A stretch of 60,651 bases of DNA, filler included, from Globobulimina sp. (lineage: Eukaryota), in NCBI GenBank assembly GCA_003354225.1. It is 13 parts of 13 records of this genome, joined end to end, with 100 filler letters (N's around TTAATTAATTAA, not from the genome) between each part and the next. Parts side by side here need not be neighbours in the genome. Positions count along the whole stretch, not along the records: positions 32,730 to 37,301 come from PIVH01001106.1; 12 more parts are not named here. One strand, given 5' to 3'. Position numbers and translations under genes: made by a program. Below the pieces are notes generated by a model. The model was given only the letters and a program-made list of their open reading frames with translations, did not search any database and was not told the origin of the DNA. This document shows, in pieces, positions 1 to 60,651 of this stretch. Within the stretch, counting starts at the first letter, position 1, and the number at the start of each line of letters is the position of its first letter.

Positions 1-128
1 TAATCAGAGAATGAGAGTGTTGGCCTTCTCAGAAATTGCAGTAATCAGAGAATGAGAGTGTTGGCCTTCTCAGAAATTGCAGTAATCAGAGAATGAGAGT
101 GTTGGCATTCTCAGAAATTGCAGTAATC
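1..128. repeat. 41-bp tandem repeat, 3 copies plus 5 bp
   Basis: Unit TAATCAGAGAATGAGAGTGTTGGC(C/A)TTCTCAGAAATTGCAG starts at 1, 42 and 83, with a partial copy at 124. It covers the stop-codon region of the IFT56 remnant and lies at a contig edge. Confidence 0.95.
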
Positions 129-729
129 TTGAATACCATTTTCCTGGCACCATTGTTTCATAACTCGCAGTATAAAGTTTGATTGCGGATTGGCATCGTT
201 TGTTAACATGGACATGATATCCAATAAATGTTCCTTCATTTCTTTGCCAGCAATAACTTGTTGAAATACACCACAAAAAGCACCTCTTTTACCATTCCAA
301 TACTCAGTGCTTGGTTGTAATGAGTGTAACGCATCAAATGCTTTTGCCGCATAATAAAAGTGACCAATTTTATAGCAATCATTGGCTATATCAAATATAA
401 TAAGCTCCAGTTACTGCTATTTATCTCATTCTTTATATCAGTTGATGACAAATACAAATTCCATGCATCCCAAGCACGGCCATTCATAATATAACAACGA
501 CATAAATGTCACAAATAAATATATTCTAATTTATACAATGGATTGGCGATTAATAATAATATATTTTCTGCTTCTTTGTATCGATGTAATTAAAATTAAA
601 ACTATCTAAACTTTGTTGTGTGGTACCAATATATTCACGGATTGATTCCAAATAAATCAGAACATCATCAAAGGAAGCCATTGATTGTCGACCTGGAATT
701 GTATCACATTCCAATTGCGAATTACCGAT
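111..729 (-). pseudogene. TTC26: 3' fragment of intraflagellar transport protein 56 (IFT56/TTC26/DYF-13), decayed
   Basis: Hand translation across frames gives ECDTIPGRQSMAS-FDDVLIYL...FNFNY / RYKEAENILLLI...YL*HLCRCYIMNG / IANDCYKIGHFYYAAKAFD...EYWNGKRGAFCGVFQQVIAG...RVMKQWCQEN. This matches the TTC26 C-terminus as I recall it. Lesions: in-frame TGA at 509-511, frameshifts near 585 and 389, and short deletions. Confidence 0.85.
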
Positions 730-1420
730 TGCGAACCCCACGCTTTGTGCACACGTAATTACATATTTTAATTGTATATATATTCAAACCTAGAGATTGC
801 AATCGCGTCGCAACTGTATGCGACTTAAATTGTGTTCTTTCTATGTTTAAAGCATCGGCAATCACATCACAAAAGCACACCGATAAGGAATTTATGGTCA
901 TAAATGCTAATAAAAGCTTATAATTTTGTGGATTAATAACTACGATTAACATTGAAACGGGTGCTAAAATACCAAAGAGTAACATGTATGATTTCCGTTT
1001 GTAGCCAAAGATGGGCAACGCATCGGTTATCAAACCATAAATTATCTTCACATTCCAGGGCCAATATACAATATTCATAAAATTAGACATTTCGTGTGGC
1101 CCTATGTTGTGGACGGCTGCTCCGTAAAATCGTATTGCTATAAATAACCAATCCATACATCCTTCGACTGCGTAGACGGAGAGTAAGGTTAATACGAATG
1201 GTATGGTTATTTGATGCGAGGTGTATTCATCTTTGACGTGGTATGGTTCGCCAAATAATCTTTCAATACATGTTGGTTTCTGGCTTGTATCGTATAAAAA
1301 TAGTTTGGTTTGTTCCGATTCGTTGGTAGGTTCGGGAGGTCGTTCAGTATCTGATGTGTCTTCACCGAGGTCGACTAATTGTAGTTCTTGTGTGGATGTA
1401 ACTAATTCTAGGCTTGACAT
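721..1420 (-). pseudogene. 5' part of a folate-biopterin transporter (BT1/FBT, MFS) gene, truncated
   Basis: Motifs PWNVKIIYGLITDALPIFGYKRKSY and CDVIADAL. Intron 743-789 (GTTTGA...AAG) restores LQSLAWGSQS. The sequence then switches to IFT56. Confidence 0.8.
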
Positions 1421-1555
1421 GATGCTGATTCAAGCAGGCAGTTTAGTTGAGAAATAAAAAAACCCCAACACTTGGAAAATTATCATTTAATATATTTGCA
1501 TTTTCGTTTTCTTATTTGTGTGATAAACCTGCTTAGAATCTTTTTGAAATCATCA

Positions 1556-2827
1556 ATGGCGGTATCACATATTCCTAAATCGTCCTTAAATCGATGCAAA
1601 ATAGCCATTTTATATATTGGCGTGGGTAAATACAAAAAGCAGCCACGAACAGCCTTTCTAAGGAGAGATAGACTAAATCTGAAAAAATTAGTTCAAAATA
1701 CTAAAGAATTGGAATTCAGCGATGCCCAGGCCACAGATAAAGATGAATGGGATGAACATGAAATCCTCAACAAATTAGCACAGTTCCGCAACACGATAAA
1801 AAAGGATGAATACACTGCTTATTTTACTATTGTGGTGGCACATGGTGGAGATCGCGGCCATGGCAGTTATATACTCACATCAAATAATATATCCATAGCA
1901 TATGACACTATTATTGCAAAGTTCTGCAACACTGATTTACCCAAATCCGCCCAAAGAAAACCACGCGTTGTATTATTGTACTCCTGTCAAGGATCCTTAC
2001 GCACGGAGGCTACGGATCCTTGTATTATTGACAGTGTCGACACTCACACTGTATATTACAGACAGCAAGGAAACGCCCCGCAAAAAACTGCATCGGATGG
2101 ATTTGAGAATCAAAGTACAGCTGCGTCCATTGAATCGGGTAATTTGGCGCCGAAAGAGAATGTATTTTATCTTGAACCGGCAGAATCGTCGTATATATTA
2201 TACAGCCATTCAATACGGATGGGAACGCCCGTTGTGATGTCGTTGGTGAATTTTATGCAACAAAATATTAACAAAAACAAATTTACAGTGTCTAGATTGA
2301 TGCAGCAAATTGTAGTTGACATCAAAGGCGTGCATAAATATGAGAAGAAAGTGATTGTGGATCCCGTAGCGCACATCACCTCGGGACCACATTATATTAC
2401 ACTTACCGGAACCAGCCCAAATCCCCCAAAAATCGATATTGATATAGAAAAATTATTCGATGGTATAAAAAGAAAGAGAGAATCTGAAGATGAAAAAGTG
2501 CAAAAAACCCAAACGTTTTTAAAGCATTCATTGTCGCAACATTTTACCCAAGAACCTATTTTGCATATTTTTGAATGTTTAGCTGGATATGAACGATTTG
2601 TACCGTTCCCTGTATTTGCTCGTCTTTTTACAAAAGATGAAAATCCAACAAATCTATGGATAAATGTGTTGTCGATTAAAGAAATGATCAATAATTTAAA
2701 AGCGACGGCAACCAGCCATGATAATGATATATCAAATCTCGGCGTAGATGCAGTATTTTTTGAGCAAATTTATTTGATATGTCAGGAAGTGCGAAAAATG
2801 GGCAAATATGCACAGATAAAGTTATGA
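1556..2827 (+). CDS. Caspase-type (peptidase C14A-like) cysteine protease with C-terminal extension
   Basis: Catalytic dyad motifs VVAHGG and RKPRVVLLYSCQG (compare caspase KPKLFFIQACRG). A linker is followed by a p10-like segment NVFYLEPAESSYILYS...GTPVVMSL. First ATG is at 1556. Confidence 0.75.
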   Translation: MAVSHIPKSSLNRCKIAILYIGVGKYKKQPRTAFLRRDRLNLKKLVQNTKELEFSDAQATDKDEWDEHEILNKLAQFRNTIKKDEYTAYFTIVVAHGGDRGHGSYILTSNNISIAYDTIIAKFCNTDLPKSAQRKPRVVLLYSCQGSLRTEATDPCIIDSVDTHTVYYRQQGNAPQKTASDGFENQSTAASIESGNLAPKENVFYLEPAESSYILYSHSIRMGTPVVMSLVNFMQQNINKNKFTVSRLMQQIVVDIKGVHKYEKKVIVDPVAHITSGPHYITLTGTSPNPPKIDIDIEKLFDGIKRKRESEDEKVQKTQTFLKHSLSQHFTQEPILHIFECLAGYERFVPFPVFARLFTKDENPTNLWINVLSIKEMINNLKATATSHDNDISNLGVDAVFFEQIYLICQEVRKMGKYAQIKL

Positions 2828-2829
2828 TC

Positions 2830-3290
2830 ATCTCTTGTTTTATTGTAATACTCTTCAAAGTACGTTGATGTAAACGGCCATCTGCCATCTTCCAATTTTG
2901 TTTCATTAATTTCCGTTTATATTTATCAAAAACGTGTTGATTCTGAATTTGAATATAATCAAATTTCACAGATTTAAACGCGGTGTTTTTGCTTTGTTTA
3001 TTTAATAAATCCAATGCGGTCAATAATCCATAAAAAACACGAATTCAGCTCAAATAATTTTGGATTTTTGTAATCGCCGTCATTATAATCCACCGAAACA
3101 GATTTACAATGCGGAAAAGCATTGCAAATGGCCGCTAATTTTATTAATTGGAAATCTTTCTTTTTTGCTTTGTCATAAAAAAATAAAGATAACATTTGTG
3201 GATAATATTTATTAATATATTTCATTTTAAAAGCAATTCTTTTTTTCTTTTTGCTGAATGCAGTAAATGTATCTTATATTTTTATATATG
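2830..3290 (-). pseudogene. Probable decayed C-terminal fragment of an unknown gene
   Basis: Two protein-like ORFs (2998-3225 and 2688-3023) join through a frameshift near 3023, with an in-frame stop upstream. No recognisable domain. Confidence 0.35.
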
Positions 3291-4579
3291 TGCAACAACA
3301 GACATTTGGTGGCGAGTGGCGAGTTGCATTGGTTGCCAGTCTCTTTACGGAGCCTTCAAAAACAAATACGAAATATAAATAATGGTGATTTATCTGCGAC
3401 CATGGCGCCATTGAATGAGTTAATAGAGTTTGGGAATAAAAAGGGAACGCCCTCAGTGATGATATGTTTTGTGGCGGTACAAGAAAATGGCGGCTTTGGT
3501 GGTTGTGTATTTATTCAATATATTAAGAAACGATTGTTTGTCAGTTGCTGTTTAGAGTATATAATGAGTTCTTTATGCGGCGGTATCTTAACGTCATTTG
3601 AATTTGCAACAAATGATGTGGCTCTATTTGAAAAGAAAATATTTGATTCGGAATTAACGGCCGAAAAAAAAATAAAAGCATTATCATTATTAAAAAAAGC
3701 AAATATGTATGATTTGAAATATAAAGATTTATTGGAAAAAAAGATAGAAATTGATCATGGCATTAAAAAACCTAAAATCCAATATTTGAGTTATAATACG
3801 ATACTTAAACAAGTCAAAGATTTGTATGACATTAAATTGTCAATGGCTGAGGTTGATACCGCACGGAAATTGGTTCAGTTATACGGATATATTCGCGATT
3901 GGATGGCGAGGAAAATGATTTTCATTACGAAACATTCATTGTCAGATTGTATTGGAAAATGTAAATTTCTACACCATTTTAATGAAAATGTACATTCGGT
4001 GTCAAATAAATCCATCGCAATTGTTATAAATGCGCAGCCGTTCACGGAAATGACTGTTCACTTAGTTACCCCCAACGGGGACACCTGCACCGAAACAAAG
4101 ATTAAGATAACTGACAATATCGGCAAAGTCATAGCGGCGAAGGCATCGGCAGAATGTTATTTAGATGTTTTAAGTACAGATCGGGAGTGGATTCGAATAG
4201 AAATAAAAAGAGGTCCTAGGAAAGGCGATGGATTTGTGTGTGTACGTAAGGCAGATGCGATGGGCATGGATGATATGGGCGATATGGACTATGCAATGGG
4301 TATAAGTATGGACGTTGACGATACCGATTCCAAATCTGATGATAATGCGCTCCACGATTATGACTATGATGATGAAGAAGACGGTGATTTGTATAATAAT
4401 AATAATAATAAAAATAAAAATAAGAAGAAAAGGAAAAGGTCAGAACAGTGTCCAAGTAACGATAAGCATCAATCGAAAAGACTCAAAAGAGCAACAACTG
4501 ACTATGATGACGAGGACGATGAGGATATGAAGGATTCCCCGGATAATAATAATAATAAAACCGATGTTTATGCGCCGGT
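3267..4579 (+). CDS. Hypothetical protein with acidic/Asn/Lys low-complexity tail, 3'-incomplete, start uncertain
   Basis: Long ORF running to the contig edge. No motif recognised. Confidence 0.55.
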
Positions 4580-4679
4580 NNNNNNNNNNNNNNNNNNNNN
4601 NNNNNNNNNNNNNNNNNNNNNNNTTAATTAATTAANNNNNNNNNNNNNNNNNNNNNNNNNNNNNNNNNNNNNNNNNNNN
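4580..4679. other. Artificial contig spacer (first of 12)
   Basis: 44 N + TTAATTAATTAA (stops in all six frames) + 44 N. Identical spacers start at 9259, 13935, 18610, 23284, 27957, 32630, 37302, 41974, 46646, 51315 and 55984. Confidence 0.99.
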
Positions 4680-4904
4680 GGTTGTTATGGTGGTTGGTTT
4701 TTTCTTTCTGTTTCTAATAATGTTTGTTAATAAATTGTTTATTGAATTTACTGCGGGCGATTTGATGAAAAATTGAAATAATGCGGCATTAACCATATCA
4801 TTATTAGTTGCATCGTTTGCTAATTTATTAAAGAAATGTTTCGTCTCAGTTTGAGTTAATTGAGCTGATAACTGTCTAAATTGTACGGCTGCAGCGAGAG
4901 ACAT
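4680..4904 (-). CDS. N-terminus of a hypothetical protein, 3'-incomplete
   Basis: ATG at 4904, open to the contig edge. Confidence 0.55.
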
Positions 4905-4935
4905 GGTCGCTTTAACAAAAGTTTTGTGTTAATAA

Positions 4936-7887
4936 TTAAGAATCCTGTGATTTTTGTCTGAATGTTTGAATTTTTTCTTGAAATTTATGCAATGCAGTTT
5001 CCATTTTGACTCTCATTGTTTGTGCAAAAGCATCATTATCCTCTTCCTCTTCTTCATTATATCTATGTTGAATGGCAATAAATTTGGCACATTTTATTGA
5101 AATCTTAAACCATAATTCAACACCCTCCAAATTCAAAATATATTCATCCTCATTCATATTTGTATGATTTGAACAAGAATGAACGCCAAAATTCCAACTT
5201 TTTGTCATAAACCATCGAATCTCATCTTCCAATAATATTTGTTGCGAATTACTATCATTCAAATTATATTCATTAAATTTTATAATTGCTTCAATCACTG
5301 CTTCAAAATAAACAATATATTTATTTGACATTTCTTGCCCAAATCTCATTTTATATTGACACAAAAGACGCGAATATCGAACATAATCATATAAAATATC
5401 CAGTGTTACATTGTTCTTTTTATTTTTCTGATTAATATCAATATATTTTAAAATATGCTCAATTAATAATATTCCATTTGCAAATGATTCGAATTCAATC
5501 ATAACACTTAACATTGTTTCGTAATGAACCATATTTATTCCATTTTGTTTGCATTCTCTTTCAATTAATTTCGTTATATTTGCATCATCAGATAATATCA
5601 AATAACATTTCAATCGAAGTAAACACAAAATTGCCAAATATTTCTCATTTAATTCATTTTCAATGTTAATGCATTCAACGGATGATAATATTTCTTGTGC
5701 CCTTTGCTTTGATGATTCCGTTCTGTTTGATATGGATTCAATGCTTGCAACGCCACAAAATAAGCGGCATAAATGTTTTGTATTCGTATATTTATAATTA
5801 TCAGTATTTAAACAGAGTTTATCCAATAAATTATAAGTTGCATCAAACATTTCTGCTTTTCCGTCATCCAATCTTTTGTTGATAAAAAAATGAAAATAAA
5901 AAAATGTAAAATAAAATAAAATGACATACGCAAAGTTCCATAAATTAAAAGCAAACCATTCCACATCATTTTGATTGAAACATTGTTTATTTTTATTTTC
6001 TTGTAATATTTGTGATGACATTAATAAATATTTTCGTAACTTTTCTTTTGTTAAATTATTTGCTGGGTTTTCTTGAATATATTCTTTTAATTTTTGTACC
6101 AAACATTTTAATGATAAAACATCATTTTTATAAATATCATTAATTTTCTGTCTTTCTTTAAATGCAATTTCCAAAATATTAATATGGAGCAATGACAGTT
6201 TAATATTTGCATTATTCACAATTTCATTTGCTAAAATTGCATAAAATGCATATTGAAAATCAGGATGGCACTCAATTGCGGATAATATTTGCTTTGTTTT
6301 CTGTGCATTATTCTGATTTAAATATATTCGCAATTCCAACATGATATTTTTAATATTATTTTCCAATGTTTTTGCTTGTTTCAATATTTGTAAAGCTTCC
6401 TCATATTTGGACTCATTATATTTTAAAATTATTCTTGCTCTCAAAAAATTGCCTTTTGTCTTTGCTTTTCTTTGCGGGATTTTGGTCAGAATAAAATTTA
6501 ATGAATGGCTCCATATTAAATCGGATGAAAATACGTCTCCATTTTTATAATAATTTGAGCCAACATTCCATATTTTTTTGGAGATTGCAAAGCATTCATT
6601 TTCAGTCCATTTCTCACTTTCTTTTTCAATTTGTTTTAAAATCTCAACTTTATTATTTATATCAGGTTCAAACTCAAATTTGCGAGCTAATATTTGTATT
6701 TCCGATGGATATCTACATTGCAATTTATTTAATGCGTCCATTGCCATTTCATTGTAATGTTTCTCTTTCAAAGTATCAATAATTTGGATGCCATCATCTA
6801 AGCATATTTTATTATTCCCCAATGCTTCAAACACTAATTTCGAGCGTTCACTTTCTTTGATTTCCTCCTCTGAAATATCCAAACAAGTCAAAACTTTGAG
6901 TTGAAGTAATTTATGTACTTGAAAGTTTTTGTTTTGCTCCGTTTTTAAATTTAGACTTTGTTGAATATTTTCAATTTGATTGATTGCTTTGTTTATGACT
7001 AATAATGATTGCTTGTAATTTTCTTCATTTTTTAACAGCAATGCGAGTTTGAGTGAGATTTGACAAATTGCGGTGCATAAAGTATCTCCGTATTCAGTTT
7101 CATTTTGAATGGAAATATTGATTAATTCCAATGATTTCTTATAACACAAATTGTTGTCAATATTGTTTTGAATGGAAAAATGAAACAAATCGATGCCGAG
7201 TTGAAATGATAAATTTTCATATTTAAACTTTGTAATAAATTCAATTAATTCATTTAATGAGGATTCTAAGTCAAATTCATTATTAATCGCATGTTTATTT
7301 TGTTTAATATTTCTTTGAATGATTGTAAATAAAAATTGCGATACAAATTGATGCGAACTTTTACAGATATCTCCATTTTCAATATAACTTTGATTCGCTT
7401 TCTTTGTTTTTTTAACGTATTTGAAATATTTTATTTTTATTTCTTCAAATTCGGATTCTTTACAATGATCCATTGCGGCTTCAAAACATTGTGTAATAAT
7501 CACAGACGAACACAATTTTACAGCCAGATTTCTCTGCGTTTGGTATTTTTTGTTCTTTTTGATGAGCGAATGCAACATATTAAACGAAATAGAAAGGATT
7601 GCGGCTATTTGTAACGCATTGTGCTGATTTATAATGTCTTTTATTTGCCATATTTTTAAAAATATTCGGGTCGAAACGGATCGAATTTGATTTAAAACCC
7701 CATTTTTGTATTCATCATCATCACTGTCATTGTAATATGATTGAGTTTGATCTCTCCAATTTTTAATTTCTTTAATTGTTTTCCCAATTAATTCGCCATC
7801 GATATTCTCAGATTGAAGAACTTGCAATGTTTCATCCAATGAACGAAACGGAAACTGATTATTTTCTGCGTTTAAATCTAAATCCAT
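4936..7887 (-). CDS. ZIP4: Meiosis-specific TPR protein ZIP4/SPO22/TEX11
   Basis: About 960 aa and helical, with family-like motifs IWNVGSNYYKNGD...WSHSL, VEWFAFNLWNFA and EIRWFMTKSWNFGV. A probable in-frame 57-nt intron at 5873-5929 (GTATGT...AAG) explains the F/Y-rich stretch in the ORF track. Confidence 0.75.
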   Translation of the reverse strand: MDLDLNAENNQFPFRSLDETLQVLQSENIDGELIGKTIKEIKNWRDQTQSYYNDSDDDEYKNGVLNQIRSVSTRIFLKIWQIKDIINQHNALQIAAILSISFNMLHSLIKKNKKYQTQRNLAVKLCSSVIITQCFEAAMDHCKESEFEEIKIKYFKYVKKTKKANQSYIENGDICKSSHQFVSQFLFTIIQRNIKQNKHAINNEFDLESSLNELIEFITKFKYENLSFQLGIDLFHFSIQNNIDNNLCYKKSLELINISIQNETEYGDTLCTAICQISLKLALLLKNEENYKQSLLVINKAINQIENIQQSLNLKTEQNKNFQVHKLLQLKVLTCLDISEEEIKESERSKLVFEALGNNKICLDDGIQIIDTLKEKHYNEMAMDALNKLQCRYPSEIQILARKFEFEPDINNKVEILKQIEKESEKWTENECFAISKKIWNVGSNYYKNGDVFSSDLIWSHSLNFILTKIPQRKAKTKGNFLRARIILKYNESKYEEALQILKQAKTLENNIKNIMLELRIYLNQNNAQKTKQILSAIECHPDFQYAFYAILANEIVNNANIKLSLLHINILEIAFKERQKINDIYKNDVLSLKCLVQKLKEYIQENPANNLTKEKLRKYLLMSSQILQENKNKQCFNQNDVEWFAFNLWNFAYVILFYFTFFYFHFFINKRLDDGKAEMFDATYNLLDKLCLNTDNYKYTNTKHLCRLFCGVASIESISNRTESSKQRAQEILSSVECINIENELNEKYLAILCLLRLKCYLILSDDANITKLIERECKQNGINMVHYETMLSVMIEFESFANGILLIEHILKYIDINQKNKKNNVTLDILYDYVRYSRLLCQYKMRFGQEMSNKYIVYFEAVIEAIIKFNEYNLNDSNSQQILLEDEIRWFMTKSWNFGVHSCSNHTNMNEDEYILNLEGVELWFKISIKCAKFIAIQHRYNEEEEEDNDAFAQTMRVKMETALHKFQEKIQTFRQKSQDS

Positions 7888-8000
7888 TAATCAGAGTCAG
7901 TTTTGTTTGTTTTACTTTGAAACAAGTTGAGAACGGGAGGTATTGATGAAACTGAAGTAAGTTGATGTTTATAGTTGAATTGAAAAACCTTTACTTTAAA

Positions 8001-9006
8001 TTATGACACAACATTGTAGGCCTTTGCCAAATTGGTGGGATTCAATATATCATTCATCGATTTTTTGCCAATTAACAACAATTCTTTGCTCTCATTGTCT
8101 TTTGTTCGTTTAATTATGGACTGAACGGTGGACACTCTGTCTCAAACACAACAAATTAAAACAAGATCGATTAAAATATATAATATAAAAACTTAACGTT
8201 TTTGTGACAGCAGATTCCAAATCATTTGGATTTTTAATAATCCACACAAACAACAAAGCCGTTGTAATGTCGCCAGTGCCAACCCAGTAACCGACGACTT
8301 TGTCAATTTTCAAATATCCATATTTATTTCCTTCCATTTTATCAGAATATACCACATAAATCTTATCCTTTTCATTGGCAATCTCTACAGATGTAATCAC
8401 CACATATCTTATCCCCAAATCATGCAATTTACGACATGCCGTATACGCATCATCCAAACTTTCCACCTTCATATCCAATAAAAGCGATGCTTCCGTTTGA
8501 TTGGGAGTTAATAAATCTGCATATTTGATGATATCCTTTTTGTAGACATCAATAAATGGTTTGAAAGATGGCGCGTACAATTTCCCATTGTCTCCCATTA
8601 CTGGATCACACGCATAAAATAATTTTTTATTTGCAGACTCAACATTAGCTGACAGACTTTGTATTGTTTTATTTAAATGAGACAAGCAATCAATACCTCC
8701 CATATAACCACTGATCAAATATGGAAATGTAAATAAATTATTTGATTGCAAGCCATCCACCAATTCATCAATTTCTTTGCCTGTTGTTATGGTTCCCGTC
8801 CATTTCGGATAAGCGGTATGATTTGAAAATTGCACTGTATTCATCGGCGATACATCAAATCCATGCAATTGCAATGGGAACATTGCGGACTTATTTCCAC
8901 AGACACCATAGACCACTGTTGATTGGATTGATAGTACACGTTTTGGAATGTCATTGTTATTTTCTGAGGATGAGGTTTTAGATTCATTTGGATCGGTGCA
9001 TGCCAT
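8001..9006 (-). CDS. PDXK: Pyridoxal kinase (2 exons)
   Basis: Motifs RVLSIQSTVVYGVCGNKSAMFPLQLHG, TVQFSNHTAY, CDPVMGDNGKLY, TPNQTEA and VGTGD. Intron 8137-8197 restores the C-terminus TVSTVQSIIKRT...ELLLI...DILNP, with stop at 8001. Confidence 0.95.
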
Positions 9007-9082
9007 ATTGGTTAAAGTGAGAAGTTGATCTATTGCTTGCAAAGCCTTCATTTAAACTCGACAGTTTTTTGAGCCTAGGTTT

Positions 9083-9258
9083 CCTAAATAGTTGTCGCGC
9101 AACTATTTAGTTGCTTTTTCAGTACAAAAACGAAAATGGGCAACTATTTAGTTGCTATTCCAATCTAAAAACGAAAATGAGCAACTATTTAGTTGCTTTT
9201 TCAGACCAAAAACGAAAATTGGCAACTATTTAGTTACTATTTAGCAACTATTTAGGCA
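9083..9258. repeat. Array of 41-bp units with palindromic core GCAACTA-TT-TAGTTGC, bounded by 12-bp inverted repeats (MITE/minisatellite-like)
   Basis: Cores at 9099, 9140, 9181 and 9222. CCTAAATAGTTG (9083-9094) is the reverse complement of CAACTATTTAGG (9245-9256). Confidence 0.9.
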
Positions 9259-9358
9259 NNNNNNNNNNNNNNNNNNNNNNNNNNNNNNNNNNNNNNNNNN
9301 NNTTAATTAATTAANNNNNNNNNNNNNNNNNNNNNNNNNNNNNNNNNNNNNNNNNNNN

Positions 9359-12300
9359 TGCATTCAGTGGCAGCTTTGCGGGGTTTATGTGTTGCGGATG
9401 TATTACGCTTAAAAATTATAAATGAAGGCGTACTGCGAGCGTTCTTACAAATTATTGACAAACCACCGAATAATGCAATTTTAGTAGAAATATCTGCGAT
9501 TTTATGCGGATTTTCATCACTGTATGAAACACATATTGATTTATTGCAACCAGCGGTTTTACATTGCATATTTTTATTATCGATGGGTGATATTGTGGAA
9601 GCGCAACAATTCGGTTGTACGACATTAGCAAACTTAGCATCCAATTCAGCAAACCATGAGAAACTAATTGGAGCAAATGCGATTTGTAACTTATTGATAA
9701 TTTGTGATTATAATGATAATAAAGTAAAGTCGTCAGCGACCCGCGCATTGGCCAACTTTGCAGCGAATAGCAAACGACATCAACTGTTGTTGGACGAGGG
9801 TTGCTTGGAAATTATGATTCGCATTTTAAATAATGCAGATTCGTATAATAATATGTTTTCAGCTTTATTTTTTAGCATTTTATGTGAAAATAATAACTTA
9901 CATAAAATATTATCAATCCCTGAAATTATCCAACCTCTCTTCCATTTGATTGTATCATATGATACTGCGGTTACTGAAACCGTACGGTATTCTGTTTTGG
10001 CATTAGCGAATTTAGCAAATTCAGGGCAATCGCATCCATTTATTTTATCCGAAATTGAGATTCAATTAAATTCATTTTTCAATTTGTCGTCATTTAAAGA
10101 CATTGAAACACAAAGATATTTAGGTTTGTTATTATCGAATTTAGCTGAAAATGTAAACTCTCATGATTTGCTATCAACGCCCATTGCTTTGCGTAAAGTA
10201 GCAATATTATTTGAATCGGATGAGATTGAGGTAATATTAAATGGTTTATCATTTATTCTTAAATTGCTATCCACCAAAAAAGATTCAATTCGGTGCAGAA
10301 TAAGCAATATGTTTAATAAAATAATGATAGATTTAAATGAAAAACAAGAAAATGAAGAATTACTATTTATGATATCTGCATATTTTAGTAATATAACTAC
10401 ATCGTCAGAAGTGCGGAAAAATTTATGCTGGGACGACATTGTGATGTTATTAGCCAATATGTTAAAAGCAAACCATACGAAGAATAAAGACGTACAAATA
10501 CATTCAATTAATGCTTTGGCCAATTTACGCGATGTCAATAAAGCAGTAAATATTATGGTAGACAAAGATTGGATTTTGGCGTTAATTTTGCAATGTATCC
10601 AGTCCACCATAATTGACATTCATTCCTCCGCTTTGCGACTAATTTCAGGCATATCCTCTCATAAACTGTCCATTGATAAGTTAATAAATCAGAATATGAT
10701 ACATTTAATTGGCCCGTTTGTACGTTCTCCACACTGTGCATTTAGAAAATATGCATATATTTGTTTAGCAAATTATGCCTCGCATTCAAATGGGAAAATT
10801 GATTTAAATGATGTTAATTTGATAAAATGTTATTTAAATACCAGTATTGATGAAAAAGCAGATGTTGAAGAAATGCGATGTTGTTTGTTTGCTTTGGCAA
10901 ACACTGCATTTCATACTGAAAATGAACAAGTTATCTCGCAGTCCGGTATATTAATTGTAAAAACGCTGATTGATTATATTCAGTTGAATGATAAAATAGT
11001 AAATGAGTATGCTTCTTTATTGTTATCCAATTTATCCGTTTTATTACCCACGCATTCAATGTTTGGTTATCATGATATTTTATTAAGGATTATAAAATTA
11101 GCAAATGATGACAACAATGATAACAATGCCACGACAGTTTTACAGTCAATTAAATGTTTACGGAACTTAGCCTTTTATGACGAACATATTCACATTTTAT
11201 TAGAATGCCAAATTATTGATTTTATTATCAAGTTTATAAATAAACGGAAGATGAAAAATTACCATCAATACTCACCGCTTATTGATAAACAAATTGCTGG
11301 ATTGTGTTATAATTTATCCTCTCATCCAATATCTATAAAATATATCGCAAGGAACGATTTAATATTATCTGTTACTTCATTGTTAGTCAGCAATCAGCCT
11401 GAAACACGAAGAGATGCGGCAAGGTCCTTAAGCTGCATTTCTACGCACACTGACATTGCCACTCCATTGTTTTTAGAAAATGAGCAGACATTAACATATA
11501 TATTAGCTGCATTCAAATTTACTGACGATTTAGATTTATATCATTCATTAGCGATTATTTTAGGATATGTGTTTAGTTTGAAACAGATTCAAGATGGCAA
11601 ATCATATAAAATTACAAGAACGCATATTTTATCTTTATTACGCAAACCAAATCGGCAAATTCAATTAGCGGCTCTTTGGGCCACAAGTACTGGCTCGGAA
11701 AATGTTATCATGAAAGACGATGAAATGCTGCAAATCATTGCTTCTTTAGCCGGACCACAGTTGCCATGCACTGAGGATACTGACACTGCGGCAAAAAACC
11801 GTGATGAGGCAAAGAGTCGATTCGGTGCGTCACCATTATTGCTAAAGACTATACGTCGTCGAGCATTAATAACATTGGTCAATTACGCCAAAAATGAAGA
11901 AAATCACAAATTAATTATTTCAAATTGCTCGAATGGAATTAAAAATGCATTTAATTTAAGAGATTGTAATGATGTGGACGTAATATTATTGTCTGCGATG
12001 TTATTATCAAATTTAAGCAACACATTAAATATTGAAATCCATAATGAATTAATTGGCAGTCATGATATTTCCACATTGGATTTATATTTGGGTTATAATA
12101 ATATAAATATTCAGATATTCGCAACCAGAGCTTTATCAAACATTTGCAATACACCAAAATTTGCAAAAAAATTAATACTTTCTGAGAAAATAATTCCTTT
12201 GTTATGTCTAACTACAACCAAAGGACATTTGTTATTAAATGGAGAAATTGCTTCTTTTTTTCACAATTTAACCAGACACAAACAGTTTATACCAATGATA

Positions 12301-13934
12301 TTGGAACAACATTTAATTCCGACAGTAATTGAATTATTAAAAACCAACACGGACATAACGCTCAGATTGCGGGTCATTAAAACATTACAAAATTGTTGCT
12401 GTTTACCCTCGACATTACAGCGGATGATTGAGGTTGAAAATGGTGTACCTTTTCTATGGAATTTATTATTAAAATTTGCAACCAATAATACCAATGGCAT
12501 ACAGAACACACAATTTATATCTGCGGTAATTAAAATATTGTCCTTATTCACGCGAGATAAGAATTGTAAATATCAATTTTTATGTGGCTTGTATAATAAT
12601 TTAAATTTTGATGATACATTTTCTATGATGATGGAAACCAAAAAAACCACAGAAATAAAATTAACAAATACAGAAAATTCAAAACCTGAATTACCAGAAA
12701 TCCATCGGAAACAAAAGTGTTTGACAGAAATGGAAACAGAATTTAAATCTGATGCTTGTGCTCAAAAGTTATGCAGAAATAGATTGAAATCATTGTTGGG
12801 CACAATTTTTTATGCAGAAATTGATGAAAAAGTGTTGATCTTGAAAATATTGAAAGAATTGTCGGGTTTAACTGAATTGCATGAAATTTGGATGAGTGAA
12901 GATTTAGAAAAAGATTCATTGTCTTATTTAACACTGTATTCGTTATGTTTGGTGTTAAGAGATAATATAAATTGTTTTGAACTGATTGAGATTGCATTGA
13001 CTGTGTTATCGCAGTTATTATTATATACAAAGACTGTATCCCAACTCTTAAAGTTTGACGAAATACAAAATAGATTTGATATAATAAATGAGTTACAAAA
13101 ATATGGCAATCACGAATGGATTTCAATTAGAACGCTGACCTTGAATATAACTGCAAGTTTAATGGAATATATTCAACATTTAATTGCAACAAACACAGAA
13201 CGCAAAACGCAATGTTTTGAATATTTTAACAAGTATTATCATGAAACAAGTCAAACAACCACAGCACAATCGGAGGAGAGATTAAATGGTTTCAGTTTAA
13301 TAAAATTAAATGCCAAAATACCAGATATCCGCTTACAAGCGCAAGCATCCCGTTTGCTGGCAATATTTAGCTCTATTAAAGATTACGTGCATCGGTTGAA
13401 TAATGATCATATTTACGCATTATTGTTTTTATTAGCTGAGCAATCCTGGAGAATTGGGGGAGATACTGAGGTAAAACCAGCTGCTGATGGTGGCCATGAT
13501 GATGAGGCAAAGCACAGTGAAAACCCTGAAGTGCAAAGTAAGGATGATAGATTTTTAATGACTGTAGATCAAGACACGCAGATTATACATAAGTCGGTGG
13601 TCACTTGTATCAGTAATATGGCGACGCAATTAAAAAGTGAGTTTATTCCAGGAAGCACAAATTTAATGCCTGCTATTTTACGATATTTGAAAGATCGTAA
13701 TTTAGAGATACGTTCATTAGCATTTATATGTATTGCTGGCTCTGGAAAAAGAGGAGTATCGCCTTTGTTTTCTGTGTGGGATGATCCTATTTCAATGATT
13801 GTAAACACATTGCAATCTGCAACAGCAACAGCAACAAATATAGTTAATGTAGAATGCAATATTATGAATGCATTCATTTTATTATCGCAAAATGTTAATC
13901 ATTTAAATTATATTTTAACTGCAAATTGTAATAA
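9359..13934 (+). CDS. Large armadillo-repeat (Vac8-like) protein, incomplete at both ends
   Basis: ORF spans the whole contig, with recurring ARM motifs (TLANLA, RALANFA, LALANLA, RALSNIC). Confidence 0.85.
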
Positions 13935-14161
13935 NNNNNNNNNNNNNNNNNNNNNNNNNNNNNNNNNNNNNNNNNNNNTTAATTAATTAANNNNNNNNNN
14001 NNNNNNNNNNNNNNNNNNNNNNNNNNNNNNNNNNAAACAATTGGGATCAATATACCACACTATTGCCCTTTAATAATCATTATAAGCTTTTGCTGACTCA
14101 TCGTTTAATAATCCCATTTATATTGTTTTTAGTCTTACTACTTAACGCGGCTCCAATCACA

Positions 14162-17100
14162 ATGAACAGAAACACGTACATCTCTCCACGAACAGATTTC
14201 GGTAAGCCACCAAAGAATTACATCCCAGGCGCGGGTCGTGGCGCTGTTGGGTTTACAACCCGTTCTGATATCGGTCCAGCTCGCCAAGCCATTGTACCAA
14301 TCGATAGATCAATCTCCGCACAAAAAGAACGTGCAAGACAGATACTGTTAAGCAAAACCAATACAATATCCTTACTCCAGCAAATAATACAATACGATGA
14401 CACAAACACATGTACAGATTACAACGTCAACTGGGATCCAACAACAATCCGAATGGGCCAATGTTACCCGCCGCTCCCAGTGCATTAGTGGACGGTGTCC
14501 AAGGAACTGACAAAAAAGATCAACACTCCACCAGCACCAACAAAGAGACTGAAGATTTGAATGAGAGCAATTATGATCCATTCACGGGATACACATCGAA
14601 TCTATTTAGTGCGGATAGCTACGACGATGAAGACCGCGAAGCCGATGTTATATATTCAACCATTGACAAACGGCAAGACAGTAAACGCAAACGGCGGAGA
14701 GAGGAACGAGAGAAGCAACAATGGGAAGAATACCACAAGAAAAGACCCAAAGTGCACGAATACTTTTTAGCTGAAAAGCGGCAATTAGCGGACCTGCAAT
14801 TATCTGAATGGCAAAATATTCCTGAACCTATGGACTTTTCTCGGCGCAGAAGGAAATTTAATAAGAGCTCACGGACTGAAAAGTATACGCCTGTCCCGGA
14901 CAGCATTATCGAAGGCGCGCATAATAGGGATCGCAATAAACACACCATCGACGACATGGATAGCAAATATGGCGGATGGCAGACCAATACACCTATTACG
15001 AATACAGGCACTATGACTACGGATTTGACGCAGTTGGGCAGAGCCAGAGACAGAGTTTAGTACAGTAGTAATGTTTCCATTTGGTGCGAGGAGTTGTTAT
15101 CTCAAACAAACCGTTTCCATGCACACTACACAGCATCTCGGCATTCAATTGGATAAAATGGCAGACAGTGTGACCGGGCAAACCGTGGTCGACCCCAAGG
15201 GTTATTTGACAGACTTGACTTCGATATCAATCTGTGAAGATACGGATGTCTCTGACATTCGCAAAGCACGCCAGTTATTGAAATCAGTCATAACCACGAA
15301 TCCGAGTCATCCGCCTGGTTGGATTGCTGCGTCCCGTTTGGAAGAAGCTGCGGGGAAATTAGTGGCGGCAAGGAATATGATATTACGCGGCACTCAAAAT
15401 TGCTCAAACTCTCAGGATATATGGATTGAAGCCGCCCGATTACATAACATAGCATCTGCTAAAAAAATATTAGGCACCGCGGTGCAGAAAATACCCAAAT
15501 CAGTAAAAATATGGCTAGCCGCTGCCAATTTGGAGTCGGATGTTTGTGATAAAAAAGCTGTGTTACGCAAAGCTTTGGAGATCATACCAAACTCAATCAT
15601 TTTATGGCAGCGTGCCATAGATTTGGAAGATGCGAATAATGCTCGAATAATGCTGTCTCGCGCTGTAGAATGCGTGCCGCAGAGTGTCGAAATGTGGATT
15701 GCTTTATGTAAGCTAGAAACGTATGAAAACGCGAAGAAAGTCTTAAATTTAGCGCATCGATATTGCGGTGGCGGCGAGAAGTTAATATTTATCGAATCGG
15801 CCAAATTGGAGGAGATGAATGGCAATTTGGCGAACATTGCGTTTATTATCACCAAAGCCATAAAGACATTGGACGCAAATAAGATTGTGATAAATAAGGA
15901 AGAATGGTTTATGGAAGCAGCGAAATGCGAGAATACAGAGCCGATACATTGTACTGTGACCTGTAAGGAGATAATATTTCAAGTGATGCGGTATGACGAA
16001 GAAAATAATAAATTGAATCCAAACAACAAACATGATGAGGAGGTGGAGAGTATGGAGAATGATAATAATTTATGGCTGAAATACAAGAAGGATGCGGAAG
16101 AATGGCTGGATAAAAAGGATAAGCGACAGATCCATGTGGCCAGATGTATTTATCAGTATATATTATCACGGCATGACAAAGGAGATGGATGGAGTAATAA
16201 TGAACAGATTTGGTGGAATGCAGCTCAGTTGGAACGGAAATATGGTACGACAGCCAAGTGTCGAGATATTTTAAAATTAGCATGCGAGAAATGTTCAAAT
16301 TCAATCAATTTATGGTTGTTTGCAGCAAAAATTGAAAAGACTGAGAATAATATTAATGTTGCGAGAGCTATATTGAATGAAGCGCTTCTGAAGAATAATA
16401 ATGATAAAATATGGTTAGCGTTATGCCGCTTGGAATTGTATTGCAATGCGGATGGCGGAGAAGCCATAAAAATTATGCAATTGGCACGGAAACAATGCAA
16501 TACAAACAAAATATGGCTACATTCTGCAAAGTTGCAACGGCAATTAAATGGCGGTGGCTGTGAGGCAGAGTTAAATTTATTAATTGTTGCATGTGAGAAA
16601 TATTCGAATTTTGATAAATTATGGATGATGTTATTGCAGTGTTATGAGTGCAGAAAAGAATATAAGAAATGTATAATGAGTGCGGAAAAAGCACTGAAAC
16701 ATTGCAATAGTTCCATTAATTTGTGGTTGGAATATATACGTATACTGTTATTGCGTGGCATCAATAAATATGCCAAAGCAAGATCTGTGTTACAAACAGC
16801 GACATTGACACATTGTAAAGAAGATAAGCTATGGCTACAATGTGCAAAATTGGAATTGTTTCAACATTGGAATGGTAAAGATATTATCTATAGGAATGAA
16901 TGTGGATATCAACAGTGTAAATCATTGATTGCTAAAGGATTGCAACACTGTGCATCATCTGGATTATTATACGCATTTGATATTGAAATTGAACCGTTGC
17001 AATCAAAAAAATCAAAGTGTGTGCTCTCAATTAAAAAATGTCCAAACAATGTATTTGTGTTCATTGAAGTTGCAAAGTATTTTATACAAATTCGAAAATT

Positions 17101-17365
17101 AAAAAGAGCGAAAGAATGGTTTGAAAGAGCTGTTATTGCGGATGAATTGAATGGTGATGCATGGTCATATTATTATTTTTTTTATTCGTCGACTGATGAG
17201 AATATATTGAATCGATGCATATCTGCACAACCAAAATATGGTGAAATTTGGATTAAAGTAAGTAAGAAAATTGGTAACGAATCGTTAAAAATCAAAGATA
17301 TTTTATTAAACGTTGTTAAGCAATATATTGAGCCATTTACTGGATTCCCAATTCAAGTTGTTTAA
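14162..17365 (+). CDS. PRP6: Pre-mRNA splicing factor PRP6 (U5-102K), 3 exons
   Basis: Motifs [40 protein letters not shown] and [17 protein letters not shown], plus HAT repeats. Introns 14347-14417 and 15055-15133 join the three ORFs in frame. Confidence 0.95.
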
Positions 17366-17609
17366 ATTAAATGAAATTGTATCATCATTTCCAAATGTAA
17401 ACTATGCATTTCTTCACTCTAAAAAAAACTAAAAGTTAATCTTTACGCATCGAGTCTTGCAGAAGTGAGCTAGTCATCGTCGACACATGCTATTTGTCAT
17501 AATCATGATAATTCATAATCATTACCTGTTTTATATACATTCATATTTCATAATCGCCAAAAAATAGAAAAAATCTCTACAAATATCATTAAAACACACA
17601 TACTCAACA

Positions 17610-18609
17610 ATGCCAAATATTGATCAATGGCTATGGATGCCACATAATGAATTATTATTTATTCCGGTTCGAATTACGCCAAACACAGATGGGAAATACA
17701 CCATTTTAGAAGATACTGATGGGAATACATACAAATATTCTACGACAAAGTTAAATAAGTTATCAGTTGCTGCAGTTTCTAATTTCAGCGGACTCATGCC
17801 AGATTTAACCAGTTTGCAAGACTTGTCAGAAGCCTCTATATTATATGCATTGCGACAAAACTATTTATCCGACAATATTTATGTAAACATTGGTACAATT
17901 TTAGTATCAATAAATCCATTTTGTATGCTACCATTATATGGCGAAGAAATGATGAACAAATACTGTAATAATAAAACATTTTTGTCAGAAGCACCACATA
18001 TTTATCAAGCAACCATGAGTTGTTACGAAACTGTAAGAAGAGATCAACAAAATGCAAGCTTGATCATTTCGGGAGAATCAGGCAGTGGAAAGACAGTGAT
18101 CACTCGCAGTGTTTTGGATTTTTTATGTCATATCACGAATAATTCCAATTCAAATTCAACGTCAGGTATTGATATAAAACAATTAATATCAGGAACTAAT
18201 CCCATTTTAGAGGCATTTGGTAATGCAAAAACATTAAGAAATAATAACTCATCGCGAGTTGGTAAATGGATCGACATTTTGTTATGTGATAATACCATTT
18301 GTGGCTGTAATATTATTGATTATTTATTAGAAAAAATTCGTGTGGTTCATGTTGAAAAAGAAGAGCGAAATTATCATATTTTTTATCAGCTGTTTAAAAA
18401 TAATATTATCGACAAAAAAAAGTTTTTATTGGATAAAGATTTAAAATCATTTTTATTTTTAAATCAAAACAACTGTTCATTTGAAGCTGAAAACATTGAT
18501 GATTCTCAAGAATTTGATAATTGTTACAATGCAATGAAGACATTAAAATGGGATCAAACTGAGATTGATGGCATTCCTTATGATTACAAAGATAAAGCAC
18601 TTAAAATAT
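17610..18609 (+). CDS. Myosin motor domain, N-terminal part, 3'-incomplete
   Basis: ILVSINPF, P-loop GESGSGKT, NPILEAFGNAKTLRNNNSSRVGK, YLLEK and ERNYHIFYQL. Confidence 0.95.
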
Positions 18610-18730
18610 NNNNNNNNNNNNNNNNNNNNNNNNNNNNNNNNNNNNNNNNNNNNTTAATTAATTAANNNNNNNNNNNNNNNNNNNNNNNNNNNNNNNNNNN
18701 NNNNNNNNNCTATTGTTTGTCGTTTCTAAG

Positions 18731-21700
18731 TTTATAGAGAATACGTTTTTACTAAGATTCGATTATTGACACAAAAGAAAAAGGGACCACAAACACCCAG
18801 ATCGTTGCTTTATCGCGACACATCAGTATGTACATAATTCAATTAATAGAAGATGTCGATATCGATAATTCTAGAAACTTCTTTATTTTCCGATTTTTGT
18901 TTTCGTTCCTTTTTTGTTTGCAGTGTAGGTATTAACACAAGGCAGCGTTTTGAGTCAGCGCGATCCATCCAAATTACGTGAGTTTAATCAACAACTTGAC
19001 GATCATCCAGAATATCAAGATAAGTTGTTACCAGATATGCCGTTCAAATACGACGATGAATCCTTAATAATATCGCCAACAATTAAAAACCATCAAAGAC
19101 CCGTACCGCGGTCTATGACATATAACGATGGGACAGACGAATACAACCAAGATGACCTACTCCCAAAACTGCAATATTTTGGTATACAAAACGTGAGACA
19201 ATATCAACAAACGCAGCAATCCCTAAACTATTCCAATGCGCGCATTAAAAACACACAAAAACAAATCAAGCCCTCGCACCCCAATATAAACATAAGATTA
19301 CAACGATTATTCTCCAGCGAAAAGCCCACAAAACAACCCTCTGATGATACCATTCAGGATTTATTGTCAAATAACGTTAAAATTGATGCCGATGATCTAA
19401 CGATGAATGGAGATAACTCTCCATTTGAAGCTCAACAAAAACAGAAAGAATTACAATATCAAGCATTACAAATGGAACAAGACGAAGGCGAAGACGCAGA
19501 AGAACAGGAAGTAGAAGAGGAGGATCACGAAGACGATGACGACTTTAGTTTTGCGCAAACATTGGAGGAACTGGACCAAGTTCCAAATTTCAAGAAATTA
19601 TTCCCTGACGATAATGAACGGGACATTGAGATTGATCGCTTCTTACAAAAAGCGCCCACAGTGGATAAGAAATCGGTGCCTCCCGATGCTATAATACTAC
19701 CCATTTATGGTGAAATAAAGGAATATTCCAAGATGTTGAACATAGAAAGGAATATTCTGTCTGCTACATTGCGACATTTAGGCATCTATACACATAATAT
19801 TATCACGCAAGAAGCAGCACAGATATTAGTGCAACATTTACGGCCAAATACAGAAGTTATATTGGAACAATTAGTGGACGAATTAGTGTCAAGATTGCCA
19901 TATAATAAGAATCATTGTGAGTATTATACGTTAAGTAAACGGAAACCAGTGCTGTGTATACTGGGCCATGTCGACCATGGCAAGACTACTTTATTAGATT
20001 TCTTGCGACATTCACATGTCGCAGAGCATGAAGCTGGTGGTATTACGCAAAGTATTGGTGCTTTTTCTATAAATATGATTGATTATGCAGAGCGGAATGC
20101 TTTTGAGTCACATTATGATGAAATAATTGTATTTGATACGCCTGGACATGCTGCATTTAGCGGTATGCGACAAAGAGGAGCACACGTTGTGGATATTGCG
20201 ATTTTAGTAATCGATGCCTGTGATGGCGTTAAACCCCAAACAAAGGAATCTTTAGCCATTATAAGGAAGGAGAAAATACCATTTATTGTGGCCATTAATA
20301 AAATTGATCGAATTGAGGCTGAACCGGACAAAATCCGCAAACAATTATCGGAATTGGGTGTTTTTCAAACGGATACTGAAATGCTTGAGATATCGGCTAA
20401 AACGGGTGAAGGCGTAGGTGATTTGTTAGAAATGGTAGACATAGTTTGCGAGCTTCAGGATCCGCGTGGCGATGGTACTAAAAATGCAGAATTAGTGGTG
20501 ATTGAAGCAAAAAAATCCGCCGCTGAAGGCACTGTGATCAATGCATTGGTTCAAGATGGATTACTGAAAAATGGTGACACTGTGTTAAATTTGCATGGAT
20601 TTGACAAAGATTCGCATGCTAAAATATCCAGATTACAGGATGCAAAGGGAAATAATATCGCTTCTGCTGGGCCATCGACACCGGTTTCTTTCTTAGGTTT
20701 TCATAAAACATTACCAGAGATTGGAGATGTTTTAATTGCGGCATACGATGAGAAACATGCCATTGATGTTCTATCTATGCGGCAGACTCATGAATATTAT
20801 CGGAATAAATTAAAGATTCACGCTCGAGTTAGTTCCTCCCATCCTCGGTTGCATGATCCCACTGCAGCAATGGCTACAAATTACAGTAATGTTGAAGATC
20901 TGGAAGAGGACGAATTGACTGTGTCGGCTAAGTGGACCGCTACGCCACACACCAATGATCCGAGACAATTGAATATATGGATTAGAGCAGATACGTGGGG
21001 CTCTATCGAAGCGTTGGAAAATTATTTGCATCAAATTATAATACCAAACGAGGAATATTACTTTCAGATTATATCCAAAGATGTTGGTCCGTTGTATGAG
21101 AATATTATTCGAGAATGTGATTCGAGGAATTGTTACATTTTAAATTTTAATGTGGCGATCAAAAAAGGACAATATAGGAGCAAACATGTGCAAATATTTG
21201 ATAGTAATATAATATTTGATTTGTTTAATAAATTCATTGAAACCTTAGAGGATAAATTACAGCCAATTGAACAACATATATTGTGCGGGAGAGCTTGGGT
21301 TAAGGAAGTATTTGAAGTGAAAGATAAAGAAAAGGAGAAGGACTCCACAAAAGTGGCGGGCTGTATTGTTGAGACTGGTAAAATCAAATCGGATGGACAT
21401 TTCCGAGTACGTAGGAACAATAAAATTATTTATGAACAATGGGGTGTGTCTGAATTGAAACATTTTGCAATCAATGTCACTGAAATTGAGTCTGGCGATG
21501 AGTGTGGCTTAAAATTGGAATTTGATGATTGGAAATCGGAGGATTTAATCGAATGTTTGGATATTATACAAGAGAAAAATAAGATTGCGCCACCTATATT
21601 CGATTTGGATCCCGCTTTGCAACAAAGTTTATATGGTGGTGCTGGTGGTGCTGGTGGTGGCTCAAGTGATAGATATATAAATGATACAATACTTGAGTCA

Positions 21701-21793
21701 AGAACGGTATTCTCGTATGCTGATGAGCATGAACATGAGGATGAGGATCAATTTACAGACACTTTACATGATGACTACAAAGATGAAAATTAA
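18731..21793 (+). CDS. Bacterial-type (probably mitochondrial) translation initiation factor IF2, 5'-incomplete
   Basis: GHVDHGKTTLLD, EAGGITQSIG, DTPGHAAF, NKID, and C-terminal VAGCIV and GDECGL. Upstream exon 18731-18825 joins through intron 18826-18928. Confidence 0.9.
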
Positions 21794-22023
21794 TTTGTTG
21801 GAAATCATAAAAATACGAGCAATGCGCCAAGAGTCAAAGCCGCAAAGAACAAAAAGGGTAGATTTGTTTTTGAATCTGTAGATCAATAAAATAACTGCAT
21901 TGTTGTTCCAATGAAAAAAATAGTGATATTTTTAAATCAGAGGAAAATTTGTTTTATATCAGTGCTATTAAACTCCGAATTCTTGCAAAATAATCACAAC
22001 AACAACAAAAAAATCTTTACCAA

Positions 22024-23283
22024 ATGGCATCTTTAAAACACAACAAAAAGAACAAAAAGAAGAAGAAAAACAAAGAACAAGGAAAGCATTTATTTTCACC
22101 AGCTTTGCCAGCATGGCCTATTAACGTCAAACAATACATTGAACAGCAACTACAAACACATCAATATTTTAGGAAACGTCCACATGTTTATCCCTGTGAT
22201 GATTTTGAATCATTTGTTAATAAAATAAAGGCCATTTTGTAGAAGAAGAAAGGTGATTTCTGCTGGAGTTTGGATTGGGATCCAGTTTTTTTTAGTCAAT
22301 TGATATACAATGGTTTTTTAACGATTGCTTCAGAAATTCAAGACAATCTCTATGTTATGCTTCCAAAATTACATCAACAGCGATGTGTCATTGATTTAGA
22401 TATACATTCATCAGCCTGCCATTTACCATTAAAAGTCTCAAAATCAACCAAACAAAAATCGAAAAATTATACCGTTACTGTTGACCAAGCATTTGAGAAA
22501 GTCTTTCAACTTTGTATCGATCAGCATGGACTAAATTGGCTCTATCCACCAATGCAAGCTGTACTGTACAAACTATTCCATAGCAGAGGCGATCCACAAT
22601 TAAACGGTATAAATATCCTAAATATCCTTGCGCATACAACATAACATAAGCTATACTGTATAATATATCTAATATATGAAGGAGTGACCGCGCATTCAAT
22701 AGAGATTTGGAATATGTCCGGTGAATTAGTGGCGGGTGAATTAGGTACATCGGTTGGATGTATTTATACGTCACTGACCGGATTTTACACTGAATCTGGA
22801 ACAGGAAGCGTACAGTTGTTAGTATTGGGTCATTTATTGCAAACATCAAATTTTTTATTATGGGATTTGGGAATGTTTATAGAATATAAATCAGATTTAG
22901 GTGCGGGACTGTTGGAAAGGAAGGCATTTATAAATAGGTATAGATGTTTGAGAGATAATAAACAGGCCAACTTGCAATGCAATGAAAAGGTAAATTGCAG
23001 GGATATGGTGAATAAAGTGATGACAATGAATAAGGAGAAAGGTGATATGAAAGAAGAAAAACAAGAATTATCGAACAATGCACGGAAGAGATTGGCAAAA
23101 AAGGAGAAGCGGAGGTTAGCAAAACTTCGTTCTAAACGAGAAAAAGAAAAATTGCAAACAAAAGAAAATAATAAGAATAAGGATTATAAGATGGATTATG
23201 ATAATAAACATGTTGTAATGGAGAATGATGCATATGAACAAATTAAAAAAGCATTGCAAGAGAATTGTGGTCATAATTGGATG
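22024..23283 (+). CDS. Leu/Phe-tRNA-protein transferase family homologue (Aat/ATEL1-like), 3'-incomplete
   Basis: LPKLHQQRCVI, CIDQHGLNWLYPP, HSIEIW...LVAGELG...YTSLTGF...GSVQL and WDLGM...YK.DLG. Intron at 22607-22681. An in-frame TAG at 22240-22242 is unresolved. Confidence 0.85.
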
Positions 23284-23383
23284 NNNNNNNNNNNNNNNNN
23301 NNNNNNNNNNNNNNNNNNNNNNNNNNNTTAATTAATTAANNNNNNNNNNNNNNNNNNNNNNNNNNNNNNNNNNNNNNNNNNNN

Positions 23384-24515
23384 GCGAAGGCATTGGAAAA
23401 AGACAAACAATTAAAATCCGAGTTCGATCCGCGATTCATCAGCAGACCAAAAAATTGGCGCGGATTGAAATACGACGAAGATGAGCAGAGCAAGAAAAGG
23501 TTGGATCGGAAGAGGGCGATTATGGAGAAAAAGCGGAAGATGGCAAAGCAGGATTTGATGAATTATGGGCCGAGAGATGTGGAAAAGCCGCAGGATTGGA
23601 AAAGATACAAATACGATGAGGCTGAGGTGGAAAGAAAGCGACAGCAGAAAAAAGCGGAGGAAGAGCGTAAGAAAAAAGAAGTTGCCGCCGCGGAATTAAC
23701 CAAAGCCGGACCTCGCGATATGGGCAAGACGAGGTATAAAGGCACGAAATACAGTGTGGAAGAGGCTGAGAGAGAGCGAGCACGAAAACATGCGGAAGCT
23801 GAGGCAAAAAAAAAGGTGTGACATGACTTTCTAAAGTGACCCACTCGAAAACTGTTTTTGACACATGTCGACTTTGTAAAATGTGTACCGTTTTGAACAG
23901 GAAGCCGCTAAGCAAGATTTGAAGAAATCTGGACCGCGCGGTCAAAAAGTGAGAGGATACAAAGGCACCAAATACAGTGAAGAAGATGCGGAGAAAGAGC
24001 GAGCAAAGAAACGTGCCGAAGAAGAGCGGAAAAAAAAAGCAGCGGCCGGTGCAGATTTAAAAAAATCCGGACCGCGCGGCCAAAAAAAGCCGAAAGGTTG
24101 GAAAGGTGCCAAATATGATGCAAAGGCTGAGGAGAAGAAGAGAGCTGAAAAAAAGGCTGAAAAGGAGCGCAAAAAAAAAGAGGCCGCCGCAGCGGAACTG
24201 AATATGAAGAAAATGGGACCGAGGGATGCGAGGAAAGCGTCCAAAGCCAAAGGATGGCGCGGGTTGAAATATGATGAGGATGCCGCTGCTAAACAGAGAG
24301 CTGAAAAGAAAGCAGATGCTGATCGCAAAAAAAAACAGGCCGCGGGTGCTGACCTCAAGAAATCCGGACCGAGGCAGGCGGGAAAAATTAAATATAAGGG
24401 AACTAAGCTTGATTCGAAGGATAAAAAAACAAAAGCTAAGAAAAAGAGTTTGAAAAAGGATAAGAAAAAAAGTGCGAAAAAGGATACATCGAAGAAAACT
24501 ACGAGTGATAAATAG
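23384..24515 (+). CDS. Lys/Glu/Ala-rich protein of ~46-50-aa GPR...KG.KY repeats, 5'-incomplete, 2 exons
   Basis: About seven repeat units. Intron 23816-23900 (GTGTGA...CAG) joins the two ORFs within a repeat unit. Confidence 0.85.
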
Positions 24516-24750
24516 ATAAATATGATGCATGTTTATAGGCTTTATATTGTTGAATTGATACGTTTTTTTTGCTTTGTACATTATTATGATCAGACATTAT
24601 TATTTTTGGATGTATTTGTTGTGTATTTTTTGTATTCGCTTTATATCTGTTGTGTTATTTTCTGTTGTTACGTTGTATTCTGTTTCATATAACTTATCGT
24701 TTGAGATTCGGACTTTTCTTCACGTCTTTAGATAGAGTAGCAAGTCGGAA

Positions 24751-26436
24751 ATGGCAGAGCAGTGGGAATTTGATCTCGATGTCAGAAGCTGTTGTAAAGC
24801 GGACGCAGACAGAGTGAATTCAATAATGAGAAAAGCGTGGCCTCAAGAACCCAAATGGCGAAATCGTGATTATTGGGCAAATGTATTTGCAAACCCATCC
24901 TCAAAACTATATGGATATGTTATTGAAAAAATTGATATCAAAGGTAATAAATTGGTGCTTGGTTTTGCTATTTACGAATGGACCAAACCAAACCGAAAAC
25001 GCTCAGTATCTGCAAGTTCATGGCATATCAATGATTTTAATTGCAAACATTATAAATGGTGCCAGGGATTAAATGATGTACATCTAAATTTTGTGTCTCA
25101 TTACTCTAGTTTTGGCAGTAATAAAAATATAAAACATCATTGGCCAAAATTATCATCATTTTTCATACATTTAACAGATTTTGCCATTGATCCAGATCAC
25201 AGAGGTAAAGGTTATGGGACATGGTTAATGAGATTGATTATTAATGCATTTCCAACAGGAACGAGATTTGGTTTAGAAGTAAAACAAACAAATATTGCAG
25301 CCATTAAATGTTATAAAAAATGTGATTTTGCCATCAAAAGAGAAATAAAACATTATTATGGTAATAACAAAGCGGCGTATAAAATGGTATTAATTTCACA
25401 ATGTAAACAACAAGAAATTGATAGGAATATTAATAATATGTCACTGACTCAATTTATAGCATTCAGACAAAAAACTGACCCAAACACACCAACTGCAGTT
25501 TTATTGAACAATGCATTTTGCAGAACACTAGGATTGCACCGTCGCATGCTGCGAAGCACCAGACGCGTACGTGAACACATTTTTATTATTGAAAGTTTAT
25601 GCTGTTTGGAAAAATATGATGAAATTTCAAAAATGATTATGACTATGACAACGGAATATGTGTCTAGTACTAGAATTAATATATTTGGGTTATTGGTAAT
25701 AGTATTATCATCAATCAAGGATAAAAACTATGTATTAAATATGCAATGTACACAAAAAATACTTTCGTGTTTGATACGTGCACCGGATGCGAGAGAAAAT
25801 GTTGTACTGTGTCTTATGTTGGTATTTTACTCAACAAACATTGCGCAATGTGAAGGCTTACTAGATATTGATTTGTATGATAAAAAAGCAATTGCGATAA
25901 AAGAACGAGGACAAAATATTCTGACGCAACGTTATTTTGATCTTATGTTCAAATTAGTTGGACTTAGGGGAGAGGTCTGTTTTTGGTTATATGGCATCAA
26001 TGAATCGCTTGTATTGCAAAACAAACAATATGGACAAATTATAGATAATTATACCATATGTTTTCAACATTGCACTGTAACATATTTTCGTGTGTTATGT
26101 TTACGGGGATTGGCTTCTTTTTGTTATGCAAAAAGATTATATTTGATAGGAAACAAAGTGTTGAAGTCAGCATATGTATTATCAAATGGTTATATGTATC
26201 CGTCATTTGTGAAACAAATATATCCAAAAATGAAACGTAAATTTGCTAAAAAACGAAGAAAAAGCAAATGTGATAATTGTGGGAAATCAAAAACAAAACT
26301 GAAGGCATGTTGTGATTGTATGAGGGCTGTTTACTGCAGCAGGATATGTCAGAAAATAGCATGGAAATTACACAGAGATTTATGTGACAAAGTTTGGAGG
26401 GATCCATTGACTCGAATCAAATGTATGTTTGCTTAA
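24751..26436 (+). CDS. GNAT (RimI/NAA10-like) acetyltransferase fused to a C-terminal MYND zinc finger
   Basis: Acetyl-CoA motif FAIDPDHRGKGYG, plus LEVKQTNIAAIKCYKKCDF and HYYG. MYND: CDNC...CCDC...YCSRICQKIAWKLHRDLC. Confidence 0.85.
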   Translation: MAEQWEFDLDVRSCCKADADRVNSIMRKAWPQEPKWRNRDYWANVFANPSSKLYGYVIEKIDIKGNKLVLGFAIYEWTKPNRKRSVSASSWHINDFNCKHYKWCQGLNDVHLNFVSHYSSFGSNKNIKHHWPKLSSFFIHLTDFAIDPDHRGKGYGTWLMRLIINAFPTGTRFGLEVKQTNIAAIKCYKKCDFAIKREIKHYYGNNKAAYKMVLISQCKQQEIDRNINNMSLTQFIAFRQKTDPNTPTAVLLNNAFCRTLGLHRRMLRSTRRVREHIFIIESLCCLEKYDEISKMIMTMTTEYVSSTRINIFGLLVIVLSSIKDKNYVLNMQCTQKILSCLIRAPDARENVVLCLMLVFYSTNIAQCEGLLDIDLYDKKAIAIKERGQNILTQRYFDLMFKLVGLRGEVCFWLYGINESLVLQNKQYGQIIDNYTICFQHCTVTYFRVLCLRGLASFCYAKRLYLIGNKVLKSAYVLSNGYMYPSFVKQIYPKMKRKFAKKRRKSKCDNCGKSKTKLKACCDCMRAVYCSRICQKIAWKLHRDLCDKVWRDPLTRIKCMFA

Positions 26437-26568
26437 ATTTAAATATTTGTTAATTTGTTTTTTTGTTTCTGGAAGTTTAGTAACCGACTCTTTTTTTAAG
26501 TTTTTTTCATTTTATTTGTAAACGACGAATAAATAAAATTACATAATCAAAATAATCCAAACAAACAA

Positions 26569-27956
26569 TCAGAATTCAGAACAGTTGGCATCAATCAACC
26601 ATATATCATCAACAAACGACATAAAATTCATTGGATACAAAATCATTTCTGTAAAATTTGATTCAAAAAATGCTGACATTAACATTGATAGCGACTCGCC
26701 GAACATCTCAACTTCTTCAATCATGCCATTCGAATTTGTGTCAATATTTTGAAACCATAACATTGCAGAACGACAGTCCGAATCACATATTTCATCATTG
26801 CCATCTAAAATAATTACATCATTACAGAATGGCTCACATAATCCAACATATTTACATTTTTCCTTCGACAAACAAAGCAATAATTCATTGTTATAAACTG
26901 GGTTAAATTCTATATACAGTGGCAATAAATCAATCTCATCCATCTCCATGTTAACCAATATCTGTTTTGACAAAGAACCATTCAAATTAAATAGCAAATC
27001 AATTGTAAATGCAAACGAATTCATTGCAGAAACACATAACGGAATTCCTGATATAAATGCACCAGAAATATATACATTCTCCAAATGCGATAAGCTACAG
27101 ATCACCGATGGTATGTCCTCAATTATCACATTTTCAATACTAAAAAAGCTTAAATACTGCGATGTTTCCAGCGAGGAATTAATCGCATTCATACTCCATT
27201 TCATATATTTTACATTTAATATTTCCAGTTTAGGCATGACAAATTTTGTATGTTCAGCAAATGCGACATTTGAGATAAATAATGCTTCCATTTCATAGGG
27301 AAAGTGTATAATATCCACAGTTATATTTTGTTCATGAATATGTAGATACCATTCAATGTACAATATCTCCAACTTTGTAAAGTCATTGATCACCGATGCT
27401 AATATATCTTGTGTAGTTATACTGTTATTATATTCCTCTTCAATCTCCATTTTTAATGCAATATAATCTGTTCCTGATACTTTCCACCTAAACCGCTTGC
27501 AATCACACTGTGCAAAATATAACTTATATTCACATTGCTCTTCCCATACAACCAACGCTGGCTGTTGTTGTATATCGTTTAGTGACGGATTTGCACATAA
27601 ATTATAGGAATATGTATTATATAAATACCCCACGCCAATTATGACAAACATGCCATATAAAATACAAATAATTGCAATCATACAGCAACAGAACAGCAAT
27701 CTGTTGGTTGTTTTGTGTTTATTTCGAATCATTTTCTTGTTCTGTTTCTTTATTTGCTTACTTTGCGTATACTGATCTTGTGTACTTTCGACTGATTGCT
27801 TACGATGTAATAAGTTTAAATCCATTATTTGCATATTTGTGAGTGAAGGGGATGGCTCATAAAATGGATTGGTTGCTATGCCGCCTATTTCTTCAGTGGT
27901 CACGGATATACTTTTCCTGCTTATTCGCGTCACTGAAATGCTCCCGGTTCGTCGCG
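26569..27956 (-). CDS. Membrane protein with TM helix, LRR-like region, Cys-rich segment and EF-hand, 5'-incomplete
   Basis: TM segment LLFCCCMIAIICILYGMFVIIGVGYL, LRR-like IPSVICSLSHLENVYIS, EF-hand loop DTNSNGMIEEVE. Confidence 0.7.
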
Positions 27957-28056
27957 NNNNNNNNNNNNNNNNNNNNNNNNNNNNNNNNNNNNNNNNNNNN
28001 TTAATTAATTAANNNNNNNNNNNNNNNNNNNNNNNNNNNNNNNNNNNNNNNNNNNN

Positions 28057-31000
28057 TTCCACCTAAATAATTATTTAATTCATATGAAAGAGAAGAAAAT
28101 AATATGAATGTATATTTAAAAAAGTAACTTGTTGGCTCGTCGAGGAAGACCTAAATGTATCAAAATTGCATTGTAAATATGCATTAACAAAACAGACATA
28201 AAACAAACATACAATTTGAGATCCACCAATCAATGCTATGCCTAATGACAACTTACGTCTTTGTCCTCCACTCACTACACACCAATAAAATATACACAAT
28301 ACAAAATATTGTATGATTGCTAGAAACACATACTTTGCGTTGGGAACTTATGTTGATTATGACCCTGATCTAAATGTGTCTTCTTTAGCATTGTAGCTAC
28401 TTCAGCCCCTGTTTTATCTTTGGGTACACCTTTCAATCTGGCAAAAAACCATAAATGTTCTTCAGTGCTCATTCTATCCCAAAGAACCTTAACATATATG
28501 ACATGACATATGTTTTTTGTATTGTTTTTTTTATGACGAAAAAACAGCTTAACGTCATGTTGTGGGCATATTCCTAAATGTTTGCGAACTTCACCCATTT
28601 CTACCGGATCGTTAATATCATGATTCAACACCCAAGCATTCCCAGATGTGATTGGTAGTAATCCTAATTGGTGCAATGTGTCATGATCAAGAAGCACATA
28701 AATAAAATAATATAAAACACAAACCTGTCATCATTCCAATAGTCGTACTTTTACCAGCACCATTATGCCCCAATAAGCAGAATATTTCCCCTCTATAAAC
28801 ATCCAATGATACGCCTTGTACAGCTTTAACTAACCCAACTTTTGAAAACCAATTACCCGGTTTTTGAAATGTTTTTGTTAACTGACGAATCGTAATCAAT
28901 TGCGCTTCCTCTCGGTCCTCATCAAAGTGCTGATAATTGGCACCAAAATCCAAAACTGAAGATATTTTCCGCCTTAATTCTCCTTTCTTCTCTTTATGGG
29001 TTTCGCCATATCCCGGACACCAATATGACGGCAACACAAAATACCACAATACTTGTTTCTGACCATATTTTGATGGAAACACCTGATCAAAATATAAATT
29101 CAAAACCATGTAAATAAATATATCAATAGTTAGCATGTATAAACACTGCGAAAAGGCAAAATCATTGTACATATCATCAATATTCTCAAAATTAATCCCA
29201 ATCTGCGATGATTCATATTGAATGAGATTAGGTACAGCTATCATAAAACAGGCGGGCGCCACTAAACAAACGCCATGTTTTTGAGGACCAGATAATGGTT
29301 TTGCTAATGTTCCAAACGATAAAAATATTAAAAATAACACCACTCCAACCAACGAAGCTGTTTTTGGATTGTCAAACCATGTCGACATCCAACAACACAT
29401 CATTCCCGTTGCTAAACAAAACAGCCAAACCCACAAAAATATCACCCCAAACGATGAATATCTGAACACATTGCCAAACACGCCAAGCACTGCGATAATC
29501 ACCGCAATCAAAGTGAAGGATATAAAAAACCAACAATACCAACTCAACCAGTAACTGCCCGCAGTGGCGCCCATCATTTTTAATGTTTCCTTGATTTTCT
29601 TGGCTTTCTCGTCCACCAAAATAGTCAATATTTCTGTGATGGGATAACAAAACATAATAAACAAATAAAATGCAAACGCGGGCCCTATCCACGACCAGTA
29701 ACTGTCTGCGAGATACGGATACACCGGAAACATAAAAGCGCCTTTACTGTATTCCCGAGTAAACGAATAGAATTTGTCCAATAAGCCATTCACAGTGTTG
29801 TTGTCGCGGTTATTCTCATACTCTCCATACCGGATCATATACTCCATAATGGCTTCATCGATCCAGGTTTGCAAAGTTATAAACCCACTCCATTCAGTAT
29901 AATAATATAAACTTAGTCCATACAGCAAATAAAAGTTTCTCTCGAATATATTGACATTGTTTGAACTTTTCGTTGACGGTATGGCGCTCATATTCACTCT
30001 CAACGTATATTTCCATTTGAAACCGCCAGAATCATCGCCCATGTCATTGAAAACAATGGCGGCACCAACGGGTCGCGTTGCATTCGGGTTCGTGTCTTCG
30101 AAGTTGAAGCCTGGATTGGCATATAACGGCGAAGTGATATACTCTTCCAACTCTTGTTCAGTTGTGAAGAATTTCAGCAACGATCCCTCTGTAAAATTTA
30201 AATAGTTGGTATGATTGCTGTCATCCCAACAAAAGTTATATTCAAATGGCTTGTTGCCCGGATCTGTATCGTTGCCACCTAAAAAATCAAAGCGTCTTTC
30301 TCTTTCGGGTCGATAGGTTTCGCTGAACCAGGTGTCGTCATTGAGAGCGTTTTCATAGAAATCTGATAAATATGTGCTACTGTCACCATATTTAGTTCCC
30401 ATAATATTTAATAAGTTTGTCACGGCTGAACTGTTGGAATATATGTCTGGATGAACGATGGCTAAATAACTGGGCTGATGTTGGGCATACGTGTTCGAGG
30501 CATATGGATTCCTCACACATACAAAATATTTGATCCACATATGCATTGCAGACGCATCTGGCCATGGTAGTGGTCGATGCATTGGATAATTGGTACCATA
30601 ATCTGCGGCGTCGCCTGTATTGGAGAGTAAGTAATCAAATTCAAAGCCATACGCTTTGCCATTGTTATGTTGCGTATCAATGGCAGTCATAGCTACTAAT
30701 ATTAGCATTATCGCGAATGGTATTCCATACGTTAATGCTATGCCCAATGGATGTCGCATAAATTGGATTTGGCTGTTTTTCCAGAATTGTAATTGAAACT
30801 TTGTGAAGAATGAGATATCTGTTGTTAATACTTCAAATTCTTCTAATGGCGGATCATGGTATTTCTGTTCTGTTTCGTTGTCCGTTGTTAGTATTCCTGT
30901 TGTTTCTGTCGGTTGCACTGTTTCTGTTGGCTCTGTTTCTGTTGGCTGGACTTGCAATTCTATGGTGCCACCTGCTACAATATCATCAATTTTATTTTCT

Positions 31001-31059
31001 TCAACTGCTGGTTCTTCTTCACTGGCCAATCTGCTGTATTTGCTCTTCTTGTCTGCCAT
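28057..31059 (-). CDS. ABCA-family transporter, N-terminal half, 3'-incomplete
   Basis: Walker A GHNGAGKST, Q-loop GICPQHD, signature MSGGQRRKLS and Walker B VFLDEPTSG after splicing introns 28664-28724, 28488-28553, 28275-28333, 28151-28212 and 28063-28128. Confidence 0.93.
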
Positions 31060-31150
31060 TTTGCAAGATAACTAGTTACTAGCTTGACGAGTCGATTGAA
31101 AATTACTTTCAAAAAAAACTTTACAATTATCAGCAAAAATATTTCAAAGC

Positions 31151-32629
31151 ATGTCACATGGCAAGAAGTCAAAAGCCGGTACTACACAAAACTAAAGCAA
31201 TAAGATGATTGTAAATGATTGTTTTAATGCAACAGAACTTGAAGATAAAGTATTTAAATTAAAAGATATCAATAAAGATTTAAAAGGAACACAATTAACA
31301 CTTCAACAAAATTTAAAAAAGCTAAGTTGTGTGTTATTATCCAGAGAGTATATTGACTATATTCATTTGCTACAATTTAGGGCTCAATGGGAAGCATCAT
31401 ATTTTCGGAAAAAAGCGCAAAATGTCGAAAAAAAAATGAAAAAAAATAATATAACAAATGTTGAAAGCAGTTAAATTAAAAAATACCATTTACGCTTTGT
31501 GCTTATATCGAATCTGATCAATATACATACAAATAAATACCATGCAGAAGAACTAAATAATATGGTCAATGTTTTAAAGAACAAAAATGATTTGTACCGG
31601 AAAGAAAACTTAAAACTGCGGGAAACCGCAAGAAATACAAAAACAAAAACAAAACGCCAAAGGTTTGTACGTTCATAGTCCAACCATGCGAATCAATCAT
31701 TGCATGGTATAAACAGACCAAAGAGTGCTGCAAAACACATTCAATCAAATCAACAAATCACAACGTTAATTTTGTTTATTTTGTTGTATTTGAAACAACT
31801 TTAAATATACAGAATGTTGAAAGAAATTCGTCAAACATTAAAAGAAAACAATCAAGAAAATACTGACTACACTTCATCGAATAATGTGAATATGAATGAA
31901 ATGGCGTTTAATTATAATGAAATTAAGAAAGAATTAAAGAACAAACAATTGCATATTGTAATGTCGACGACGAAATATGAAGAATTGCAATCGAATTTGA
32001 AGGCCGATAGAATAATTCAACAACGAGCTCTTGACCAATGTGAGAAATATAAAATAATGTTACAACAAACAGAAGAAAGCAATCAAGATTTACAACAACA
32101 AATATGTGTTTCTGATGCGTCTTTGCACGAAATCGAATCATTACAACTTTATATAAAGAATATAAAGGGAGAGAACAAGTCATTGCAAGACCGAATAAGT
32201 AAATTGACAGAGAATAGTTTATTGGGCGACCAATTGGAAACGCAGAGGATATCACAAATTACATCCAGTCATCATACAAAATTGTCAAAAATACAAATTT
32301 GTTTAAATGAATCCACTCAAAAGTTAGAATTAAGCGAAACGAAATTAAATAAAACGATGAAAGAAAAAGATATATTCGAACAGGAAGCAAATTCGTTGAA
32401 GAAAAGTATTAAAATTCTACAAACAGAAAATGAAAAATTAAAAATAAAGACAAAATTATTTGAAGATCAGTCTGGAATAAATATAAAAGATTTAGAATGC
32501 GCACTGGAATTAATTGAAAAATCAAAAAGAAATAACAAAGACATCGATTTTTTGAATGAAATAGAAATCGATAAATGTGATGATCCGATAATTTTGAGAG
32601 GAAAAATCGATGAGTTACAAATAAAAAAT
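31151..32629 (+). CDS. RPGRIP1L: RPGRIP1L/fantom-like ciliary transition-zone coiled-coil protein, 3'-incomplete
   Basis: Spliced N-terminus MSHGKKSKAELEDKVFKLKDIN and later SGINIKDLECALELI...IDFL resemble RPGRIP1L. Introns at 31179-31235, 31321-31380 (GC-AG), 31470-31547, 31663-31716 and 31765-31812. Confidence 0.65.
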
Positions 32630-32729
32630 NNNNNNNNNNNNNNNNNNNNNNNNNNNNNNNNNNNNNNNNNNNNTTAATTAATTAANNNNNNNNNNNNNNN
32701 NNNNNNNNNNNNNNNNNNNNNNNNNNNNN

Positions 32730-33910
32730 AATTGCTGCATAGATGACACATTTTGCGGTTGCTGCTGATTATTTCTTTGCAATTGATTCAATAACGATAT
32801 TAATTGCGATGCTTGGCTCGGACCTAAACCGCTGATTTGAATATTATCAAAATTTGTATTGGTTGCGGTATTGGTATCAGTAATGGAATGTGTATTTGGA
32901 TGCGTACTGGGATTCGTATCCGAGTGTGTATTCATATGCGTACTGGGCGTACTCTCTCCGAATTCCTGCCCATATATTCCCGGTATTACTCCTCGGAACT
33001 CCGCACTCTGCGTATTCTCCGAGCTAGGCACCGTCTGTGTCTTTGCTTCTTCAATGGTTACTCGCCTATTTGTGGTAGATGCAGTATCTTGTGCTCTGGT
33101 TGCAGGATTTGTGGTAGTTGCAGGAGTTGTGGTAGTTGCAGTACTTCGCGCTCTGGTATTTGCATCTGCGACACTGGTTGTTTGCATATTTGGTGGTTTC
33201 AAGACATTAACCTGACGCTGCAAACCTGCTTGTATACCGCCACAAATCTCCATTGCAATCTTGGCCAACTCAGTTTTAGTGATCAACGCACTCACTTTGG
33301 GGTACAAGATATCACCCATTGTACTGGTCACAATATCCAATGTGCTCAAAACAATGACAATATTCCACAAGATTTCACCACAAATCTTCCTCAAATCAAC
33401 AAATAAAGCTATTTCCCTCTCATTCAAATTCCATTCATTCAATTTTAAATAATCAATATCATTAAATGATTTATTTGGTAATGCTGGATCATGTTTTATT
33501 CTTACTAATTTTATTTTAATTTTAACTCTAACATCAACTATAATTTGTTTAAAGAATTGGATCGTATCGGGATTCAACGTACTTATCGCCGTTGTTAATA
33601 ATATCGCAAATATGGTCACCAGTCTCTGCTGTTTTTGGTACGGATTGTTACCAATATCATCCGTGTATTGCGCCAATTTAGCAAAGCATTTATCTCTCAC
33701 TTCATTCGGAATGATAACTAAAAAGGCTGAAGACCATTTATTTATGGCATTATCATCATTCACCTTTTCCTTCCTGAACTCAACCGCATTAAAATACCCT
33801 CTGCAGACACACACTGCGTTATATATTAAATCATTTGCTATCTTTTTTGACAGATTACTTTGCATATTTTTATATGATGCTTCATTTATTTTTGTTATTG
33901 ATTGCAACAT
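32730..33910 (-). CDS. Unknown ORF downstream of the recombinase (candidate gag-like or cargo ORF), 3'-incomplete
   Basis: ATG at 33910 (MLQSITK). Helical N-terminal part, then a Thr/Asn/Gln-rich disordered region. No introns. Confidence 0.7.
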
Positions 33911-34403
33911 TCTGTACTTATATTTGTGATTTATTTGTTTATTTTTATTATGTATTCGTTTTGCAACTGTTTGCTTTTTGTTTGTAACTCCGCACCTTTC
34001 GTAACTCAATTTTTATTTTAACTTTTCTTATGTCTTGTTACGACGACTTATTCTGGCACTCGTTACTTGCACTATCTCCCCTGACGTTTAGTAGGGTAAA
34101 GAAAAGTTTTCAAACAAACAGTAATCAAACACCACACTCAAAAACACTTTTCACACAACAATAACAGAAACACTTTCATCTCAATTCAATGAAACCTCCG
34201 TTATAAAGTAACAATCTGTTTTATTTATGAATTATCGATGTGGACAAAATATTAAATTTGTTTAATTTAATTTAATTTATTATTTGTTCAACCAAACAAA
34301 TAATCATATCCTAAATAATACAATTCAGGAATTATCCATATCGCACAATAAATAATAATTAGAACTAAATTCATTAATCATTATCCAGATCGTAATTCAT
34401 ATT

Positions 34404-35705
34404 TTAATCATTAATATTATCTTTTGTTAATTGCTCCTTGTAATCTTTAAGAAACTGCATTGATATCACTGTCGATTTATCATTCGGCAAATTCTGCACC
34501 AATTTGCATTCTGCCATGTCTAAATCTATCAACTCTCTATTTATTTTATCACCATACAAATAGGTAAATGCCAAACCAAACATTTCCTTTTGTGTATGTA
34601 TAATATAATCATCTATGGCTGCCAATAACTTCCATCTGCCAGCAAATGCAATAATACTCCTTAGCACACCTTTTTGGGTTAAGGTTGTTGCGAATCCTTT
34701 ACGCAATCCATGGAATCTATATTTATCCCCTTCAATAAATCCCAACACTGCAATCAATCCTTTCCAATGTCGTTTTACTGCAGTTAGTGTCCAGTCTATT
34801 TGGGGAGTCTGGAACAAAAAACGCTTTCTTAATTTATATTTATAAATTCTTCTTAAATTATATCTCTGTATATTATATATATGATATATCATCACAACGG
34901 GGTCAATTTGGCGATGCGTTCGCCCCATTCTCAGAAAGACATCTTGTCCCTTCTGTGCGGACTTTGAATGTCTAAGCCTGATTCGAAGATGATGCAAGGA
35001 ACTGAAAGCCTGCGAATATCTATTACTCTCATACAGCTTTTTTGTTTGTGCATCTCTCCAAAAGAATGCAATGTCTGATAAATAAATTCCATATCCTTCA
35101 TAATTTTTATCTTTATTTTCATAGCATTCCGCTCCTCTTAATCCTAACATGCCTACAAATAAAATCGATATGGCATAGCAATACCAAAATAGTCTATTTT
35201 TGTCAATCCATATTTTTGGAAATGACAACCAATTCGATTTATTTCTTCTTTCTTCATCACTTAAAAAATTTAAACCATAATATACTTTAAAATTCAATAT
35301 ATGCCTAACCACCGCCAAAACCGTTTCTACCGTTGCTGGCAATGTATCGCATCCTTTCCCCGGATTGCGTTTCTTCACATATTTCAATATTGCTTCAATC
35401 GATGGGTTCTCCGACCACGAAGATTTTATACCACATAGCTGAGCGACGAAATCAATCGCTCTCATTTTGCCTCTTATCGTGCCATAACAATTCTTTCTTT
35501 TCCTAATAAAGCAACAATTTATAATATATATTTGCAAAATCGCATCATTGATTGGGAAATCCCAGACCCATTTATCCGGTATCTTCAATCTCCTCATCGT
35601 TCTCCAAAATTCAAGGAAGTTATCTTGATACGTTCCTTCCGACGTTGGTTTGACACCGCCATTTTGAGTCATCATTAATATATCTCGATATATTGATGGT
35701 ACCAA
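34404..35705 (-). CDS. Tyrosine recombinase (DIRS-type integrase)
   Basis: Complete catalytic set: R (GLRGAE), K (RHSKS), HxxR (FHGLRKGFAT), GRW and Y (DDYI). N-terminal core-binding segment (TIRGKMRAIDF...NPSIEAILK). Confidence 0.92.
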   Translation of the reverse strand: MVPSIYRDILMMTQNGGVKPTSEGTYQDNFLEFWRTMRRLKIPDKWVWDFPINDAILQIYIINCCFIRKRKNCYGTIRGKMRAIDFVAQLCGIKSSWSENPSIEAILKYVKKRNPGKGCDTLPATVETVLAVVRHILNFKVYYGLNFLSDEERRNKSNWLSFPKIWIDKNRLFWYCYAISILFVGMLGLRGAECYENKDKNYEGYGIYLSDIAFFWRDAQTKKLYESNRYSQAFSSLHHLRIRLRHSKSAQKGQDVFLRMGRTHRQIDPVVMIYHIYNIQRYNLRRIYKYKLRKRFLFQTPQIDWTLTAVKRHWKGLIAVLGFIEGDKYRFHGLRKGFATTLTQKGVLRSIIAFAGRWKLLAAIDDYIIHTQKEMFGLAFTYLYGDKINRELIDLDMAECKLVQNLPNDKSTVISMQFLKDYKEQLTKDNIND

Positions 35706-35932
35706 ATCGAATAACGGACTTCCAAACTTTCTCTTCCTTACTAAAGTTTTTTAGCAATAAAAATGTGAGTTTTACGCCCCCTTAGTAAAGGACGAAGGAT
35801 GGCACCTTCAGTTTCGACGCAAAGTATATTGTCTTAATGCCTGTATAGACACTTATTGTTTCACAAATTAATCACATAAACATTTATATTTGCATATATA
35901 ACATATCATTGTACGTATTCTTTATTATAAAA

Positions 35933-37301
35933 TCACCATTGATGAATATTTGGGAATTTAAATGGTGAAGAGAATGATTGCAAATTCCAATTATTTTTAT
36001 TGCATACTTTCATAGCTAATTTACTAAACTCATTCATATCAAATCTAGAGGCCAGATCTGGCAATTTATTTAATTTTGTATTGACATAATTAATATAAAC
36101 TTGCATATCATTATTAATGCACCACATACATATCCATCGTAAACATGATTGTAAAAACTCATCACTTGCATTCTTTTCAAGCAATACTGACTCAACGTGG
36201 CGATTATCAGTTTTTAATAACAATTTGGTATTTGGATGAAATAAATGTTTGAATGTACTCAAACCAACGACAATTGCAATCATTTCAAAGTGCGCGATTG
36301 CAAATTCCTTTTCATATTCCTCTCTGTACGAAATAAACACATTTGTATACTGCTTCGGTACTGGACTCGAAATCCAGTGTCCTTTATAAAATATACCTAT
36401 TGCTGGACACCAACCTGTTAAACGCGACCCATTCGTCGCACCATCAAAGTGAATTATATCTGTTGGCATTTCTGTATCTGCCAAATCAATGATTGATGCC
36501 ACTGCTACAATATCAATATACTGACCCCACCACCAAAAGTCTTTCAATTCCCATGGAAATAACTCAATTACCACATTTTTTCTGCCATACTTCTCAATGC
36601 ATTCATACAATCTCACTCTCAGACGTCTCAAGAACGCTTTTCCGGGCCATTTCAGATTGGCCACATCCTGCAATTTGCCAATCAAAGATTCATATTCATC
36701 CAACATAATAACTTCATGCAACAGAGCACCATATAATAACTGTTTGATTTTATTCAGTTTCACGTCCGATATTGCAATGGTCATATTGTACGAATCAATG
36801 ATAAAACCAATTATTTCCAACATCGTCAATGGACCTCTTCGTTTCTTTGGTAATTCATCTAATCCTAAGATTTGCAAATATTTACAGAAATTGCTAAATA
36901 TATCCTTAGCAACGCATAAAATTGGTGGCAAAAATAGTATATAATCATCAATATAATTGTTCAATATTAATTTTAAAATATGTTTTGAATTTAATTTTAA
37001 AACTATTAATTTTGCGAAGAATCCCGCATTTTTCAACATATTAAATTCAATAAATGATATTTCCATATTCATCATATCTGTATTAGCTGACATTAATTTT
37101 AATCCATTATAGAAATGTTTCAAAACTATCTTTTTTACGCTCATCAAATCATTCTCATCGCACCATCTCTCCACCAAATCATCATTCCATTTATATACTA
37201 ATTTCTGTTCATAAATATATTGAAAATCCATTATATTTTCATTATTTAATTCATTAATAAATCTCTTATAAAAATAAACAACATTATTTTTTTCTAATAT
37301 C
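35933..37301 (-). CDS. Reverse transcriptase (C-terminal part) plus RNase H, 5'-incomplete
   Basis: YIDD at 36944-36955, LG...KK and IIGFIIDS RT motifs, SLIGKL. RNase H D-E-D-D residues in HFDGA, HFEMIAI, KTDN and NKLPDLASR. Frame is open to the contig edge. Confidence 0.92.
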
Positions 37302-37401
37302 NNNNNNNNNNNNNNNNNNNNNNNNNNNNNNNNNNNNNNNNNNNNTTAATTAATTAANNNNNNNNNNNNNNNNNNNNNNNNNNNNNNNNNNNNNNNNNNN
37401 N

Positions 37402-37736
37402 TACCAAATATTTAATCCATTGCAGTCACTCCACTCTCCGCCATCAGATTTCGTTGTTCCTAATATATAAAATTGGATTGCTACCGAAACGTCAGTGACC
37501 TGATCAAAAATATGCGCAATGATTGGAATATAACATTTTCTTCGTTTCCATGCATCAAATAGCCAAATTGTAATTTTTTTCTTTTTTGATGCTTTACTAA
37601 ATTTGATACTATATTTCATTAAGAAATTAAATGAATATACACTCACAATAAGTAAGAATAAGGCATATAGCGCACCATATATTATTGTGACATTTCGGGA
37701 CAAAGGAGACGGAGTAGCACAATCACTAGTTGCCAT
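37402..37736 (-). CDS. N-terminus of a multi-pass membrane protein of unknown function, 3'-incomplete
   Basis: ATG at 37736 (MATSDC), hydrophobic segments, HIFDQVTDVSV. Confidence 0.65.
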
Positions 37737-37939
37737 GCAATATTTTTGCTTTTTCGAACTTCTCAGTAACTTCTGTGAAAACCTTAATTTCAAAAAAAGT
37801 AAAGTATAATTTTCGAACTGGTTGTGAGTAAAAGACCGCGCGACAGTGTACAAAGTTAAAAATAAATATCAAACAGAAATTAAAAATAAAAAAATAAAAT
37901 TAAAGTACTTCACTCTTAACTCCAGAAATCACATAAAGA

Positions 37940-39103
37940 ATGGCAGAAGAAAAACAGATTCAGATCGCATCAGATAATTTCAACTCGTGGGTTACTTGTC
38001 ATAGAGATAGTGTGCTGATCAACAAAGTGAATAATAAGCAAAAAAAGACCACGAACAAGAAACATATGAAGAGGCAACCAATTAATAGAAGGCACAAAAA
38101 GTATAAAAAAAAGAATTATAAGAAAGCAAAGAAGCAAAAAAGAAAGAAACAAAATTCAAAAGCTCAAACGAGTCGAAAAACATCATTTCGTGATGACTAT
38201 GCTGTGGATGCCATCGAAATTATTAGTTCGCCAATGAACACGGAACATCCATCCATTGCTGCCTCCGTTTATAATGCATTACGAACAATATTGAATCAAA
38301 AGAATGTCCATAAAATAATTTATACCGTATTGGATTTTTTAACCTCAAAACATTCTCAGCAGGAATTGCAATCATTTTTATTAACCAGTTTCGATGAGCA
38401 ATCAAATGAGCTTCCATTTGGTCGGTCTTTCAATTCATTGGTGCCGTTGGGTGGTTGTAAACTGATGGCCTCTGTCATTGGTTGCTTGTGTTCTCCATTC
38501 AATGCGGAGAGAAAACAGTTTCATCGATTATTCAACAGTCAAATGCAACTTTCTTTTTTTGATCCTGGCCGAAGCAATGCAAAAGAAAATTTATTGTTGA
38601 TTGAATATGAAAAAGCAGTGAAACAGCTGCAGTGTAAGGATTCATTAGAGAGTGCAGCTGCGATTGGTTTAAGTGTGTCGTTAACTGATTTATATGCAAA
38701 AAAACATCCATTGCAGGCTGGCTCTAACCATGATGGTCATTTTGCACATTGTTTTAATATTGTCATTGCAAATTGTAATGAAGCTGCGGATGAGAAACAG
38801 AGTGCTGGTGTTGAAATGTGGGTATTTTCAAGTTTCAAAAGTTATAACATTAAGGAATGGATGAATGATCATTATGAAAGTGTTCCTAATCCGAAACAGT
38901 TTATTCAAACATTTAATAAAATTGAAAATTCAAACATTTGGAACAAAGAGGCTGATGATGCATGGTTCAAGTTATTTGGAGTGCGTTTACCGCGTCTTGT
39001 TGAACGGAAATGGCCCGTTCGAACTTATGTTAGAATCGTTGCGGATACATTCACTAAAAAAGATTTGGAATTTTCTTCAAAATTGTTTTTATCTGATATG
39101 TGA
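37940..39103 (+). CDS. Hypothetical 387-aa protein with basic N-terminus and possible papain-like Cys-His dyad
   Basis: Complete ATG-TGA ORF. Motifs GGCKLMASVI and FAHCFNIVI. Confidence 0.75.
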   Translation: MAEEKQIQIASDNFNSWVTCHRDSVLINKVNNKQKKTTNKKHMKRQPINRRHKKYKKKNYKKAKKQKRKKQNSKAQTSRKTSFRDDYAVDAIEIISSPMNTEHPSIAASVYNALRTILNQKNVHKIIYTVLDFLTSKHSQQELQSFLLTSFDEQSNELPFGRSFNSLVPLGGCKLMASVIGCLCSPFNAERKQFHRLFNSQMQLSFFDPGRSNAKENLLLIEYEKAVKQLQCKDSLESAAAIGLSVSLTDLYAKKHPLQAGSNHDGHFAHCFNIVIANCNEAADEKQSAGVEMWVFSSFKSYNIKEWMNDHYESVPNPKQFIQTFNKIENSNIWNKEADDAWFKLFGVRLPRLVERKWPVRTYVRIVADTFTKKDLEFSSKLFLSDM

Positions 39104-39452
39104 AAAGATATCTTGCAATATTTAAAAATTGACTTTTCATTTTATATTCACTGATTTAATACAGTCACTTGGTGTGTTCCAAAAAAAAATATCAAAAAAA
39201 AAATATATTTTTTATTTTTGGCAAATATATACGTACAAACTTATCGGAATTTGTGAATTAAAGGAAGCAAGACCAGAATAATTATTTTTGCAGCCTCAAA
39301 GATAAAATCACGAAAAGATTTGTGATAGTATTGATTATGAAATAAAGCCCAGAGTATATAATATTAAATACAAAAAACAAACAAAAAAAAACCCAGAAAC
39401 ACGAAACAAAAACATATGTTTTTTAAATTACTTTTAAAATAGCTTATGGTTG

Positions 39453-41973
39453 TTATGGATCTAATAATTTACCATCGTCATCAAACATAATCAATGATTC
39501 ATCCAAATAATGATTTCCTTTTGTTTTACATTGGATTGTTTCATTTGCTGTAAATTGGAATCCTACTTCTTTTTCAATCATATCTTCAACAATCTCATTT
39601 AAAATATGTGGTATATCAATATCTTGATCCTGTGCATTTTCTTCTTCATAATCTTCCTCATTTTCTTCTGCAACAATATCATCAGCAGCATCAGCAATAT
39701 AATTCATAATAACGTCACTGTCATCATTACCAACAGTTTCTTGTAACGTTAAATCTGTTGTTTTAATTCCTTTCGGTGTTTGGGATTTTTCATTGATAGA
39801 ACAGAAGGAATCTGTATCAAATGTAGATGCTAAATGTGGTGAATTGACACATGAATCTTTTGATGCACGCAAACAAAAACAATACATTGGATCCATTCCA
39901 TTCTCTTCAAAATATTGAAATCGGTAAACTAATAAACAAGATTCACAAAATAAGCATAACCAATATAATATAACACATAATATTAAACTCAATATACTGA
40001 ACACAACCCATTTATGTGAATCACTATAAACACCATTCAAATCATTTGAAATTAATACCTTCCATTCATCATATTGTTTATTGTTATGTACAGATTGAGA
40101 ATAATTTAAGTTACATGTTTCTGGCAAGACATGCTCTGCTTTGGATGCTGCCAACTCAGTAAATGTTGAATCTCGTTCATAATACACTGAATCATTAAAT
40201 CTTTGACTTTGTATTACCAATAAAATTGAAAATACAATAATTGTGACACATAAATAACATATCAATACAGGTTTTAACGCATAAGGAATAAAATAATGTG
40301 AACGCATAGCACTTTGTCTTTCTTTGAAATCACTATATATTTCCGATGACTGTAGATATTGTAATGAAATATCACATTCTCCATCCAATAAATCATCACT
40401 ATGGCCACCATCGAAAACTAAACAATCGCGACTATGCTCATTATTACCACTTGAATCCGATTCATCATATTCAATATCTCTATCATTTATATTCACTTTT
40501 AATGCTTTCCCATCATAATTAATCATTGGTTTTGGTGCATTCATATTGGATTTTGTTGGTTCTATTTGTTGAGCATCACTTAACTCACTCGAACCATCAT
40601 CGCTTTTATACATATCCATATCTTCATGATCATATAACTTTGATTTCTCTTTTTTTTTGTCTTTGGGATCAAAAAATATTTTCTTTAAATAACGATAACT
40701 GTTCCGACTTGTGTCTGTTACTGATTGTGCGGATTCTATTAAATTATTATTTTTTTTAATTTATTTACGCTAAAATACAAAATTAAATATTAACTTCTGG
40801 GAGAAATTAATGTGGTTAATCCGTCAGCAACAATTCTAAAAAACGGTTTTTTGATTTTTTCTTTTGTGATATCTGACTGTTTTGATCCATTGTATCTTAA
40901 TTCTTCATCTTGTGAATGTTGTAAAATCTCTTCAATATCATAAAATTCTTTAGTTGATAGGTCATATTCATCATCAACCATAACATCTGAATATTTTTCA
41001 ATTTCACATAAATATCCGTTATAATCATCGATATCTTTTCTTTTGTTTGAATTGCTAAAAATACCACAAATATCTAATTTAGATATCACTGTTTCATTTT
41101 TATTTGTCTGTAAATTATAAACGTTTGGTCGGAACAATCGATCAAATTCAGTTAATGCTCTGATAATTTATAAATTATACAATTTTTATTACGAACAAAT
41201 CAAAAGAAAATAGAAACACTAAACAGATTTGTCAACTCCATTTCTAATTTTCTAGGTTTAAATCGTTGAAAACAATGTTTGTGAGCCACATAGAAGCAAA
41301 GTGATATTAAAATAAGCATAAATAATGTAAATATTGGCGCAACACAATCCGAATCATATTGATCACTCCCAAATGAACATAATGAATTACTAAATGTATT
41401 AATAATATAACAAGTTGAAAATGTTATTGCTAATAACAACCATAATAAATTTAATATTCTTTGCATTGTATAATAATTTGATCCTTTATTTCTTTTAAAA
41501 AACGGCAAAACAAACTCATCATTTTGCATAAAATGTAGCCATAATTTCTTCAATTTTGAAATATTTTCATATTTTAATATACGATGAGTTTCACCTTCTT
41601 TTGTTAATAACCATGCTTTGAAACGGAATCGCCTTTTTATTTTATTTTATTGTTTCACATTAATTTATAAACAAAAAGTAACATAATTAACTGTGGCATA
41701 TAAACTTCTTTCCCAATCAATGGTTCATCATCAACTTTATTCCATTTTCCATTAAAAATACAAATTAGACAAACAAAAGAGACGCATAATGTAATAAGCC
41801 ATGCCAAAGTAAAATAATTCACATAAAATCCGAATGTTTCTATTTTTGTTGGTTGAGCTGAATAGGCTCCAAATGCAGTACATCCACATTTTACTGTACT
41901 TTCATCATACTCAATTACAAAACATTTATAACTTATTAATGTATCATTTGATTTATAATTACATTCAGGAACA
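39453..41973 (-). CDS. Polycystin-1/REJ-like multi-TM protein, C-terminal part with GPS-like motif, multi-exon, 5'-incomplete
   Basis: Contig-edge translation PECNY...CFVIEYDESTVKCGCTAFGAYS followed by a TM helix. FFKRNKGSNYYTMQRILNLL resembles the PKD1-family FT..QR motif. Further TM-containing exons run to the stop at 39453. Confidence 0.6.
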
Positions 41974-42251
41974 NNNNNNNNNNNNNNNNNNNNNNNNNNN
42001 NNNNNNNNNNNNNNNNNTTAATTAATTAANNNNNNNNNNNNNNNNNNNNNNNNNNNNNNNNNNNNNNNNNNNNGTTTCTATCTGACAGTATATCGTTGTC
42101 ATACGACGGTGTATTGTTTCTATTTGTCCATATTATATTTGCAAATTAATGGTATTTGCAGTACGCATATTATTATTCTATGTACAATTTCGTTTTTCGT
42201 GATACAAAAACAGAGTTCCCAATTTAAGGTTTGCGGGATGACTCCGAAATT

Positions 42252-43565
42252 TTATGTCATATTTGCCTCTAATTCATATTTCTGTGTTAAACTCTCCATT
42301 TTCAACTTATGTAAACGTTCCAACTGCTGTGCCATTTTTGTAACCTCATTTGTGATTTGCACATCTTTTAATTTATTCCGTTCCGCGTCCAATGCTTTGA
42401 TCCGTTGTTCAATCTCCATTTGTTGTTTTAAATTATGTTGTTCATTTTCAATTTTTACTCTCATATCTTCTAAACTTTGTAATTCGGCATTCAATTCATT
42501 TTGTAATTTTGGTTCTGGATTCAATTTGTTGGCTGTATCATTATCATTATTATCATTATTATTGTTGGCATCAGCAGTTTGTACAATTTGTGTTGTGACT
42601 GTTGTTGGCTTTGTTGATGATTGAATTGTTGGCTTTGTTGCTGACGATTTAATGGGTTTCTGTACATGTTTGAATGATTTACGTTTTGCTCGTTTTACGT
42701 TCATTGATTTTATGCCAGATGTTTTTCTCCAAATTCTCTCAAATTTTTTCAATATTTTGTGTGCATTTTTTTTTGCTTCTGATCCTTTTGCATTTTTACA
42801 AACCTCTCGCAAAATGGCATTCCAAACCATATTCGATGCCTTGGTTCTTTAAGGCTGCCACTAAACCATCACTAAAACATTTCTTTTTCTGTAAGAATGG
42901 CGTAATTGCAATATTTGGATCAATTTTTTCAACCACATTAAACTTTTCGTCTGGTTCATCTTTGGTGTCATCATTATTTAATTCATCCTGAAATTCTTTT
43001 GCTTTTATAAATATACCGCAATTAGCATTACATTGAAAATATTGCCTATTTTTCAATGAACCATTGTTTTTGCCTTTGGCTTCAACTAATTCAACACCAT
43101 AAAAAATGCCAGCTTTGCCACTCACGTTTCCAATAAATTTAATAAAGCCAAAACAGTCATATTTGTCAAAATATTTGCTGTTGTTTGGCAGTGTAATATA
43201 TGTACAAAATTCTGAGGCAATCAGAAAGTGACAAACCTGTCATTTATTGTAATTCGATGCATATTGGACGCTACTTTTACCAATTTCGAGATAGCGTTCT
43301 TTTCGACAAACAACCCTCTTTTCTCATTATTGGTTATATTAAAATATTTTATTCCTTTAAATCTGCCATTATTGCTTCCTTTGCCAGATTCTAATTCAAC
43401 ACCATACATTATCTCACTTTTATCTTTTACATCTCCAATGAATTTTACCTTTGCTTTTCGTTTACTTTTTTTTAATTCAACCTGATTTAAGTGTAAATAA
43501 TATGTTCTTTAAAAATTAAACTGTCATAAACACTCAACAATGTCTCCAAGTACAAAACGATCCAT
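42252..43565 (-). CDS. Double CAP-Gly domain plus coiled-coil protein, with an internal frameshift (possible pseudogene)
   Basis: KFIG...YGVELESGKGSNNG...YF and YGVELVEAKGKNNGSLKNRQYFQC. Introns at 43482-43538 and about 43178-43236. A frame change near 42830 has no intron to explain it. Confidence 0.8.
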
Positions 43566-43635
43566 GTTATGTTTTTGAGTTTTCTTAAAGAGGCTGTATT
43601 TTTTTTACAATTTAGTGAAGTGTAATTCGTTTTAA

Positions 43636-45615
43636 ATGAACAACAAATCCATAACATTATGGCTAATCACGATTATTGGCATTATACAATTAATTGTGGT
43701 GTTACTATTTTGGTTTAAGCATCTCCGCAATCATAGAAAACAAACAATATATCGTATAAGACATCCAATCTTTTGGATCGTTTCTTTATGCATAGCAGCA
43801 TTATGTGTATCCATCAGATCTTTGACGGTGCATATATTTATTCACAATTATTTATCTTTAAAATTATTCATGGAATTACAAGTATTTATATTGGTACTGA
43901 TGAGCTTCAGTTTTCCTTTTGGACGAATATTTTTTTTGTGGTACGCTTTAAAACTTCAACGTTATGAACAAGACACATTAATTAAAAAACTTATCAATCA
44001 AAAAGTAGACAGTATACCTTTTATATACCATCATTCAGATTTCTTTCAGCCAAAGAAAATATTTGTCATATTTGAATCCATTTTATTAATGGTATGGTCA
44101 ATAAGTATTATTTTAGCAGCCACAAATACGAGTATATTATACACAGAACTTTTTATACGATTTACATTAGCGGTCGTCGTCTTATCTATTTTGTTCATGA
44201 TAAGGTTTGTCATATTTTAATATGACAGCGTATCCACTACGCACTGAGTGTGCAAATCTGTAGTCTGTACATATGCAGCCACTACGTACAGATTCGCATG
44301 TTCCCGGTACGTACATATTGCAGCTAACAAAAACAATTAATCCGCAATGTACTGGGTACTCTGTCATGATATAGCTCTCTATGGTGCTGTACCAAAATGG
44401 GAACTCATCACAAAACTGATATGAATGACTCGATAACATTTCGCGATGATTTTAAGTTTAGGTTGGAAATGACAGTAATGATAATTATATTGGTTGTTGG
44501 AGCTGCTTCAATGGCAGTGTTGGGAAATATGTTTACTAGAACCAACAATCGTGAATCAGCGTCGATATTATTAATAATTTCCGTAGTAATTACGTGCATT
44601 GTACAGGGTTTGAGTATTACGGCCCAGATAGTTATACCATATATAACTTTATTACGAAATATTTCTAATTTCAGTGATAAAAATAAAAAAAGTGAATATC
44701 ATGTTGTATCTTTATTGGATATCTTACGACACAAATATGGATTTTTTTTATTTATGGATCAGCTGTGTCAAGAGATAAGTTTTGAAAATTTATCATTTTT
44801 AATTGACGTTCATCAATTTAAAAATATAACACATGAAAATTTTGCTGCGTATCAAAAAGGAAAGAAATTAAAAAAATATTTTAAGAGAAAGAAATTAAAA
44901 AAGAATAAGAGTGTTGATGCTGGTCCAACAGATATAAAATTACAACCAACAAAAAGTGCAACACAGACAGCTACTCATTCCACTCCAGATATCGATTGCG
45001 AAGAGGAAAAAATACATATTCATACGTTTTCGAGGTAACAATATCTAAAAAAGGAAACATGCAAATAAACATTCTTAATTTCTTAAATTATGTGCATTAA
45101 TTTATATTTTATTGTTTTTGTTTAGCTCAAATACATTTGATTTATCACGTTCATCTACGTCGGATGCGATGTTTGATGAATATTCGAGTCGAATTCGAAA
45201 ATGTAATGCAGACAATGAGTATTATGTTTATATTTTATGTAAAATGCCATGGAATGGTCTGCCATTAACCAATTCAATATATTGTAATGCAACAAATCAC
45301 TTATTTGAGAAACTAAGGCAAGCAGAAAATATATATAATAAATATGTTTATAGCAATGCATATGATCGAGTTAATTGTTCATCGCATACTTTTTCAATGA
45401 TTGAGGCTCAATTAAATAAATTGAAAGCATGGATACCACAAAGCAACCAAATGGAATTAGATTGTATCGATGATATTAAATCAGAGGAACAATGGAATGA
45501 ATCATTATTGAAACTTTTTGATGTTTCTTTAGCAGAAATATTTGAAAATTTGGAAGATAGTATGACGCGATTTAGATATACTAAAGAATTTTTGTTGTTG
45601 ACTCAATCTAACTGA
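43636..45615 (+). CDS. 7TM-RGS protein (multi-TM region fused to an RGS domain), 3 exons
   Basis: About seven hydrophobic segments. RGS motifs FMDQLCQEISFENLSFLIDVHQFK, IYNKYV...VNCS and LFD...EIFENLEDSMTRF. Introns at 44205-44374 and 45035-45125. Confidence 0.85.
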
Positions 45616-45786
45616 TCAGGAGTCTTTGTTGGATATGCGAGTACTGTGTAATCTGTTTATTGCTAGTGTCTGTCCATTGTTTTTGTTTGTTTGTGCCAGA
45701 AATATTGTTTTAACCTATAATATTAAGTATGTTTTTGTGTTTGAAACATTTTGAACTGAATTCATCAACATACTAAATTCAACAAA

Positions 45787-46497
45787 ATGGCACAACCGGC
45801 AACAAAACCAGAAGCACCAAAATCTGATGAAGCAGAACCCACAAAAAAAGCAGAACAACCCGAAATGGATGATATTAAACAAGAACAAGAAGCGGCACCG
45901 CCAAAATCTCAAAAAGAAGAAGCCCCAAAAAAATCTGAAAAAGCAGAAATTGCTGCAAAAAAAGACGATGATAACAAACCAAATGACGCCAAACCCGAAG
46001 AAAAAATTGATGATGATGCAAAAGGTGCAAATGACGGAAAAGCAGCGGATTTTAGTGGAACATGGGTATTAAAAACGAGCAGTAAATCAATTGGTGAATA
46101 TTATAAATCTGAAGGATGGGGATATGTGACGCGTAAAATGGCACCGATGGTGCCAATCAAACAAATTATTGTACATAGCGGTGATGGGAATACATTAACA
46201 GTAAATATGATTGTTGGGCCAGGTGGAAAGTTTGCAAATGCAACCAATGTATTTCCCGTTGGTAATGGAGAAGAAGCTGAGCATAAAGATAAAGACGGGC
46301 CATTGAGAAGTGTATCGCGATGGAATGAGGATAGGACACAAATATTATCAGATGTTTATCGCGCGGATAATAAAAAAAGAACGTATAAAACAGTGAGAGC
46401 ATTATCTGTAATGAGTGATAACAAAATGATTATTACCACCACTAATCATCTTGGAAAGGAATTGGTGCAAAATTATGAAAAAGTTGAAGCAAAATGA
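45787..46497 (+). CDS. FABP/lipocalin-like (calycin) protein with disordered N-terminal extension
   Basis: DFSGTWVLKTSS...EYYKSEGWGYVTRKMA matches the FABP N-terminal signature. Ends in VQNYEK. Confidence 0.75.
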   Translation: MAQPATKPEAPKSDEAEPTKKAEQPEMDDIKQEQEAAPPKSQKEEAPKKSEKAEIAAKKDDDNKPNDAKPEEKIDDDAKGANDGKAADFSGTWVLKTSSKSIGEYYKSEGWGYVTRKMAPMVPIKQIIVHSGDGNTLTVNMIVGPGGKFANATNVFPVGNGEEAEHKDKDGPLRSVSRWNEDRTQILSDVYRADNKKRTYKTVRALSVMSDNKMIITTTNHLGKELVQNYEKVEAK

Positions 46498-46745
46498 ATG
46501 ATTTTAGTAATGATATTTTTTAATTCTAACATTTTTAGCAGAGTCAAGCACAAATTTCAGTCTTTGTGTGATATTTTTAATAGGAAATCGTGTAATTAAT
46601 TAAAAAACTCATGCTCTGTCAATTAATTGTGCATTGAAATTACGANNNNNNNNNNNNNNNNNNNNNNNNNNNNNNNNNNNNNNNNNNNNTTAATTAATTA
46701 ANNNNNNNNNNNNNNNNNNNNNNNNNNNNNNNNNNNNNNNNNNNN

Positions 46746-49558
46746 AAAAAGAAACCAAAAAGGAACCCACAAAAAAAAAGGAACCGCCAAAGCCTAAAAA
46801 GAAAAAAAAAGACAAAGGTCCGCGGCGGGCCTCGTTGGGCGATGCCATCAAAGACGGCGCCAAAAAAGAGACCGAAAATAAAAATATCAAGTTCAAAAAC
46901 AGAGGCAAACCCACCAAAATAAGCACAAATACAGAAACCGCACATTCGAGCAGTTCTGATAGCGACGAACGCAAAAAAAAGAAAAAAAAACCGCCACCGG
47001 GCAACGACCGGCGGGGCAGGGACACCTCGGACGAATTGGCAGTGTACAAAAATAAGATCAACGCCCGTACTCGCAAACGCATTGCGCGCCACCAACGCCA
47101 CGAAACGCCGCAGTACGACATCGCCACCAAAGACCTACTAAAGCAAGAATACGAAGCCGCGTTCAGTGGGGACGATGACCGCATACTCGTTGCCAATGAA
47201 GTGCTCTCCGAAGACGCAGAAGAAGACGACAAAACACCCGTCACTCCTAACCCTCGCGGCCACGGCCTGCGATCTTACAGAAAGCAGCAAGTCGAGATCA
47301 GTGATCGTGATCGTGACAAAAAACACAAACCGCCGCCTTCCAAAAAGAAAACCACCGCCACCCCTACGCCCAATAAAAACACGCGTCAATTTAAAAAACG
47401 CCGCGACAGGGAACCAGAGAAAAAGAGCAAGTCATTCGCGGTGAAGAAGATAGGCAAGAAACCCCTCAAAGGCAGCAAACCCAAACCGGAGCCCGTACAC
47501 CGGCACAAAAGTGCGCGTAAACGACGCAATGAGGACAGTGGATGGAGGAAGGAGTCGGTGGATGAGGATAGCGATACGGAGAGTGATTCGGATACGGACA
47601 GTGATAGCGACTCGAGCGAGTACACAGAGTCCACCGAGTATGAGACTGGCAGCACCGACTCGAGCGAGTATACAGAGTCCACGGGCTCTGATGATAGCGG
47701 CACCACAGCGACGGAGTCCACGGGAAGCACTGAGACTGGCTCGGAGTATACGGACGATACGGACTACGAATCCGGCGATACGGATACGGGCAGCAGCACG
47801 AGCGGGGACAGTGAGAGTGACAGCCGTACGCAGAGCCGCAGTCGCGAGCGGAGCAGAGGCAAAAAACCAAAGGCTAAGTTGAAACCTAAAACGAAGCCGA
47901 AGCCGCGGAAAAGCGACGCGATTTATGACGCGATCATAGCTGATATGCGCAAGAAATCGAGCAGGGAGGACGTGGACGACTGGAATAAGAAAAAAGCGCA
48001 TCAGATATTGAAGGATAAGAAATCGATACATAAGGATAAGGATAAGAAGTCAATCAAGAAAAACAAGGATAAGGACAAGGAGAGTCAGAGGGACAAAGAG
48101 AAGGAAAAAGCGAAGAAGAAAGCGGACGAAGCGGCCGCTGCGAAGTTGAAGAAAAAGAGGGAAAAAGAAAAGGAGCGCAAACGCAAAGAGAAAGAGAAGG
48201 AGGCGGCGGAGAAAAAGGAGCGTGAACGTGAACGCGAGAAAAAGCGCAAATTGGAGGCGGAGAAGGAAAAGGAACGCAAACGCAAAGAGGCCAAGCAGCA
48301 GCAATTGAAGTTGGAGGCGGAGCGCAAACAGAAAGAAAAGGAAAAGGCGGAGCGGGAAAGGAAGCGCAAGCAAGAAGAGAATGAGTATGACGACGAGGAC
48401 GAGCACGAAGAAGTGACGGATGAGGAGGAAGAGGACAGTTCCTCCGAAGAGGAGGACAGCAGCGACGAGGACTCGTTGCAGAGCAACAGCGACGATGAGC
48501 AGGAGGCCATTGACGACGCTATGAAAGCTTACGTCGAACTGAACAACGACACCACGGCGGTGCTGCACGAAGGCGACGAGCACAAAGAATGGGAGCGGTT
48601 GGAGGCGGCCAAGCGGCTGCAAAACAAGCACAAGCGCAAAAGCACCGAGCTGTGGAAGTGGAACACGCAGCAACTGATCGCGGAGGAGAACGACGACCCG
48701 ACCGCCAACCGCGAGGAGCTGGGCAAGATCTGGATGAAGTTGCGCAGCATTCCCAAGTCGTCGCGCAAGGACAGCCGCGAGACGCGCATCGTGAAAGAAT
48801 TCATGATGTTCCAACTGAACCACGACCACAGCATCAACGACCACTACATCATCATCGAGAACATGAACTATCCCAACATCTATCAATGGAACGGCCAGTT
48901 CATCGGTCCCATGGGCACGCCGTACGTCAACGGCAAGTACCGCATCATCATCAAGTTCGGCAAGGATTACCCGAGCAAGCCGCCCAAGATCACGTTTCTG
49001 ACCAAGATCTATAACTCGTCGGTCAAGCACAACAAGCGCAAAAAGCGCGGCCTGTTGAAGTTGCCCAAGTTCTTCGACCGCATTTGGAGTAAGAAAATCT
49101 CGCTGCGGCAGTGGATGAACGTGGTGTACGAGTTCCTGTTCTTTTACTGCGGCGATCACTTCTTCGATCCCATGAACCAGAGAGTTGCGCGGGAATTTAT
49201 CTTTGCGTTTGATTCGTTTATCGATACGTGCTATCAATGGAACTTGATCTTTGCCGATGGCTATGAGGGCAGCAGCAATATGTTGCAGTTGCATGACGAG
49301 TATGGCGAGCGGCAAAAGTTGACGTTCCACTGCGCGAAGTACAGCAATCAGTATGACATTCATGAATATAATGTGCTGAAGGAGATAATTTGGCAGATTA
49401 TGCGGCAGAAATATAAGTCGACGTACGGTGCGTTTCTGGTGTTGTTGGACTATTTTGGCAATGAGTTCTATTATTGCGGCCTGTCGGAGTTGATACGGGA
49501 GCCGCATATTTGCGTCAAGCATAAAGTGAAACGGTACGATAATATCATAGAATGGTGA
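46746..49558 (+). CDS. Large low-complexity protein with a C-terminal inactive UBC/UEV domain, 5'-incomplete
   Basis: W...IGPMGTPYVNGKY...FGKDYPSKPPKITFLTKIY is an E2 fold. HPN is replaced by NSS and the catalytic Cys position reads GLLKL. Preceded by S/T/D/E-rich and K/E/R-rich tracts. Confidence 0.85.
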
Positions 49559-49990
49559 GATGTTTGTAGTGTTTGCTTCATTTGTGGGTTTTTTTATATT
49601 TATTGTTCGATTCAATGTTTTTTTGGTTATATTTTTTTTCTCTGTCACTTTTTTTTTTATATTTCATTTCCTTCATTCAGTTTCATACACAGGTTTTGTT
49701 TGTTCTTTTTTGATATTTTTTTGATGTTATATATTTTTTGTTGTTTTGTATGATGATATCATATCATGTTGACATTGTTATGTTTGTTTTTTTTCAAGAT
49801 GTTTTTTCTTTTAATATAAATCTTAAAAGCCTTTTTAAAAAGTTTGCAAATATTTCAAAAAGAAAAATTATTAGTTATCCTTTGGAATATATCGTTGAGG
49901 CATTGCTTACTTTTGGATCGTTTCTGAATTGTTATTCAACAGTGACTTACATAGCTATAAATGCTATTATTTGAGGAATTTATTTTTAAA

Positions 49991-51314
49991 TCAAACAAAC
50001 TTAAAATAATATTTGTTATCTGCAATGATTAACTTGTTATTGAATCCAAAATAAAAACGCAGAAAGTCCTTTGCTTTTAAAGATAAATCCACATTTTCCA
50101 AAGCAATTAATTCCAATTTTGTTTCATCAGTTTTTTCCGCCAATATCAAGGATAATTTCTGTGCCAATTTGGTAGACTCAATTTCTTTGATTTTACGTGT
50201 CTCAGTCGATCCTGTTCTAAATTGAGGCGGTATTGACAATGTAAATGAAGTTACTGATTTTGGGATATTATACAATAATTTTAAAACTGGCTCAAAATAA
50301 CCATGTTGAATATCAATATATTGATTACCACATTCATCAAAGGATACATTTATTGTTCTTAATTTAAAATTATCCTCAACACTCTTAATAAATGGAATAA
50401 AATGATCGTTAACAAATTCAGCAAATAAAGGTGGTATCCAATCACTTGTCCAACCAAATCGTGTTTGGATATCAAAGTTCTTTAAATCAAAACATATCTC
50501 ATCTTTTAAATTTGTTAACGCTTTCAAAATATTGATACTATTCATATATGACATACGTTTAAACGCCAATGATTGCAACAAAAACATTGATCCGCTATGC
50601 ATGTAATAAATGCTTTTCTTTTGTAACAACAAAATTCTAAATATCGCTCCCCATTCAATTATTGGGGAATCATGGATTGAATCGCCATCAAATGTAAACT
50701 TTTTAATACCAATAAAACATAAAAATAATCTCGCTAATATCTGTTGAGAATATGTTGCGCAGTCTTCTGATATTTCTCCTGTAGGTTCCTGCAATGACAC
50801 AGTCAATTCTTGTACAGATAAACAACGGTGAACACCATCACAAAAAGCAGGTTTTGTAACAAGAGTAGTAACTGAGAATGTTTTCAAATGTTTCATGTTT
50901 GCTGCAATCAAAGGAATTAAATTGTGTCGATTCGCCAATACATTCCAACGCGGACAATTTAAAGTCAATGATTGTAATTCATTGTAATTGTTAATAACAT
51001 GAACTATTATAGATTTACTTAATATGATCATTGGCGGTATATCAAACGTAGCAGGCGCACGAAAACCAGGAAAAGCAATCCCCGGTCCAAATTGAAAATG
51101 TTTTAATTGTGGGAAGTGTGTTATTATTTTTTCTTGAATTTGCCTTATCATTTGCTGCACACTCACATTTTGAGATATCGATGGTATAAAAATATCTCTC
51201 TTCCATATCAGATTTGTGATTGGCAAACAAGGAAATTCATTCATTACATACAATAACAAATTAAATGGAGCTGCTTTCCTCACGACATAGTTACTGATAT
51301 ACCGCACATATGGT
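49991..51314 (-). CDS. Hypothetical protein, possibly RNI-like LRR, 5'-incomplete
   Basis: 438-aa ORF reaching the contig edge, with LxxLxL-like segments (LQSLTL, LQSLAF, VTSFTL). Confidence 0.6.
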
Positions 51315-51414
51315 NNNNNNNNNNNNNNNNNNNNNNNNNNNNNNNNNNNNNNNNNNNNTTAATTAATTAANNNNNNNNNNNNNNNNNNNNNNNNNNNNNN
51401 NNNNNNNNNNNNNN

Positions 51415-51773
51415 TAGAGGTCTGAATATTATAGAATCGTATAAAGACGATGTCGGAATATCTGTTTCCGAGGACAATCTTTTGTATAAATCCTCAACTC
51501 CAACCGGTTGTTGTTGTGGCTGTTGTTTTGAAGGAAAAAGTATGTGGTAAAATATTTCTTTGCATATTTAATATACATAATATATACAATACACAACAGT
51601 CTTATTCGAAAATGTAACGTATTTGAACAGGATTCTTGGAATATGCAATGTGTAACATGTCAGTGGAGGGTGGCATTGACATTAAGTTTTGGGATATAAC
51701 GGGTGATGAGTTTACAGAGATTCAGAATGCGTATGATAAATGGTGGGAATCACTCGGAAATGATGACTATTGA
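51415..51773 (+). CDS. 3' end of a small unknown gene (Cys cluster), 2 exons
   Basis: Hand-spliced with an intron at about 51540-51630: ...TGCCCGCCFEGK/RFLEYAMCNMSVEGGIDIKFWDI...DY*. Confidence 0.4.
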
Positions 51774-52002
51774 TATATTCCTTATTGCTATGTCAAAAAT
51801 TTCATTGGTAATCTCATTGGTAATCTCTATGTAATTATCCTTGCACTTCAACTTATTGCTTTTTGTTTTAACGTTTAACGATATATTCCAAAAGATAACC
51901 CTCAGACTGAGAAACGGTTTGCTATGGGTTTGCAAATGCAGCACAAAGTCTGAACAAATTTATAATTGAATTTTCGGTATACAAAGGGGTGGGGGTTAAA
52001 AA

Positions 52003-52090
52003 AACTTCGTTACAAGGTGACAAACTATGATATATCATTTGTATTTTATAAATACGTCTAGGAACCACATTTGTAGACTTTATATTTAGT
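52003..52090 (+). repeat. Diverged copy of the exon 1/intron 1 junction of the kinase gene (about 55493-55570)
   Basis: Exact 24-mer CAAACTATGATATATCATTTGTAT at 52021 and 55512. CCACATTTGTA at 52065 and 55543. Confidence 0.85.
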
Positions 52091-52176
52091 TTGATTTTTA
52101 ATCAACTCAGTTTTTTCAATTTAATTATTTATATTCTATTATTTATATTTTATTTTTATGGTAAAAAAAGAAATAT

Positions 52177-55100
52177 TTATAGTCTTGGAACAAGCGACAA
52201 AGCAATACCCTGTAATGTGATATTGCCACTACCATTCCCTAATAACCATTCGATTAATAATTTTATTTCATCACTGGCAACAGATTCTAAATTGATAATG
52301 AAATCATAGGCCATATTGGTTGTGCCGTCTCTGTTTGTGACTGTATTATCGCTGAATGTATATGAATATGAGTCAGAGTCAGAGGGAGAGCCCGTGTTTA
52401 ATGTTACTTTTATGCGTCCATTATCTCTCCAAACACCAACGTACACTCTTAACCTGTACACATTGCCTGCTTTCAAATTATTAACATTAAATTCCAAATG
52501 TTGTTTAATATCATCATAAAAAACGCCACACATTACAGCATCCTCCAAACTTCTGATCGGCCGATCACTTTCTCCATCATTCCAATAAAAACCAGTTGGA
52601 TTATTCTCATATATTGCCACTGGAACAGAACCTGCATTTATTGAAATATATTTTGTTGAGCTTTGTTTTGCAATCATGCCATATCCTGACTTATCCTTTG
52701 AATTTGAACCAAACTGAATCCAGTACAAATTGCCATATTCTGTTAAATTATTGTTACCATTTTGAGGCCCAATCCGTCCGCATAATGCTCCATATCCTCT
52801 CTCCAAGTCCTTACAATAAACTCCTTCACCATTCCAATTATTGGGTCCTTTGTCAGGTTGCTCCGCGTCCGCAGCGCACCGAAATCCAATGGTTCCGCAC
52901 CTTTCATACGAATCATCCATTAAAAAGTATTTGTTGTGCTGCTTCAATTCGTATGCCACCGGAAAATACCACTGAGATCCGGAAGGTCGGTAATTTGCAG
53001 AGCCATAGACAACCACTGATCGAGTATGAATATCTGTGAATTCGTCCGTAAACTGCCAGACGTTGCCGACCAAGTCACTCACATTGAAGACACTCGCACC
53101 TTTTGGGTATGCGTCGACATCCGAAGGTCCCGGCAGTGTGCGGCCATGTTGCGACGGCGGGAAATATGTTCCCATTCCTTGTGTGTTGCCCCATGGATAG
53201 GCATTTTTGGTGTTGCCCTGTCCCGAATACTGCAGTTCATAGCTATGCGGCAATCGTTTCCCATTAAATGCACAAAATAATCGCGCCTCGTTCAGCGAGA
53301 CATAGGTCACAGGTTTCTTATCATAGCCTGGTGGATACATATAACTTTCTGCCGCTTCGTCGAAATCCCAATTCTTTAAATAATTGTGGCTATCTGCGGG
53401 TTCATAGTGCGAACCATCTAAATATGCCTTATAATCCCGGCAAGTGACTGGATATTTATCCATATAAAATTCGTTGATGGTTAATGTGGCCGCATGCGAT
53501 TTCTGTGGATGCATTTCCCAAAAATACTGCACATCCACCAAAGGATCGCCACCTTCAATCTCAACGCCGGAATTTTCAAAGTCATACAATGTCATCGGTA
53601 TAGTCACCATATTTTCATCCGGCGGACTGGAATATATTTTTGTTGGTGCAATGTCGACCATTTTCTGCGGCAAATATTTCCACGTTGAACTGAATGAATT
53701 CAGCGGTTCCTGTGTCATTTTGTTGATTGCAGTTAAAAATGCATCCAAATCTTTGTTATTGTTCCTCGTATCATACGTTGCTAAAATGGCGCCATATCCA
53801 TATCCTTCAATATCTATATTCACACTGATTTGCCTGTTGCTACTCGTAAATGGCAGCTCTTTGCCATGATAACAATCAAAAACATGCACATTCTCTGCAC
53901 CGATCGTCCACGAATTGTTGAAACTTAGTTGCATGTCAATAACATCGTTGTTTGCTCGGTTTACGATCAAAAACAAGATTTGTTGCCTGTCACTCCCTGT
54001 ATTTACCGGGAAAGCCGACGCAAACACATCATTCCAATAACGTAGCTCCACAATAATTGGTATAAATGGCAGCCATTCGAGTGACTGCGTGAAGTTGGCA
54101 GCATTGGCTTTGTTGTATCTGTTGCCAAAATACCTGACAATGGTCGCCCATCGACGCAATGCTTCGCCATCTCGCGGCGTCATTCCATTCCAACATCCCC
54201 AGACATTCTCCCATGACTCGAACCCGATGCCATTGAAAAAGGCCTGTTGCATATCGGCAGTATGGTCCTCAGCCCAACGATTACAAATATTGGTCATATG
54301 GCGCCCATCATACCACTTCCATCGGTCAAGCAGCGGAGCGTGCGGTTTGGCCCAATATCCCCAACCTGACACAATACACATTGGCAAAACTAATATATAT
54401 ATATATCATGCATCCATACCCAGCGTGTCCCAGTTCATTGATTGCAAACTGCCGCCTCCTTCGGGTTCGATCGCAATTGGATGGCTGAATGTGTCCACTG
54501 ATACGCATTTTTAATAATAATAATAATTATATGTGTTTCTGCGTAATTATAAATAAAATAAAATAAAATACCTGAATATGTGTAAAAAGATTGCGGGACA
54601 CTGCCCATTGTATCTCCATTGAAGCCATCTGCTCCGCTTTCATTTAAGAATTGTGCCATGGCCACGTAATCCGCCTGGCCACAATCCCGAGTGCCTTGGT
54701 CCTGATTTTAATTAATTATTATTTGTGTATTGTCAGGTTATGAGTTGTCTGGTCCTGGAACGTAGAGAATGTACCCAAGGCATGTAAGGCAGTAAGATTT
54801 TAATGTCATATTTCTGATGGAAGTATGTTATCATATTTTGCAATGCGTCCATCTGTCCCGGAACTGCCAAAGTCATATCCCATTGGTTGCGATCATCGGC
54901 TCCGATGTCTAGGAATTGGAAACACTTATTTTTGTTATCTATTATTGGCTATATTGCCTCGACTGAACTTGTATAGGTTACCCAGAATAAGAAGGAGTCA
55001 ATGCCACCATAGCGAGCATTTAAATCATTGAGCCATTTGTCATAAGTGTATGAATGTGTGTCAATATCATAGAAAAAGGCATCGTATCCATGCATTTGCG

Positions 55101-55344
55101 GCTGGATAAATGTTGATTGTGTCCAATCTAAACCGGCTACATTGAATATGGAAGCATTGTACTTTATGGATGTGAGGTCTTTTGTTCTTTGTGCGGTGAT
55201 GCTATTGATCCATGATGACCATTGAGATGGCGATGAAGGACCTTTTATTGTTTCAGCCGAAAACACTGCAGAGATGGTAAGAGCCACCAAAAACAATGAT
55301 AATGACAGCCCTGACAATGTAACGCACTTAGATGAAGAGACCAT
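52177..55344 (-). CDS. Secreted FGE-sulfatase (SUMF1/EgtB/PvdO-fold) domain protein with N-terminal hydrolase-like domain, 5 exons
   Basis: Signal peptide; motifs GADDRNQWD, ADGFNGDT and AFFNGIGFESWENVWG. FGE-fold motifs FYMDKYPVT, PVTYVS, KRLP, YPWG, DLVGNVWQFT and IGFRCA. Introns at 54909-54968, 54702-54774, 54498-54571 and 54366-54419. Confidence 0.88.
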
Positions 55345-55433
55345 TTGATGCGATTCTGTATAACAAAACTCACTCAAACCAGGCTTAAAAAACTTCGCAG
55401 TCATTTTTCGACCTATACTAACATCACAACACT

Positions 55434-55983
55434 ATGTTATCAATAAAAGAAGCATTTAAAAAAGCAGGATACATGGATTGCACCAAAATGGCAAAAACGT
55501 TAAAAGGTTGGCAAACTATGATATATCATTTGTATACGTGAGCCACATTTGTATACTTTTTATATATATACAGGAAGCATTTGGCGTTGCACTCGAAAAT
55601 TAACATCTGTAGTGGTTAAAGTAGCATTTGCCGAATTACACACAAAACGTATGGCGATATTGGATGGTGTCGAAATTAATAATGTTAATGAAAATATTTT
55701 GAAGGAAAATCATATTTTAAAATATTTATCGCAAGATAAGCAATGCCACACTTCCATCATTAAACATGTCGATGCATTCAAAAGGTATACATTTATAATC
55801 TAAAATATATGCGGTATAATTTGTGTATTTTTATATTTTCTGCGTCAGTGAAATGTGTTACTTTCTGGTAATGGAAGATGGTGGTTCCAGTCTGTTCGAC
55901 TTTGTTGTAAAAATTCATAAATGTATAATGTTTGGAACATTAGAAATTGCGGAATGGCATAAGTTGGCAAAAATAATTTTTCG
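55434..55983 (+). CDS. Ser/Thr protein kinase, N-lobe, 3'-incomplete
   Basis: After splicing introns 55507-55573 and 55785-55848: KTLKGSIWR...VVVK...ENILKE...YFLVMEDGGSSLFDFV. Confidence 0.8.
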
Positions 55984-56083
55984 NNNNNNNNNNNNNNNNN
56001 NNNNNNNNNNNNNNNNNNNNNNNNNNNTTAATTAATTAANNNNNNNNNNNNNNNNNNNNNNNNNNNNNNNNNNNNNNNNNNNN

Positions 56084-59000
56084 CTCGAGGCATCCCATAC
56101 AAACAAAGAGGATTCCAAATTAATCCTATTGCCATACAATGATTCGCCTTGCAATGTAATGCCCGTTGATGGTGCCGTAAATTCCAATGTATGGCCAACA
56201 AATAAATGAAAATCGTTGTTTTGAGTTTGAGCGAGATCCGTCGATCGATTTAATATTATTGGAATATCAAATGTAATATTCGATGTTGTATGATTTGCAG
56301 AAATAGTGACTGGTAATGAATTGATGAAAATGTTATTATTCATTGTATTGTTGGTTTTCAATGCAATATTACCGTTTATACCATACGTCAAAATGTTTAC
56401 ATTTTTATTTATATTTAAATTGCCTGAATTAAATATAAATGTTAAATAACCACTCGATGTAACAATATTTTCATTTATTATAATTCCATTTTCTCCATTG
56501 ATTTCAATATAGCTCGTTGTGGCAGAATCGAATATTGTTGCATTCTCACTAAACGTAATGGAGGATTGTTCCGATGACAATTTGATATATCCACCAGCGA
56601 CACCATCCATATCTACTGTTTGTTGCAAACCAGACACATAAATATCTCCATAATATGATAAAAACTCAATGGATGTGCAATATAATGATGATAATTCTGA
56701 GTTTAATAAGCTTAATGAATATATATTGTTATCGGATGGCGCTGCAACACCGCCAATTGCCATTGAATATGACGATGAACATGTTTCTGCCATTATAATT
56801 TTCGATGACGAGGCATTTATATATGATGAACTGTTGTAATTATCAATGATTAAATCACCGCCATAATATATTATTTGCGCGCCATTAATTGTTGCTATAG
56901 ATGTCGATGCAGAGAGATATAACATACCTGTGCTATTTTGGCAATCTTGATTGGTTTGCAAAAATAAATTGCCATTTGATGACGATGAATTTAATAAAAT
57001 GCTGGATGATGATGCCAATGTAATATTTGCTAAAGAGATGAAATTTACATATATTGAATTAAATATTAAGATGGATGACTCCGTTATGGATATCTGCGAA
57101 GCATAAATGTATAATGACGAAGCAAACAGTGATGATACGCTGATATTATTAATATATGCATTTGAAATGGTATTCGTTTTCAATGCATTTGTGCTAAAAT
57201 AATCACCTAAATATATTGTTGCATTATTATTTGTCAAAATTGTATTTAATTGCGAATTGGAAATTGAATAATTGTCCAAAATCTTATCTTGTCCTCCTAT
57301 ATAAATATCACATGAGCCATTTTCACCATCATCGCATGTGGGATGTAACCAAATAATGTCAGCGTCTGCCGATTCTGCGCTTGTATCAATTGTACACGTT
57401 GAGGTATCCCAAATTATATTTTTGGATTCTAAATTGATTGTAGCTCCTGATCCATTATTGTTTGATGCGCCATATAATTGAATCCCTGCTGATGGCGATT
57501 GGCACGATAATATATTACCAACATACATAGAAAATTCGCAATGTGAATGAGAGTCACGTTTTATTTTAATTGCCTCGATTGCATTGAGCGTAATATTTGA
57601 TGTTGAATGGGATGCAGCAATTCTTGTTGGTAATGTATTGATTAATACAGCGCCCGCACTATTATTTGAAATGAAGAAAATCTCTCCATCCACACCATTC
57701 GTAGTGATATGTATATTGGATTTATTTCTTGTGCTGTTACCAATGTTTAAATTGCCATTCATAAAATTGAAGGATAATATACCATTCTGATTGCTTATAT
57801 TTTTGTTGATGACGATGCCATAATCACCATATATTTGAACACCACCATTTGTATTTGCTGAAAATGAAGTAATCTCATCATCAAATTCAACCATACCGTG
57901 TTGTGAAGTAATCTCAATTTTGCCATTTAAAATACCAGCCATGTCATTTAATTGTACAAAACCAGCAACGAAGATATTACCAAATAAAGACTCAAATATA
58001 ATATTCTTGCTAAATAATAATGATAACTCACGACGTAATATTCTCATCTTATATTTATTGTTATCAGTCGGAATTTCATTATCGCCACCAATCAAAAATG
58101 AATTTGTCGTTGAACACCTTTCCGAAATTAACACGTTGGATTGTGATGAATTTATATGTGTGCTTTGCGAATTATTGCCTAATAATTGTAAATCACCGCC
58201 GTAATATGTAATTGACGTATTGCCAGATGTTTGAATGGAGCAAGCATCACATATTTGCAATGTAGCATTGATGGCATCATCACAATTATAATCTGTATGG
58301 AAGAATAAATTATTATTATTGCCATTTAAATAAATGGAGGAACCAGAATCAATAAATAGAATATCAGCCAATGCAATGAGATTAATATTCATATAATTAA
58401 ATATTATTGATTGGCCGCCATATATTACACATTTTGTATTTGAAAGAAAATATATATTTTTAGCAATTGATGCGAACAAATTTATATAACCACCCATATA
58501 AATTGAAGCATTTCTATTCATATCACCAATTTTTATTGTTGCTTTGGATGATGTGTTGATTATATTTAATGCATCTGACGATATCGAATAATTGTTATTG
58601 TGGTTAATGTTTGTGCCATTTCCTACATATATGTCACACTCATCACATGATGGATGCAACCAAATAATATCATTCTCTGTTGCTTGCAATGTAGTATCAA
58701 TTTTACAGCTTGAAACATCAAATGCTAAATGTGCTGATTCTAAATTGATTGTTGCGCCATAATTCATTGTCCAATTACCAGTGCCAGTGCCACCTTGTAA
58801 CAAGATACCAGTTGATGGTGACGTGAATTCTAAGTTATTACCGACAAATATCTGAAATTCTTCATGTGCTGAGACCGATCGATTTATAATAATGGGTATT
58901 GAGAATGTAATATTTGATGTCGAATCTGGTGCTGTTAATTTGAATGGTAATTGTTGAATAATTAATGATCGGTTATTGCCATTGTTTGTAATAAAATGTA

Positions 59001-60651
59001 TGTTACCATTCAAACCATTTGAGGCAATATTCACATTTGATGCAGCAATAAACATATCACTTGAAATAAATGTAAATGAGATTTGATCATCGAGGTTTGT
59101 GATATTTGTATACACATAAATACCATTATAACCATTGATATTTACGCCACCATTTGTGTTTTGTGAAAATACAGTTTCGGCATCATCAAAAATAATATAT
59201 TGTGTTGAACTTATAATATCAATCTGTCCCTCTCCAATACCATACATATCCGTTGATTGATCAAAACCGGACATAAATATTAAACCTGAATGCGAATTAA
59301 ATATCACATTTTTGCTGTATAATGATGATAATTCTGATTGCAATAAGTTTAAGCTATATGTATTATTATCCGATGGCCGAGTAACACCACCAATTGCCAT
59401 TGAATAATTTCTTGAACATCTTTCTGAAATTTCAAGCGTTGCTTGTGATGCATTTATATGTCCGCCAACATCTATTGATAGATCACCACCATAATACTTT
59501 ATATTTGGACCACCACTCGTTATTATCCTGCTTTTATTGGCTATTATCATCAATGCACCATTTCCATTTCCATTTACACCATATAAACAATCGAAATTTG
59601 TGTGCAAAAATAAATTATTTGTAGAGTCGCCATTTAATGTTAATGACGAATTGTATTTAAAAATCATATTTTGGCGTGAAATCAAATTTAAATTTACAAA
59701 ATTAAATATTGTGGATGTTGATTGGTGCAAAATTATGTTACGATTTGAAATAATGTTGATTTCGGATCCAATGTAAGATAATAGGGAAATATCATAAATA
59801 TTTATTATATCAATATCCATCAAGTTGCGCGCATCACTGCCACCAAAATATAATACTGCGCTTGATGACGAATTAATATTATTTAATTCTGCATTGGTTA
59901 TTGTAAAATTATTATTTCTATGATTTATATTGCCACCAACATTCATAATACATACTGCTACATCATCACAGATTGGATGCAACCAAATAACATCCAATTC
60001 TGTATTATTTAATGTTGTATCTATGCCACACGACGCCGCTAATGTAATAAAGGATGATTGCAAATTAATTGTACCACCATATGCTGACGAACCATACAAT
60101 TGAATGCCAGTGGATGGCGACTGACATTCTAAACTATTGCCACTATAAAATAAAAATTCTCCATGTAATAAAGGTGAACGCTGTAATAAAATTGGTATTG
60201 CAAATGTTATATTTGAGCTCAAATCAGAGGCCATAATGCCAGCCGGCAATGAATGGATTATGATGGAATTATTATTGCCATTATCATCAAATATTATATT
60301 GCCATCAATGCCATCGTTCCTAATATACACGGAGGGCGATGTAAACACCATGTCATTGTCCAAAAAATGGAAAGCCAACGTCCCATTTAAATTTGTGATG
60401 TTCTTATCGATGTAAATACCATTCCGAGCAATAATTTGCACGCCATCGTTATTGCCGGATAAGTGCACCGCATTTTCGTTAAACTCAATGAATTGATTGC
60501 TTCCATTTGCTGTTGCTGCACGGATTTGGACATAACCATTTTGAATACCATCCATATGCTGCGATTGCACAAAGCCAGAGATGTGAATAGAGCCATTGTT
60601 GGAATTGAATATTAAATTCTTGCCATATAAGGTGGATAACTCCGATTGCAC
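56084..60651 (-). CDS. Internal part of a giant secreted-type repeat protein (~435-444-aa units, beta-helix/adhesin-like)
   Basis: Intronless ORF over the whole contig. The xxELSxL motif recurs at about 60648, 59340, 58035 and 56703. Each full unit carries IWLHP.C, TxxDC, YYGGDL and E.CS. Rich in N/S/I/G with many NxS/T sequons. Confidence 0.88.

What the first reader, a model, noticed from the sequence alone, without database searches (positions are those of the whole stretch)
32730..37301. Intact-looking tyrosine-recombinase retrotransposon with atypical organisation (RT/RH - gap - YR - gap - third ORF)
Seen: three uninterrupted, intronless, co-oriented ORFs. The visible RT (YIDD), RNase H (DEDD) and YR (R-K-HxxR-W-Y) catalytic residues are all present. 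No methyltransferase domain follows RNase H, and YR is separated from RT/RH by about 227 nt. Known: DIRS-order elements integrate a circular cDNA through YR; DIRS/PAT carry an MT domain, Ngaro lack it, and gag normally comes first. Inference: a recently active, probably undescribed Ngaro-like lineage in a protist. This is the best candidate for a new system in the window.
Basis: partly seen in the sequence, partly recalled or inferred. Interest (0 to 1): 0.8.

Follow-up and report, generated by a model that had tools for sequence, protein, structure and literature searches.

The report
Ngaro-type retrotransposon with SAM-bearing polymerase
This is a cut fragment of a known kind of jumping gene whose odd gene order comes from reading across its own end repeat, but its family has two unusual traits: a protein-interaction (SAM) domain inside the copying enzyme and signs that its genes are expressed by RNA splicing from one shared first exon.

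Summary
The three open frames and the catalytic residues are real, but the stretch is one whole 4,572-nt contig cut at both ends, not an intact element. Other copies in the genome show an Ngaro-type layout: A1 - ORF-A - ORF-B (zinc knuckle) - RT/RNase H - YR - B1 - A2 - C-rich linker - B2, no methyltransferase, ends in AAC. The 'third ORF' is ORF-A, the first (gag-like) gene; the contig reads YR-B-A-ORF-A across repeat A, most likely an assembly shortcut (tandem copy or circle not excluded). So the 'atypical organisation' is not supported. I found neither trait in five paper searches. The scan has noted both traits before on other pieces of this same genome.

The parts
36965..37301 (-). 3' part of the ~110-aa insert between RT motif B and motif C, cut by the contig end; SAM-like stretch from about 37189 to 36995
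   Evidence: B-to-C distance 141-191 residues against 28-48 without insert; SAM
35933..36964 (-). rest of RT (YIDD at 36955, thumb/tether) and RNase H (D-E-D-D); stop; no methyltransferase
35741..35742 (-). putative 3' splice site (AG, phase 1) at which YR conservation begins; in-frame stop four codons upstream, first Met 22 codons downstream
   Evidence: same site in 22 of 22 YR 5' ends listed
34404..35740 (-). tyrosine recombinase, R-K-HxxR-W-Y complete
34218..34332 (-). repeat B (about 115 nt), 3' terminal repeat; ends in AAC
   Evidence: same stretch follows the C-rich linker and runs into unrelated DNA in L052, L091
34097..34220 (-). repeat A (about 124 nt), 5' terminal repeat; shares the AAC core (34218-34220) with B
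   Evidence: preceded by unrelated DNA in 9 contigs; followed by linker and B in L052 and in run X1
32730..33910 (-). ORF-A, the first (gag-like) coding exon of the element, ATG at 33910, cut by the contig end before its donor site
   Evidence: (119-nt exact overlaps with L028 and L029, which go on to ORF-B)

Best explanation
The contig is a two-ended fragment of a split-direct-repeat (Ngaro-type) tyrosine-recombinase retrotransposon, unit about 7.3-8.5 kb: A1 - ORF-A - ORF-B - RT(SAM)/RNase H - YR - B1 - A2 - linker - B2. Shown: repeats, order, ends, catalytic residues, SAM insert. Inferred from the established model for such elements: RNA is reverse-transcribed, ends are rebuilt by A/A and B/B pairing, a circle with a B|A junction is made and YR recombines its AAC core with an AAC in the chromosome. 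Inferred here (about 0.7): the window's order YR-B-A-ORF-A arises because the assembler passed from B1 through the ~120-nt repeat A into what follows A1. Inferred (about 0.8): RT and YR are reached through splice acceptors; (about 0.6): all three acceptors (ORF-B, RT, YR) take the one phase-1 donor at the end of ORF-A, giving A-B (Gag), A-RT/RH and A-YR, so the shared A part carries both enzymes into the particle, with unspliced RNA kept as genome. Inferred (about 0.5): the SAM domain, on a surface loop of the palm, oligomerises RT or tethers it to a partner in the particle.
For: Order ORF-A, ORF-B, RT, YR in L021, L084, L085 and parts of it in L023, L024, L029, L030. Whole 3' end B1-A2-linker-B2 in L062 (B copies 123 nt, 99.2%, then TAAAAC into a SPRY-domain gene), L085 (B 113 nt 99.1%, A 313 nt 96.8%) and L095. 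For the window's own subfamily: linker-B-foreign DNA in L052 and L091; foreign DNA-A in 9 contigs, 7 of 9 ending in AAC; a contig of run X1 joins 34336 to 34098 through an 18-nt C-rich linker (X1 may be the source sample). Assembly overlaps are 119 nt, about the length of A and B; both possible shortcuts occur: YR-B-A-ORF-A in 10 other contigs and YR-B-foreign DNA in at least 6 (read by eye). SAM: RT profile against PDB gave 34 hits, 31 at profile positions 274-384 (the insert), best SARM1 SAM construct E 6.6e-6, liprin-beta1 5.9e-5; Atlas structure search 7 of 7 rows from SAM proteins, TM 0.48-0.52; profile-profile with 12 host SAM domains prob 65%, E 6e-5, three control regions under 1%; 24 of 82 rows with the insert form one side of a branch, SH-aLRT 100, tree built without the insert; dN/dS 0.20-0.49 in the insert, 0.03-0.13 in the rest of RT (5 of 6 pairs, one saturated). 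Splice signals: phase-1 AG at one site in 22 of 22 YR 5' ends, under four different codons (ATA, ACA, AAA, TTA), 11 of 22 with no in-frame Met before the first conserved motif; 11 of 11 ORF-B starts; 10 of 10 RT starts that were covered (by eye); GT at the ORF-A end in 17 of 18 matches, GTATGT in 13; background for phase-1 AG 236 of 3176 codon boundaries.
Against: No single contig holds the window's own copy from end to end; the layout is pieced from relatives at 66-97% DNA identity. No read spans repeat A (one search gave only short contigs), so tandem copies or circles are not excluded; L095 even reads B2 into A again. Pfam finds no SAM over its cut-off in any of 11 inserts scanned singly, and the insert-only profile ranked nucleoside diphosphate kinase second (E 0.025) between SAM hits; Atlas scores were under its naming bar. 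Copies are related, so 22 of 22 is not 22 independent events. Acceptors of the window's subgroup are A-rich upstream and some are AAG, unlike textbook acceptors. One of 18 ORF-A ends has no donor and two have frameshifts before it. No exon-joined copy in 18 matches, and no long A-YR fusion protein among 3380 candidates (weak test). The tree is the quick one, without bootstrap or named Ngaro/PAT references.
Confidence: 0.8

Rival explanations
1. The order YR-B-A-ORF-A is real DNA: a head-to-tail tandem copy or an extrachromosomal circle, made by A1/A2 recombination (like a one-LTR circle) or as a replication intermediate. The element is still Ngaro-type and ORF-A still the first gene.
For: Three contigs close into full circles with 119-nt terminal overlap (L021, L081, L086); ten other contigs read the same way; solo A-linker-B (L052) is the other product expected of A1/A2 recombination, and solo AB repeats are reported for Cafeteria Ngaros (PMC8547959, passages).
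Against: The opposite shortcut (YR-B-foreign DNA without A2-B2) is also common, and both are what a k of about 120 does to 115-124-nt repeats; one circular contig (L021) has a broken RT and a YR lacking its catalytic W and Y, unlike an active intermediate.
Confidence: 0.25
2. One reading: a new layout RT/RH - YR - third ORF, with the third ORF a cargo or a displaced gag at the 3' end.
For: The order is what this contig and several others show.
Against: Element ends map between YR and the third ORF: foreign DNA joins A upstream of ORF-A and joins B downstream of YR; complete relatives have ORF-A first (L084 between host genes, L085 with both repeat pairs); ORF-A goes on to a zinc-knuckle ORF-B and then RT.
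Confidence: 0.03
3. RT and YR are reached by splicing, but not from ORF-A: each has its own small upstream exon or promoter in the 150-1100-nt gaps, and the ORF-A donor serves ORF-B only; or they start at downstream or non-ATG codons.
For: The gaps are long and variable enough to hold promoters and micro-exons; 11 of 22 YR frames have a Met somewhere before the first motif; no fusion protein found.
Against: All three acceptors share the phase of the one conserved donor; I saw no conserved donor at the ends of ORF-B or RT (by eye); 22-26 conserved codons lie between the YR acceptor and any Met.
Confidence: 0.35
4. The RT insert is not a SAM domain but an unrelated helical bundle, or an in-frame intron.
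For: Single-sequence Pfam scans miss it; TM scores near 0.5.
Against: Profile hit E 6.6e-6 with 31 of 34 PDB hits on that stretch; invariant W, W, G across 21 sequences down to 30% identity; dN/dS below 0.5, which an intron would not show.
Confidence: 0.08

Closest known systems
Ngaro-like retrotransposons (order DIRS), e.g. those of Cafeteria burkhardae (PMC8547959, passages read) and fungi (PMC3783388, passages read)
   Same: A1-ORFs-B1A2B2 split direct repeats; order gag, RT/RNase H, YR; HxxR and Tyr in YR; no methyltransferase; solo AB remnants; 6-8 kb.
   Different: SAM domain inside the RT palm; gag split into two frames with donor and acceptor; RT and YR without their own start, behind same-phase acceptors; non-overlapping frames with long gaps. 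Clustering with named Ngaro sequences was not tested.
PAT-like elements (order DIRS)
   Same: Split direct repeats, YR, short trinucleotide core at the ends (trinucleotide model as cited in PMC7192593, passage read).
   Different: PAT and DIRS carry a methylase domain (PMC7192593, passage); this family has none.
VIPER/TATE of kinetoplastids (PMC6681497, passages read)
   Same: Split direct repeats, tandem copies and assembly trouble at the ends, short A2-B2 remnants (SIRE).
   Different: YR precedes RT/RH in VIPER (order recalled); here YR follows RNase H.
Foamy viruses and Ty1/copia elements that make pol or gag from spliced RNA (PMC5294762, PMC5580714: search listing only; mechanism recalled)
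   Same: Splicing, not frameshifting, sets the ratio of structural and enzymatic proteins while unspliced RNA is the genome.
   Different: They use DDE integrase and LTRs; a shared coding exon spliced to three acceptors is inferred here, not known there.

Membership tests
Ngaro-like | Split direct repeats A1...B1-A2-B2 | tested here: met
   L062, L085, L095 whole 3' ends; linker junction for the window's subfamily. Not within the window contig itself.
Ngaro-like | Order gag - RT/RNase H - YR | tested here: met
   L021, L084, L085
Ngaro-like | No methyltransferase after RNase H | tested here: met
   RT frames stop about 40 residues after the last RNase H Asp in 17 of 17 aligned rows; no Dam hit in Pfam
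Ngaro-like | YR with HxxR and catalytic Tyr | tested here: met
   invariant in 11 of 11
Ngaro-like | RT/RH clusters with described Ngaro elements | not testable with these tools
   No named reference elements were available; of 10 outgroup proteins looked up, 1 had a name (an uncharacterised hemichordate protein). The family sits on its own branch among 82 unnamed DIRS-order-like RTs.
Ngaro-like | Gag-like ORF1 with Cys/His zinc-binding motifs | tested here: inconclusive
   ORF-B of relatives has a CCHC-like knuckle and a C-terminal Cys/His cluster (motif names recalled); ORF-A matches nothing in Pfam, PDB or the Atlas
PAT-like | Methyltransferase domain | tested here: not met
DIRS-like | Inverted terminal repeats with internal complementary region | tested here: not met
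   self-comparisons of long copies show direct, not inverted, terminal repeats
VIPER-like | YR between gag and RT/RH (recalled) | tested here: not met
   YR follows RNase H in all long copies and in L122-L124
SAM (sterile alpha motif) domain | Profile or fold match over the five-helix unit | tested here: met
   PDB profile E 6.6e-6 over 79 positions; Atlas structure 7 of 7 rows; Pfam cut-off not reached by single sequences

The most novel reading that the evidence does not exclude
A deep, unnamed clade of YR retrotransposons that builds Gag, Gag-RT and Gag-YR by splicing one shared coding exon to three acceptors, and whose RT has captured a host SAM domain into its catalytic palm to polymerise or anchor RT inside the particle; YR-B-A-ORF-A contigs may in part be real circular forms.
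Probability: 0.45. Interest if true: 0.8.

Novelty: new variant of a known kind. Interest (0 to 1): 0.58.

Why it matters
How DIRS-order elements make and package RT and YR is open; a one-donor, three-acceptor plan is a sharp prediction that one RT-PCR can test. A folded interaction domain kept inside an RT palm across a whole clade shows a tolerant site in the enzyme and points to an assembly step not known for these elements.

Tried and rejected
(1) After I read the family as having no terminal repeats (unit-length, circle or tandem only); overturned this when the A-linker-B junction turned up. (2) Sequencing runs: no RNA holder listed. Depths are higher over A and B but are no copy numbers and were not used; X2 and X3 hold next to nothing of the stretch. 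(3) No AlphaFold model could be made here, so no fold search of my own model. (4) ORF-A: no hit in Pfam, Atlas or PDB (best E 0.12). (5) Search for long A-YR fusion proteins: none among 3380 candidates, a weak test. (6) Look-ups of 20 homologous RTs gave one name, so hosts of the relatives are unknown. (7) Host group: neighbours are eukaryotic genes; a look at ubiquitin junctions gave one divergent junction with an extra Ala (L120), which I recall as a foraminiferan trait; too thin to name the group. (8) A host-SAM HMM from 12 domains against 147 RTs gave only weak hits (best iE 6e-4, on the insert of P0040), so no donor gene was found. (9) Pattern search for linker-B found 1 match. (10) Paper searches listed no paper on a SAM domain in a retrotransposon RT or on splicing in Ngaro elements; I read listings only for these, and subscription papers, Repbase entries and supplements were not seen. 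(11) The careful tree did not finish; the quick tree is cited. Of 147 RT rows 121 passed the length filter and 82 were used.
Full report
What the stretch is. The window is 13 unplaced contigs joined by 100-nt linkers. The finding is exactly one of them, G000:C1106, 4,572 nt. On the minus strand it has three stop-free frames. The first begins at the contig end inside RT: motifs A and B are missing only because the contig is cut, as complete copies show. YIDD, the four RNase H acidic residues and the YR residues R, K, HxxR, W, Y are there. The third frame starts with an ATG at 33910 and runs off the other end.

The family and its true order. The own genome gave 48 DNA matches at 66-100% and 86 YR matches, in two groups (about 50-93% and about 30% YR identity). 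Long copies read ORF-A (the 'third ORF'), ORF-B (CCHC-like knuckle and a C-terminal Cys/His cluster; motif names recalled), RT/RNase H, YR (L021, L084, L085). L028 and L029 overlap the contig's end by 119 identical bases and go on into ORF-B. The ends of the element map between YR and ORF-A: nine contigs join foreign DNA to repeat A (34097-34220), 7 of 9 through AAC, and B (34218-34332) runs into foreign DNA after TAAAAC. I first took this as an element without terminal repeats; L052 then showed A, a C-rich linker, B and foreign DNA, and L062, L085 and L095 hold B1-A2-linker-B2 in one piece, with B copies 99.1-99.4% alike and, in L085, A copies 96.8% alike. A contig of run X1 makes the same A-linker-B joint on the window's own coordinates (34336 to 34098, 18 letters between; X1 may be the source sample). 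This is the A1-ORFs-B1A2B2 plan of Ngaro elements (PMC8547959 and PMC3783388, passages read); PAT and DIRS carry a methylase (PMC7192593, passage), absent here.

Why the contig shows the odd order. Overlaps in this assembly are 119 nt, the length of A and B. A shortcut through A gives YR-B-A-ORF-A (this contig and 10 others, by eye; three contigs close into circles); a shortcut through B gives YR-B-foreign DNA (at least 6 contigs). Both occur, so I put about 0.7 on an assembly effect. Recombination between A1 and A2 would give the same reading as a circle or tandem copy, and no read across A was available, so that stays open at about 0.25-0.3. Either way ORF-A is the first gene, and the proposed new layout falls.

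A SAM domain inside RT. Between motif B and YxDD, group I copies and most close outside relatives have 141-191 residues, against 28-48 in the others. Ten outside homologues came from the protein search and more from the representative search (245 proteins at E 1e-30 or better, best 150 listed). A profile of 21 whole RTs hit 34 PDB sequences at E up to 5; 31 match the insert (positions 274-384), led by SARM1 SAM constructs (E 6.6e-6) and liprin-beta1, two match Ty3 RNase H and one is a nanobody (that the unnamed chains are SAM domains is recalled). The Atlas model of P0006 gave 7 of 7 rows from SAM proteins for that stretch, TM about 0.5, under its naming bar. Profile comparison with 12 host SAM domains gave probability 65%, E 6e-5, controls under 1%. 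Against: single inserts do not reach Pfam's SAM cut-off (0 of 11). In a tree built without the insert, the 24 insert rows of 82 form one side of a branch (SH-aLRT 100, quick tree), next to the insert-less group II: one old gain. The insert is under purifying selection, weaker than the rest of RT (dN/dS 0.20-0.49 against 0.03-0.13). The host genome has at least 150 SAM_1 matches, so capture from a host gene is plausible but no donor was found. Three metagenome loci of 38-48% GC show RT(insert)/RH followed by YR. The window holds the SAM part from about 37189 to 36995. Function is inferred: SAM domains self-associate or bind RNA (recalled); oligomerising or anchoring RT in the particle is my best guess, about 0.5.

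Splice signals. In 22 of 22 YR 5' ends listed, conservation begins right after an AG in phase 1, kept under four codons; in-frame stops lie just upstream in several, and 11 of 22 have no Met before the first conserved motif. In the window the site is 35741-35742, four codons after a stop and 22 codons before the first Met. The same phase-1 AG opens ORF-B (11 of 11) and RT (10 of 10 covered, by eye); background is 7.4%, and copies are not independent. ORF-A has the only clear start and ends in a donor-like site of the same phase, GT in 17 of 18 and GTATGT in 13, also in group II. The simplest reading is one exon spliced to three acceptors, giving A-B, A-RT/RH and A-YR; I give 0.8 to splicing into RT and YR and 0.6 to the shared donor. 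It is not shown: no RNA run was listed, no exon-joined copy (0 of 18) and no fusion protein turned up, and the acceptors of this subgroup are A-rich.

Activity. Open frames under selection in many copies, near-identical B repeats and an insertion ending inside a SPRY-domain gene point to fairly recent movement in the family; other copies are broken (L021). The age of this copy cannot be read, since it has only one A and one B.

What is known. Paper searches listed nothing on a SAM domain in a retrotransposon RT or on spliced expression in Ngaro elements (listings only; open-access library). I reached both readings before looking at the scan's notes on this genome; those notes show both were recorded many times on other pieces of the same genome, which is not independent support. 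One note says a predicted splice was seen in transcript-like data; I could not check that.

Verdict. A fragment of an Ngaro-type element; the unusual order is not a feature of the element; the family is a new variant of a known kind because of the SAM-bearing RT (well supported) and the probable spliced expression (untested in RNA). Interest 0.58.

Noticed in passing
window 1-60651: The window is 13 separate contigs of about 4.57 kb joined by N44-TTAATTAATTAA-N44 linkers; neighbours across linkers are not real neighbours.
   Followed up: yes
L046, L047, L053, L055, L056, L054, L057, L090: Short remnants of repeat A or of the last 30-55 nt of repeat B lie alone in host DNA; L090 and L016 share the same downstream flank, one with only a 32-nt B stub, the other with YR-B.
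   Followed up: partly
L084, L085, L086, L087, L092 (G000:C21, C110, C163, C1139, C3362): A second, distant group of the family without the SAM insert but with the same donor and acceptors; L092 has ORF-B joined to the YR C-terminus with RT deleted.
   Followed up: partly
L062:11-610; L084:39-1106; L070:2562-3479: Host genes at element ends: a SPRY-domain gene cut at the B2 end, a leishmanolysin/EGF gene and an RRM gene.
   Followed up: partly
L098 (G000:C2039): A YR fragment lies beside an ORF pair ending in an endonuclease of the Exo_endo_phos_2 family, probably a non-LTR retrotransposon.
   Followed up: no
window 1-128 and 9099-9242: Two different 41-nt tandem repeats, each at a contig end.
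   Followed up: no
window 46746-49663: GC-rich contig part (53-55% against about 32%) with a long charged, repetitive frame ending in a ubiquitin-conjugating domain; possibly another organism or a compositional outlier.
   Followed up: no
window 56084-60651: Repeats at about 1.3-kb spacing, 62-88% alike, suggesting a large repetitive protein gene on the minus strand.
   Followed up: no
G000, genome-wide: At least 150 SAM_1 matches from 456 candidates and many ubiquitin-fusion genes.
   Followed up: partly
L124:1-268; L123:894-1080: Metagenome relatives have short tandem duplications (about 130 and 120 nt period) upstream of RT.
   Followed up: no
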